A stretch of DNA of 63,819 bases, the filler included, from Pelomyxa schiedti (lineage: Eukaryota > Protista > Evosea), in the NCBI GenBank assembly GCA_020536535.1. It is 10 parts of 10 records of this genome, joined end to end, with 100 filler letters (N's around TTAATTAATTAA, not from the genome) between each part and the next. Parts side by side here need not be neighbours in the genome. Positions count along the whole stretch, not along the records: positions 35,668 to 53,829 come from JAHLWZ010000319.1; 9 more parts are not named here. One strand, 5' to 3'. The position numbers and the translations under genes are program-made. Position 1 is the stretch's first letter, and every line of letters begins with the position of its first letter. Below, piece after piece: positions 1 to 63,819 of this stretch. Under the pieces are notes generated by a model. It saw nothing but the letters and a program-made list of their open reading frames with translations, was not told the origin of the DNA and made no database searches.

Positions 1-1376
1 TTTGTGAATGGTGGAATGTGAAGTTATCTGAGAGGAAATTTCCTTGGGATACAACTCGATTGCAGTACGGAGTCACTTGCCCCTGTGGGTGACTCTTTTG
101 CCTCAAAATATAATCTAATATTATAAGATATTACTTATTTATAATATAATATCACTCAATATTTTTACCACCAGCATGCTCTGTATTTGTGGATTCACAT
201 CTACTACGGTTGCTTGGTGAGGATAAGTACCGCCTTTTCAATGAACTGTGCTCCTCAAAGGCACTCACAGTATGTTTCGAACTCACAAACTATTCTGACG
301 AAATAAGAGCCCCACATTATCTGGGATTTACTGTGCAGTACCGGGTTGTTCTGAAGTTCCATTTATGACAGCCTCTTTGTCTGATCACTTTGGGCAGTGC
401 CCCAAATGCAAGGTAAGGCTTCGTTTTGTGTGCAAGCCATACTAATTTCTTTGCAGAAGTTCACCTGTGTTGCTTGCTTGAAGTTGGCAAATATGTGCAC
501 GTGTGCCAATGTGGACCCAGCGTTGGTGGCCCGGTACAAAAAAGAAGTGCAGGGTAAGGAAAGACTACTCTAATCCCTGACTAACATCTTTGGAGGCCAT
601 CTGCCAATGTGTAGATCTCAACAAATCCCAGTAAGGGAGAGGGTGCGCACTGTCTCATTGAGAGGCCAGCAGACTTACACAATTTATGTGTGGAACTGCT
701 CTCTCTCCTTCCAAAACTCATTTTTTATTTATAGTATCACCTGGATGATACAATTGATGTACTCCGGTGCCTGTTTGAGAGGGATCACCCTGATATTCCT
801 TGCTACATGCAAAAACTGGTCTTCAGTGGCCAGGAAATGCCCTCGAACAAGCCGCTGAGGGCGTTCGGTCTGTCAGCCAGCACAACAATGCACTTGATTC
901 TTCTGTCGACAGCACAGCAAATGCCACCAAGGTATTCCCCAGTTTCAAACTTATTTTCGATTATATCACACTCACTTCTCCAAGGGATCCAAACAGCAGA
1001 CCAACTCCAGCCACTGGTGGGGATGCCTCTTTAATAGGAAAGCCCTGCCCGCAATGTCGAACTGTGGGAGTTCATTACAGGTTTCTATTCTTCCACTACA
1101 ACTAGTACCGCTAAAGTCACCTTACAAGGGATCACCATTGCCACCACATTCAGTGCCTATGTGGTTACAACTATTGGTGTGTATCCTTCCACCACCCCTG
1201 CACCTGTACACTACTGATTCTGTAATTTTCTGTGCTTGTGCAGTTATGTTTGCCTTGGTGCATATGAGGGATACCCTGCAAAATGCAAGAACGGGTGCAA
1301 GCTGTGGTGCTCCAGGCAGTGTGACTGCCCTGTTTGCCCTGACTGCACTGACAATTTCAAATGTGAGTATGCGTAA
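1..1376 (+). CDS. RBR-type (RING-IBR-RING) E3 ubiquitin ligase, 5' partial, multi-exon
   Basis: Spliced exons give an IBR-like segment (CAVPGC...GQCPKCK, KFTCVACLK...CTC) and an Rcat/RING2-like segment KPCPQCRTVGVHYR-DHHCHHIQCLCGYNYCYVC. A Cys-rich tail ends at TAA 1374-1376. Confidence 0.75.
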
Positions 1377-1535
1377 GGTGTACCAAAAATCTAGTAGCTT
1401 TTCGAAACAATTTCCTGCTTTCGAAGAAACAAAAAATCATCACTCAGAAAAAACAAACGGGGAGCGTCGTTTGCCGACGATAACGAATTAATTCTGCTCC
1501 GGCTTGATTCTGTGTATTCACCCAGTTCAAGAACC

Positions 1536-2329
1536 ATGGGCCAGCAAGAAGAAGAACCGAAGCCGCAACATCACACATCGACACTTCTTCGGTGCCACCG
1601 GGGGCCGCGTCCTCCCATAGTCCACCATTGCCAAACCAGCAGCTTGGATCCACATAAAAGCAGACCGTGGGCTGCGGGAGAGACTCGAGTTCGGGGATGA
1701 GATCGCCGATACCTAATCAAAGTTTGGAAGCTGACATTCAAAAACTCAAGGTGTCTCATGCACAGGCGGTGAAAGATCTACGAAATAGAGCCAAGAAACC
1801 TGAGGAAGAAGCTCAAAAATTAGAGCAAATCAAAAAGAAGGAAGAAGCCTTACTGAGAGAGAACTCTGAAAAGAGCTGAAGCACTCCCGCAACAAACGGA
1901 CACAGAGAACACTCTCCCCTTCAAAAATCTAGACCCACTTGCACTGGGTACATTGCCAAAAGGGAGCCCCACAGGTAATTCTCTCCATGAAACCAAATAA
2001 CTCTCAAAAGAAGTCCCTACTGATCTTGATGATGATCCTGGGAATTTCGCTTCCCCTCTAGAGGCCTCACTTCTTGCCTCATCACTTGACTTTATGCAAC
2101 AGGTACTGTGGTTATCTGTCAAACATGTATTTCTCGACTTGTGTGGATTGTCATGGACCCTGCCACAACAATGTGCCCATATTGTGGCAAGGACTGCCCC
2201 ACGAAGCTTGTATGTGCCTGTGGACTCATATTCTACTGCAGTGCTGAGTGCCAGCTGCATGACTGGGACTCACACAAGGAGATCTGCCCTACCTCTGTCA
2301 TCCGGATTCGTTTTGGGAAAAAGGTGTAA
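1536..2329 (+). CDS. MYND zinc-finger protein with coiled-coil N-terminal part; reading frame disrupted or splicing unresolved
   Basis: ORF 2108-2329 encodes CPYCGK...CACGLIFYCSAECQLHDWDSHKEIC (MYND consensus). The upstream charged coiled-coil ORFs 1512-1879 are in other frames or end in stops. Confidence 0.55.
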
Positions 2330-2546
2330 GTAGTGACAATTGGTGTTGAACAAGGTTTATTGCAGAATACCTCCAATAATATAAACACTGTTACAAGCAG
2401 TGCAGAGACTATTAACCGTGGAGAGGAAAAATTCTGAGGGTCTTTGTCGTTTGGAGTGTTGACCTCAGGATCTTCAGTGAGATCGACTCTGTGTTACGAG
2501 AAACGGACAGAAAAAGAAAAGTCTTTGGGGGGGAGGCAGGGAACTG

Positions 2547-4179
2547 ATGTCATCGTCGTCGGCGTACGTTGAGGTTGAGACGTGGGGGGGCATGGAGGGG
2601 ATTACTGTCACTTTTGCGTTCCTCTCTTTGTTGGCCTGCTCTTTCGTGTTCTCTTCGCTGTTGATTTCTGGGGTACGTTCATCATTGTGGGATTACGTTG
2701 TAATTTGTTGTATTTATTATTATTATATAAATAAATGTCATTGTAATCGTAGTATATGAGCCACTATTTACGGCAAGTTTTTCGTTCAGGACTTTGTTAT
2801 TATCCCGTATTTTGGAGTATTGTGCTTGAGTGTCAGCGATTTCATCCAGGGCTTATCTGTGGTATGACTGCAATGTAAAGAAACAATAGCACTTATCCAT
2901 GAAAAAGCTTGTTGCCCAATTTGAAACGAATAACAAAGGTGCATGCGAGGCTGCAGGTTCGCTCTTCTATTACAATTACATAGTGTCCAATTACCGGGTT
3001 TTTTTTTTTTTTTTTTTCACTCTAGGGTTTCTTGGGCAAACTTCTGATGTAGCCGGCAATGCGTTGGTGTTGTACATTGCAATTACCCTCTTTCTCCATT
3101 TGCGCAAGCAGTTCAAAAAAAGTGGCACACCTGATGCCGACTCATTGACAATCAAATGGTACCACCTTGTGGCAGTTGCTTGCATCTGGTATTTTCCTCT
3201 CCGCTTACAAAGTCTCTACTTAGTAATTCCTCTGTTCCCCACCTTGTAATTTTTACAAGAGGATTGTTGCAATTGGATCTGCTATTGTGCCTTTGACTGA
3301 GTGGCTTGGCGTTCACTACGGCAAGGGACCAATAGGAACATGCTGGTATAAAAAAAAAAAAAAATAGATAGGGAATAGCTGAACTCATGCCCTTCTCCTT
3401 CAAGGATAGGTGCTGATCCGTTGATGGCCCGCTTTGTATTTTCCTCTCACATTATTATCGATAACTTTTCGCAGGTGTTATTTTATATTGGATTCTGGAT
3501 TCTTTTTGTAATAACAGCAACAATGTATACTGTAATATTTTCTCTGGTTCCCGTGCTACCTGAAGGTGATTCTCCGGTATGTATTTCTATGGATGTTTTT
3601 TGCACTCACACAATTGCAGGGTCAGAGAGTTCAGCCGCGTCAATTCCTGTTCGCTCTGTCCATGATCATCATTTGGGTGCCTTGCACAATAAACCGGGTT
3701 TGTGAAAGTGTGGGGCACCCTGTCCGCGGACTTGAATACATGCAAGCCATTGTTCTTCCCCTATGGGGGTATGTGCAATTTTCGTCCCTAAATCAACATT
3801 CTCAGTCTCCACAAGGTTTGTAGATAGTACCATCTATTTCTTCTCCAAGTTCCGGCTTGCCCACGTTTCTGAAATATTGTCAATTGGAACAGCGGAGGAG
3901 TCCATTGTGACCAAGACACTGGCAAGGCTAAAGCGATTTGTACAACTATTCTATTAGAATTCAATTCCACAAACAAAACCCTTCCTGTGTACCACTATCC
4001 CCTCTGATGATGATTCTTTCGTTTTGTTTTTTGGGGCACTAAAACCCCTGATTGCCTGTCAAGAGTTTTTCGCCCATCTTGATTCATTTTTTTTAAAAAT
4101 CAACCACCCATCAGACGGTGCCGGTGTCGTCGCACAAGGCCCCCAACCCCAAAGGAGGAGATCTAGATCTGCGCCCTAA
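2547..4179 (+). CDS. Seven-TM GPCR, cAMP-receptor-like (CrlA/Git3-type), multi-exon
   Basis: Successive hydrophobic exons: TM1 FAFLSLLACSFVFSSLLI, TM2 LCLSVSDFIQGL, an extracellular-loop GPIGTCW, TM6 FALSMIIIWVPCTINR and TM7 MQAIVLPLWG-FVDSTIYF. Confidence 0.75.
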
Positions 4180-4438
4180 GTAGTTTCGATAGTACCACAG
4201 AGAGAAGGACAAGAAAAATGGTGTTTTGCAAGCAGGGTTGGGGATGGGAGTGGCCACCGACGGCTAGTTGCACGACTACTTTCTTCAGGAAGAATCCGTT
4301 CTTCNNNNNNNNNNNNNNNNNNNNNNNNNNNNNNNNNNNNNNNNNNNNNNNNNNNNNNNNNNNNNNNNNNNNNNNNNNNNNNNNNNNNNNNNNNNNNNNN
4401 NNNNTTTCGATAGTACCACAGAGAGAAGGACAAGAAAA

Positions 4439-6233
4439 ATGGTGTTTTGCAAGCAGGGTTGGGGATGGGAGTGGCCACCGACGGCTAGTTGCACGACTAC
4501 TTTCTTCAGGAAGAATCCGTTCTTCAGCGTTCCGGTCTTTTTGGCGTCAGGAACATTCGCTGTTGTTCTCAGTAAAGTTATGATGGACGTCAGCTCCGAG
4601 GGAAGATATGGCGATGTATGACCTCTACTTTTGTTACCCCCTCCCCCCCCTTTTTTTTCCCCTTTCGCTTATGAATGAATGGTTTTTCCTCCTGTTTTGT
4701 TTGCAATCAGGTCCATGACTTTGAGAAGCCCTGGTTCTTGGACTGGTCTATGTTTGTGGGTATGATGTTCTGCCTCATTGGATTCTTTGGTGAGATGCTC
4801 TATCGTAAAGTTCGCCAACTGGAGGTAGATACACCATTTTCCACAATTTTCCTTTGTTTAACGGAGTATTTCAGAAATTTGTTATCACCCCAAAACTTTA
4901 TTGGGTCATCATTGCTCCAGCACTGTGTGATATGGTAAATGAAATACTCGTCCCTTTTGTTTCTAATATGATGCCAGATAAGCACTTTCATGATGAATGT
5001 CGGTCTTCTGTGGGTCCCAGCTTCTATTTGGCAGGTATTCATCTAATTGTTCCTTAGTAGCCCAACGAATTTAGATGTTGAGAGGCTCTATAATCATTTT
5101 TACAGCTATACTACGTATCACCTACCGTAAAACGAAGCTTTACCCATCAGGTATCCCCCTAGAATCAACACATTAACCTAATTATCTCAACGGCAGAGTG
5201 GGTCGGAGTCATTATTGTAACGATCTCCCTTGTTATTGTTGGTGGAGCCTGCATCAAAACACCAGGAGAGGGTGTACCAGCATCATCTGCGGGTTCCACA
5301 GGAGATAGTGGCACTCCAGCATGGGAGTTAGTGTTGGGCATGATCCTAGTTATTGCGGCACAATTTTTACAAGCCTTGCAAACCATTGTTGAAGAAACCC
5401 TGATGCATGATGTGAAGGCTCCTCCCACACTTATTGTAGGCATGGAGGGAGTGGTATGTAAGGAGGCCTGTCAGAAATCATCTAAATACCGTTTCTTCAG
5501 TGGGGATTTGTTCTTTGCACATTCATTTCTATGCCCATTGCACAGGTGCTTCCAGGGCCCGAAGGTGAAGGTTTACATGAGGTTTGAGGAAACAAAACCT
5601 TTTGCACTTTAACCCTTGTTATCAGGACTCCGTGGATTCGTTTATCATGTTGGGTAATAGTAATGAATTATTGGGTCTTGCAATTGGTTACGTCCTCGTC
5701 ATTTTGATATTTGTAAGTTCGCTGGGCACTTTTTCCATTCAGTAATATCACTAAAGAACCTTTACGGCATGATTATAACGGAAGTAACCAATGCCATGGT
5801 AAGGAACTTACTAGAGCCAATTAGGACCCTATTCATTTGGGTGACTGATATTTGTATGTAACATCTTTTCGTCATTCCATAACTTAGTCGGCTCCGAAAG
5901 TCATTTTCTATGTTATTGACGAACGCTATGGTGAGTCTCTCAACCTCTGGAGTATCCTCGAGGGATTTGGCTTCGTCGTTCTTGTCATCGGGTATAGAAA
6001 CCCTAGACTTACCAGTAACCTAACACCGCTCCCCCGAAAAAAGGTTCTGCATCTACAACAGCGTAATTAAGATACCGCACTTGCCCGGTCCACCTTCCGA
6101 CGAAGAGAAGGAGCCACTACTTTCCAAACAAGAGCCCTCACTACAGGGGAACGAAAAGGACGACCGCAGGTCTGACCCAGAAGACTTCCCGCCTCCCACG
6201 CGTACCGCTCCCGTTGCCGACAACGATGCATAG
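4439..6233 (+). CDS. SLC35F6: SLC35F6-like nucleotide-sugar/EamA-fold transporter, multi-exon
   Basis: Motifs HDFEKPWFLDWSMFVGMMFCL, IIAPALCD, QMLRGSIIIF and GMILVIAAQFLQALQTIVEE...VGMEG. The first exon is duplicated across the N-gap (4218 copy). Confidence 0.85.
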
Positions 6234-6439
6234 TCCAACTTTCTCACACACCACCCCCTCCAACAACACTGTGTTGTGTGTAGTACCCTGCCATAACCAC
6301 ACATCCCAAAGCAAAAACAAAATGTTTGCCCACTAGTACAACAACTTTGTTGAACTTCTCTATTCCCAAAGAACAACAAATACACGAACATCCACGACAA
6401 TCTACAGAGTCTCGGGCCATCAAATTCGAAACATCAAGC

Positions 6440-8825
6440 ATGCTGGACCACGGTGGCGCGCCCGCAAACACGGACCAGGACTACAACGGAGCCAGGCTCA
6501 AGAACAGCAAGGACAAGCTCCTTCCCGACCAGGACGACGACGACGCCCACGACGAGGAAGACTACGACAACAAGGACAAGGACGGCAACGGGGGCCCGCA
6601 GCACAGCACCACCAGTACCACCGGCAACAACAAGAAGCACGGCAGCAAGCACAGCCTCCGCCACCAGCACCAGCACGTGCGCCGCGCTGGCCGATACGAC
6701 CAGCACCACCACATCCACGACCCGAACAGCCGCCAGCGCCACGCCGTGGTCCAGTCCCTGCGCAACTCACATCCCACAATCGGCGATGAGGACGCCGACC
6801 CCGCCGAAGGGAAGAAGGTGCTGCCCGCCCCCCCCGACGCACCAACGGCCGGGCGCGACGTCGAGGCCGGGAAGGAGGAGCACGGCGGCGGCGGCGGCGA
6901 TTTGGTCGAGCCGGAAAGCCCGGCGGCGGAATCTCACGGACAGATCAACGAGCACTACTACCCCGAATTGCAGGCGGACTCTGGGTACTTCTGCGTCGAC
7001 ATACTGAGGCTCATCGCGGTCGTCGGGATGGTGTGGAAGAACGTCGTCGGCAGGTTCACGCTGGCGTCGAATCCCGTGGCCAGGGCGCTGGGCGGCGACT
7101 GGGTGTCCCCGCTGTTCGTGATGGCTGCCGGGATGAGGTACACCTTCGCTCCTCCTCTGAGTAACTTATGGGAGAGCCTCTCATTCTGATAGAGTGTTTA
7201 AAGATTGGCCGCGGAGCAGCGACATTTGCAAGAACAGATCAGATTGCAAAGAACCAAGAGTCTGGAATTGGAGACCCACGCCTTCTTTAAGCAATTTACG
7301 AGATCCGCTATGGTACACGGTTTTTTTTTTTTTATTTTATTTACGCGCTTTGTTTGTTTGACAATAACCAACCAAAACCGCAGATATTCCTTATTGCCGC
7401 AGTATTTGTTGTTATTGTTTTTGGGCCGAAGCGCCTGTGTGTCTGGGATATATTGATAGCAATTGCTATTTCATGGTTAGCTTTATATCCTGTTCACAGA
7501 GCTCCTCTGTGGGTGCCACTTGTTTCCGCTTTTATATTCTTCTGGATTTCACCCGTCATGTTGCCACCCTACCCAAATTTCCAGTTCAATAACTTTCCCT
7601 TAGCTTTTGGCTCTTGGATGCTTCCAAGTACTACACGAAGGGATACTATAATACCCTATGGGGGGATGGGACAGCATTTGGGAGTTTAGTATTTTTTGGG
7701 CCAACTCCTCTCTTCCCTATGATAGGATTTATGTTTTTGGGTGATTTTTTGACACGGTTTCTATCTTCTTTTTCCCTCGTGCTCCCTTACATTTGACTAG
7801 GTCACTTCTCACCGCACCATTTCTCACTGAGAGTCGTCGCGCTGCTGTGGCCTTATTTGGTGTTGTTGTTCTGTGCATTGGCGTTGAATGTGTTGCTGGT
7901 GGAAATGCGGGAATGGTACAAGTTGTAACAGAGGGGCGTGAAGTTCCNNNNNNNNNNNNNNNNNNNNNNNNNNNNNNNNNNNNNNNNNNNNNNNNNNNNN
8001 NNNNNNNNNNNNNNNNNNNNNNNNNNNNNNNNNNNNNNNNNNNNNNNCTGAGAGTCGTCGCGCTGCTGTGGCCTTATTTGGTGTTGTTGTTCTGTGCATT
8101 GGCGTTGAATGTGTTGCTGGTGGAAATGCGGGAATGGTACAAGTTGTAACAGAGGGGCGTGAAGTTCCAGACATTGCCCTCCTTCTGTTTGGCTATAGTG
8201 TCACGCCATTCACTGCTGCATGGTCAATGACATTGGCAGGCGCCTATATCACAGTGACCGCCGGACTTGCAAGTATATTTGACCCAATTACGAGCAAGGA
8301 TATGGAGGACACCAGTGGAGTAACAGAAAGTGCTCTGAAGTGGCATTTTATGAACCTCAGTAGAAGAACTTCTAAATTCACTATGTCTCTGGTTTTGGTC
8401 TTCCTTCTCATGTTTGTTTCTGCTTATATATTCGAACAGTACATCTACCACGTTGCCCTTATTGTGATACCAATCCGAATAGCAGGATGTATAATTGCTG
8501 GTAATCAAGACGAATACATGGTAGGAGTTGGAAAGCCCATTTGGTCCGGCAATCAGTATTTCGGGTACTTCTTAATTTACAAGCACCGCTTTGAATCATC
8601 CATCCTCCTAACAAATTGTACAGAGCCCTTTTCCTTGTCCCGGCTGGAGTTGTGTACTTTGTTTTACTATATGCCTTCTGCATTCTTTGGGAAGAAAAGG
8701 GTAAGAGTGGCTTACTATCCACAGAGTGGATTTCAGCCAAAGCCACGAACTCTAACGTGGTCAAAATCCTCGCTATGCGTTTCTCCGGCTTTCTCCAAGC
8801 AATAAGCATAAAATATTTTACATAA
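6440..8825 (+). CDS. Polytopic membrane protein with DUF1624/HGSNAT-catalytic-like domain and acidic/His-rich N-terminal extension
   Basis: VDILRLIAVVGM, VSPLFVMAAGM, WDILIAIAIS and PLFPMIGFMFLG resemble DUF1624 acyltransferase motifs (D-x-LRG-x-A, P-x-F-x-F-x2-G, FPLFPW). Multiple TM exons follow. Confidence 0.6.
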
Positions 8826-9219
8826 CATTAAAGATGCCAACACACACCAAAAAAAAAAACGTGTTAGGTGGGTTACGAACCGGGCACGAGTGTGCTACTA
8901 CCCCACCCTATTTTTTTAGCATCAGGGCTGCTGGATTTTGTGTTGGTGGTAACTCTGTTGAGGTGCGCTGTTGTTCTATTAATTACACGAACAAACATAG
9001 GAACAACGAAACAAAGACAAGGGTAACCACCCAAAAATGGGGGAACAAAGTGAACCATTTTTGGGTGGGTTTCATAATCATGTTGCTAGGCACATACAGT
9101 CGACAGTCAGTCACTCCCTCACACACACTAGTGCCTCCAGAAAAATGGAGCGAAAGAAAAAAAAAAAAGAAAAAGNNNNNNNNNNNNNNNNNNNNNNNNN
9201 NNNNNNNNNNNNNNNNNNN

Positions 9220-9231
9220 TTAATTAATTAA
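9220..9231. other. Artificial scaffold linker TTAATTAATTAA (one of nine)
   Basis: The identical 12-mer, with stops in all six frames and padded by Ns, also occurs at 19345, 21046, 31728, 35612, 53874, 56378, 57654 and 59493. Confidence 0.97.
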
Positions 9232-9275
9232 NNNNNNNNNNNNNNNNNNNNNNNNNNNNNNNNNNNNNNNNNNNN

Positions 9276-9394
9276 GTTTGTTTGTTTGTTTGTTTGTTTG
9301 TTTGTTTGTTTGTTTGTTTGTTTGTTTGTTTGTTTGTTTGTTTGTTTGTTTGTTTGTTTGTTTGTTTGTTTGTTTGTTTGTTTGTTTGTTTGTT
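9276..9394 (+). repeat. (GTTT)n microsatellite
   Basis: Uninterrupted GTTT array at the scaffold start. Its reverse complement (AAAC)n lies at about 10580-10698. Confidence 0.95.
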
Positions 9395-9475
9395 ATTGCT
9401 TTTTTTTTCTTTTTCTGGCTTTGTACTGGAAGGATATCCCTTAACAAAACAAAACAAAATAAAATAAACAAAAGG

Positions 9476-11949
9476 AAGCTTTGGCTAGGTATGTGCAGGA
9501 ATGTGAGGTTGACTCTGCTCCACAAGGAAGTAGCACTAGCACCAGCGCCAGTACTACTACGCCGGTGTCTGTTACTACGACAACTACATCGACTACTACA
9601 ACCACTTCTACTAGTTCCACTTCGTCGTCACCTACTGCTACTGTTACTGCTTCCTCGCAACAACCAGAGGGCTGGATAAGCTGGGGTGCAAGATGGCTCT
9701 GGTCACTCGTTAGTAAGTTCCACACAATTTCTGACATTACTTCTTAGCGTACATAGGTTGGGCCATACCGTCTGGTTGTATGTAATATCAAATCATGTCC
9801 TTCATTTTCAACTAAGCTTCCTTTATAGCCTCCCAACCATCTCGCGAAGTTACATTTACCCAGGTGTTTGAGTCCCAGTATGGAGAACACCACCCAAATT
9901 TCTTTGAAGGGTCATTTGAGGCAGCACTGGCACACACCAAGTCGGCTTACAAGTTTCTTCTTGTATACTTACACTCTGACTTGCATCTAAACACACCAAT
10001 TTTTTGCAAGTACTGTAGCCCAGCCCAATTAACCATCCTTTAACCCAACACAGAAATATATTGTGCCACCCAGCAGTAATTCAGTGTATAAATGACAACT
10101 TTATCCTTTGGGTTGGAAATACAAATAAGCGGGATGGTTGGGAGGCTATAAAGGAAGCTTAGTTGAAAATGAAGGACATGATTTGATATTACATACAACC
10201 AGACGGTATGGCCCAACCTATGTACGCTAAGAAGTAATGTCAGAAATTGTGTGGAACTTACTAACGAGTGACCAGAGCCATCTTGCACCCCAGCTTATCC
10301 AGCCCTCTGGTTGTTGCGAGGAAGCAGTAACAGTAGCAGTAGGTGACGACGAAGTGGAACTAGTAGAAGTGGTTGTAGTAGTCGATGTAGTTGTCGTAGT
10401 AACAGACACCGGCGTAGTAGTACTGGCGCTGGTGCTAGTGCTACTTCCTTGTGGAGCAGAGTCAACCTCACATTCCTGCACATACCTAGCCAAAGCTTCC
10501 TTTTGTTTATTTTATTTTGTTTTGTTTTGTTAAGGGATATCCTTCCAGTACAAAGCCAGAAAAAGAAAAAAAAAGCAATAACAAACAAACAAACAAACAA
10601 ACAAACAAACAAACAAACAAACAAACAAACAAACAAACAAACAAACAAACAAACAAACAAACAAACAAACAAACAAACAAACAAACAAACAAACAAACNN
10701 NNNNNNNNNNNNNNNNNNNNNNNNNNNNNNNNNNNNNNNNNNNNNNNNNNNNNNNNNNNNNNNNNNNNNNNNNNNNNNNNNNNNNNNNNNNNNNNNNNAG
10801 CCCAGCCCAATTAACCATCCTTTAACCCAACACAGAAATATATTGTGCCACCCAGCAGTAATTCAGTGTATAAATGACAACTTTATCCTTTGGGTTGGAA
10901 ATACAAATAAGCGGGATGGAATGCTTCTTCAGTATGAACTGGGGGTTACAACATTTCCTTTTCTTGTAGTTGTATCTCCACACTCTGGCGCCGGGAAGGG
11001 TGAAGTGCTCTATAAGTTAGTTGGTAATAAGCACCACTCCACTCACATGTAATAATTTTCTATCCAGGAAAACCTATTCTTGACCATCAGCACTTTATGC
11101 ACTGTCTTCAAGCATTCTTGACACTGAGCAATGATATCATCATCCAAGCGCGCCAAAACCAGTTTGTTTCTTTACTTTTCAGATAGGGTGGTCTGACACT
11201 ATTGAATTCAGATCAAGTCTAGAACAAAGTAGAATACTTCGACAACAACAAGATGAAGCTTATCAGCAAGCCCTACAAGAGGACAGAGAAAGGGTACTGG
11301 TCCGGGATATTTTTAGAAACTAACGAAAGGGTAGGACCGGCAACAGCGGGAGAGACAAGAAAATGAAAGAAGGCAACTTGAGGCCCAAAGAAAAGCGGAA
11401 ATGGAAGAATCAAAAAGAAAAGAGGTTTACTGTTTTTATTTATTTCCGGCAACCATTTAAACCTATAAAAGAAAGAAGAACAAGACTCCCGAAGACAAAA
11501 AGAGGTTATCCAACTGGTTTTTAACCTGGAGCTTTACTTTTATTAGGAAGAAGAAAGTAGAATCCAAAGGAGGAGAGAGGTTAGTGGTTTATTTTCTCAA
11601 TTTATTCACCTTAAATTAGCAACTTCAAGCAATGATACCAGCTGAACCAAGCACCGAAGAGAATACCTGCACACTTGTCATTCGTTTACTGAATGGAGAA
11701 AAGCTAACAAGGCGATTTCCGGCAAGTTCGCCGATATCAGTATGTACACACAACAGTCAATCCCGGAAACTCACAAATTGTTCTTTGCAGGTTGTGTATG
11801 CATTCGTTGAGCTTCATGAAGTAGCACCGCCGAATTCCTACGAGCTTGTTACCAATTTCCCAAAGAAGGTGTATCCCAACAGCGGCCAGCCTCTCAGCGA
11901 CACAGAACTGTGTCCCAAGGCCCTTCTGTTTGTTCAAGAAACCTCTTGA
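9476..11949 (+). CDS. FAF2: FAF2/UBXD8-like UAS + coiled-coil + UBX domain protein, 5' partial, interrupted by an inverted chimeric segment
   Basis: UAS exons ESQYGEHHPNFFEGSFEAAL...KFLLVYLHSD and LGVTTFPFLVVV; LRQQQDEAYQQALQED; UBX domain LVIRLLNGEKLTRRF...YELVTNFPKKVY...LCPKALLFVQE. Confidence 0.85.
10133..10698 (-). repeat. Inverted duplicate of 9276-9841 (probable MDA chimera)
   Basis: Near-exact reverse complement of 9276-9841. The switch occurs at a GATGG microhomology (10133-10137), and the forward gene resumes after the N-gap at 10799. Confidence 0.85.
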
Positions 11950-12133
11950 ACAACTCCCCAAAAGCAAACTGTCCCTCACCAATAGCAATGAGAGAGTGGA
12001 ACTCTTGTTGAAGCACAGGAGAGCCTAATGCACATAAAACAACTTTTCGAACTTCTTTTTCTGGTTTCAAAGAAACGAAAACCAGATTTCCGGTAACGCA
12101 AGTTAATCAATACAAACAAAGGGATACGAGGGG

Positions 12134-13404
12134 ATGACAGACGACAACATTGCGGCACCGGCGGGACCAAATGATGGGACGACGGATCCCTCGGCGTTGG
12201 ACGCACTCGAGGACTCTTTGTCAGGAATGGCCAAGGTTAAATATTATCACACAAAAAATAACTTGTCATACTACAGCAACACATACAATAAGTTATAATG
12301 TTTTTTGTGTTTGTTCACTGACCAGGTATTTTTCTTGTTTAGTTCAACTTCGGAGAGGAGTTGGAAGAAGAGGTAAACTCTTGATATCATACGATTTTAC
12401 CAGCTCTGCTAACAAAAAAAGGCCAGGAAATTGGAGACTGCGCCAAAGGGACCACACCCTCCCGTTTTTGATGAAAACGGCATAAGACAGCCCACCCCTG
12501 GCTGGCCTGAGCTAAAAGTAATGTACGTCTATCAACACTATTGAAAGGAAAGGTTTTTCTAACTGTCACAAGGATACAGCTTGTTGATGACACAACAATG
12601 TATCAACTTGTAGTCACTACTGACTGGACCTTCAAGGTAAAGTCCTTGTTCCCAAGTGAATTCTTTTTTTGAAGATGGTAGGATGTTACACAAGCAGTGG
12701 CTTTCAAAACGGGGGTCGACTGGCAGTTCTTTCAAATGCAAGAATTTATCCCAACACGCACTCCACCAACCCGATGGCTCCGCATGGAAGCAACCGTCGC
12801 TAATGAAGAGGATGGTGTTCAGCCCCTCACAAAGCTCCTGTTCAGAATGAGATGGCTCAAAATTCCCAAAGGAATGGAATCCAATCAAACTCTCCTTATT
12901 CAGTTCTATCACAATGTATTTCCCCCCAGTTTTACTATTCCCCTCACGATGTTGGCTACAGATTCGAAAATCTTTTATCACTGAAAATACCCCTGTTCAC
13001 AAACGCAACGCAATTAAACTAGCTGCACTTCAACTTCAGATATCACAAGGAAATTACGACGCCTCTAGAATGGCTACTGGCTTCCTTTCGTAAGAGAAAT
13101 GCAAGCACTAATGGTATGCTGACAATCTCATTCCAAAAGGAAAGTTATTGGAGAGTATTTGAACGAATCAGTGACACAGAATCGAGCGGTTGAAAAACTG
13201 GAAGCTGCTGTAGTGAAGTTGTACAGTCAACACACCGGCAAAACGCAACAGGACGCCATGCAAGAGTACATAAGATTTGCCACCGAACTATCTACATTTG
13301 GTGCTACAATGTTCGACCTGAAGGGGAATAGAAGAGCAGCAATACTTGATGACGGTATTGCAGTCTTCTTTGGACGGGTTGATGACGTAAGGCTTCTTTA
13401 AACG

Positions 13405-13437
<33 letters not shown>

Positions 13438-15611
13438 TTCTCTTAACAACAATTTAGTTTTCATATATGAACTACAAGGACATAGAAAGATTTGAAATCC
13501 CAACAGAGGAGCCTAACACTCTTAACATTATATACCTTGTATGCAAGGGAGGATTACCAAGAAATTCTCTAATACCACCTCTCACTCATAGCAATCGCCA
13601 ATTCTACGAGAAACTGTAAAATTATATCTTTCACACCCAGCTAGTACTGTCTATACACTTGCTGCCGGGTATATCATATGACATTGGACTCGTCTCGTTT
13701 TAATTTCCTTTTTTTTCTTGTAAAAACAGGTACATGCACCTTAACGCCCATGCTGCCGCAGTGCCCCCTGTCATATTTAAGCCAGCAGATCTCCCTAATC
13801 CAGATCTGTATGTGCATCGCCCTATTAGAGTGGACATTTCACGGTTCAGAACCAGACTGGAAGTTTTCAAATACAACCTCTCGAAACAGTACGTCAGTCA
13901 GTTATTTTTTTTTCACAGCCTTACACAAATGACACAGGTTTAAACTGGCAAGCAGATCAATGATTCCTCGTATCAGTGGGCAAATTAGCGCGGCTCTTAA
14001 TGATAGTAAACCTCTTGATTTCTTTGATTTGTCCAGTGGGGAGCTTGACGAAAAGGGAATGCAGTTGCTATCAACTGCCATCGACTCCACATTCAAATTC
14101 AAGTACTGTTAGCTCTTTTTTCCCTCCACTCAGTTTACCACAAAAGAACCAAGGTCACGTTGGTGGAGGACCTGACTTTAACTAAAATCGATTTTTCAAA
14201 TACGCAAATAAAGGACCAACCCGCAGCCATAAGTGCCTTGTAAAATCTATCCTTGAAAACTCTGTAGTAATTTTCCCAGAAAGGTGCTTCTTGCTTGCCC
14301 CTTACAAACGAAGACAATTCTTCTTCGGAACATTGGGGTTGCCAAATCTGCTGTGCAACTTGCTGATGCAATTAAAACTGGTAGATTTATTGAAGCCATG
14401 GACTTATCTGGTAATGCGGGACTTGGTGCTAATGCCTCTGATCTGTTCAGAACCCTCAAGGTTTTTCAACCCAACAACAAAAAAGCTCTTCTCAACGTTT
14501 CCAGACGATGACAACTAAAATATCCATGTTTGGAATGGCAGCATGTGGGTTGCGAGATAGTTCGGCCCATGACATTTTCGATCTTATCCACCGAAATGTC
14601 GATACTTTGACAGTAATTGATTTTTCAACTTCAGAGGTTTGCATGTAACTAAATTTCAATTGTTATAAACCATTCCCCAGCTAGGTGAGTCAGGCATCAA
14701 AATTATTGCCCCTGCTTTCAATAACAGTCAAAAGTGTGTTTCTTTTCCGATTTAAATGAAAACCTGAATCCAGAATTATAGGCTCGTTGAAGTAAATTTC
14801 AGCAAGTGCCAACTTGGAACCGGAGGGGCAATACATCTCATCAAAGGCTTATCCACGACATCCGTCAACCGGTTAGTTTGCAAAAGAATATGCTAGTCCA
14901 TTTCATTCAAATTTAGGCTCCTTCTCTCTGATAACGAAATCTCGTCAAAATTTATCAGTACGTTGACGGGAATTTGGGGCGAGTCAAAAATGCAGAACCT
15001 CCAGTGCCTCGATGTCAGTCTTAATGCCCTGAGCAGTTCAGATGTGACAAATGTATGGGACTCTCTTCTTTGTAGCTTCTCACGTTCTTTCAAAACAACA
15101 GCTCTTTAAAAACCTTCCCCAGCCTACCTACCCACTGCAAGAAGTTATATTAAATGCCAACGTTTTGAAAGGAGGTACAATCTTTAATCACCTATACCCC
15201 TATTTATGAGATATAGGAATTGAGAAATCGATAGCGAAGGCAGTTATCCCCTCCCGTAAACTTGTGCGGATAGGGTTGAGGTCTTGTGAACTTCCAAAGG
15301 TCACCCCCTTTTTTGAAATTTAGGTATTAACCTCCACTTCAGGGTGCTGTTATTGCAGTCTGTGACGCGATCAAACAGAACGCTTTGCGAAAGGTTGACT
15401 TGGCCTACAATGAAATCAAGGTATTCACTTTGTTCCTAGAAGAATAACCTCTAAAACCATTTCAGGACAAGAAAGCCGTTGCCAAACTCTGTGAGGCCCT
15501 CACAACGAGCACCACAATCGAAAACCTCAACTTGGCAGCCATCGGCTTGGGTGTCAAGGAATCCCTACAAGTGACAACAGCCCTTGCCGAGAACCACTCC
15601 CTCAGAAGGTT

Positions 15612-15679
<68 letters not shown>

Positions 15680-16070
15680 ATTTACCATCCATTCGCACTC
15701 ACATTTCCCACAGCCTCCGGCTTGACAGTAACAAGATGAATGCAGCCGCCTTAGCCAAGGTACATAAGCTCCCCAATCTCCGCAATCTCTTTCCCTTTAC
15801 TATTCACACCTAATACCGAATTCAAACCAACCAACCAACCAATCACACACACAAACACAGCTGGCACTGGCAATCAACAACAACCACAACCTGACAGCAC
15901 TTGGGCTGTGTGACATCGAGGCAACGCCCAAGGAGATAGTCGACTTCCTAGCGGCGATACCCGCAGACACGGCTATGCGTAGCATGGACATGCGCAGCAA
16001 CAAGCTCATGCCAATCACCATCCAGGCACACACCACAAGACTCGCCAATGTATCCATCATCATAGGCTAA
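12134..16070 (+). CDS. FERM domain + RNI-like leucine-rich-repeat protein, multi-exon
   Basis: FERM-like LLFRMRWLK...AIKLAALQLQISQG...DAMQEYIRFATELSTFGATMF, followed by LRR exons FIEAMDLSGNAGLG, LQCLDVSLNAL, TIENLNLAAIGLG, LRLDSNKM and MRSMDMRSN. Stop at 16068-16070. Confidence 0.75.
15615..15679 (+). repeat. Poly-C tract in intron (a second tract lies at about 13405-13435)
   Basis: Homopolymer runs inside introns of the FERM-LRR gene. Confidence 0.85.
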
Positions 16071-16144
16071 ATTGAAAAAGGCGAACGGTTCTATTCTTCG
16101 GGTTATTCCCATAATCATCAAACCATCAAACGACCAGAACGAAA

Positions 16145-19132
16145 ATGGGCTCCACCGGCTCACGGGAACACCAACCTAGCGAGGTCGATGAATCCGCCGC
16201 ATCAACAACAATAGGCACCGACGAAGCAGACCAACCAAAACCACCCTCCTTGCAGGAAGAAGGGGACTGTTGTGGGGGGAGCCGAAACGCCGCCGCTGCA
16301 TTGCGCACTTGTGGGTGTTGGCTTTGTTATCGCCCATTCGCTGCTGTTGGGGAAACTCGCGATCCGTCCGTTAGAATGGTATGCATGCATGTGCCACGGC
16401 CTCGAAAGTTACGGTGCTAAACGCGCGATTGTTTCAACCAACAGGAATGCGGACACAATTTATGTTGGGAGTGCATGGTGTCACTTTGCACTCAGGAATT
16501 CCTGGCTCCCTCCGGCCGACGAAAACATGTGGGAGCACCAACAGGGGAGGAGGATGAAGACATTGTAGAGATTGAGTGTGGTGTGTGCCGTCAAGGGACT
16601 GCAATAAACGTGAGGGACCTCATGGATGACGTAGTGAATACATATACTGATGAGGCCTGCACAGACAAGGGATCATCGGATAACTCTGGGCCTTGTTCGA
16701 CAGGAGCGAAGCTAGGGCCCCGAAAAGGCACTTTGATGATGTACCTGAACTCGAATTCCATACTCACAATCAATAGAGATGTGTATTTTCCACAGTGGAC
16801 AACCGTTGGATAAATATTGCATAACAGACCAGTGCATGGTGTGCTCACAGTGTGTGGAGGAGACCCATGGTAACCACGACTTGACTGGAATTGACACACA
16901 AGCAAAAAATGAAAAAGACAACGTCGGCACTCTCATCCGGTCTGTGTACAATCAAAAAGAAATGCTGGAATGGATAGCAACTGGAATTGAGGAAACGCTT
17001 GACTCTCTCACAACTGTATGTTTTGTGGCACAGATTTCCCAACAGCTTAACAAAAAAAAAAAATAGAAGCAGAGAATGGTTGAGGAGGAAATTAAACAAG
17101 CATTTGACAGACACATGAGGGAACTTATTAGTGAACTGCAGAGGAAGAAAGATGCACTCCTTTCAAACACGATCAAGAGCTTCAAACAACGGAAGGGAGC
17201 ACTGAAACTGCAACTCAAATGCACCCGCTATGCCGTGGAACACTTTGCAGACACTGAATGTGCATTGTTGAGAATGAAAAACCAACTGGAGGGAGGCAGT
17301 ATCCCACCCGTATCACCAAATACTGAGGTGTCTGAAGACATTGAAGACGTTGCATCATTCATTGCCTTGACTAATAACCGATTTCTACTCAATTGGAATG
17401 CTCCATTGGTATTTCTCTTTGGCAAATGAAGTGCTAAAACTTTCAGGATGTAAGTCTGATGCAGGGCAATTTTCAAATTAGTATCAATAGACACCCCTTA
17501 AAAGCTTCACTGGATAGCATCTACATGACAAGTACGGAATTTACCAAATCAACACAGAACTGAAAAAACCACAGGGGAAGGAGAAGACGCGTTTGCCATG
17601 ACTACAATGAGGTACCTTGCCTCTGGTCACTTTGAGAAGGCACTCCAGAACTGTATTTCAATGTTTCCTCCATCACCATTTGGTCCTCTTGATGAAATAC
17701 GCACTAACCANNNNNNNNNNNNNNNNNNNNNNNNNNNNNNNNNNNNNNNNNNNNNNNNNNNNNNNNNNNNNNNNNNNNNNNNNNNNNNNNNNNNNNNNNN
17801 NNNNNNNNNNAGGATCAAACGAAATCCTCTTTTGGCCCCGCCCAAGCAAATGGCTTGAAATTGGGCCACTGATTCTATATTTGTTTATTTATGCATTTTG
17901 CAAAAGAAATTCCGTGGAACCTGCTTTGAGGCGGATGTGAAGAGGTCGATCATAGACATATGATTGCCGCTTTTCAGATGCCATTTCCGTATAACGATGT
18001 CTTGAACTATTTGCTTGACAGACTTGAAGCCCTTCGCTATTGATAAAAAAGGTTATGAATTTATAAGGTAATTTCACTTCATCCCAAGCTTACACCGTTT
18101 GCCATGACTACAATGAGGTACCTTGCCTCTGGTCACTTTGAGAAGGCACTCCAGAACTGTATTTCAATGTTTCCTCCATCACCATTTGGTCCTCTTGATG
18201 AAATACGCACTAACCAAAATCCCGTGCCAAAGGAAATCACCATGAAGTCCTTCAATCCAAATAAGTTCGAGGCACTTGGAATCGTGCTAATGATTCTACT
18301 ATTTGAAATGAAGCCAAGGCTCATGCACCAGCTTGGGCCGTTTGATCGTGACCCACTTTACACTCTCCGTGGGAAGCTGAGGCACGCTTCACCTGAATCT
18401 CTATACAACATCATTCACACTGTGCTATCCATGTCACCACGTTTCACTCCATCAGCAGCAACTGCAACAAGTGCAGGACCACCAAAATATGTCGATGTTC
18501 ACGGCGATGATGTACGTGTGATAACCCTGAAGGCACTGGTCCATGTCATACGCGGCTTCATCAACTGGAAACCCATTGGGGATGCCGAGAAAGACATAGT
18601 AACAGCCCACAGTGACTGGAACAGGGCAGTCCTCATGTGCGAACCACGGCAACACACAGGAGCAGCTCCTTCTTATGTGCCACGTGCCCTGGCTGAATAC
18701 TACCTCGGCCGCTCATCTGCCATCACTGAAGACAGCACTCACTACTACACAGCAGCACAGCTCGGCCACATTGGTGCTGCGTCCAGGGCCGCAAGGCTGC
18801 AGATAGAGCAGGGACTACCTCCAAGTGGATACATTGGGCACCTCATGACGGCATCAGAGGGCGGTAACTCCTGGGCGTGCTGCCACCTGGCCACGCTGCA
18901 CGAGACAGGGTGCCAGGGGGCAGGCCTGAGGATGGACATGGCAGAAGCCATGAGGCTGTACAGGATAGCAGCGGACCAAGGCAGGGGAGAGGCACAGCAC
19001 AGGCTGGGTGCATTGCTGATAGAGGATGATAGCAACGAAACCAAACAAGAAGGAGTGCGACTACTTCGACTTGCCAAGGCACAGGGAAGCAAAGAAAAGG
19101 ATGCAAAAACAAAAAGGGAATGTTGTGAATAA
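16145..19132 (+). CDS. TRIM-like RING + B-box + coiled-coil protein, probably continuing into a C-terminal Sel1-repeat region
   Basis: RING-HC CWLC...CGHNLCWEC...CGVC; B-box CIFH...YCITDQCMVCSQC...HGNH; coiled coil 16950-17280. The Sel1-like repeats (DMAEAMRLYRIAADQGRGEAQHRLG) lie in ORF 18104-19132. The join crosses an N-gap with a duplicated overlap. Confidence 0.6.
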
Positions 19133-19400
19133 CAGCCCCACAGCACTGGGTACAAATTTTCCACTTACACCGGGGTGCAAGTCAAATGAGAAAAACAGAA
19201 TTTTTTAGTGAGCAAGGCAGCGTGAAGCGGCCCGATTTTGCTGGGATTTGTTGATGTTTTGTGCCGCGGGGCGGTTGCCGCGGCGCCGCGGCGGCAGCGC
19301 NNNNNNNNNNNNNNNNNNNNNNNNNNNNNNNNNNNNNNNNNNNNTTAATTAATTAANNNNNNNNNNNNNNNNNNNNNNNNNNNNNNNNNNNNNNNNNNNN

Positions 19401-19542
19401 CAATAGTTTGGTGTCGCGTGACGTCGCCTGCCCCCCGCGATCACAAAAGTTTGGTGTTGTGCGACATTGCGCACCCCCAAACTGTTGTGATCGCGCGACA
19501 ACTGTTGATGTCGCGCGACATTGCGTGCCCCCCAAACTATTG
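19401..19542. repeat. Short palindromic element with 11-bp terminal inverted repeats
   Basis: CAATAGTTTGG (19401) and CCAAACTATTG (19532-19542) enclose recurring GTCGCGCGACATTGCG...CCCCCAAACT subrepeats. Confidence 0.5.
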
Positions 19543-19629
19543 CAGAGGCAGGGCTTGCCGAATCTGAGTGACAACCACAGTGACACTTTTATGGCAAAAA
19601 GCTTGCCTCTGCTTTTGCTGATTTTGGAG

Positions 19630-20259
19630 CCAAATAAAGGTCAAGAGTCATTGAGACACTGAGAGAATGCCAAAGATGTGGTATTACATCATTTCAATGC
19701 AATGTTCCTTGCAACCTGATTTGGGGGTGTTCGCACGAATTGGACAACAATTGAACAAATGAACCTCCGTTTTTCCTCTGGGCCATACTTGTGGGACAAA
19801 CATCCTTGATTTTACTCTCTTACTTGATAAGAAGTGTGGACAAGAGTTTTATCATCATTGTAGTTTTTCTTTTTGTTGGCTGTGGTGAAGGTTGTTTTTC
19901 CTCCAGTCTCTTTATGAGGAGTTGCCAAAGTGCATGCTTGCTGGAGGACTACGAATCTAGGGGAAACTACCAGCAAACCCAGAGGTAACAATCAGAAGAA
20001 ATAACTTTCCCATTGTACTTCCTATTGGCCCATTCGTGAAACAGGCAATATTTGTATGATTTACATTTGCCAAAAACTTCCCACTTGTTCTGCAATGTTT
20101 TTCCCTCCTTCTGATGGACATTCCCTTTTATTGTTTTAACAAAAACAGGTTCCTGCACTTATTGAATTTTGTTGCCAAATAAGGTCAAGAGTCATTGAGT
20201 CACTGTTTAACTGCCAAAACGATGGTCTTACATTACAACAATGCAATGTTCATTGCAAC
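19630..20259 (+). repeat. Dispersed ~85-bp repeat (copies 19630-19716 and 20175-20259; inverted copy 21951-22016)
   Basis: Shared core CCAAATA(A)AGGTCAAGAGTCATTGAG...TGCCAAA...GGT(C/A)TTACAT. Confidence 0.65.
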
Positions 20260-20301
20260 ACTATTTGGGTCATTGGAAGACAAAAACGCCTGGCTCCAAC
20301 A

Positions 20302-21001
20302 GTGAGAAAAGAACACTTTTTTTCCCCAAACCATTCTTATGGGACAGGTTTTTTTCACACACATCAGAGATTGCGGAAGTACAGTGGCGTGCTGTGTTCC
20401 GTGTCTCTTGACGGACCGTTGCGATCAACGTACGGGCAGGTACCCCGAGAACACATGAACCTGTGGGCACAATCGAATTGGAGAAGCCGAACCTACGGCA
20501 AAAACCTCTTGCACTGTTGCTGGGTGCAGGGACATCGCAATGCTGGACAACTCTTGGTTATAATAGCTGCTCGCTCCTTGGCTTTCGTTTTGTCATTTTG
20601 TGTTACCTACGCCGCCCTCGCGCCTCGTCCGTCAATTTTTTGTTTTGTTTTGTTTTGTTTTGTGTATGCACAAGCAGAGCATGGAAGATGCTATGCGCAC
20701 GGACGACGAGCTAAATGGCGAGCAGGCCGCACCCACGTCAACACCGACGGCGGCTACAATGATGGCGGCGACGGCTGCCGCTGCCGCTGCCGCGACACCG
20801 GGGGCGGCGACGGCGACGGCTGCGGCTGCCGCGACGACGGGGGCAGCTACGGGGACGGGGACGGGGACGGGAACAATGGAGAAGTAATGAGGCAACTGAA
20901 GAGGGCACTGGACCCGGCCACGGCTCATTTGGTCACAGACTGGTTTGACGTGTATTCTTCCTTATGCCCGATTAATATCCCACCTTGGTCTTGCTTGTTG
21001 T
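20302..21001 (+). CDS. Partial hypothetical gene with GC-rich low-complexity exon
   Basis: An open frame of about 230 codons runs to the scaffold end, with a probable intron near 20560-20672. The product is unclear. Confidence 0.25.
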
Positions 21002-21101
21002 NNNNNNNNNNNNNNNNNNNNNNNNNNNNNNNNNNNNNNNNNNNNTTAATTAATTAANNNNNNNNNNNNNNNNNNNNNNNNNNNNNNNNNNNNNNNNNNN
21101 N

Positions 21102-21850
21102 GAGACACAACCTTGCTAGAAAAGTGGAATTCTTCCCTGAGAAAGGAAGGTGTATCAGTACAGCTCCCAATAGAGAAACATTGAGGAGAAAAGAGAACTT
21201 TGTAACTGTGTCTTGACACAGCTCCAAAAGAAAAATGTTCTTCTAAAGGAAAAAAAATGCATCGAGTATTTAACGGTAGGACCCCAGGAGGACCCAAAGC
21301 AAGGGCCCACCTGGGCGCCTCTCCCACAACACTGTTTAGTGAACGTGGCCAAGTCAATGATAGAGTTAGAATGGTGGAAAGAGTAGAAAGAGTCTATGGT
21401 GGATAATAATTGTTCGAAGTGCGGTTATTCTCCAGTATTTTCTCCAGTAATATCGCCAGTAACTCTCCACCTCTCATAAGCTGCTGCACAAAGCATATTT
21501 CTTTCTCACTTCCACCAGTGCAGCAATGTTCTATCCTGGCACTCAGACATCACCTCAAACTCGGACCTTAGTCTTGCCCTTCTCCTGGCAGAGATGTGTG
21601 GGGAGTTAACAGGTAACAAATATCCTTTTTTGATGACTTTCACTGCCCTCTCATTTGTGGTTTCGCGATGAATTGCCTGTACTACTTTTCCAGAAGAACC
21701 ACAGCCCATAGTTTCACAAATCTCGTTTTTCTCCCTAACGTCGCAGCGTCGTTTCACTTCCTCTCTCGTAAAAATGAACGGGTAGATTGCACTAGATTGT
21801 GTAGCCGTTGATGTTGCTTGCTTGCGCCTGCTGTTGAGGTTGTTGCTGCA
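21102..21850 (+). repeat. Second copy of 26917-27434 (TTRAY2 3' end plus kinase fragment) with a ~230-bp indel
   Basis: Near-identical sequence with scattered SNPs. 21305-21535 is absent from the downstream copy. Confidence 0.85.
21305..21850 (-). pseudogene. CAMK-like protein kinase N-lobe fragment
   Basis: GCGSSGKVVQA (Gly-loop), AVKVIKK, EFEVM (alpha-C) and EICFVQQLMRGGELL, followed by stops. No HRD or DFG motif. Confidence 0.7.
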
Positions 21851-22442
21851 NNNNNNNNNNNNNNNNNNNNNNNNNNNNNNNNNNNNNNNNNNNNNNNNNN
21901 NNNNNNNNNNNNNNNNNNNNNNNNNNNNNNNNNNNNNNNNNNNNNNNNNNTTGTGATGTAAGACCACATCTTTGGCATTCAAATAATGACTCAATGACTC
22001 TTGACCTTATTTGGCCCCAAAAACCAACAAAAATAGAATGAGGATTTTTGTGTGGTTTTTGCATAAAGCAAACATACAACAACCACCAGTAAACCAATAA
22101 AACATGAGGGAGGAATAACAGTATGCACCAGGGAAAATGTGGGCTTGTATTTTTGATGGAACGTACTTATGGGTCTGGTTTTTTCAAGAAACATTTGGTG
22201 TGCCAAGGTAGATTGGATTTGCATAGTGCAACCACAATGTGGGGGTGTGGATGGTTGTTTTTCTTGTGTAGTAAGGGAGAAAGAAGACTGCTGAAAAACA
22301 CAAGAGTGTATGCACACTATAGTTTATTACTTTGCCACAATGGTGTTCCCGCCTGAGAAATGCACTGAAACGGTGCTTGGTGTCAACTGAATCTCCCTAC
22401 GGGTATCAACAGATTAGCGTAGTTTTCCCGATCCATCAGTAA

Positions 22443-25400
22443 ATGACTGACGTCGTTTATGGTTATTCATGTTGCCGGTTGTGTGCGCCCCACGCTCACC
22501 AAGTAAGCACCGCAGCGTCATCTGGGGCGTCCGCCGCATCCAGTCCGCCGACGCAGCAACAGGGGGCAGCAGCCACGTCCGCGTCGGCCGCCGCAGCACC
22601 CCCCGCTACGCCCTCCGCACCGTACTCGTCTGGTGCTCCGCAGGCCTTGTTGCCCGCCTCGTTGGCCTCCCCCAACCCCTCCTTCTGCGAGCACGGCGGG
22701 TTCATCCGGCACTGCGTCGCCGTGTGCCCCGCCTGCCCCCCCGCAGCCGCCCCGGCCGCCACCCCCGCGTCCGCCCCTGCGCCCACCCCAAGCACCAGCA
22801 CCAGCGCCAGCGCCAGCGCCAGCGCCGCCGCTACCCCAGGGATCAGCGGACCCGCGAGCGGCGGCGGCGGCGGCGGCAGCGGGGTGGGGGCAGCGGCTGG
22901 CCCGCCGCCCGGGGTCCCCGAGGACGTGGTCAAGGACGTGCCGCCCGAGGTGCACGCGGGGCGGCCGTGGGTGGCGTATGTTGTGGAGAGCGAGAGGGGG
23001 CATGTGGTGCAGGTCCTCGACTATGTCACTATGGAGCTGAGGATTGCGTTCTGTTTGGCGGCGCATGAGGAGCTTCTGCTGACAAAAGGATCAGCTGAGC
23101 AGAGGCAGGTTTGTGCATTTTATTATTGTTGTTATGTTGTTGTGGCGTTGTGAGGTGTGTCTGGCTCTGATGTCCTACTAAGTCCAGAAGGATTCTTACT
23201 GTTGTTTGTTGCTTCCCTTTTTTTTTTTTTGGTCTCCTTTCCTTTAATATACAGATGGTTCAAAGTCAAAAACCTCCTGGTGAGGTGAGAGTATTGAAGT
23301 TTGTTGATGGTAATATCTGTGCCTGGAAAGGACACTTGGAGTCATATGGACCTGTGATCCCCACCACACCAGGGCCAACTCCCGCCACTTCGTTGGGAGC
23401 CACTGCGTCCCTTAACCCTGCTGCTGCTCAAGTATTTTTAGGATTAGGCAACTATCTTGTAATTGCCTATGAATATAGACTTGTATTTTATGACTACATC
23501 CTTGGGCAGGTACTCAACTCTTTCAAAATCAGTTCTTACAAATATCTCAGGTTGATACACTGCGAGGAGATTCACTGTTTATTGGAATCACCTGCATGGA
23601 ATTATTCAGTGACTCCTGCATGGCATTTGGCTGTAACCTGACTACACTATCTTCTTTATTTTGGTGATCATACCCAGTTCATGATGGAAACATCCGTATT
23701 TGGGATACTATTAGGAAGAAGCTTCTCTCTACCTTCAGTGGACATAAAGGTGAAGTAGTGAAATTATGCAGTTATAAGGTTTCATCACGTCTGCAGCAGT
23801 ATTTCTAATCCCACTAATTCCATAGCAGAGAGATGGACTTGCACTCCTCATTAGTGGTGGTACAGATGGAGCAATTTGCTTTTGGAACATTTCTGCAAAC
23901 AAATTAGAGAAATCCTTCCCGAAGGTGAGAGTAGTTCTTCACCTGGTTTTCTTCATCCAACTAAAATCAAGGCACATGATACTGTTCTCAACATGGTTTA
24001 TCATCCACTGCAACAAGTTTTCATTTCTACTGGATCAGAGAGGTTAAGATGTCATTCTTAACAAATCTGTAAGTATGACAGAAGATTTCAGAAGCATAGT
24101 TTCCTGGAATCCAATTACTCTTGTTGAGATTGCCAGAGCACCAACAGGGAAAAAAGTAGTGCCATCAATGGACTATTTTATGCACCCATGCTTTCCCTCT
24201 AGTTCGCTGATTGTGTGTTCAAAGGAGTCTTCACAGGCACCTATTCTTGGTTTTAGATTCAATTTTCCTTACTTGACATATGAAGATTGAAGTTACAGAC
24301 TTTCAGTTCCACTTCCGTTGGCCCCTCTTTTCATTAAACGACTTGAAAACTGTTCATAAAAAAGTATGACAGTAAAGTCAGTGACTTTTCATTCACCTTT
24401 GAAGCAGGATAGCAAACCAAAGTTACATTTCCTTGTCCGGCATCCCACTCAACAAGATTTACTGTTTATCTCATCTACAAAAGGCTTTTTTGTGGTCTCA
24501 TTAAAGGAACCAAGGTAGAGAAAAATTTGATATTTTGTTTTCTCACTCCAATAGGACCCCCAATTTTTCATGGGCACAGAGAAGCATTTCTCAAGTGTTT
24601 CCCTTTTTTAATACGATTTTCACACCAATAATGAATTAGACTCAAATGGAGAAATTCGTGTATTTCGGTAAAGATTCTAGTGTCTACACTCACTTCATGG
24701 GCTCCAAAGCGTCTGTCCTACACTCCATATAATGTCAAGATTTTCAGTTTTTAACAAGTTCTACTAGTCCTTCTGAACTATGTCATGAGTTGTCAAATCC
24801 ACGATTTGGACTTGATATCAGTCATAGTGGGAGGTTAATGTAGCTACAAAGGTTAAGTGCACTTATTTTCCCTGTATAGATTCGCTATTGTTACCTATCC
24901 AAATGAAAATTTCTTTGAAACGTTTAATATCGAGAATAGTCTGCTTGGTTGGAAGGTTGGAAAAACTGTAGAGAAAAAATTATAAACAACAGAAAGGCTG
25001 TGGATTCTGGCCAAGGTCATTTCCAGGGAAAATTGGCAACTTCCACTTCCTCTGATAGGTTTGCATTCATGGAATTAATTATAACAGGTACCTTGTAAAA
25101 ACCCTGTGCTCTTTCCTCATTATCTCCCTCCAAGATTTGGACAAGAAGAAAAAGGACAAAAAAGCTCCACCTCCCCGGGTTGCTAGTTTTAAGATTAACA
25201 GTTTTGGGCCAGCAGAGTTGTTTCTACAAATCCCTCAGTGTGTTCCTTACTAATCAAAAATTAGAGATAGTCCCTGTGCAACTGTCTTCCAACTGCAACA
25301 ACAAGAATTAAGGAATCCCATAGAGCAACTCTTTGGAGGTGTTCTTTTGGGTGTTGCTTACACCGGTATACCTGCAGTAGTTGTTACTTGCACATCTCAA

Positions 25401-26999
25401 TTTCCCAGAACCTGGAGATAACCAACGTTGGTTACAGTTTTATTCTTGGGATGGACTTGGTGACTCCATGAAAGTAGGGAGGTAGGTGTTGTGGTTTTTT
25501 TCCCTATAACTAACTTGCTCTGGGTACAAACAAATAAATAGGCCTCTTCCCAAACCCGAAAGTGTTGTGTGGGGTACTTCAACTTCATCTCCTTTCCTTT
25601 GCGGTCTGCTATATATGGACAGTGTTTCTGTATGCACCATTGACCAGGAGTATGCTACTGGTTGCTTGAAAGACACTTACTGTACCTATAGTACAAATAT
25701 AGTTTCCCTTAAATTTCAATACGACTGTGGCATTACATCTGCCTTACTCTTTGAGCATTACATGATTGCAGTGAAAAAGGATACCATATGCTGCTGTTAG
25801 TAACAAGAAATTAGTTACAGTCAGTTAACTAACTGTATCTTAGGGTTTTATACTGGGTTGGCTCGTCCATTGGAAATCGCCTGGGTTCATAACAATGTTT
25901 TGTATGTAATAGTTGACACCATTCTTTAGCTGAGCCTTACTCAGAATGGATGAAAGAACTGGAATTCTCACCCGTACTCCACGTCCTCTTGGCTCAATTT
26001 CTTTGATCACTCTACAAGATGATGTATCTATTTCCCCTGCATCAGGCATTTCCAATGCTGTTAGGTTCTTTATGTATTAGACTCAAGCAAGATGTTTCAC
26101 GCTTTTTCTTTGTCAAACCCGTACCTAAAAGCACTTATGTGTGCAAGTAACAATGACGTTGCTTCTGCACTTGAATGGTTAATTGTCACCCTTATCACAG
26201 TGCCTCTGTTAATTTGTAGATTAGGGGATCGAAAACAGATCCATCTTTGCATATATCACTAGCATCATTTTTTGCATCTTATGGAATGCACAAAGAGATA
26301 CTAAAGTTAACTGGGGTCTCTGACATATACAAAGTACACCTTCCCTACCTAATTAATCCCTTCTGTAATGTATGATTCTGGCAAGTTGGACTTATGTATG
26401 AAACACTCCTTCTTCAGTGAGGCAGAGCAAATAGTTTCACAATGTTACCAAGGTATAGTCTCCCATTTGGCAGGTGAAAAAACCTACAGAAAGCACCAGG
26501 TGTTGAATCCAGTCTCTTTGATAAGGATACCATAATTGAACGTGTCATTCTGCTTTCTGAGAAGGCCAGAGCAGTGGGTGAAAATACCAGAGCGGCATCC
26601 TACCTCAAGTCCATTTTACCACTGGATTTCATCAAGTTTTCTTTCTCTCCCATATCTCTTCTAATCTTCACAAGGATATCCACACTTCTTGTTCTGCACT
26701 GTTCCCCATATAACCCCACACCCACACTCACACCCATTGAAACCTATTTAAGACACTTGAACATACATCCTGACACAGCCCTTCCTCTAGTATTTGTATT
26801 GCCATCTATTTCCGAGGCACTCTCATCCGATTCACCACCAAAGGCCTCTGAGAAAGCCTTCAAGAATAGCCTCAAACACCTGAATGACTTGTCCACAGCA
26901 GCCTATTGGTACCGCAGAGACACAACCTTGCTAGAAAAGTGGAATTCTTCCCTGAGAAAGGAAGGTGTATCAGTACAGCTCCCAATAGAGAAACATTGA
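22443..26999 (+). CDS. tstF: TSET/TPLATE complex WD40 subunit TTRAY2 (TWD40-2/TstF-like), multi-exon
   Basis: Colinear matches to remembered TWD40-2 motifs: HAGRPWVAY, GEVRVLKFVDGNICAW, YLVIAYEYRLVFYD, DGNIRIWD...SGHKGEV, LLISGGTDGAICFW, KIKAHD, MHPCFP, RHPTQ and ISHSG-RFAIVTYP. Confidence 0.75.
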
Positions 27000-27119
27000 G
27001 GAGAAAAGAGAACTTTGTAACTGTGTCTTGACACAGCACCAAAAGAAAAATGTTCTTCTAAAGGAAAAAAAATGCATTGAGTATTTAACGGTAGGACCCC
27101 AGGAGGACCCAAAGCAAGG

Positions 27120-27445
27120 TGCTGGCACTCAGACATCACCTCAAACTCGGACCTTAGTCTTGCCCTTCTCCTGGCAGAGATGTGTGGGAAGTTAACAGGT
27201 AACAAATATCCTTTTTTGATGACTTTCACTGCCCTCTCATTTGTGGTTTCGCGATGAATTGCCTGTACTACTTTTCCAGAAGAACCACAGCCCATAGTTT
27301 CGCAAATCTCGTATATCTCCCTAACGTCGCAGCGTCGTTTCACTTCCTCTCTCGTAAAAATGAACGGGTAGATTGCACTAGATTGTGTAGCCGTTGATGT
27401 TGCTTGCTTGCGCCTGCTGTTGAGGTTGTTGCTGCAACAAGACAA
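27120..27445 (-). pseudogene. CAMK-like kinase N-lobe fragment, more deleted copy
   Basis: Same Gly-loop/VAIK/alpha-C peptide as 21536-21850, fused directly to the antisense of the TTRAY2 3' end. An in-frame TGA lies upstream. Confidence 0.65.
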
Positions 27446-27780
27446 AGAAGGAGAAAGTGATGCAGGTAGAGGCGCAAGAAGCAGTCAGTGCAAAAACGGA
27501 GAGGAAGAACGAGTTGACATAGAAGACGAAGCAACAGTAGGTGCAGTGGACGAAACGCGGTTTGCAGAGACCACCGCAACAGCGACATTCGTAAGTGTAA
27601 CATATCCTAGATAGTACACCATCGTGACTGGTGTTCGTAGTCTGCGGGTGTCGCCTCCTCCGCTTCTCGAGGCCGTCTTCGATTGTTGAGAATTTTTTTC
27701 CCTAAAAAAACTTTACTTTCTTCCTCTTCTTCTTTCCAGGTGCTCCGTGTCTATGAACAGAAAGAAGAACTGGTGAGGGT

Positions 27781-30763
27781 TCAGCAGTGGTTACTGACTT
27801 GGGCACTACTCTCCGTGCATATTACATCCAATTTTCTCACGGTCCTGGCTTGTTTACTTTTGGGTGGTGTAGTTTTGGCAGTTGATGGGTGACGCCACCT
27901 TTTTAGGCCTGCTAGTTTAGTGCTTGAAGTGGGAGAAGTCCCTGTAGAAACTCTTGCCCCCTTGGGCTTTGGTGGAGTACCTTCTTCCTCCGACTCTCCT
28001 TGAGTTGTAGGCACTGTCTTAGCCTTGCTTCTAGGAAGAGATTTTATTGGTTTGGGTGTGGATGCTGAAGCGCACAGTTGTTGTCTTCCAGAGGATGATG
28101 GTGTTCCATCCAGTTTCTTTAAGGATACTATGAACCGCGGGCGCATTCCAAGTGTTGGGCCATAGAGCTCCGTGAAAGCCTGCCTTGGAATCAGTGCGAT
28201 GCAGAAATTGCTGGGCAGCTCTCCACAAAGTGAGCGCAGCTTTTCAAGTTTGGGCAATTTCTGCCTGGAGATTACAGCCAGAGCAAAAGTTTGGCCTGGG
28301 AATGGCAGTATAGCCTTGCGGTATTTTCCAATGATAGTTGTAGCACTTGTCCCACTTTTACTGGTTTCGTCAGCATACTTCATCTCCAATCCAACAAATA
28401 TGTTGCTACCATCAGTTTGCTCAAATCTTCTTACAATATCAAATCTATGAATATTGGTGACTGAGTTGGTGGAAAAGGTTTACATACCCTGGGTTTCCTT
28501 TCCCTGGCATGATGACGGGGTTATCCTGCAAGTACGGGACATGGTCCTGTTTGAAGTGCTCTTTCATAGGGGTGAATACGGCCTTTTGTGTTGGGTAGAG
28601 AAGAGGCGTTTTCTCCAACTGATTTTCATTGGATCCTTGGATAAAGGTAGCTCCTTTATAGTGCCCCTCCAGTGTTATTTGCTCAGATGATTGCAAAATT
28701 CCAACCAGTGATTCCCACCCAAAGTGGAACTCTTCCAACTTTTGCCCTGAGCTGCTCCCTGTTGGCCAAGAAAGCCCAGTAATGAGGTACTCTAAAATTA
28801 GACGTGCTACTTGACCATCCAAAGTTGTTTTTGACTGCTGATTTTTGGCCCAAAGTTGAATTTGCAACGGAGTCATGCGGGGTACCACGTGTAAGTTGTG
28901 AACGGTTTCCTGTGAGTTGCAATAGTAGCCAGATTTGATAAGGTCTTTCACAGTTATATGTATAGAGCTGGATGAATCTTTTGGGTTTGGTTGTTGACCA
29001 ACAATATCAGTGAGATTGCACTGGGTGCCAAGAAGAACTGGCTTAAGCCAATCTAGGGGGAAGTCACAGAAGGTGCTGTAGAGTAAGATAGAAAGTTAAG
29101 ACAAATTAATAGTTAACTGACCCAGTACACCTCAGTGACTTTTCAATTTCCGCTGTGATGGAGGAATAACTGAGTTTCGTGGGTTCGGTTTCTGGCACAT
29201 CCTTCACTGCTAAGTACAACCACTCCAAGGAGCGTGGATGACCTCCACAATCTGATATCACACACTTGACACTCTCATTGTCCTTGATGTAACTCGGAAG
29301 CGCATCAAAAAGAGACACAGAGTCACTGTATTTTAAAGCTGGTAATGGAATCCAAGTTATCTTCCTGTTGGTTATTTATGATTATGTGGTAAGTTTATGA
29401 CATCTTTCAATTGCCACCCCAAACAACCTTCCAGAGCTAGTCTCAAGTTCTTTGACATATAAAGCATCCAGAGAGGTCACAAGGGAAAACACCCTTTTGG
29501 GGTTCTTTTCATCAAAATGGTCCAGGACACCCCCAATTTCGGTAAGAATATGTTTGCAGAATTTCTTAGTCTTGACAATTTCGTCAACACCAAGGAACAT
29601 ATGACTTGCACGGCTATCGAGAAAAATCATCTCAATAGCCTGGACAACTGTCAAACCATCAAATTTTGATCCCATCCACTGGATGAAAGATGCATAGCCT
29701 TCACTTTCCACAAAATATCTTTTTAAGAAAGTAATGAAAATGATGGAACAAAATGTGAGTGTGAAAAAAGGATAAACTATGGATGGTGGAATTGGGGGAA
29801 GCCTACGAGCAGAGGATCCTCTTAACGAGACAGAAAGATGCAGGTTTATTACGTTCCTCCTTCTTCCACATTGAGGAAGAATTGAAGGTAATCAAAATGG
29901 GGACCCAAGATTGCACCACTTCTAGAGCAATGTCTTTGGAGCTCTTACTTTTTGATGGAGATCTTCCAGTTTGTGCCAAGCAGTATTCTCTCATTGAGCA
30001 AGCAATATACTCCAGTAACCTAGTTTTTCCCGTACCAGGTGCACCAAAAGTGGCGCACAATGGGTTGCGATGTCTTTGGTCTAGGTTCCTCTGTGAAGAA
30101 CAGGCAAACTCCAGGTACATTTGATAGTTGTCCAGAGTTTCCTTTCGACCAACAAAATTTTCAATCACTGTAGATGCACCCTTTTGAGACAAAATAGGAA
30201 AAATAAGAATAAGAAAAGAGTTTTTCCAAATGATAAAATGAGGGCACTCACCAAACTTGGCTTGGTTCCAGTTCTTTTCTTCCAACATTTATCTGCCAGG
30301 AACTGTTTGATGGTTTGCAGCAAGGTTGCTATGTTAATTTCTTCTGTGGCGGATTTGCTTCCTTCTTTACAAAAAAAAGAAGAAAAAACATACGATTTTT
30401 ACAGAGAGTATTGGAACCTTCTACAGTAGACAACAACAACGTGAGAGCCTGACTCGTCACCGGGTTTTTTGCAAGGAGTGTCTCGAGAGTGTGAAGGAGC
30501 GTTTTGGCTTGTTCATCACGGGTTCGTTTCTCAGCCTCCTCACGAGCCCGTTTATCCCCTTTCTCACGATCGTGGTTGTCCGCGGTCCGATAGGTTTGTA
30601 AAATGGAAGCGGCGCCTTCTTTGTCCTTGGCCCGAGCGAGCACCTGCGCGGGAACGAGGCGGGGGCGGTCGTGGGACAGGGTCAGCCATGCTTGTTTCTC
30701 AGGAATGCTCGGCAGTAACTCCCAAACATTGGCAACCCCGCTGCCGTACTCCTCGTCGTCCAT
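27781..30763 (-). CDS. Crinkler/RHS-type (CR) protein: helical header + CR-NTPase + CR-REase, multi-exon
   Basis: Walker A GAPGTGKTRLL, Walker B FLGVDE and DCGGHPRSL. Removing intron 28445-28487 gives NPGFDIV...VGLEMKY, a PD-(D/E)xK motif. A low-complexity tail ends at TGA 27781-27783. Confidence 0.8.
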
Positions 30764-31440
30764 GTTTAGTTTTTGATTTATCTCATAATAGACTATAGAA
30801 AAAAGCCATTTTTTCTATCTTCATTCCATGTAGAGTCTGTGTCGACTAGGAGGCCTTCGATTGGTGTGTTCTATAAGTTCTAGTGTCCAATCGACTCACT
30901 CAAACTCCCATGGTTATAAACAGCCTGCTGTTTTTGTTGGGTGGGGCAGCGTGCACCTGTTACGTTACCACTGCTGCCCTGTGCACATTGTGTATCTGTT
31001 GGGGGCTATCTTGGAAGTGTGAACTGGATAGAACGGTTCAAGATATCTCAGAGGAGCCAGAACACTCGAGTCCCCTTTCTTTGTGATGAATGAGGACAGC
31101 GGCCTGCTTGTTGGTACATTTGCCCTTCTATCTTCAGAACATGTCTCTGAGTAGGGGAGATTCAATGCAGTTGCAACCAAATGAATTTCTCACCTACTAC
31201 ACTTATTATTATGTGCAGTTTTCAGTCGAACAACCTTCAAGCCTCTTAGCCCGCGGCAAAGGGTAAACTCGTTGTAAAACACATAGCCACAAATAGGAGG
31301 AGAAATCAGCTCATTTGGCCTGAGTTCAGGGGAGGTAATCACCAAATGAGTTTCTGCAGGAAAAGTACAGCACGAAAAACAAAATTTTCTAAGTCAGTGA
31401 TGTAGTTCAACGAAGCGTTTTAACACCACCGCACGCTCCG

Positions 31441-31560
31441 TGTTGGGAGGGGAACACGTTTTGGTGCACCACTCCGTTGTTGCCCAAAAAAAAAGTGTTT
31501 CCCCCTCGCGCCCCGCTTCTGGGGCCGACCTACCTCTATGTACAGTCGTGAAAAAATTTT
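31441..31560. repeat. Non-coding ~110-bp repeat shared with 63003-63112
   Basis: Colinear blocks GGGAGGGGAACACGTT, TGCACCACTCCGTT, GTTGCCC(A)nGTGTTT, GGCCGACCT, CTCTATGTA and GAAAATTTT occur on two different scaffolds. Confidence 0.75.
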
Positions 31561-31976
31561 GAAAAAAAAAATTGACCTGGGCAGAGGCAGGGTGGTGTTG
31601 GCCGCAGAAAAGTCGCAGGCAACTCGTGTGTTGGAGTCCAAACAAGGAAACCCCATCCGTAACAACTTTCGCGGCATTTGTTTNNNNNNNNNNNNNNNNN
31701 NNNNNNNNNNNNNNNNNNNNNNNNNNNTTAATTAATTAANNNNNNNNNNNNNNNNNNNNNNNNNNNNNNNNNNNNNNNNNNNNCGTGCGATGACGTCATC
31801 AGCGCGGTTAATTGGTCGTGCGCACACAACATCAACGGCAGGGATGATGCCATCATCACGGTCTCCGCTCCTTCTGCGAAAGCTGTTGCCGGTTTTTTTT
31901 TTTTGTTACAAGGAGCTGTGGATAACCATTATGTTTCTCTTGCGACTGTTGTTTCTTCCCTGGACCAACAACATGC

Positions 31977-34196
31977 TTAGGAGTTCTTCCAAATGAGGGG
32001 ATCATGGACCCTCAACCACAAATGAGTGGAAAGAGGGAACTGGCACCGTGGTGCACTGGAACAGAATGCCAGGATGTCATCCATGGTCAACTGTGGGAAC
32101 CTCTTCATGGCAACCTGTGCAATCACTGGTGACTGGCACACGAGTGGAAGGAACCTCTCTTTGATCATGTCTGCTGTGAGCCCTGGGAACACTTGTTGTA
32201 TCACTTTCCATGTGAACAAATCAATCCTTACAAAGGAATCCTTTTCCCACTTGAGGTGCAAGGACTGACAACAGAGGGTTAGGTTCCTGGAGAAAGGAGG
32301 GGATGTTTGTACCTCATCAAGTGCAATGCCGAACTTGTTGATGATCCACTCTGCACAGCTCCCTTGACCCCATGATATCATGTTGAACAGCATCATGTTG
32401 AGGTCAAGTGCGATGTGTTGGTGTTCAAGCTGGAAGTGGTTGATGAGCCACTTGGCTGTTTTGGTGGATTCAACCCCATATGAATTGAGCAGGCAGTTGG
32501 CAACAGACTCTTTGGAGAACTCACCCATGGAGACGATCTTTTTGATTTGTGCGAGGGTGCCACGTTGCACACCTTGCTTCAGAATGCAGACAAGAAGTTG
32601 AGACCTCTTTGGTTCAGAGATGGGGAAGTGTTCCATGAGAAGAATTGCACCCTGATACGACTCCTTCAGCACAACTTCAATGCAATCCACAATCACCGAT
32701 TCATCCACACCTTTCATTGAGGAGTGGTTCAGGAACCATTTCATGCCCCCAATTCTTGGAACCTTCTGGAAATCTAACACAACTCTCTTGCACAGCTTGA
32801 CGAAAATGGAACAGGAGATCGTGAAAAGGTCGAGGCTGTTGGAGTTTGGTGGATTCAAAATGTGAAAGGTCTCATCCAACCACGATGCAATTGAGGTGTT
32901 GTTGCTGGCCAACGAAATGATGAACGAATCTGTGATAACCTCTGGTGAAAGTGGCACCCTTGTTGACAACCACTTGGCAGTCTGTGTGTTGTCTTTGGTA
33001 TTTTTACAGGCTGATTGAAACATCAAAGGTGTTGGTGTGAAAGAGCGCTCTTCAACGAGCCACTGACAAAACTGAACACCTTCTGGTCCCGCACAGAATC
33101 TCTCCAGATTCTTCTTTGTGGGCGCCTCAAATGAAGGAAATGAAGAAATTGCCCACTTCATAACATCTAGATTGCGTATTCCATAAACCAAATGGGGGGT
33201 ATCATAAAGAGAAGACATTCCCTCATTGATGAACTTGCACACTTCCACACTCTTGCTTGATTTTCCACACAAGCAGCAACTAAGAGTGTAAAATGTGTAA
33301 AACAATTCACTCGCAGAGAATGTTTCCAGGAACCACTTCACAACTTCCACGTTCTCACTCTCGCATGAATCACTGGGGCTAGCAATCCAAGAACAACCAC
33401 TGAACTTTGGAACCAAATCAAAGGTGTTCACCAACCACTGAGCCAACTCCAAGTGACCCCCTAAAACAGCAGCTGAAAGTGGCTCAGCAAACTCCCAAGT
33501 CTCCCTCACCATGAACCTCTCAACCACCCACTTTGCCACCTCCACGTGGCCCTTCTCACACACTCCCTTGAGCAGGTCAGAAGCCCTCACGTGGTCAACC
33601 AGACTGTTGTCCACCACACACTCACCACCACCATCCAGCCACACCAACCCAATACCCGCTGCCCAGCCACTACAACAACCATCACCACCATGACCACCAG
33701 GATCCACGAGGGACTGAGCCATCCCCAAGTGACCACCAACACACAGCCCCTCCAGCACCCGCATAAACGCCTTGTTCCCCCTCCTCCTCCTCATTCCCCT
33801 TCTCCTAGTCTCCTCATCTTCATCGGCGCCACCACACGGTGGTTGGCTCCTCCTGTTCCTCAGCAGCCAGCCCACGCACAGCCTGCTCCCGGCCTCCGCC
33901 GCGCATCTGGCGGCCCTGCCCCAGTGCTCCAACCAGGCCAGCATCGACGAGCACGCGCGCCCGACGAGGGGGAACATGGCCTCTGCGATCCCGCACAGTT
34001 CCACGCAGTGCTCGAGTTTCACTCGTGTGCCGTCGCTGGGGTGGGGAGCTACGACGACGAGCGACTCGGGGAGCAGCCAGGGGAGCACCCACTCCCACAC
34101 GATCGTCGACGTAGAAACGGCTCGCGAAACCGAAGCGGCCCTGTCGCGTTGCTGGAGGGGGGCCAACTCGCTCGAGTCGGTACTGGTTTGTGTCAT
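31977..34196 (-). CDS. Divergent ankyrin-like repeat protein (lineage-expanded family), member 1
   Basis: 739-codon ORF with repeats LCVGGHLGMAQSLV, VCEKGHVEVAKWVV and VLGGHLELAQWLV. It probably contains an in-frame 48-nt intron at 32265-32312. Confidence 0.8.
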   Translation of the reverse strand: MTQTSTDSSELAPLQQRDRAASVSRAVSTSTIVWEWVLPWLLPESLVVVAPHPSDGTRVKLEHCVELCGIAEAMFPLVGRACSSMLAWLEHWGRAARCAAEAGSRLCVGWLLRNRRSQPPCGGADEDEETRRRGMRRRRGNKAFMRVLEGLCVGGHLGMAQSLVDPGGHGGDGCCSGWAAGIGLVWLDGGGECVVDNSLVDHVRASDLLKGVCEKGHVEVAKWVVERFMVRETWEFAEPLSAAVLGGHLELAQWLVNTFDLVPKFSGCSWIASPSDSCESENVEVVKWFLETFSASELFYTFYTLSCCLCGKSSKSVEVCKFINEGMSSLYDTPHLVYGIRNLDVMKWAISSFPSFEAPTKKNLERFCAGPEGVQFCQWLVEERSFTPTPLMFQSACKNTKDNTQTAKWLSTRVPLSPEVITDSFIISLASNNTSIASWLDETFHILNPPNSNSLDLFTISCSIFVKLCKRVVLDFQKVPRIGGMKWFLNHSSMKGVDESVIVDCIEVVLKESYQGAILLMEHFPISEPKRSQLLVCILKQGVQRGTLAQIKKIVSMGEFSKESVANCLLNSYGVESTKTAKWLINHFQLEHQHIALDLNMMLFNMISWGQGSCAEWIINKFGIALDEVQTSPPFSRNLTLCCQSLHLKWEKDSFVRIDLFTWKVIQQVFPGLTADMIKERFLPLVCQSPVIAQVAMKRFPQLTMDDILAFCSSAPRCQFPLSTHLWLRVHDPLIWKNS

Positions 34197-34354
34197 GAAC
34201 AGTAGAACTGCTGCAGGTGCTTTAGGAAAAATAATTGCAATAATAACACGAAGGGGTATGTTACAGGACAGAGAAGTGTGCGTGTCACGTAGTTTCTAGG
34301 AGTGGAAATCAAGGTCGCATAAATCCAAGATTAATCTGTCAGGCATGGGAGACT

Positions 34355-35567
34355 TCAGTTCCTCCAAATGAGGGGATCATGGACCCTCAACCACAAACGA
34401 GTGGAAAGAGGGAATTGGTAGAATGGTGCACTGGAACAAATAGCCAGAATGTCATCCATGGTCAGTTGTGGGAACCTCTTCATGGCAATCTGTGCAATCA
34501 CTGGTGACTGGCACACAAGTGGAAGGAAACTCTCTTTGACCATGCCTCCTGTTAACCCTGGGAACACTTGTTGTATCATTTTCCATGTGAACAAATCAAT
34601 CCACATGAAGGAGTCCTTTTCCCACTTGAAGTGAAAAATCTGCAACAAAAGGGTGTGAGCTATTTTGTATGTTGTGCAGGGGGAAACGGCAAGTGAGAGA
34701 GGGCATTGTGTTGATTACCTCATCAAGTGTGATGTGGAACTTGTTGATGAGCCACTCTGCAGAGCTCCATTTACCCCCTGAGATAAGTTTCAACAACATT
34801 CTGTTGTTGTCGAGTGTGATGTGTTGGCGTTCAAGCTGGAAGTGGTTGATGAGCCACTTGGCCGTTTTGGTGGATTCAATTCCGAATGAATTGACCAGGC
34901 ACTTTGCAACAGACTCTTTGGAGAACTCACCCATGAAAATGATCTTTTTGATTTGTGAGAGTGTGCCGTGTCGCACACCTTGCTTCAGAATGTGAACAAG
35001 AAGTTGAGACCTCTTTGGTTCAGAGATGTGGAAGTGTTCCATCAGGAGGATTGCAGTGCAAGATGATGGCTCGTTCCCCCAGGCTTCAATGCAATCCACA
35101 ATCACCGATTCATCCACACCTTTCATCGAGGAGTGGTTCAGGAACCATTTCATGCCCCCAACTCTTGTGCAATAAGGCTTAAGCTTATTGCACAGCTTGA
35201 CGAAAATGGAACAGGAGATCGTGAAAAGGTCGAGGCTGTTGGAGTTTGGTGGATTCAAAATGTGAAAGGTCTCATCCAACCACGATGCAATTGAGGTGCG
35301 GTTGCTGGCCAAAGAACTGATGAACGAATCTGTGATAACCTCTGGTGAAAGTGGCACCCTTGTTGACAACCACTTGGCAGTTTGCACGTTGTCTGTTGAA
35401 TTTCGGCAGGCTGATTGAAAAATCGATGGTGTTGGTGTGAAAGACCGCTCCTCAACGAGCCACTGGCAAAACTGAACACCTTCTGGTCCTGAACAAAGCC
35501 TCTCCAGGTTTTCTTTTGTGGGAGCGGTGGTTGAAGGGAATGCAGACATTGCCCACTTCAGAACAGC
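34355..35567 (-). CDS. Tandem paralog of member 1, 5' truncated by scaffold end
   Basis: High identity to the C-terminal half of 31977-34196 (GPEGVQFCQWLVEERSFTPTP, KWEKDSF.IDLFTWK), with an intron at the equivalent position. Confidence 0.85.
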
Positions 35568-35669
35568 NNNNNNNNNNNNNNNNNNNNNNNNNNNNNNNNN
35601 NNNNNNNNNNNTTAATTAATTAANNNNNNNNNNNNNNNNNNNNNNNNNNNNNNNNNNNNNNNNNNNNGA

Positions 35670-38117
35670 ATGGCATCGAAGGAGTCGGAGAAGCAACGCA
35701 TTCTGCGCCTGTCACGTGTGGTGTGGGACCAGGTAATCGTGCCGTGGATATTGCGCCCGGCGCGCGCCGCCCGCTGCTGGAACCAGCCCCTGGACCCCGG
35801 CGCCGTGGCGTGCCTGCTGCGCACGGGCGAGGCGGTGTTCCCCCTCCTCGGGCTGTGCTGCCGCGCCGCGGCGCCCTCCCACCGCGACCGCAGCCAGCTG
35901 GTCAGCGGGCACTACCGCTCGCTCGAGGACGCCGCCGCCGCCCTGTGCCCCAAGTGCATCGCCTGGATTGTGGCATCCAAGGCCAGGGACAGGCGGGCGG
36001 CCGAGGGCGATGATGTGGTGGTGGCGGCGGTGCAGGGGGGAGAGAGGGAGAGGGAGAGGGAGCGGATTCGGGCCAAGGAGAAGGTGGCGGTGCTGACTGG
36101 GCTGTGCTGCGGGGGACACCTGGATGCCGCCAGGGCGTTTGTTGGCACCAATTGCGAGCGTTGGGTTGGGGTTGGGGTTGGGGTGGAGGAGGGGCCGAGC
36201 GACGAGGTGCCTTTGCTGTGGGCATCATCGCCACTGGGAGATACTGATGTTGAAACCAGAAGAGAGCGTGAGACAGGGACCGTGGTGTGTGACAGTTCAT
36301 TTATCAACTGCTATTATGATACTTTTTTTTTTTTTTTTTCACTTTGAGGCTATTCTGTTACTTAAGTGTTCCTAGCAACATCATACTCACAGTTTGAGTT
36401 TATTCAAGATTAACCTTGTGGTAAGGTTCCACCGTCAGTGCTGTATTGCAAGTCAGCTTTCAGTTTGGAAAACGAACCGTTCCTGCTTGAGGAATTTTGG
36501 AGTGCGAGGGGTGTGTTTAAACTCACAGAGGAAGTTTGTGCAAAGGGACACTTGGATGTTCTGAAGTGGATTCTGTCGAGCTTCTTCCACATCGATCAAA
36601 GCAATAAAATAATGCTAATTCCATTTCTGTTTGAAGCGTCACGAAGCGGGCACATTGACATTCTCAAGTGGCTGGTTTACACATTTGATTTGATGATCTT
36701 TTTCGATAGTAACTTGGCAGCAGCTTATTTCCAAGCAACTAACAGTGTTCATGACCTGAAGCGCTTTGTTGAAAGCTTTCCAGACTGGCAACCTTTTTTC
36801 GATGGGGTAAAACTTGCTAAGTCAGCTGGATTGTTCCAGGGCCCTTCAACTGATGAAATCATTGAGGTATGCCAGTGGCTCAAGGATCACTTCTCACTCC
36901 GTCGGCTGGATTTCATCAACTGGGACGAGCTGTCAAAGCTCAATACCGAAGTACTCAAGTGGGCACTCTCTGATCCCACCACTTCAACTGAGTTGAGTGA
37001 AGCGTGGAATTTATCTTGCTATGAACTGAGCGATGTGGAGCTGGCAAAGTGGTTCATTGAAGAAAAGGGAATAGCACCTGACTATTGTAACTTCGCTGAC
37101 GCTTGCGGAAGTGCCTCTGACAATTTGACATTTGTTGAGTGGCTCTCCAAGCAAGTTCCCACAGGTAGTGAAGAATTGCTGATGGCTCTAAAAACCGCAT
37201 TGGCCTGCCAAAATTATTCTATTTCAAAGTGGTTGGAGCAGCGCTTCATTGAAACCACCGGTGCAAGACCGAAACTTTCACTGATGGACCTCACAGAATT
37301 TCCCCGAAAACCACACGAGGACTGGCTTGATTGGCTGTTCACTCATTCAAGCTCGTGTGACATTGACCACAGTGAAACTGAGCTTGCCAAATTGATGGCT
37401 CAAAGTGGTCACTGCAGCTCTCCGTTTCAGTTGCATGTTGCTGTTTCCACTTGGAAGAAGTTTTCTTTGTTGTCACCCATCACTCACCACAACTTGCTCT
37501 TGGACCTGCTGGGTGAGGTTCTTCCCTTCGGTTCACTGTCCCAGGTCAAGGAAGTTTTCTCCCTGGGTCAATTCTCTCACACTGAAATGCAATGGTTCCT
37601 GGACCACTATCGTCTAAAATCCAGCAAGGTTGGAAAATGGTTGGTCCGGGAGTGTACCAAATTGTGCTTCAGTGATCCTCTTGCAGCGGTAACAGTGAAG
37701 AACTTTCCATCAGCTTGTAGATTGTTTGTTGACTCAATTCGAATCAACAAGCGGGGATTTACCAAGTGGCTTTTTAACACCTTCCACGTCACTCTGAAGG
37801 AAGTAAGTGTCTCTCACTTACTCTAACGCAATGTAACCACCAAAAACAATCAACAGGTCCTTTTTGAACTTTGCCGAGACCAAGCCCCCCTACGGGGAGT
37901 CGACTTGGCCACCTGGAAGCTTCTTCTGAGGCTCTTCCCCTCAGAAATCAACTGGGAGTTGCTCATCACGAACCCACACTTGCTGGCGATTGCCAGAGCC
38001 ACCCCTCTGCATGTTGCCCTTACCATCGAAAGAGTTCCAGGGGTTACAGTTGGTGACATCACTTCAGTTCTCCCCTGGTATCAGGTTTCTTTAACACCCC
38101 AAGACCATTTATTATGA
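35670..38117 (+). CDS. Divergent ankyrin-like repeat protein, member 3
   Basis: RVVWDQVIVPWIL N-terminus; GLCCGGHLDAA, VCAKGHLDVLKWI and ASRSGHIDILKWLV repeats. The C-terminal exon (VDLATWKLLLRLFP) follows an intron after HVTLKE. Confidence 0.75.
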
Positions 38118-38265
38118 AACCACTAATGGGCAAATAAATGGCTATTGACCAGTAAGTCAACTGTGCCACCACACCCGGGTGTTTACAGCCATTGAACCAA
38201 AGTTCAACCATTTCCAGAAGAAGAAGTTCGATAAAATCACAAACATAGGAGATCTGGTTGAAGAG

Positions 38266-39540
38266 ATGAAGTGCGGGGGGTTGGTGTTTTTATTGGGGTG
38301 TGCGTTGCTGGCTGAGTGCAGCTTTAATTGGTACTGACAACAACTCATCGTGTGGTTGGTGGTATTTTTCTCAAAGGTAATAACAATGAGGATGTCTTTT
38401 TGGACACTGGACACAGCCGACGACCTCACGGCAAATGTGACACTGGGCAATTTCATTTTTGATTCCAGTTCAGATGACTTTATTCTGCAAGGTTTGTAGT
38501 ACAAGTTCCAAAAGTACCTGACAGACTGCCTGAAATTTCCAAAGCGCACAAAAATGGACTCTATGTCTTGTACGACGTGGAGCCGCTATTGTACACTACA
38601 ACCAGTGATGGGCATTATGTCCTTCGTGATGATTATATTCAACAATGGGCGTCTGCAGTCTCGTCCAAGGTGAGATTCTTTTACTCTTTATTCTCATGAA
38701 TGAGGATTGCGAGTTCCGCGCTTGGTATGACGATGGAACAATCGTTGGATTTTTCATGGGTGACGAACTCACATGGGGTGGTCTTCCTTATGCCGACTTG
38801 GTGAAAACTGGTAATTATATTCTCATGGAATTTGAGTCTTACGACCGCCAGTGGACCTTGTTGCCGGCGACTTTCCTAGTGCCATCATATATTACAACGA
38901 GGCGTATGACCCTTTGACCCTTGTTTTATCTTATATGCACCTTATGGTTGAATAAAGATGGCTTCCCTTTGTTTATGATGTGGACATCTGGAGTGAACCA
39001 ATAGGATATGAAAATATCCCCGCCAATTTGACTTGGTGGGCGATTTGGCACCTTAGCATTTGGGCTAAATTTTAAGTAGGGTGTCCATGGATTACTATCC
39101 AGATTCCGGCAGCATTAAGGATGCCCAGAACATTTACACGAATTACATTTACACCCGGATGTCAGATAACCAGCGTGCTTTGTTTGTCCCACCATGCTAC
39201 GGGACTGTAAATGATCCAGTAAGGTATTGGGTGTTCCACCTTGTTTCCGCCTAAAAAGCTATTGGCAGATATTGTGGCAGCTCTGACTGCAACGCGGCAA
39301 TGATAGATTGGGCATGGAATTCATATGACTGGATCAGCGCCGACGACCGCATGATTGGGTACACAAACTTACTCCTCAATATAACTTTGCTCATCAAACA
39401 ACACTAGGTTGAACCCGTGGCATTGGCACTGCTACGACTCGGGGCCCGAGTCTCATTACGAGAATGGCGCCGCGTGCATGGACGACGTGCGATCCAACTG
39501 GGAACAAATAACGGCCAAATTGGTACCACCCGCGCTGTAG
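38266..39540 (+). CDS. Secreted glycoside-hydrolase-like (TIM-barrel) protein, multi-exon
   Basis: Signal-peptide-like MKCGGLVFLLGCALLAEC; GFFMGDELTW, IYYNEAY, LFVPPCYG and DDRMIG-LNPWHW. Stop at 39538-39540. Confidence 0.55.
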
Positions 39541-39827
39541 CTGTAGCTGTTTCTGACCACGATCAACGATCCAGAATCCTAAAGCAAAAATCCGGCCGAT
39601 AATTTTCGAAGAAAAGGGAGGAAAACAAAAAAACCTCGCACAAGAAATTAACCAACGACAACAAGTTTAGTGTCACACCGGCAGGAAGTAGTAGGAGCGT
39701 GGGAGGGGAAAAAGAGGAGAAAACAAAAAGAACACACAACTAACAGCTGTACTAAAACAACACACAAATAATTGGCACTAGCGGCGGTCAGGAGGTGTAA
39801 AGCAAAAACCCATAATACAAGTGTGGG

Positions 39828-41915
39828 ATGTCACGCGATCTAGAACTGAGAGTTGGCAACAAGTACCGTCTGGGGCCGAAAATTGGCGGGGGTGCTTTTG
39901 GCGTCATTTACCAAGGAGTCAACGTCACAAACGGCGATGAGTGTGCTGTGAGTTTTTCTTTTCTTTTTTTTTTTTTTTTTTTTTTACGGGGAAATTTAGG
40001 TGACTTACCTTATATTTAGATTAAACTTGAACCTGTGAAATCCAAGCATCCACAGTTGTTCTTTGAGTACAAAGTGTACAAAATTCTTCAAGGTGGAGTG
40101 GGTATTCCCCAAGTTCTGTGGTTTGGAGTCGAGGGGGATTACAATGTAATGGTAATGGACTTGCTTGGGCCAAGCCTTGAAGACTTATTCCATTACTGTG
40201 GACAACATTTCTCACTGAAGGTAGTCCTTGGTTTCAACTGCACACTTCTAACTTTTTCAGACCGTACTGATGCTGGCAGATCAATTGTTAAGAAGAATAG
40301 GCAAGTTTTTCCCTTTTTCCAATCCATTTGTAATTTTCCTTGATAGAATATATTCACTCCAAGAACTTTATCCATCGTGATATTAAGCCAGGTATAAGCA
40401 CTCATTTTTTCGTTTCTTTCACAATATAAAGACAATTTCCTTATGGGGCTTGGCAGTCGTTCCACACAAGCCTATGTTATAGATTTCGGACTGGCAAAAA
40501 AATACCGTGATTCTAAGACTCATCAACATATCCAGTACAGGGAAAATAAGGTTAATTCAAATGCCAGTTTATTTCTTGAACTAATGAAGTCAGAGCTTAA
40601 CTGGAACGGCACGCTATGCCAGTGGTAAGATTTATAATTCTTTCCTCCTTATGAACCCTATTCCAGCCAATACACACCTTGGGATTGAGCAAAGCCGTAG
40701 GGATGATCTTGAATCACTTGGCTATGTCCTTATGTACTTCTGCAGGGGATCTCTTCCATGGCAAGGACTGAAGGTAATCCAATGTCCCACTCTTCTCGGG
40801 CTTAGTACTTGTTAGGCTGACACCAAAAGACAAAAATATGACAAAATATCTGAAAAAAAACTTGCAACAAGTGTGGAGCAGCTTTGCAAAGGCTTCCCTT
40901 CTGAGTTTGCCACCTTTCTGACATATTGCAAGGTAATCACCAAGTGAGATTTTCGTGTTTAACACTTCTAGTCTCTCCATTTTGAAGACAAACCTGACTA
41001 TGCTTACCTGCGCAAATTACTTAGAAACCTCTTTATTAAAGAGGGCTTCAAGTAAATTTCCAATAAATTTATATTATTAGGGATAATAATTGTAATTTAA
41101 ATTATTATCCATAGATCACTGCATGGTTAACATACCAACCATAGGTATGATGCAGTTTATGACTGGACTTTGAAAATGCAGTCCCAGCACCCTAACCCGG
41201 ACAGGAGGTTGGCTCAACCAGATGTAGTGCTTTGACTGTATCAATGACTTTTCTAACCCTTCACAGGCAAGGGAGGCACGCCCAAGTGCGGAAGGACCAC
41301 CAAGGAGCAATGGTCTTACAGGCCCTGGGGGAAATACCCGCATGTATACTGAATATGCGCCATGTATGGTCAAAATACCCAACATTTTATTACATTTAAC
41401 ACTGGAACATTGTACCAGCACCCAATGTAATGACTCCAGCCTCCCCCCAGAGTCTAACTCCGATGCGTAATCCGAGTGGAACCACACCTATGTCAGGGCT
41501 TCCTGGGCTAACAGGTCCTTCAAACACAGGCCTCAATATGGCCAACACACCCGCAACAACCACTGCAACAACCAGCACATCCACATCAGCCAACAACAAC
41601 ATCACCACACAATTACCCCCACCACCATCACACACACCACCCCAGGGCAGGGCATTCTACACACCAACCCAGTACATACCAACACACAACGGCACAAACC
41701 CACAAAACAACAACATGGGCCCAGTCACCACACAGCAACAAACCACACCATCACAAACCCCCAATGTAACCACACTTGGTGTGGATGGCTCATCAACAAA
41801 CACCACATCAAGTGGTGTTGGGGTCTCGGCTGCACCACAGACCAGGACATCCTCAGCTCCCCCACATGGCCAAAGCCGTTTTGCTGGCTTTCTCAGACAC
41901 CACAACAATTCCTGA
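39828..41915 (+). CDS. CK1: Casein kinase 1 (delta/epsilon-like), multi-exon, Thr/Asn/Pro-rich tail
   Basis: [82 protein letters not shown] and [11 protein letters not shown]. Confidence 0.97.
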
Positions 41916-42032
41916 CATAGCCCAAACCCTATCAACAAAATCCCACTGTAGAAACTTTTTTTTTTACTGGCTCATGGGCCATACAATACTTACAACATAA
42001 CTCCAAAGCCAACAAGGGTGCAAAAGGGGTAA

Positions 42033-42071
42033 CCAGCAAAAAACACTACCCTTGGTAGTGTTTTTTGCTGG
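42033..42071. repeat. Perfect 18-bp stem / 3-nt loop hairpin (second full copy at 53522-53560, right arm only at 42763-42780)
   Basis: CCAGCAAAAAACACTACC-ctt-GGTAGTGTTTTTTGCTGG. The loop is aac in the second copy. Confidence 0.9.
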
Positions 42072-42289
42072 AGNNNNNNNNNNNNNNNNNNNNNNNNNNN
42101 NNNNNNNNNNNNNNNNNNNNNNNNNNNNNNNNNNNNNNNNNNNNNNNNNNNNNNNNNNNNNNNNNNNNNNNNNACATACATTATTACACTGATGACAATT
42201 ACAACTGAATGGTGCTGCTCCCCTATTACACTCACTCACTCACTCACTCACTCCACCATGCAGTTGGTTGGTCAAAGGAAAAAAAATAA

Positions 42290-42382
42290 AAAACCGTGGT
42301 TCGGGAGGAACCGTCGACGGTGATGGGAATCGAACCCAGGACCTCGGCAAGCTTTTAAGTGGGCCCTCCTCAGCTACGCTAG
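42290..42382 (-). ncRNA. tRNA-like Pol III element (degenerate tRNA or SINE head)
   Basis: On the minus strand: A-box-like TAGCGTAGCTG and B-box GGTTCGATTCC, followed by a T-run. I could not fold a canonical cloverleaf. Confidence 0.4.
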
Positions 42383-42550
42383 GAAATCCCCCCCTGAACT
42401 CAACTTAGCAGAGGCATATGGGGACATGACTTGTTGGGTCATTATTTTAAATAATTAATTAAAAATAATATAAAATTGAATTATTTTGGCTCCTAACGAC
42501 GTTGCACAGTTACACAGTCACGCAACACTCACTTGGTGTGCATTCCCAAG

Positions 42551-42621
42551 CCCTGGTTGCGTAGTCGTCACGGCGTTAGTGGCATGACAAAGATGTTGCT
42601 GGTTCGATTCTTGGCAAAACC

Positions 42622-42706
<85 letters not shown>
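42551..42706 (+). ncRNA. tRNA-like element followed by ~80-nt poly-T
   Basis: TGCGTAGTCG (A-box-like) and GGTTCGATTC (B-box, 42601-42610), then poly-T at 42625-42706. The stems are degenerate. Confidence 0.3.
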
Positions 42707-42943
42707 CAGGGTCTCAGAGCAGATAGAGAGAATCGATCAATCCCCTGAGCCAGAGAAGAGAGGGTAGTGTTTTTTGCTGGAGACATACATTATTACACTG
42801 ATGACAATTACAACTGAATGGTGCTGCTCCCCTATTACACTCACTCACTCACTCACTCACTCCACCATGCAGTTGGTTGGTCAAAGGAAAAAAAATAAAA
42901 AACTGTGGGTAGAGAGGCGTGTTCTGGGAGTTGATCGCAGGAC

Positions 42944-45803
42944 CAAGGATGGCCGAACCTTGATTCGAAACCGAATCTTTTCTACTGTTTTTGGCCTTCG
43001 TAGAGCCTTCAGTTAGGGGTAGATTTATTCGGGTTCAATTTTTATTTTTCTCTTGTAAAATCGTTCAGTTGGTACGTAGCAACGGGACCGCCATGTCGGG
43101 AGATGAAAATGAGGCGGAGCACCCATTCCTTTCGCATATAGGATGTGGCACCAATGCACATGATGGTTGTGCCGATCTGCAGCTTGGCCGACACGGTGCC
43201 AAACACCACACCATTGTAGCACCTCAACAAACACAATCTGTACCTGTGGTTCAGGGGCACCATTTTTCCCCACCAGCTCTTGAACAACCTCTTCCGGTTA
43301 TTAGTTCCTCTCCTTGTGCTCAGATAACTTTTGTGGAGTGCAACAACCATTCTGTAGGACCACTTCTTCCACCTCCGCCTTCAATACATCAAATAGTCCT
43401 TCCAGTTTGTTCCTCCCATCCTCATATTCCAGTCTTACCCTCACAGATAACAAAGCCCAACAAAACTTCACAACCATCAGCATTCAAAAAACACTTCACC
43501 AAGCAATCTGTCCCAACAAAAGGTGAGCAACGCTGAGCTTGTAACTTTTTGCAAGAAAGACCTGTCTATACAACAAAGTGGTACTACTTCTCACTTGAAA
43601 GAGCATCTTGGTGTATGCAGTATCTTTTCAAAAACCCTTGAAGGTAAAGTCTTCTGCTTTTTCTAATAAATAATCTGGTTATTAGGGGAGCAATTAATTG
43701 CAGCTAAAATAGTCAATAGACAAAGAGCAGAAGAACCTGGGTATTGATCAAAGGAATGTTGTCTTTTCGTAAGGTTGAGGTGCCAGAAATGTGGGGAGTT
43801 GGCTTTCAACCAAAAGGTAGGCATGTTATGAAAAGTAAAGCCCAAGCTCTAGAGCAAGTGCTTCTTGAGTATGTTTTAACCATAATTTAAATAAAAAAAT
43901 TAATGAATAAACAGATGCATACAAAGTATGACAATCTTTCTGTTGTCTTGATGAAGGACATTTGGTGTTCCTCTACTGGGGAGTCCTTATTATTGTTTAG
44001 GGTCCGCTATATGGATTCTAGCTTTGTCTGTCACCAATTTACCCCAATAGTTGTTGCTCTAAGTGAACGCCACACTGCCAAATACATAGCTACCATCACA
44101 CAGGTATTCCTTAAAACCACTTTCTTTCTTGTTTTTTTAATTAGTATTTAGAATTTGATAAAAAAGTGGAAGTGGAATGTTGTTGCTGAGGTATGTATTA
44201 TTTTGAAATTGAAAACAAAAAAACAACATACTGAAGGTTACTGATGGTGCTTCCAACATGAGCAGTGCAGCACTACAAACTCATTCAATGTGGTTACACT
44301 GCTATGCACACAGATTGAATTTATGTATGGAGGCAGCATTACCAACTGAATTTATGAGTAAGGTATACTATTCACTCATTCATCACATGAGATTCTTTCT
44401 TCTCTTTACTTAGATACGATATATTGTGACTAAGATACAGCGTTCATCAAAGTGTGCTGCTATCCTCAAAAGCTATTGTACAGCTGATAATCCATACCAC
44501 CAGCCAAAACCAGTATAACTACCTTCATTAGTGCCTGTAACTTATGACAAGTAGGACCACAAAATACGCTGGTTGGGTGCTTACTTGATGGTCTCCTCCT
44601 TATCAAAGCTAGCCCACTAGAAATATTCTTTCCCCATAAAATAACTCCCCTCAGGTTACGAATTCCAATTACTTCCGCACTGGGGAATGGGCACAGTGGG
44701 TTCAATTTGAAGCGCAATTGTGAATTGTCTACCTCTGAATGGAATGACTTAGAAAGGCTGAGGGATGTGTTAGCCCTTCCATATGATGCATGTCGCTATG
44801 TGTTGCTCTCCATTTAATTTACCAATAAAATCAGTGTTCTTTGGCATTGCAATCTGATAATATGACCCTAGCAACAGCACATCAAGCAATTCAAGCATTA
44901 CAGAGAGGACTCAGTACAGAGCTCTGCTCTTATGCAAATGCAGATCAGTAATTTTATTTCCCTTCTTTATGTTTTTACTGAATCCCTCCTAGAGATATAG
45001 CCGAGAAGACTCGCAAAATATTACTTGAAGAACTTGAGACAAGGTTTTCTATGCAGGAAACTACACCTATTAATAGCAAGATAAAACTGGCAATGTGTTT
45101 AGATCCCCACACCAAAAACCTTATCTTGTGTTCTGAGGATCTAAAGCAGGTTCCTCCCAAAACCACATTTTCCCTTCTTACAGCTAATGACCACCAGGAA
45201 TGCTACCGGGAATTACATAAACATTTCCAGGCACTGAATAACAGTGGAGATGACAATGCTGTCTTGCAAATCCCTACACAAGTTCCAGAACAGCCAGCTC
45301 AGAACTTTGTAGACATGATAAAACAGGTAGACCTCACAACCCCTTCCTCATTAATATTATTGCAGAATGCTCAAGCTGCCACAACAGAAAGGGCCAGGCA
45401 GCTTGCTACTTGGAATTTAAGCAAAGAGGTGAGCACCTGCTCAGCTGACACACGAGATTGGTACCAAGCCAGGAAACTGGATAATGTACCTGGCCTGTTG
45501 GCCCTGTCCCAGCAAGTACTTGTAATTCCCCCCACTACCTGCACAGTGGAGAGAGAAGGGAAGACCGCAGCAGACTTATGGAATTTTCAGACTGCCCGCT
45601 TTTTGCCAAGTATTGTCTGTATGTTGCTCTTCTTGCATGAAAATGTTCTGGACATTAAGGAACTTCCATTGTAACACAGTAACCACAATAAGAAAACAAG
45701 AAATGTCTAGACATTCTATTTCTAAATCGAATCGAAGGTGTGATTCGAACCAACCTTCGTTTACGAAGGTTACGTCGATTTTTTCAGTGTTCGGCCATCC
45801 TTG
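42944..45803 (+). mobile_element. hAT DNA transposon, full length but transposase inactivated
   Basis: Perfect 15-bp TIRs CAAGGATGGCCGAAC (42944-42958) and GTTCGGCCATCCTTG (45789-45803). 8-bp TSD cgcaggac/cccacgac. BED finger CNFC...HLKEH, KDIW, VTDGASNM, CYAHRLNL and C-terminal dimerisation domain TVERE. A TGA and a frameshift occur near 43534-43550. Confidence 0.9.
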
Positions 45804-45894
45804 CCCACGACCATCTCTTCGGCAAAAAACCCATCTTTGAAGTTGGGCATTAGTTTTCATTTAACTTGGAAACTTTTTTTTCTCCTTTTTAAAT

Positions 45895-48670
45895 ACTAGG
45901 CAGAGTAGTGCAGCAGTTCTTGGAGCTCGGACATGTTTTCAGTGCAGAGTGTTTGAGGTTTAAAGCTTGTAGTCTTAGCATTCCACAAGTCAGCAGCTGT
46001 TTTACCCTGTCGTTCAACAGTACAATTAGTTGCTGAGATAACTAAGATTTCTTGTGTCAAAGCCAGCACAGCCTAGACATTCTCTAAGGTTCTAGCTTTA
46101 TACCATGGCTGTGTCTTCAGCGACTCAGGCAACTTTTGCCACAAAGTTATTTGTTCCACTGCCACCCTTTGTCCAGGTTTTTGAGCACCCTGCAAAAATT
46201 ATCAGATTTAAAGAAAAGGAGACAATACCCATTTCATTTGATCCACAAAGTTGAGGGAGGCATCAGGAATGTGTGGTGCTTTTTCTGCTTCCAGGATCAT
46301 GGTCACAACATCGCGGACTTAAGATTCAAAGTCTGCTCTAAGGCTTGTAACAATTCTAAAAAGGGTGTTAAATAAGCAATGGAGAACAAATTTCAACCTG
46401 TTTCAATTCCTCAGAGCAGAAAACTAGGTCTTTTGTATGAGGATCTAAACATAAGGCAGCTTTTGTAATTCAATTCAGATCAGTATTAACACTCAAAGAA
46501 AACCGTTGCTGAATTTCATGTAATATATTTTGGCGGCTCATTCCTCACAGTTCCACTGGCAGAGACAAGTCACAACAGAAGAAAAAGGTAACACAACTTT
46601 AAAATTCTTGGGGGAAAGTATATGGGTTGCGAAAGGCCTTGCTGTAAGGCTTGTATTGCCTGAAATGCCAAAGCTAAAGTCATCTTATTAGACTGTAAAT
46701 GTAAAGCTACCTTGTAAGAGTGAAAAAATGAAAACCAATAAAAGAAAACCTCATAAGGACCCTGTAACAACAGTGTTAAAGCCTCAAGATAATTCCACTC
46801 TGAAGTGGACAGTTATTTATGCTTTAGTGTAAAACCACTGTTAGGATCAGCAAGAGCGGAAGTAATCGGGATTCGTAGCCTTAAATGAGTCAATGAAGAC
46901 TTAAAAGTATACAAAAATACTTTGACATAGATGACAACATTAAGTATGTTCCCAACCAACGAATTCTGTGATTCTAAACAAGTAATTAACTATTACAAAA
47001 GTAAGGAACTCAAAGCATACAGGCTTTCGTTGGTGGTAGGGTTCTACTTCTGTGCAATATTGTTTCAAGATCTCAATTCACATAGGTGAGCGTCGAATCT
47101 TACTGACAAGGGCATTAATCTATTTGAATATTAAAGGTGACAAAAAAAAATTATCTAACCTTTGCAAGAAAAGGCTATGGTAATGTTGCTTGCATACAAA
47201 GGTTTAAACGGTGAGCATAGCAATGAACCCAAAGGTGGTTCAGCTGTCGAACCGATGACTCCATATTGGAAGCACCATCAGTAACCTTAACCTTATTACC
47301 TTGGATAAATCAAACTTTAAAGTGATTAAAGACCGCAATAACTTTCCATTGCCATTTAGTAATGATTGCCTGGCGAGTATGTGAAGGAAAAAGCTTTGTA
47401 ATTAAACAAACCTTAGTACAGTCCAAAATATTGATGGAGTATGTTTTTGGGGTAAGTTTACAACCTCCGGAGTAAATTGTTTACATAGAAAATTGTCATC
47501 CAGATAGCGGACTCGAAAAAGTAGTAACGATGCACCAGTTGAGAAAGTCCAACTGTCTTTCATGAGGATCACAGACAACTTGTCATACTTGCTATGCATC
47601 TAAAAAAAAATCAGTTTTCCCAATGGAAGGGTATTTAACATGTGTCAAGAGCTCTTGTTCAAGGTGTTGGGCTTGAGTTCTCATTGTCTCTCTGCTTTTC
47701 GGAGTGAAACCATTACCCCACATTTCAGGAATATCTGCTTTAGAAAAAGGCAGCATCCCCTTAATCAACAGTAGCGCTGTTCCTCCAATTCTTGTCTGTC
47801 TCTTTAAAGAACAGTAAATAAGAGTAAGATCTTACTAATACCTAGAACGAGTTATAAGAAAATTGTTCAAGGTTAAGTTCAGGATCTTTAGGACACATAA
47901 ACCCAAAGAAACCAATCCCAAAGTTATCATTTTGTCACCTTTTTTTTGTATGAGATAAGTAAACACTTTTGGTACCTGTAGGTGACAGGTTCACAGTTCT
48001 CCAGATGTAACTTTAGATGTGTAGTTGTACCAGATGATGAACTGAGAGGGCATAACTGCAGAATTTGCATTTCCAACGTGGCTTTTCATTTTGATAGATC
48101 TTGGTGAAGTGTTCTGGGTATGGCGATGGCTCAGATGTCCAGTGGTTTTTTCGTCTAGAAGCAGGTCTCATTGCTACATTGGTAGAAGTAGGATGTGAAG
48201 CAGCTGTCTCTCTTTCTTCCCCAGGGTATGTGTGGTGCACCTCTGGATAGTGTAACTTAGGTTGAGTTGTTAAACAAAAAAAAAAACCAAGGTAATGCAA
48301 GTTATTGTCTACTGACGATTGTACTGTGGTTGTTGATGACATACCCTCTCTAAGTGAAATATGTGATCACACAATGTCAGGTGTAGTGCTGAGGGTGGTC
48401 CTGACGTAACAAAAAGTGGAGGAGGAGGTGTTAAAGTTTGTATGGATGTGAGACAAGGTCTGGGTGTAAAAGCCAAAGGTGAACCTCCACGATGGCGTTG
48501 GGTACTTTGTGATTGAGATGTGCAATGGTCGGGAACAGCCGAAGCGGTTGTCACAAAAAACGGGTGTCCTTCATCCTCACGCCCACCAGATTTCGCACCC
48601 GAAAAGCGCTTTCGTAGTCAAAAAAAAAAAAATCGATTTGTTCCAACATCGAATATTCGTCCGCCCTTTG
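45895..48670 (-). mobile_element. Second, diverged hAT element in opposite orientation, degenerate and 3' truncated
   Basis: KPRWKCKFC (BED), MKDSWTFSTGASLLLFRVRY, VTDGASNM...CYAHRLNL and NCTVERQGKTAADLWN parallel the first element. Many stops. Only a weak TIR-like sequence at 48655-48670. Confidence 0.8.
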
Positions 48671-48748
48671 GTGTGGGGTAGATTAGTGAACACCCTTCTT
48701 TCTTTCTCTGGTGGGACTGGATGCAAAAGAAAATGCTATTTTTTTTTC

Positions 48749-50002
48749 TTATAGGGACTTGGACACAATTTGGGAGATGTTTGCGTGGTGGACTTCCAAC
48801 AACAAAACGAGTGTATAAGAGCTTTGCTCCCTTACTTCTATGGCATTGCCTGTTTCTACAAACAGGTATCCAGCTTCAGCTACAATTTGATGCCATGCAG
48901 GGAGGCGGCTCACCACTTGTACTGGCCTCGTACTGTTGTAAATGTCCCAGATTTCTAGGTTGTGTGTATCAGACCTATCAACAAGGAAGTTTGAGGGACT
49001 GAGTTGCCAGAGACCATCAGCAGGGCCTGAAATGAAGTTTGGAGCACCATATATTTCGTACACATCCCCAGCTGACCAATCTTCATTGAGCATCCTTATA
49101 ACGTAGCTTTCCGTGTTTGCTTTGGAGAAAATATAGCCATTGGCAAAGTAATAGTCATCTGCTGTGTACCAGGTTTTCACAGTCTTCACAACTATAGCTG
49201 GGGCCCTTCCAGTCGCATCCAGATCCAGAAGATATAACAGCGGTGGGGCATCCTTGGCAAGTTTAACAATAAGAGCAGCTTGGTCCAGAGCTGTAGAATT
49301 GAAGAAGAAGGAGGCTTCAAGAAATACAGCAGGAAGCTCCAGTGTGTTCCCCTTCAACAAAAAAGATGTACCATGCTCCGTGATAGTGTCGTTTCCAAGG
49401 TTCCCAAGAGTAATCTTTTTCACGTTCCAGTCATATAGCAGAATCCACCTTGAATTAGCCCCATATACCACAGTATTTAAAGACTCCCTCAGAACCTCCC
49501 ATTGGTGCCCAGATATAAGATCAGAAACCCAGAAGTTACGCGTACCGTTTTCAGAGCGCTGTCGATGCACTCCCACAATTGAATTCGGCTCCACTGCAGC
49601 CAAGCTGTCATACGGCGCCGCCGCGTTGATTCGTTGCGGTCCCACAATCCCAAGAGTGCGGCCGACTCCAAACGTCACCAACTTCACCGGGGTCCGCGCC
49701 ATCCTGCCCCTGCTCATCGACACGCAGAAAAATTTAGTGCCGGCGCACATGAAGCCGTTCCACAGCGTTCTCATCAAGAATCCGTTGTCAGCAACAGCTC
49801 TGGTGAACGGGTACCCCACGCCGCACCGCGGGACGGCGGCGGCGAGCAGCGCGAGCATCTGGGACCGCAGAGCACCGAAGGCAGCCGCATAGGTCGTCGG
49901 CGCAACCTGCCGCGCCTTATTCTTCTGCTTCTTGTTTCGCTTGGACCTCCCCTGCTCGACTCTCGGCTTCTTCTCCGGGGGTGGTTGCGCCGCGTAGCTC
50001 AT
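48749..50002 (-). CDS. PRCG-header family protein with beta-rich (propeller-like) C-terminus, intronless
   Basis: 417-aa ORF with ALRSQMLALLAAAVPRCG...LMRTLWN...VTFGVGRTLGIV, followed by short beta-strand-like segments. Confidence 0.75.
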   Translation of the reverse strand: MSYAAQPPPEKKPRVEQGRSKRNKKQKNKARQVAPTTYAAAFGALRSQMLALLAAAVPRCGVGYPFTRAVADNGFLMRTLWNGFMCAGTKFFCVSMSRGRMARTPVKLVTFGVGRTLGIVGPQRINAAAPYDSLAAVEPNSIVGVHRQRSENGTRNFWVSDLISGHQWEVLRESLNTVVYGANSRWILLYDWNVKKITLGNLGNDTITEHGTSFLLKGNTLELPAVFLEASFFFNSTALDQAALIVKLAKDAPPLLYLLDLDATGRAPAIVVKTVKTWYTADDYYFANGYIFSKANTESYVIRMLNEDWSAGDVYEIYGAPNFISGPADGLWQLSPSNFLVDRSDTHNLEIWDIYNSTRPVQVVSRLPAWHQIVAEAGYLFVETGNAIEVREQSSYTLVLLLEVHHANISQIVSKSL

Positions 50003-50267
50003 TTCTAGTTGTTAATTGCGTGGGGTGACAGATTGCCAATTGGTTTTATTATTTTTTTTTTTAATAAGGAAAAACTATTTGAACGAGTTAATAACACATG
50101 CAGGTGTCCCTGTCCGAGTTTATGATTCGCCTTTTTTAAGGTACGTTCTTTCTTTTTGAGTTAACCGATGGCTTGCTTATTTAGGCCCTCGAGGGTGTCA
50201 CATGGAAGCCGATTATGCTTATGATTTGCTGAACAAAATAATCAACGGACCGGAACGCTGTAATTTT

Positions 50268-50287
50268 CGTTATCGTCGCTCAGGATC
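50268..50287. other. Conserved 20-nt non-coding motif CGTTATCGTCGCTCAGGATC (exact copy at 59214-59233)
   Basis: An exact 20-mer on two scaffolds, in the same orientation upstream of two PRCG-header genes. Confidence 0.7.
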
Positions 50288-50546
50288 GGCGGTCTGGTGT
50301 TTTTTTTATACATGGAATGACTGTCTCCTTTCAATAAGCTTCACAGTTCATTCCTCAGTAAATTTGATGCCGACACTCTCCTTACTCTTAGTATTGTTTT
50401 CTCATGGAAATGGCTAGCGGAATCAAACAATCCCCCAGGCACTTGACCGAAACTACCAATAACAATCTCAAGGAAACAGCACCACAACAAAGAAAAAAGG
50501 AAGAATCACCGGTTTTTTTGATCTTTCTTCATAACCACGCGGTGTG

Positions 50547-52347
50547 ATGGACGATTTGTTTAACGGCGAAGGTGGTGATTGTGGGAGATGTGAGCACTGC
50601 AATAGGGGTAGTCTCAGGTGTCAAAATCTCATAGGAAAGTTTCGTTTGTAATGTAAGTCTGACGCGACACGACATGACACGCTTCCCCACACAGATCTGT
50701 GCCGAGATCCGCCCATGTTGCAATCAAAACTGAGCGTGTGCAGTGTGTGCGCCTGCGGTGGTGCCGACGTCTGGATCTGCGTAACCTGTGGGGAGTCTTT
50801 TTGCGCTCCGAGTACATATGACCATCTCGGTTCCCACGTGGCTGCTACGATGACCGAAGCGGGCGGCGTTCACGCGATTTATTGTTTGCCGTCAACTATG
50901 TACCAGGAGCCTGTGTATTGCCACTTCCGCTGCTTCATCTGCTGCAAAAGCGTGAACTGTGAGGTACCTATCTGGCTAATGTGGCTGAAATCCGTACCTT
51001 GTGGTCCCTATTTGTGCGCTGTGGCACCTGTGTCACGATGTTTCTCTTAGGTATTGGAGAGTATGAGTTATGTACTTTTGGATGTTGTGCCAAATTGGAA
51101 ACCACTTCCCCAAAAACTGGATGGAGACATGGAATATGATGAAGCCAAATTCCGCGAGTCTCTTGCTCCTAGAACCAGTGTAGGGGAAACCTCATGCCAG
51201 GTTTTTCATTCACCTTCTGGCATTTTTTTGTTCTCATTCAAACAAGAATTTCATGGCAGAACCAAAACATACTCTTATTTGGATGACAGGTCAGGCTCCT
51301 GTTCCTGGCCCTTTGGGACAGCCTGAATTCATCTTGAAGGACAGAAAGTCTTATGAAAACAGACAGGTGGTTCGGAAGTCACTAAGTTTTTGTATCCAGT
51401 CACTTGGCATACAACCACAAACCTTATTGTATGCATCAAATATGGGAAAGGGTGCTGATGTGTTTGGCGTCATTCCTGCAACCTCACTTGAATTCTCAAC
51501 ACACAATGAGGGTATTTTGTGCATTTTCTATCAGCACTCCTCTTTTCCTCACTCTACGTAGTTGTTGTTATAGGCGCCCATTGTGATAGCGTGTCTTGCC
51601 CTGGTGCCGATGATAATGGCAGTGGTATCCATACTGTTTCCCTCTTCATTGTTCACACCGTTTTAAAGGTAGTGCTGCTGTTCTACAGATCGCTGATGCT
51701 GTTGTTCGTATGAGAATACGTAAGGTAGTTCTCAGCCTGTAGTATATCCTTCTTCAACAGTTTGGCGTAGCGTGCCACCTTGATTGTATTTTTTGACCAA
51801 GAGGAGTGTGGACTCGTGGGAAGTCGTTACTTTGCCAGGTAGGAGGACATTTTGTTGTTATTCCAACTTTTCATGAAGATTTTTGCATAAAGTGGAATCA
51901 TTGTCCAAAATCCACAGTGTTCACACCGTTGATATGATTGGGTACTCTTTTTCTCTTTTTTTTGGATATTTTTAATTGGTTGAACCAAGCTACAACTATA
52001 AGTGGCAGATAGCTCTGTTCAACCCACACCCGGGTCTTATAGAGATGTATACACACACCTATGCGGAGCAGGACCCAAGACTTAAAGTTTTACCCCACAC
52101 ACTCGCCGGAATTTCTGATTTCCTCAGCTTTCCTGGTGTGCCATTATTCCCTTTTCAACACTGGGTGTCTCACACCCCTCCAGATTTTGTATGCACTGGC
52201 CTTGGAGAGCCCAAGCTTGACTCCGGCACCGTCTCCAATCCCAACCACCACAAGCCAACTGACACCATAGAGACCATTGACTTTGACTACCTGCGTGCCA
52301 ACATTTCCCTTGTGCTAGCTGTGGTGTCCTTCCTTCTCACACCCTGA
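50547..52347 (+). CDS. ZnF-UBP-like zinc finger fused to M28 family metallopeptidase, multi-exon
   Basis: N-terminus CEH...CSVC...WICVTCGESFC...HLGSH...HAI...CFIC. M28 motifs VVIGAHCDS, PGADDNGSG, FDQEECGLVGS, VDMIG, SDFLSF and HHKPTDT. Confidence 0.75.
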
Positions 52348-52530
52348 AGATTTTGTACGAGATTTTATCTGTTGTAACCTCAAAAAAAACCCATATGAAC
52401 ACATTGCACCTCTTTAAGTCCCATTTGCCAACTAACATTGTACTGGATAGAGCACAGGCAGTACCAACATCTCATTAAAATCTTAAATTTTCGGCCTGTG
52501 AACCAACCACAAATACTAATAGATTGGTGA

Positions 52531-52728
52531 TTGATGAGCGGCGGAGCGGTGCCTACGTCGTCAGGGAATGCAGCGGCCACCACAACAACTACATCGACGA
52601 CGACCACCACGTCCTCTTCGGCGGTTGCGAGGCCCCCGCCGCCGAAATTAATTATGGCACGGACGGTGGGAAAGCCAAAAAAGAGGAGGGGCTCCGTGTG
52701 GCTGGGAAAAGTCCCAAAATACCTACTG
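52531..52728 (+). CDS. 5' fragment of an unidentified gene cut by an N-gap
   Basis: GC-rich open frame MSGGAVPTSS...MARTVGKPKKRRGSVWLGKVPKYLL. Confidence 0.35.
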
Positions 52729-52829
52729 GNNNNNNNNNNNNNNNNNNNNNNNNNNNNNNNNNNNNNNNNNNNNNNNNNNNNNNNNNNNNNNNNNNNNNNN
52801 NNNNNNNNNNNNNNNNNNNNNNNNNNNNN

Positions 52830-53290
52830 TAACAGGTCCTTCAAACACAGGCCTCAATATGGCCAACACACCCGCAACAACCACTGCAACAACCAGCACA
52901 TCCACATCAGCCAACAACAACATCACCACACAATTACCCCCACCACCATCGCACACACCACCCCAGGGCAGGGCATTCTACACACCAACCCAGTACATAC
53001 CAACACACAATGGCACAAACCCACAAAACAACAACATGGGCCCAGTCACCACACAGCAACAAACCACACCATCACAAACCCCCAATGTAACCACACTTGG
53101 TGTGGATGGCTCTTCAACAAACACCACATCAAGTGGTGTTGGGGTCTCAGCTGCACCACAGACCAGGACATCCTCAGCTCCCCCACATGGCCAAAGTCGT
53201 TTTGCTGGCTTTCTCAGACACCACAACAATTCCTGACTAACCCAAACCCTATCAACAAAATCCCACTGTAGAAACTTTTTTTTTTTACTG
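52830..53290 (+). repeat. Second copy (allele or paralog) of the CK1 last exon and 3' flank
   Basis: Near-identical to about 41509-41970. Five coding SNPs were seen, all synonymous. Confidence 0.9.
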
Positions 53291-53940
53291 TGGTCCATAC
53301 AATACTGACTACATAACTCCAAATGATTGGATTTGTGGACCTGAGGTTGAAAACATTTTCATAGCTGTAGTCTTTAGGGGTAGCAGGATCTGCTTAGAAA
53401 AAGCCCACTACAAGCAAAGAAAATGAGATACAACCTGTAGCCTTGTTGTATGCAACACAAAGCCTTTTTGCAGAGTCCGCCAGCACTTTGGGTAATAAAA
53501 ACAAGCAAGCAAAAGGGGCAACCAGCAAAAAACACTACCAACGGTAGTGTTTTTTGCTGGAGACATTACAACTGAAGGGTGCTGCTCCCCTATTACACTC
53601 ACTCCACCATGCAGTTGGTTGATCAAAGGGAAAAAAAAAAACCCTGGGGCGAGAGGCGTGTTCTGGGAGTTGATCCCAGGACCATATAGCAATTCGTTAA
53701 CGAATTGTCCTGTTTTACCAGGAAATCCCCTCTGAGGCAACTTAACTGGGGAAAAGAGACATGGAACGTTGCGCATTTTGTGTTTGTTTTGTTGGGCTCA
53801 CTAAATTTCATTTTTTCGGTCAATCACGCNNNNNNNNNNNNNNNNNNNNNNNNNNNNNNNNNNNNNNNNNNNNTTAATTAATTAANNNNNNNNNNNNNNN
53901 NNNNNNNNNNNNNNNNNNNNNNNNNNNNNTTGCTTCTATT

Positions 53941-54868
53941 TTATTGCTTCTTGAGAACAACACGAGCAGCAGCTGAGAAGACATCACCCAGACCTGTAAT
54001 TTGTTAGGGGTGAATGTGTGATTGTGAATGTGAAAGCAACCTTGTTGATTGCGTGCTGAGCAAGTGTTGTAACTCCTTGCTCCGATCATTTGTGCCACCA
54101 CTTCTGGAGACAGTCCGGACTGACCTTTGGTTGAACCTGCCGTTCCTGGGTGTGTGGTGTAAGTTATTATAGGTATTATAGCTTGTAATAGTATTCTCCA
54201 TACCGAGATCCGATTTCGTTCCAACAAGCATAATTGCGGCATCTGGGCAGTGGTGTTTAACCTCAGGTGCCCATTTGTTGACAACCGATTCCAGAGAATC
54301 GGCAGAATCCAGAGAAAAACAAATCAAGAATACCTGCGATTCGTTTCTTTGTGGTCTGAAGTATTCGAGAGAAAGGTACATCGGTGTTGGGGTATGAGAG
54401 CGGTCGGAGTGAGTCATAATCCTCGAGTGCGACAGTGTCCCACACTTTGTTGCATTAAAGAGAGGTATATATTAGTTCACTCACGAGGGTAGACCCAGCA
54501 TACATGCAATGTTAACTCCTCGGTCATCAACCGTAATGAATGTGCTGTAGTTATCCTGTGTAATGAGCCAGATTACAGTAAAAAAATGGGAAACACACAA
54601 AAACGGTTGGTATGTAGTCAGAAGGGAAAGAACCGTTTATGTAGGTGACGAGCAGGCATGTCTGGGCGAAAAGATTTCGTGAGAATTCAAGTTGAAGTGA
54701 ATTGAGTGTTTAATTACACAGGCACACCTTCCCAACGGCGGTGTCACCCACAATTACAATCTAAAAGTGGTGAGTCGAGTCATTCCCCGCACAGTCATAA
54801 TAATGGGAGATAAAAAGATGGTGGTTCAGACTCACCTTCCCAGATCGCACTTCACTTTCCCCGGACAT
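53941..54868 (-). CDS. Atypical Rho/Rac-family small GTPase lacking CAAX, multi-exon
   Basis: Spliced: [29 protein letters not shown]...YIPTVF-DNY...[28 protein letters not shown]...VGTKSDL...[24 protein letters not shown] stop. Confidence 0.85.
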
Positions 54869-55012
54869 TGTTTTTGCTGCCCACGACGAACGCGTGTTTG
54901 TCTGATCGCCAGGAATTTTATGTTTTCTTACACGATGAAGTACAAACTTTCCCAGACTGTTTTTTTACGGCACGCATCAGATTGATGGTGTCAAGTCACC
55001 TTTTTATTTTCC

Positions 55013-56317
55013 TCAATCCCCTGAATGCCACCCTAACCCACTGAGTAAAGTGGCAAGCGTGTCAAGGGCATCCTTGAAGTTTTTCTCTGCAGCCAACTTG
55101 TAAAATGAGACAGCTGTCCTGGTGTCCTTCTGAACACCACATCCATTCCGGTAACACTCTCCAAGTGCGAAGATTGCATTGGGCAGTCCTGCATTTGCAG
55201 CTTTGAAGTAATGTGACACCGCCTGTGCCTTGTCTATTTCAACGCCATTACCATTCTCATAGCACACTCCAAGGTTGAACAGTGCAGTCACGTGACCACC
55301 ATTGGCAGCCCTCCTGTAAAGTGACACAGCCACTCGGTCGTCCTTGTCCAAACCACCAAAGCCGTGGTGGTAATACACACCAAGGCTGAAAAATGCCGCA
55401 GGAATTCCAGCATCAGCAGCCCTTCTATAAAATGACAATGCACGGGTCATGTCCTTTCTCACACCCTCACCATTGTGGTAACAAAATCCAAGGTTCAGAA
55501 TGGCACTCTCATTGCCACCGGCAGCAGCCCTCCTGTAAAGCGACACTTCCTTCTTGAGATCCCTGTCAACTCCCTTCTGGCCATTGCCGTAACGACAACC
55601 AAGGTTGAACTGTGCAGTGGAATCTCCAGCCTCAGCAGCCCTCATGAGAAGTTGCAGTGCCTGGTTGGTGTCCTTTTCAACACCACGGCCATTGTCATAA
55701 CACAAACTGAGTTGGAGCATCGCCGAGGAATTCCCAGCATCAGCAGCCTTCCTGCAGAGCATTGCAGCCTGGTTCAGGTCTTTGTCAACACCAGTCCCAT
55801 TTTTGTAGCTGATACCAAGGTTGAACATTGCCTTTGTGTTTCCAGACTCAGCAGCACGCCTGTAATGTGACACAGCCTGATGTGCATCCTTGTAACCACA
55901 AGAGCCATAGTCGAGACACACTCCAAGGGCATTTTCAGCCATAGAATTCCCGGCATCTGCAGCTCTTTGCAGGAGACACAGTGCCCTGTTGGGGTCTTTG
56001 ACCAAACCACAAATTCCAGCCTTGCAACAGACACCAAGAAGTACCAGTGAGGATGATGACAATAGTTGCGGAACTTGTTCAGATCCACTGCCAATCTCAC
56101 TGCTCCGAGTCGACAGTTCCAACCAAAGAGGTTCACATGAAATTTTCTTGGAGGTGAACGTGGTCCACACGGCAACGTACAACTTGTGTGCCCACCAGCC
56201 TGGTTCACTGACACTTCGAGTGCATTCCTCTCTTGAAACAATGTCACTCCACTCTTCTGAATACCTCGCCATGCTGATGTTTTCTGAGACACTCTGGCAG
56301 TAGTCTCTCATTTCCAA
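55013..56317 (-). CDS. Sel1-like repeat protein, intronless, possibly 5' partial
   Basis: About 8-9 tandem 36-aa repeats of the type A...Y..AA..G...A.FNLG.CY..G.GV.KD. Confidence 0.93.
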   Translation of the reverse strand: MEMRDYCQSVSENISMARYSEEWSDIVSREECTRSVSEPGWWAHKLYVAVWTTFTSKKISCEPLWLELSTRSSEIGSGSEQVPQLLSSSSLVLLGVCCKAGICGLVKDPNRALCLLQRAADAGNSMAENALGVCLDYGSCGYKDAHQAVSHYRRAAESGNTKAMFNLGISYKNGTGVDKDLNQAAMLCRKAADAGNSSAMLQLSLCYDNGRGVEKDTNQALQLLMRAAEAGDSTAQFNLGCRYGNGQKGVDRDLKKEVSLYRRAAAGGNESAILNLGFCYHNGEGVRKDMTRALSFYRRAADAGIPAAFFSLGVYYHHGFGGLDKDDRVAVSLYRRAANGGHVTALFNLGVCYENGNGVEIDKAQAVSHYFKAANAGLPNAIFALGECYRNGCGVQKDTRTAVSFYKLAAEKNFKDALDTLATLLSGLGWHSGD

Positions 56318-56433
56318 CGGGGAATAAGAGAGGNNNNNNNNNNNNNNNNNNNNNNNNNNNNNNNNNNNNNNNNNNNNTTAATTAATTAANNNNNNNNNNN
56401 NNNNNNNNNNNNNNNNNNNNNNNNNNNNNNNNN

Positions 56434-57561
56434 CTGGTGGTCGATCAAAGAAGGGTGAGTGACTCGGCATGGGGTGTTGAGGTTGTCTGTGCTGTAAATG
56501 TGCATAGCCTGTTTCCCGATGTGCTGTACGCCTATGTGCCTGGCTCCAAGAGAATGAATTCCTCCCACCTTGCCGTAGTTGTGCTTCTCACCTGTCACAG
56601 TGTTGAAGACAGTGCCATCAAGGAGAATAACACAGACAGGCTCTGAGGTTGTCAAACTCACAACACGAGCACTTGGAGGGACTGGGACTGAGACCTCTTT
56701 CTTGACAACGAGAGAATTCCTCTGCTGCACTGTGGCCTCCATGTCGATGTACCACAAGCTATTTCTCCCATTGTATGTGGGAATCTCGGGACAGCACAGC
56801 AGCAGATTGGAATCTTCAGAAGAGAAGGATAAGCAGGACCCAGAAAACTCCCCAAGCCTTCCGTCATAAATGACGCAGTGCCCTCCTACTCCCCCTTCGA
56901 CTTCCTCCAGTCCTCCATCGTCCCGTTGAGGAGGAATAGCCACCGCTGCGCCATCCACCACTCTCCACACATGCAGAGTGTAACCAACTTGCAGAACCAC
57001 CCAGCGAAGGTTGCAGCACACCCCGCGAACCCACCGCCCACTCCCCCCCCTCACAAGCAGGGTGGCGCGCACCGCGCCGCCACTCGTCCCCTCGACCACC
57101 CTCACCAGCGTCCTGGAAGCGCAGGTGGTCCTGACCACGAACCTATCTGGCCCGATGCACCCGCACACATCCTCGCAGAGGGGCGCTGCGCTGCGTGGGT
57201 CGTCGGCGACGGCCACAGGCAGCAGCCTCCCGCGGGGGTCCGCGGCGCGCCAGCATCCCCACCCGCGCCGCGACACGCCCAGAGTGGCGGACAGGCCCAA
57301 GAACACGTGCACATCCGGCCCGCCTGGCCAATGCTCGTGCACAGTGAACGCCACAATCTTGGCCGGCGACACCACCCATAATCGGCCAAACTCGGACACG
57401 GCCGAGGGGCTGCCGCCCAGCACCGCGACCGCGCAGCGCGCCGTCGGCCCTAGTACTGGCCCCGCCCCCGCGCCCGCGCCCGCGCCCGCGCCGCCGCCGC
57501 GGCACCTCGGGATCAAGCAGCCGGCGGCAAACGCCACGAACTGGTCGATTGCGGAAGCCAA
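56434..57561 (-). CDS. PRCG-header family protein, 3' partial
   Basis: AIDQFVAFAAGCLIPRC...EFGRLWV...VFLGLSATLGVS, then a beta-rich region running into the scaffold end. Confidence 0.7.
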
Positions 57562-57709
57562 GACTGTTATCGATGGCGGTGGCGTCGTCCTGGGTCTCTT
57601 CGGCTGCGTNNNNNNNNNNNNNNNNNNNNNNNNNNNNNNNNNNNNNNNNNNNNTTAATTAATTAANNNNNNNNNNNNNNNNNNNNNNNNNNNNNNNNNNN
57701 NNNNNNNNN

Positions 57710-59188
57710 CAGCTGTGACATCATTACTGAATGCCCTCTTTGAGGTCTCGCAAGTGGGGATGAAAGAACACCGACAGAACTGTTCCCCTCATCCACTTTG
57801 AACATGCCAACATCTGAATGCCAAGCATCAAAGACATAAACACGAGAACCAGACTCTTTGAACAGAACAAGGGCGGCCCTGACACCACAAAGGTTAAACT
57901 TGGCTGTGAAGGTCGTGACGCTCAGTACTGTCAATCTTTTTGTTGACCATGATGTCTCCACGTGAACTCTCTTAATTGAAAATCTCTGCCAATCGCTAAA
58001 GTCACCAAGCTTGTGGATTGAGCACAAGATGCCCTCATCAGGGCGTGTGTTGCTGAAAAAAAACTGCGTGTTTAATGGGGTAGTCCAGCAGCCCACCACA
58101 CTGTCATCTTTGTCGGCTGGTAATGTGACTTGGAGCATTCCCTCTTGAGGGTTTTTCTCCCAAATGCTTGCAATCACAACTGAGGGTAGTTCTGAGGGTA
58201 TTCCTCCAAACAAGAAAAAGAACCATTTGGCATTGTGTGAGAAGCTGAACTGGTGAAAGTCATAGTACACCAGTCTCAAGCTCTTTCCACTTTCAATGTT
58301 TCTCAGACTGTACCCCGACACTCCCCAATGATCACCATTATTACACTCCACCACGTTGCATTGATTTGCATTGATCACCTTGCGTCCAACAGACCCACAC
58401 ACCCACCTGACATCATCACCAATGACTGAGCCCAAAATACCAGACACCCTGAATTGAGCCACACAACTGAATGGAATGGTGGAGTCAGGCTCAACCGGCA
58501 CAGAGAACAGCATCGTGACCTGGTGGCAGTACTCCCACACAATCCTGATTGCCAAGTGATTGCCGTCGCGCTGTTGCTCTTGATACTCCTCGTTGTGGTG
58601 ATGCAGGCGTGAAGGCAATGACAACAAGACCAAAGCAGACGGAGAGGAAGCATCAGCTGACGAGCCGACCTCAGAGGACGAAACCATGAAGTTGAGAAGG
58701 GAGCGGAGCTGCCCGCAACGAGGGTGTGTCACCATCAGCAACGAAACGAACTGCTCCCGCGCACTCAGCGAAACAGCAGCCGACAAGTGCCGCTCCGCCT
58801 TCTGCTGAGGTTGCTGTATCCCTTCCATGCCCAAAGACTCAGCTGCTGGTGCAGGCATAGCAGGGGGGTTCCACCCTTGCACCATTGTTGTGGTGGTGGC
58901 TCCAGTCATTTGGTTGGTGGGTGCTAGTTGTTGTGTTGTTATTGTTCCATCCAAAGACGACGACGACGAGGACGAGGACGTAGAAGAGTATGACGTCGTT
59001 CTCCCTTTTTTTGCAGGCGTCAGCTGCTGTTGGCGTTGTTGTGATGGTGGCGTCGGTATATTGTTGTTGTTACTGTTGTTGATTTCGGGGTTTTTTCTTC
59101 TCGGAGGCACTGGTGTTGAGGAGGCGGCATCTGCACCACCACCACGATGTGGTGGTTTGTCGTTGCTCCTACCATTGCGACCCATCAC
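57710..59188 (-). CDS. PRCG-header family protein with low-complexity N-terminus, 3' partial
   Basis: AREQFVSLLMVTHPRCG...IRIVWEY...QFRVSGILGSV, then a beta-rich region (FSHNAKWFFF, FSNTRPDEGIL). Confidence 0.75.
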
Positions 59189-59548
59189 TAAGAAAAAAAA
59201 TTAGTTTCATTATCGTTATCGTCGCTCAGGATCTGAATGAATGATCACCATACTGTCGACTGCGTGCTGATCGAGCCAAGCTTCATTGATGTGAGGAGTG
59301 ATGGCCGATGGATTCAGGGAATCTCGATGCGGTGATTGGGCGCCAAGTTGGCCAACTAATTATGGTCATTCACGGGAACGAGTGCGTTCAAGCTAACAGG
59401 CACCAGCCAACCGACCCACCTTATAAACCCCCTCTGTATCGTGTAAATNNNNNNNNNNNNNNNNNNNNNNNNNNNNNNNNNNNNNNNNNNNNTTAATTAA
59501 TTAANNNNNNNNNNNNNNNNNNNNNNNNNNNNNNNNNNNNNNNNNNNN

Positions 59549-62517
59549 TGTGTGTGTGTGTTCGCATGGTTAGAGGGGGAGAACAGGAGAAGATACGACA
59601 AGAGCAACAAACACACCTCAGAGCACACGACAACGTGACCACAGGGCTGGAAACGAACGTTGGGTTCCCTCTCATCACACATGAGGCACATTACCAACCT
59701 GTCGTGGCTGTTGTTGTTGGCTGATGACGATGGTGACGTTGCTGCAGTGCACCCTGGAAGTGTTGCTTCTGCTGCTGCTTCTCCTGGTGTTTGTTGTCTC
59801 TGGGATTCGCTGATGGAAGATGAAGTGGCCTTGGAAACAACGAGGTCAAAAACGGCCTGTTGAGCCTGAGGGAGCAACTGAGAGAGCTGAGACCACACAC
59901 AAGGCAACGAAATGAACTGCTCATCACCCTCCAGCCCTCGCATCAGCACCCACTTGGTTTTGTGTTCCCTCATCAGCTCCGAACATGACACTTGCATCTC
60001 CTCAATTTGCTTGTGTAGGTTTTGACCAAGTGTGAACTGTTCAGAGAGCTCCTTTGACAGAGTGGTGTGTTGGTCTGCAAGCTTGGCACACTCCCCAAAT
60101 CTGCACCCTTGAAGTTGAGTGAGTGTGTCTGTGAGTGTTGCCAGAAAATGGAAAGGTTCCACTTGTGTGGTGGTCTTGGAACCACCGGTGAGAATGTATT
60201 CTGGAGTTGGTTTCAACAAGTTTTCAGTGCCTGTTTCAGCAAATTAGGCCAGTGGTTCGTATTGAAGGAGAAGGGTCACACATTACCTTCAGGTGGTGAC
60301 GGTTCCAAGACGATTCCATCAACTGGTTTGACTCCCAACATCTTCTTTGTCAACTCTGAGATGTTCCTTGAGCACTGTTGAATCTCTGCCTCGCTGTTTT
60401 GAGCCGTCAGTGTCTGCCCAAGAACCTTCTTGCACGTGTTGCAAGTTTCGTCAAGTTGCTTTCCCAGTGTGTCCTTCANNNNNNNNNNNNNNNNNNNNNN
60501 NNNNNNNNNNNNNNNNNNNNNNNNNNNNNNNNNNNNNNNNNNNNNNNNNNNNNNNNNNNNNNNNNNNNNNNNNNNNNNGAGATGTTCCTTGAGCACTGTT
60601 GAATCTCTGCCTCGCTGTTTTGAGCCGTCAGTGTCTGCCCAAGAACCTTCTTGCACGTGTTGCAAGTTTCGTCAAGTTGCTTTCCCAGTGTGTCCTTCAA
60701 CGCTGCAAGGTCCCTCAGGTGTGATGTCAGCCCCTCGTTGTGCTGTGTGGCTCCTTGGAGGCTCCTGGTTATTTCGTTGAGTGACTCCTCAAGCAAGACA
60801 AACTCAGGTGCTGATTCTTTCAACTGGGTTCTGAGCTGTGCGGCCAGTTTGAATGTTTCCATCAGTTCAGGCAACACTGGTGCCGTGGTGGCTTCCATTG
60901 AGTTGGTTTTGTTGCCTGAACTCTCCTTCAAAGGAAGAAGTTGGGCTTCATCTTCATATTTTTGGAGTTGTTTCTGGAGTTGAGCCTGGAGTTGTTGGAG
61001 TTCCTCAATTTTCTGGTTGAGTGCCTGTTTGTATCCCCCCCCCCCAAGACCCCCAATCAGAAAAGGGGAAAAAAAAAGACACACACCTTGATCTCCTTTG
61101 TAAGTTGCTCGATACACAGCTGCAACTGTTTATTGGCTGCATTTAGTCTCTTGTTTGATTTTGATCAGAAAATGGAAAAAAATGGTTGTGCTGTTAACAC
61201 ACACACACACACACCTCGATCTCCTTGGTAAGTTCGTCGATATGCAGCTGCAACTGTTTTATGTGTGCCTTCAGTTTCTTGTTTGATCAGAAAAGAAAAA
61301 AATGGATGGAAAATGGCACTGTTGTTAACACACACACCTCGATCTCCTTTGTCAGTTCGTCGATACGCAGCTGCAATTGTTTTATGTGTGCCTTCAGTTC
61401 CTTGTTTGATCAGAAAAGAAAAAAATGACGTTGTCAACGCACACCTCGATCTCCTTTATCAGTTGCTCGATACGCAGCTGCAACTGTTTCTTGTCTGCAT
61501 TCAGTGCCTTGTTTGATCAGAAAAGAAAAAAATGGTGACGCTGTTAACACACACCTCAATAATCTCAAACGGTGGTGCCCCCATCTTGTGTTGCTGGAAC
61601 ATGTTGTTGCTGTTGAGGATGCCTCTCACCTGCACCATGTTGCGCCCCTCAGAAGAGGGCAGTGTCGCAACACCCTCCCCTTGCAGCTCCCAATCACCAC
61701 CATGCGTGAAGGTGCCTTCAAACATGTCACCGTTTGGCCACCTCATCGTTCCCTTCTTTGGCGCACCCATCTCCCACAACCCCGTGAATGATGAACCGTC
61801 ACATGCCAACATCTTTGTGCCTTCACCGTTCACATTGCCACGCACCCAATGGCCCTCGTACCTGTCACCGTTTGCCGACAGCCTCACGCCCCAACCGTGG
61901 AACATGTCATCCTTCCACTCCCCAACGTAGCTCCCTCCACTTTCAAACAGCATGCTACCATTCCCCCTCTTCTTGCCGTGGTCGAACTGGCCGTGGTAGA
62001 TGTCACCCGATCCATCAGGTGTCCACGTGCCACTCCCGTGCCACTTGTCTCTGTCCCACTCACCCTCATACACCGTCTCCCTTGTATCACCACCCCCGCC
62101 CACTCTCTTCACTTGCCTGCTCTGCACTCCCCACCCTTGCATCGAATACCCAGTGGTTGTTTCCATCCACTCACCAGATTGGACGTCGACGTTGTTACTG
62201 TTGTGCCACGTCCCCCTCACCCACCTGCCGTCCCTCCACAGGCCCTCGTACCACGACCCATCGGGGAAGTGTTGCACGCCCCAGCCGTCCCTCTTGTCGT
62301 TGTGGTACTCGCCCTCATAGGTGCTGCCGCTGGGCCACTTGTACGCCCCACGGCCTTGCCTCTTGTCGTCTTTCCACTCCCCATCGTAGGAAGTGCCTTC
62401 GGGCCAACTGCAGGTGCCGCTGCCGTCACGTTTGCCGTTTACGAGGCGCCCCGTGTAGGTGCCCTTGCCTGGTAACGTTTCATCCACGACCATCTTTGTG
62501 CACGTTGTTGCCGACAT
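59549..62517 (-). CDS. MORN-repeat + coiled-coil + C-terminal RING (IAP/MDM2-like) E3 ligase, last exon missing in this copy
   Basis: MORN repeats YxGxWxxDKRxGxG. Four 63-nt coiled-coil exons. RING CLMCDEREPNVRFQPCGHVVVCSE. Confidence 0.88.
61087..61507 (-). repeat. Four tandem exon+intron units, each exon 63 nt (21 aa)
   Basis: Exons at 61445-61507, 61338-61400, 61215-61277 and 61087-61149 encode xLxAxxKQLQLxIxxLxKEI(E/K). Each has a CAAG acceptor and a GTGT donor. Confidence 0.88.
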
Positions 62518-62645
62518 TGAACCTCCTTCAAGATTTCGTTGCTTTGCTTCTCAGATTTGACACAGACATCAAACCAGTTGAAAGGCTCTGCTCATAATCG
62601 ATTTTTTAATCAACGCAACAACTAAAACAGGTGTTGGGGGTCGTT

Positions 62646-62906
62646 TCAGTCCTTTTCCTCAAACACGACGATGCCTCTCCCCTTGCCCTTGTCGTTCATG
62701 CTGTTGTGCATGTCGATGACACAGAGCTGATCCCTGGCAAGGGAGCCGGTGTATCTCACGGTGTAGCCCTCCCAGGGTGACGAGAACGTTGCGGTGGCGT
62801 CGAGGGCGCCGGTTCTTCGGTTGTATGTCCCCGACAGCGTCTTGGTTGGTGCCGACGGGTCGTTGTCGTTGCGGCATGTTCCGTAAACGTTGTCATTCTC
62901 GTCAAC
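62646..62906 (-). CDS. Last exon of a small beta-rich hypothetical protein
   Basis: After acceptor TTTCAG: VDENDNVYGTCRND...LSGTYNRRTGALDATATF...YTGSL...GRGIVVFEEKD stop. The upstream exon was not identified. Confidence 0.5.
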   Translation of the reverse strand, partial: VDENDNVYGTCRNDNDPSAPTKTLSGTYNRRTGALDATATFSSPWEGYTVRYTGSLARDQLCVIDMHNSMNDKGKGRGIVVFEEKD

Positions 62907-63628
62907 CTGAAATATGTTATGTTTGGTTGGGCTGTAATTACTAATTTTTTTATATTTAGTTTTGTTGTTTCTTTACTATTAATTGTTTGTTGTTATTGCA
63001 AGGTGTGTCGGGAGGGGAACACGTTGCACCACTCCGTTCCTTTCGGCCGTTGCCCAAAAAAAAAAAAAAAAGTGTTTATGCGGCCGACCTCTATGTAGCC
63101 CCGAAAATTTTTAAATAAAGATGTGGTGTTTCACCAAAAAAACCGAGCCCGACCACAAAAAAAACCGACAGAACAACAACACCACATCACTTGGCTACAC
63201 CACCGCACGCAACGCACGTAGGACGCAACACTAACTAAAATTTTCAATCAAGGAATCCTTGATTCCGATAATTTGATAAATCGACCCTGAGTCTAGGCAG
63301 AGTGTGTTATCTCTGGGATGGACTCTTTCCTATGTGTTTAATGACTTCCAGGATTTTTTTCCTGAGGATCTGCTCTATTTTCAGAGTTAGTAAGGTCCAA
63401 GTGAAGAAAAAAACATAATTTTGTGCCAAAGTTCCCTTAAAAGGAATTTTGATTTGAGTTGCCTCAATTGTGAGGGTCTTCGCTATTGTTGATGAAGCAG
63501 TTGGCCAATCTATAAATCATCACCTCTACTTCCCCTCCCACATCCAATCGTGCACCCTTAAACACTGAGCACTAAGAACTTCATTTTATTCTTTCTATTT
63601 GTATTCCTTTTGACAAAATAGATTCTGA

Positions 63629-63819
63629 TCAGGAAAGGGACTGCTTGAGCTGAATGGGTGTGCGGCACGTTGTGCACCTCTTCATGACTGTTGAGCACTG
63701 TGTGTGTGTGTTCGCATGGTTAGAGGGGGAGAACAGGAGAAGATACGACAAGAGCAACAAACACACCTCAGAGCACACGACAACGTGACCACAGGGCTGG
63801 AAACGAACGTTGGGTTCCC
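63629..63819 (-). CDS. 3' end of a second MORN-RING gene copy (RING-completing exons)
   Basis: The end of the window (about 63699-63819) repeats 59549-59669. Exon 63629-63697 encodes CSTVMKRCTTCRTPIQLKQSLS stop, completing the RING. Confidence 0.8.
   Translation of the reverse strand, partial: EPNVRFQPCGHVVVCSEVCLLLLSYLLLFSPSNHANTHTQCSTVMKRCTTCRTPIQLKQSLS

Follow-up and report, generated by a model that had tools for sequence, protein, structure and literature searches.

The window (the whole 63,819-nt stretch of Pelomyxa schiedti DNA analysed here, along which all coordinates are counted) holds at 50547-52347 (+) a gene of 10 exons, running from an ATG at 50547 to a TGA at 52345-52347 (Table 1). 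Both ends and the motifs between them are as the initial annotation gave them. By arithmetic on the exon phases, the exons total 1305 nt, or 435 codons with the stop and 434 without it. The nine introns are all of the GT-AG type and measure 40-87 nt each; RNA contigs show six of them, those of the peptidase half, to be spliced, and the junctions of the three at the 5' side (introns 1-3) are predicted. The gene has been deposited as KAH3764040.1 (P0001), an "M28 family peptidase". It belongs to a family that consists of two P. schiedti paralogues, the second being KAH3759029.1 (P0003, locus L004, deposited under the same name), and one gene from a metagenomic locus, L001, of an uncultured and probably archamoebal organism.

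Table 1. Features of the gene at 50547-52347, in positions along the window.
Feature	Position	Strand	Basis
Transcript start and 27-nt 5' leader	50520..50546	+	RNA contig X1 record 1 starts at 50520
Exon 1: start codon, C-x-H-C (C 50589, H 50595, C 50598)	50547..50607	+	splice predicted
C-x-H, finger zinc ligands	50589-50597	+	
Intron 1, 87 nt, GT..AG, in-frame TAA at 50649	50608..50694	+	predicted; retained in RNA contig
Exon 2, zf-UBP-like finger core	50695..50963	+	Pfam, Atlas, USP33 match, paralogue alignment
C-x2-C, finger zinc ligands	50739-50750	+	
W-x-C-x2-C, finger zinc ligands	50772-50789	+	
C, finger zinc ligand	50802	+	
H-x3-H, finger zinc ligands	50823-50837	+	
H, finger zinc ligand	50871	+	
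Last C-x2-C, finger zinc ligands	50931-50942	+	
Intron 2, 87 nt, GT..AG	50964..51050	+	predicted from frames; junction common to P0001
Exon 3, linker, 50 residues, poorly conserved	51051..51200	+	frame open and in phase with both neighbouring exons
Intron 3	51201..51246	+	predicted
Exon 4, linker end and N-terminal part of M28 fold	51247..51511	+	aligns with paralogue and L001
Intron between exons 4 and 5	51512..51561	+	spliced in RNA
Exon 5, G-A-H-C-D-S and G-A-D-D-N-G-S-G	51562..51624	+	Pfam M28 piece; 2ek8/6hc6 alignment
Ligand H, M28 metal site	51579-51581	+	exon 5
Bridging ligand D, M28 metal site	51609-51611	+	exon 5
Introns flanking exon 6	51625..51668, 51725..51770	+	spliced, two RNA runs of one sample
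Exon 6	51669..51724	+	flanking introns spliced in RNA
Exon 7, D-Q-E-E-C-G-L-V-G-S	51771..51838	+	RNA, Pfam M28, 2ek8/6hc6 alignment
Catalytic E 51801-51803, ligand E 51804-51806	51801-51806	+	E-E of exon 7
Introns flanking exon 8	51839..51878, 51942..51989	+	spliced in RNA
Exon 8, V-D-M-I-G	51879..51941	+	2ek8/6hc6 alignment
Ligand D, M28 metal site	51931-51933	+	exon 8
Exon 9	51990..52135	+	RNA contig X2 record 5
Intron 9, 48 nt, in frame, GT..AG	52136..52183	+	spliced in X2 record 5
Exon 10, N-P-N-H-H-K-P-T-D, stop TGA 52345-52347	52184..52347	+	RNA, P0001, 2ek8/6hc6 alignment
Ligand H, M28 metal site	52249-52251	+	exon 10

Transcription begins at about 50520, where RNA contig X1 record 1 leaves the DNA; the loose letters GTACATGGG(A) precede that position and correspond to the Smart-seq2 template-switch oligo at its 3' end. 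The Smart-seq2 protocol is cited in PMC8887013. The ATG at 50547 is the first AUG of the transcript. Both halves of the gene are expressed. The finger is covered by contigs at 50520-50901 and 50814-50966, and two further contigs, at 51264-51420 and 51406-51510, are collinear with the DNA, so that the 28 residues of exon 4 which KAH3764040.1 skips are exonic. The initial annotation had looked to RNA to join the finger to the peptidase; six introns were confirmed in this way, but no contig bridges 50967-51263, spans intron 2 or covers exon 3, and the finger-to-peptidase transcript was not seen in one piece. A diverged copy of the gene in run X4 bears on the same region: all 11 of its indels inside the gene fall in predicted or confirmed introns, four of them in intron 2 and none in exon 3, and the 3' UTR contains a twelfth. 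A splice straight from exon 2 to exon 4 would keep the frame but was rejected; after 50963, X2 record 4 reads G-T-A, as expected for exon 3 or for a transcript left unspliced, and not for exon 4. Toward the 3' end, the reading frame of the initial annotation ran on through 52136-52183, and this had to be revised: RNA shows a 48-nt in-frame intron spliced there, with 146 letters on the shorter side of the contig (X2 record 5). Intron 9 is absent from KAH3764040.1, and L001 has extra in-frame letters at the equivalent place.

The 5' end requires more caution. X1 record 1, the sole RNA contig over intron 1, follows the DNA without a gap from 50520 to 50901 and keeps the intron together with its TAA, so at least some transcripts cannot make the C-x-H-containing protein. 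This unspliced contig would suit a protein that starts at Met 50715 and lacks C-x-H, with exon 1 as an upstream ORF and a finger of two zinc sites rather than three, and the USP5 finger does work with a single zinc. We nevertheless consider such a start unlikely. The exon 1 N-terminus aligns with that of L001 (E 9e-4 over 19 residues), and the donor GTAGTC at 50608 leaves 17 residues between C-x-H-C and C-x2-C, exactly as in L001; the paralogue likewise has a C-P-H; the X4 copy, which differs from the window upstream of the ATG, is similar over 50546-50600 only and not over the next 85 nt, 50601-50685; and with a start at Met 50715 the final C-x2-C, which every member of the family conserves, would be left without zinc partners. 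Two other donors were tried for intron 1 and rejected. A 51-nt intron (donor 50644) also keeps the frame, but it widens the spacing of C-x-H-C and C-x2-C from 17 residues to 29 and has a poorer donor; the strong GTAAGT at 50653 lies downstream of the stop codon and does not rescue the frame.

The peptidase half is readily recognized. Pfam M28 (PF04389) matches KAH3764040.1, whose residues are those of the window exons, with 89.4 bits (E 3.2e-25, profile positions 7-192 of 193) against a gathering threshold of 21.3 bits, while single window exons reach 19.4 and 17.5 bits. The claim of an intact M28 site with five metal ligands is borne out: H, D, E, D and H, along with the general-base Glu, align with the motifs of 2ek8 and 6hc6, and the ligand motifs G-A-H-C-D-S, G-A-D-D, Q-E-E, D-M-I-G and H-H-K-P-T-D are kept in all three members of the family, with N-P-N-H-H invariant. 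The C-terminal third is otherwise very diverged, an all-library HMMER search with it returning family members only. The best matches for the peptidase are bacterial M28 aminopeptidases (E 4e-12 to 5e-10), and its best NCBIfam match is aminopeptidase LapA, far under the cut-off. The ligands and the Glu align with those of the Aneurinibacillus enzyme 2ek8, Bacillus subtilis YwaD (6hc6), Streptomyces griseus 1cp7 and Legionella LapA, though identity is low and, in contrast to the P. schiedti protein, these bacterial aminopeptidases are secreted, lack a zinc finger and often include a PA domain. The peptidase thus compared looks catalytically intact, and we infer exopeptidase activity from its sequence. 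The M28 family comprises aminopeptidases and carboxypeptidases; the protein encoded here is probably one of the former, a choice that the sequence does not decide. Its N-terminus is acidic and without a hydrophobic run, in agreement with the reported lack of a signal peptide (as judged by eye), so the protein is presumably cytosolic.

The identity of the finger has to be pieced together from weaker similarities. Its Cys/His series, described in the initial annotation, is present, but the C-x-H sits in the separate first exon, behind a predicted splice unseen in RNA. If exon 1 is used, all twelve positions of the canonical zf-UBP order are occupied in the window gene, as they are in L001; the paralogue has 11 of the 12, the second His of H-x3-H being missing. 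The assignment of ligands to zinc sites follows the HDAC6 structures, and the finger is predicted to bind zinc. The likeness to ZnF-UBP holds for the type and the ligand order, but the Pfam match itself stays under the cut-off: exon 2, taken by itself, reaches 19.7 bits (E 1.1e-3) with zf-UBP (PF02148) and the paralogue finger 16.9 bits, against a gathering cut-off of 22.7 bits, and the L001 finger has no Pfam match at all. All three members are therefore below the gathering score, and the finger is called zf-UBP-like rather than a member of the family. Exon 2 aligns with the paralogue finger (E 5.7e-6), and by its Atlas features it lies at 0.94 to zf-UBP clusters, with 16 of the 30 nearest clusters carrying zf-UBP alone. 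Against solved structures, exon 2 by itself puts the USP33 finger at the top (E 0.11), and a profile built from the three fingers finds the USP33 ZnF-UBP first (E 2.3e-3), followed weakly by USP20, HDAC6 and USP49.

Could the finger be some other cross-braced type (HIT, FYVE/PHD or RING-like, for example) that resembles zf-UBP in spacing by chance? The sub-threshold scores would allow this, HIT1, a FYVE-RING protein and C2H2 fingers are also among the weak profile matches, FYVE_CARP1-2 ties with zf-UBP in Pfam for the paralogue finger, and the AlphaFold2 models of exon 2 are of very low confidence (pLDDT 55.5 alone and 41.0 with three sequences). However, zf-UBP is the sole Pfam match for the window finger as well as the only domain of the 16 Atlas clusters just mentioned, the profile matches 12 distinct PDB sequences of which six are zf-UBP domains, both halves of the finger match USP33 in order, and the twelve ligand positions follow the canonical sequence. 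A chance resemblance is thus rather unlikely, and the comparisons support a finger of the zf-UBP type, though one below the Pfam threshold.

That finger and peptidase belong to one gene, as had been proposed, is supported by comparison of the three loci, in which the finger-linker-M28 order, strand, spacing and intron position are the same. The paralogue has C-P-H, a finger at 106-183 and the M28 domain at 352-546, and at its locus a single ORF contains the C-P-H together with the first half of the finger. In L001, a single ORF (4741-5313) runs from the N-terminus through C-V-H-C and the full finger to the linker, and the GT donor where it stops lies 38 nt ahead of the first M28 exon. A phase-0 intron precedes the conserved T-L-x-W-x-x-G stretch at an equal place and phase in all three, and exon 4 aligns with residues 282-360 of the paralogue and with L001 5352-5603. 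The in-frame connection via introns is predicted, as in the initial annotation, but the linker is about 80 residues long, not about 55. Exon 3 showed no detectable similarity to the paralogue linker by BLASTP, which did not bear out a match that had been made by eye. The stretch from 50967 to 51263, which no RNA contig crosses, is also where two adjacent genes might have been wrongly merged, namely one for a small finger protein and one for a stand-alone M28 peptidase starting from an ATG present at 51253; the prokaryotic M28 relatives do stand alone, at 235-315 residues. Such a merger is extremely improbable given the agreement of the three loci: the 38-nt gap in L001 leaves no room for a terminator and promoter, Met 51253 is not conserved, and in the deposited gene model, predicted by the genome's authors, the end of exon 2 continues into exons 3 and 4.

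The architecture is rare, large protein searches over 1.84 billion cluster representatives having given members at three loci only. With the L001 finger exon as query a word search gave no match, and one with the full paralogue returned only itself and four weak stand-alone M28 proteins. In the Atlas, the paralogue has as its neighbours stand-alone M28 clusters of prokaryotes, which at scores of 0.81 or less serve as leads only. Family patterns run on JGI metagenome contigs picked out seven loci, none of which proved to be a member: five were short ORFs that fit the patterns by chance (two of these being duplicate pairs), and the other two are on contigs of high GC content (61% and 70%), probably bacterial. 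A full-text literature search found no description of a zf-UBP/M28 fusion, as the initial annotation had anticipated. No paper names zf-UBP together with M28, and those that name ZnF-UBP along with aminopeptidase review the USPs and the HDACs.

The initial annotation proposed a peptidase aimed at the C-termini of ubiquitin or ubiquitin-like proteins (Ubl), with a caveat about the Arg of C-G-R. The caveat is well founded: the triplet reads C-A-P in the window gene and C-S-I in the paralogue, and the position cannot be aligned in L001 because an insertion interrupts the stretch. The pocket Tyr of W-C-Y-x-C is also replaced in all three members, by C-F-I-C in the window gene, C-F-A-C in the paralogue and C-L-Q-C in L001, so that the finger lacks both the key Arg and the aromatic pocket Tyr of the ubiquitin-tail-binding subclass. 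The Arg is the key residue for ubiquitin binding, and in USP16 the R84A change abolishes it; the fingers of USP13, USP20, USP22, USP33 and USP39 do not bind ubiquitin (PMC13493902). With the tail-binding fingers of HDAC6, USP5, USP16 and BRAP2 (HDAC6 fingers being among the weak profile matches) the window finger shares the three-zinc ligand pattern, but it departs from them in the two replaced residues, in falling under the Pfam threshold and in a six-residue insertion before the last His. Its best solved matches, USP33 and USP20 (2uzg, 6kcz), have a like order of Cys/His ligands, are similarly without the Arg of C-G-R and show no ubiquitin binding when measured (PMC13493902). The similarity is weak (E 2e-3 at best), and in those animal proteins the finger precedes a USP cysteine protease, rather than a zinc metallopeptidase in an amoeba.

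A finger that binds the free tail of ubiquitin or a Ubl, next to an M28 domain that trims or inactivates that tail or an associated substrate, would draw on the type of the finger, several of this type binding free Gly-Gly tails (PMC13493902), on the missing signal peptide, which would put the protein in a compartment common with ubiquitin, and on the existence of both amino- and carboxypeptidases in M28. With the Arg and Tyr missing and the best solved match, USP33, non-binding, we regard this reading as quite improbable; moreover, the nearest peptidases are aminopeptidases and not carboxypeptidases, so clipping of a C-terminal tail is not suggested by similarity. A ligand other than the ubiquitin tail is more likely for the finger as a targeting module. 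Very unlikely is that the finger, through a remodelled pocket, captures the free C-terminus of a Ubl or some other tail and passes the protein to the attached zinc exopeptidase, the whole having been assembled in the Archamoebae; if true, the ubiquitin system would include an enzyme based on a metallo-exopeptidase in place of a cysteine or JAMM isopeptidase, put together from a bacterial-type peptidase and a eukaryotic finger.

Starting from the demonstrated gene structure of the peptidase half, the transcript start, the expression of both halves, the domain identities and the conservation of the fusion at three loci, the reading that we favour, and think probable, is that of one ten-exon nuclear gene whose product joins a zf-UBP-type finger with a non-canonical ligand, through the linker of about 80 residues, to an active M28 exopeptidase. 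The product would be a cytosolic protein of about 434 residues, made up of the finger, the poorly conserved linker and a bacterial-type M28 co-catalytic zinc exopeptidase. The finger would have the full set of twelve positions which, in HDAC6-type fingers, bind three zinc ions and, because the key Arg and pocket Tyr are absent, would not use the canonical pocket for the ubiquitin Gly-Gly carboxylate; it may instead serve as a tethering or regulatory module that directs the M28 domain, putatively an active exopeptidase and probably an aminopeptidase, toward a partner protein or the free end of a peptide.

The public records can be corrected accordingly in three respects: the missing part of the finger, the 28 peptidase residues and the name of the finger. 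KAH3764040.1 begins at a Met inside the finger, so most of the finger is absent from the model, and neither it nor KAH3759029.1 names the finger, the precomputed Pfam list giving M28 only. As a tiny family of little-studied anaerobic amoebae, these genes are a well-founded curiosity that answers no open question. USP deubiquitinases, HDAC6 and BRAP2 are known to carry zf-UBP fingers as accessory domains; with the conserved fusion described here a metallo-exopeptidase joins these partners, and the gene would provide a naturally occurring example of a finger of the type that does not bind ubiquitin beside an easily assayed enzyme.

Three-frame translation of 50400-52400 resolved the finger-peptidase gene, on the + strand, into a series of short open segments separated by introns that measure 40-87 nt and have GT..AG ends. 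The ten exons total 1305 nt, or 435 codons including the TGA, with phases that agree at all junctions; the 434-residue length of the product is arithmetic from the exon lengths. Similarity searches were queried with single exons, or with the deposited proteins P0001 and P0003. A 417-residue ORF without a Pfam family (48749-50002, - strand) is transcribed away from the gene, the two having about 520 nt of upstream region in common.

Exons of the finger-peptidase gene
Feature	Position	Strand	Length	Remark
exon 1	50547-50607	+	61 nt	
exon 2	50695-50963	+	269 nt	
exon 3	51051-51200	+	150 nt	
exon 4	51247-51511	+	265 nt	
exon 5	51562-51624	+	63 nt	
exon 6	51669-51724	+	56 nt	
exon 7	51771-51838	+	68 nt	
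exon 8	51879-51941	+	63 nt	
exon 9	51990-52135	+	146 nt	
exon 10	52184-52347	+	164 nt	ends in TGA stop

Using HMMER, the last coding stretch matched three proteins among 1.84 billion cluster representatives. P0001 (KAH3764040.1, "M28 family peptidase", Pelomyxa schiedti) is identical to the exons of the window; P0003 (KAH3759029.1, 559 residues, locus L004) is a paralogue in the same genome; and P0002 is a partial ORF of the third family member, encoded at locus L001 on a metagenome contig of 627 kb (ENA ERZ21831265). P0001 joins exons 2, 3 and 4 at the junctions predicted here, begins at Met 50898, within the finger, and leaves out 51369-51452 in exon 4, 28 residues that the two RNA contigs there keep. 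The gene models of this genome were built with Augustus, PASA and EVM (PMC8887013), and P0001 is therefore not independent RNA evidence.

The stretch is present in four public runs, all from one study: X3, probably the source of the assembly, contains a complete, identical copy, while X1 and X2 both come from single-cell RNA-seq of one sample. The introns removed in RNA contigs, all GT..AG, are 51512-51561, 51625-51668, 51725-51770, 51839-51878, 51942-51989 and 52136-52183; the last of these, 48 nt long and in frame, had been read through in the initial annotation. No RNA contigs were found over 50967-51263, leaving the exon 2-3 and 3-4 junctions without RNA support. One contig, ending at 50966, continues from exon 2 with G-T-A and then one unaligned letter, as expected from exon 3 (G-T-A-T) or from RNA left unspliced; a direct exon 2-exon 4 junction does not agree with this G-T-A.

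A further copy of the locus (50300-52500) is present in run X4. It is 5-10% diverged and could represent another haplotype, a duplicate of recent origin or a sister strain within the sample. Its indels within the gene number 11, all of them intronic (the nine introns account for 496 of the 1801 nt) and none in exons; four belong to the predicted intron 50964-51050. A twelfth indel is found in the 3' UTR.

Another RNA contig is collinear with the DNA over 50520-50901 and is preceded by the letters GTACATGGG(A), identified here as the 3' terminus of the template-switch oligo used in Smart-seq2; the transcript therefore starts near 50520, with the ATG at 50547 as its first AUG. The Smart-seq2 protocol is cited in the genome paper (PMC8887013). 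This contig, the only RNA contig there, retains 50608-50694 with its in-frame TAA at 50649, as would be expected if the protein began at Met 50715 instead, but such a start is unlikely. Residues 1-19 match the N-terminus of the L001 protein (E 9e-4 in a single comparison); the donor G|G-T-A-G-T-C at 50608, similar to two donors confirmed by RNA, at 51725 and 51839, leaves 17 residues between C-x-H-C and C-x2-C, exactly as in L001; and the X4 copy stays similar to the window over 50546-50600, with similarity gone over the next 85 nt and its sequence before 50546, upstream of the ATG, unrelated. On these three grounds exon 1 is taken as probably coding, and the retained intron could reflect incomplete splicing in a single cell, the reading we favour, or regulated intron retention.

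That finger and peptidase form one gene is well supported by comparison among the family members, which is the main evidence for it; the initial annotation had proposed the fusion, and the order finger, linker, M28 recurs in both other members. In P0003, C-P-H lies at residues 24-26, the finger at 106-183 and M28 at 352-546, and at L004 one ORF contains the C-P-H plus the first half of the finger. The L001 ORF 4741-5328 starts M-L-E-D-V-F and carries, in order, C-V-H-C, C-K-R-C, W-A-C-L-S-C, H-A-V-E-H, a further His, C-L-Q-C and the linker; a 38-nt intron, with its donor (G-A-G|G-T-A-T-C-T) at 5314 and its AG at 5350-5351, then separates the linker from the first M28 exon. The gap in RNA coverage would allow a separate finger gene and peptidase gene to have been mis-merged, but this is hardly credible given that 38-nt spacing in L001, a phase-0 intron twelve residues upstream of the Trp conserved in the T-L-x-W-x-x-G stretch at all three loci, and the fact that Met 51253, the one place where a stand-alone peptidase might start, is Arg or Lys in both other members. 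Other introns differ: the paralogue has one within its finger after K-H-A-N (L004 5431-5480) that the window gene lacks, and the window gene has one between C-x-H and C-x2-C that is absent from the paralogue and L001, so introns have been gained or lost within the family.

The enzyme half is, judged by its sequence, an ordinary-looking, intact M28 exopeptidase, as first annotated. Pfam M28 scores 89.4 bits on P0001 over nearly the entire profile, and among solved structures the closest are aminopeptidases of bacteria (2ek8, E 3.6e-12; YwaD 6hc6, 1e-11; that of Streptomyces griseus, 4.5e-10), with which the ligand motifs, all five ligands included, align residue for residue; the five metal ligands and the Glu-Glu pair are conserved in all three members. 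The nearest NCBIfam model, aminopeptidase LapA, is far under its cut-off. The lack of a signal peptide first described agrees with an acidic N-terminus that, by eye, shows no hydrophobic run, and the C-terminal hydrophobic stretch is not a membrane anchor, since it aligns with the last helix of YwaD. Cys-rich zinc fingers require a reducing compartment. Together these three features suggest a cytosolic location.

The finger is harder to place. The only Pfam match of exon 2 is zf-UBP (E 1.1e-3), at 19.7 bits under a cut-off of 22.7; the paralogue finger scores 16.9 bits, and a Pfam search of the L001 finger gave no match. By protein-language-model features exon 2 lies close to zf-UBP clusters (0.94; 202 of 256 features in common). 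Its best solved match alone is the USP33 ZnF-UBP (E 0.11), which also comes first when a three-finger profile is compared with solved structures (E 2.3e-3), matched by both halves of the domain in the correct order and followed by weak matches to USP20, three distinct HDAC6 finger sequences (19 entries) and USP49. By sequence, the three-zinc ligand positions are filled at 12/12 in the window, 12/12 in L001 and 11/12 in the paralogue; AlphaFold2 on the finger gave no usable model. The ZnF-UBP identity first assigned thus survives as a likeness: we read the finger as diverged and zf-UBP-like and, by the Pfam criterion, not a demonstrated member.

The pocket of ZnF-UBP fingers consists of a key Arg plus up to five aromatic residues, and R84A in USP16 abolishes ubiquitin binding (PMC13493902). 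The Arg of C-G-R is replaced in the window (C-A-P), as the initial annotation had cautioned, and in the paralogue (C-S-I), while an insertion interrupts this position in L001; the Tyr of W-C-Y-x-C is also missing in all three members (C-F-I-C, C-F-A-C and C-L-Q-C). Because both residues are missing and the loss is shared within the family, canonical binding of the ubiquitin tail is unlikely, and the proposed targeting of the peptidase to ubiquitin tails is not supported. The USP13, USP20, USP22, USP33 and USP39 fingers do not bind ubiquitin (PMC13493902), USP33 being the nearest solved match to the window finger, and this finger appears to be a diverged zf-UBP-like module of that non-binding type.

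Elsewhere in the window, a run of 100 N (52731-52830) precedes 52831-53323, which repeats 41510-42007 at 96.8% identity and carries the 3' part of a Thr/Asn/Gln-rich ORF (41430-41915; 52859-53236); this copy could be genuine, a dispersed duplicate, or have arisen through the authors' RNA-based scaffolding. A 207-residue ORF at 45051-45674, with a hAT-family C-terminal dimerisation domain (E 1.9e-4, slightly over the Pfam cut-off), is probably a remnant or domesticated piece of a hAT transposase. An unspliced 462-residue ORF (36438-37826) matches ankyrin repeats (Ank_4, E 1.8e-7) close to the N-terminus and no family over the remainder, and a 135-nt direct repeat of 97% identity occupies 42174-42308 and 42783-42917, the starts 609 nt apart.

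The fusion appears rare: three members were found among the representatives searched, and a literature search gave no paper joining the zf-UBP and M28 domain names, in agreement with the first description. A word search with the entire paralogue returned itself and four weak stand-alone M28 proteins, Atlas neighbours were prokaryotic stand-alone M28 clusters, and a JGI metagenome scan with family patterns yielded nothing beyond chance matches to the patterns and M28 fragments of probably bacterial origin. The searches run found no orthologue from Mastigamoeba balamuthi or Entamoeba; independent zf-UBP and M28 fusions may exist beyond the libraries searched. The L001 member is tentatively assigned to an archamoeba, probably, since one neighbouring gene, for endonuclease III, has an M. 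balamuthi protein as its best named relative (55% identity); the gene prefix "m51a1" occurs in the M. balamuthi genome paper. This neighbour (L001 552-1244, - strand) is of bacterial type on a eukaryotic metagenome contig. The M. balamuthi protein ranks first among its matches once the gene's own cluster and a fragment of 99% identity are set aside; the next are metagenomic, the named ones among them bacterial (Chloroflexota, Actinomycetota) at about 45-50%, and it looks like an old bacterial transfer common to Archamoebae. The finger-peptidase gene is a new combination of known parts in a narrow lineage, and its enzymatic activity is a prediction from sequence.
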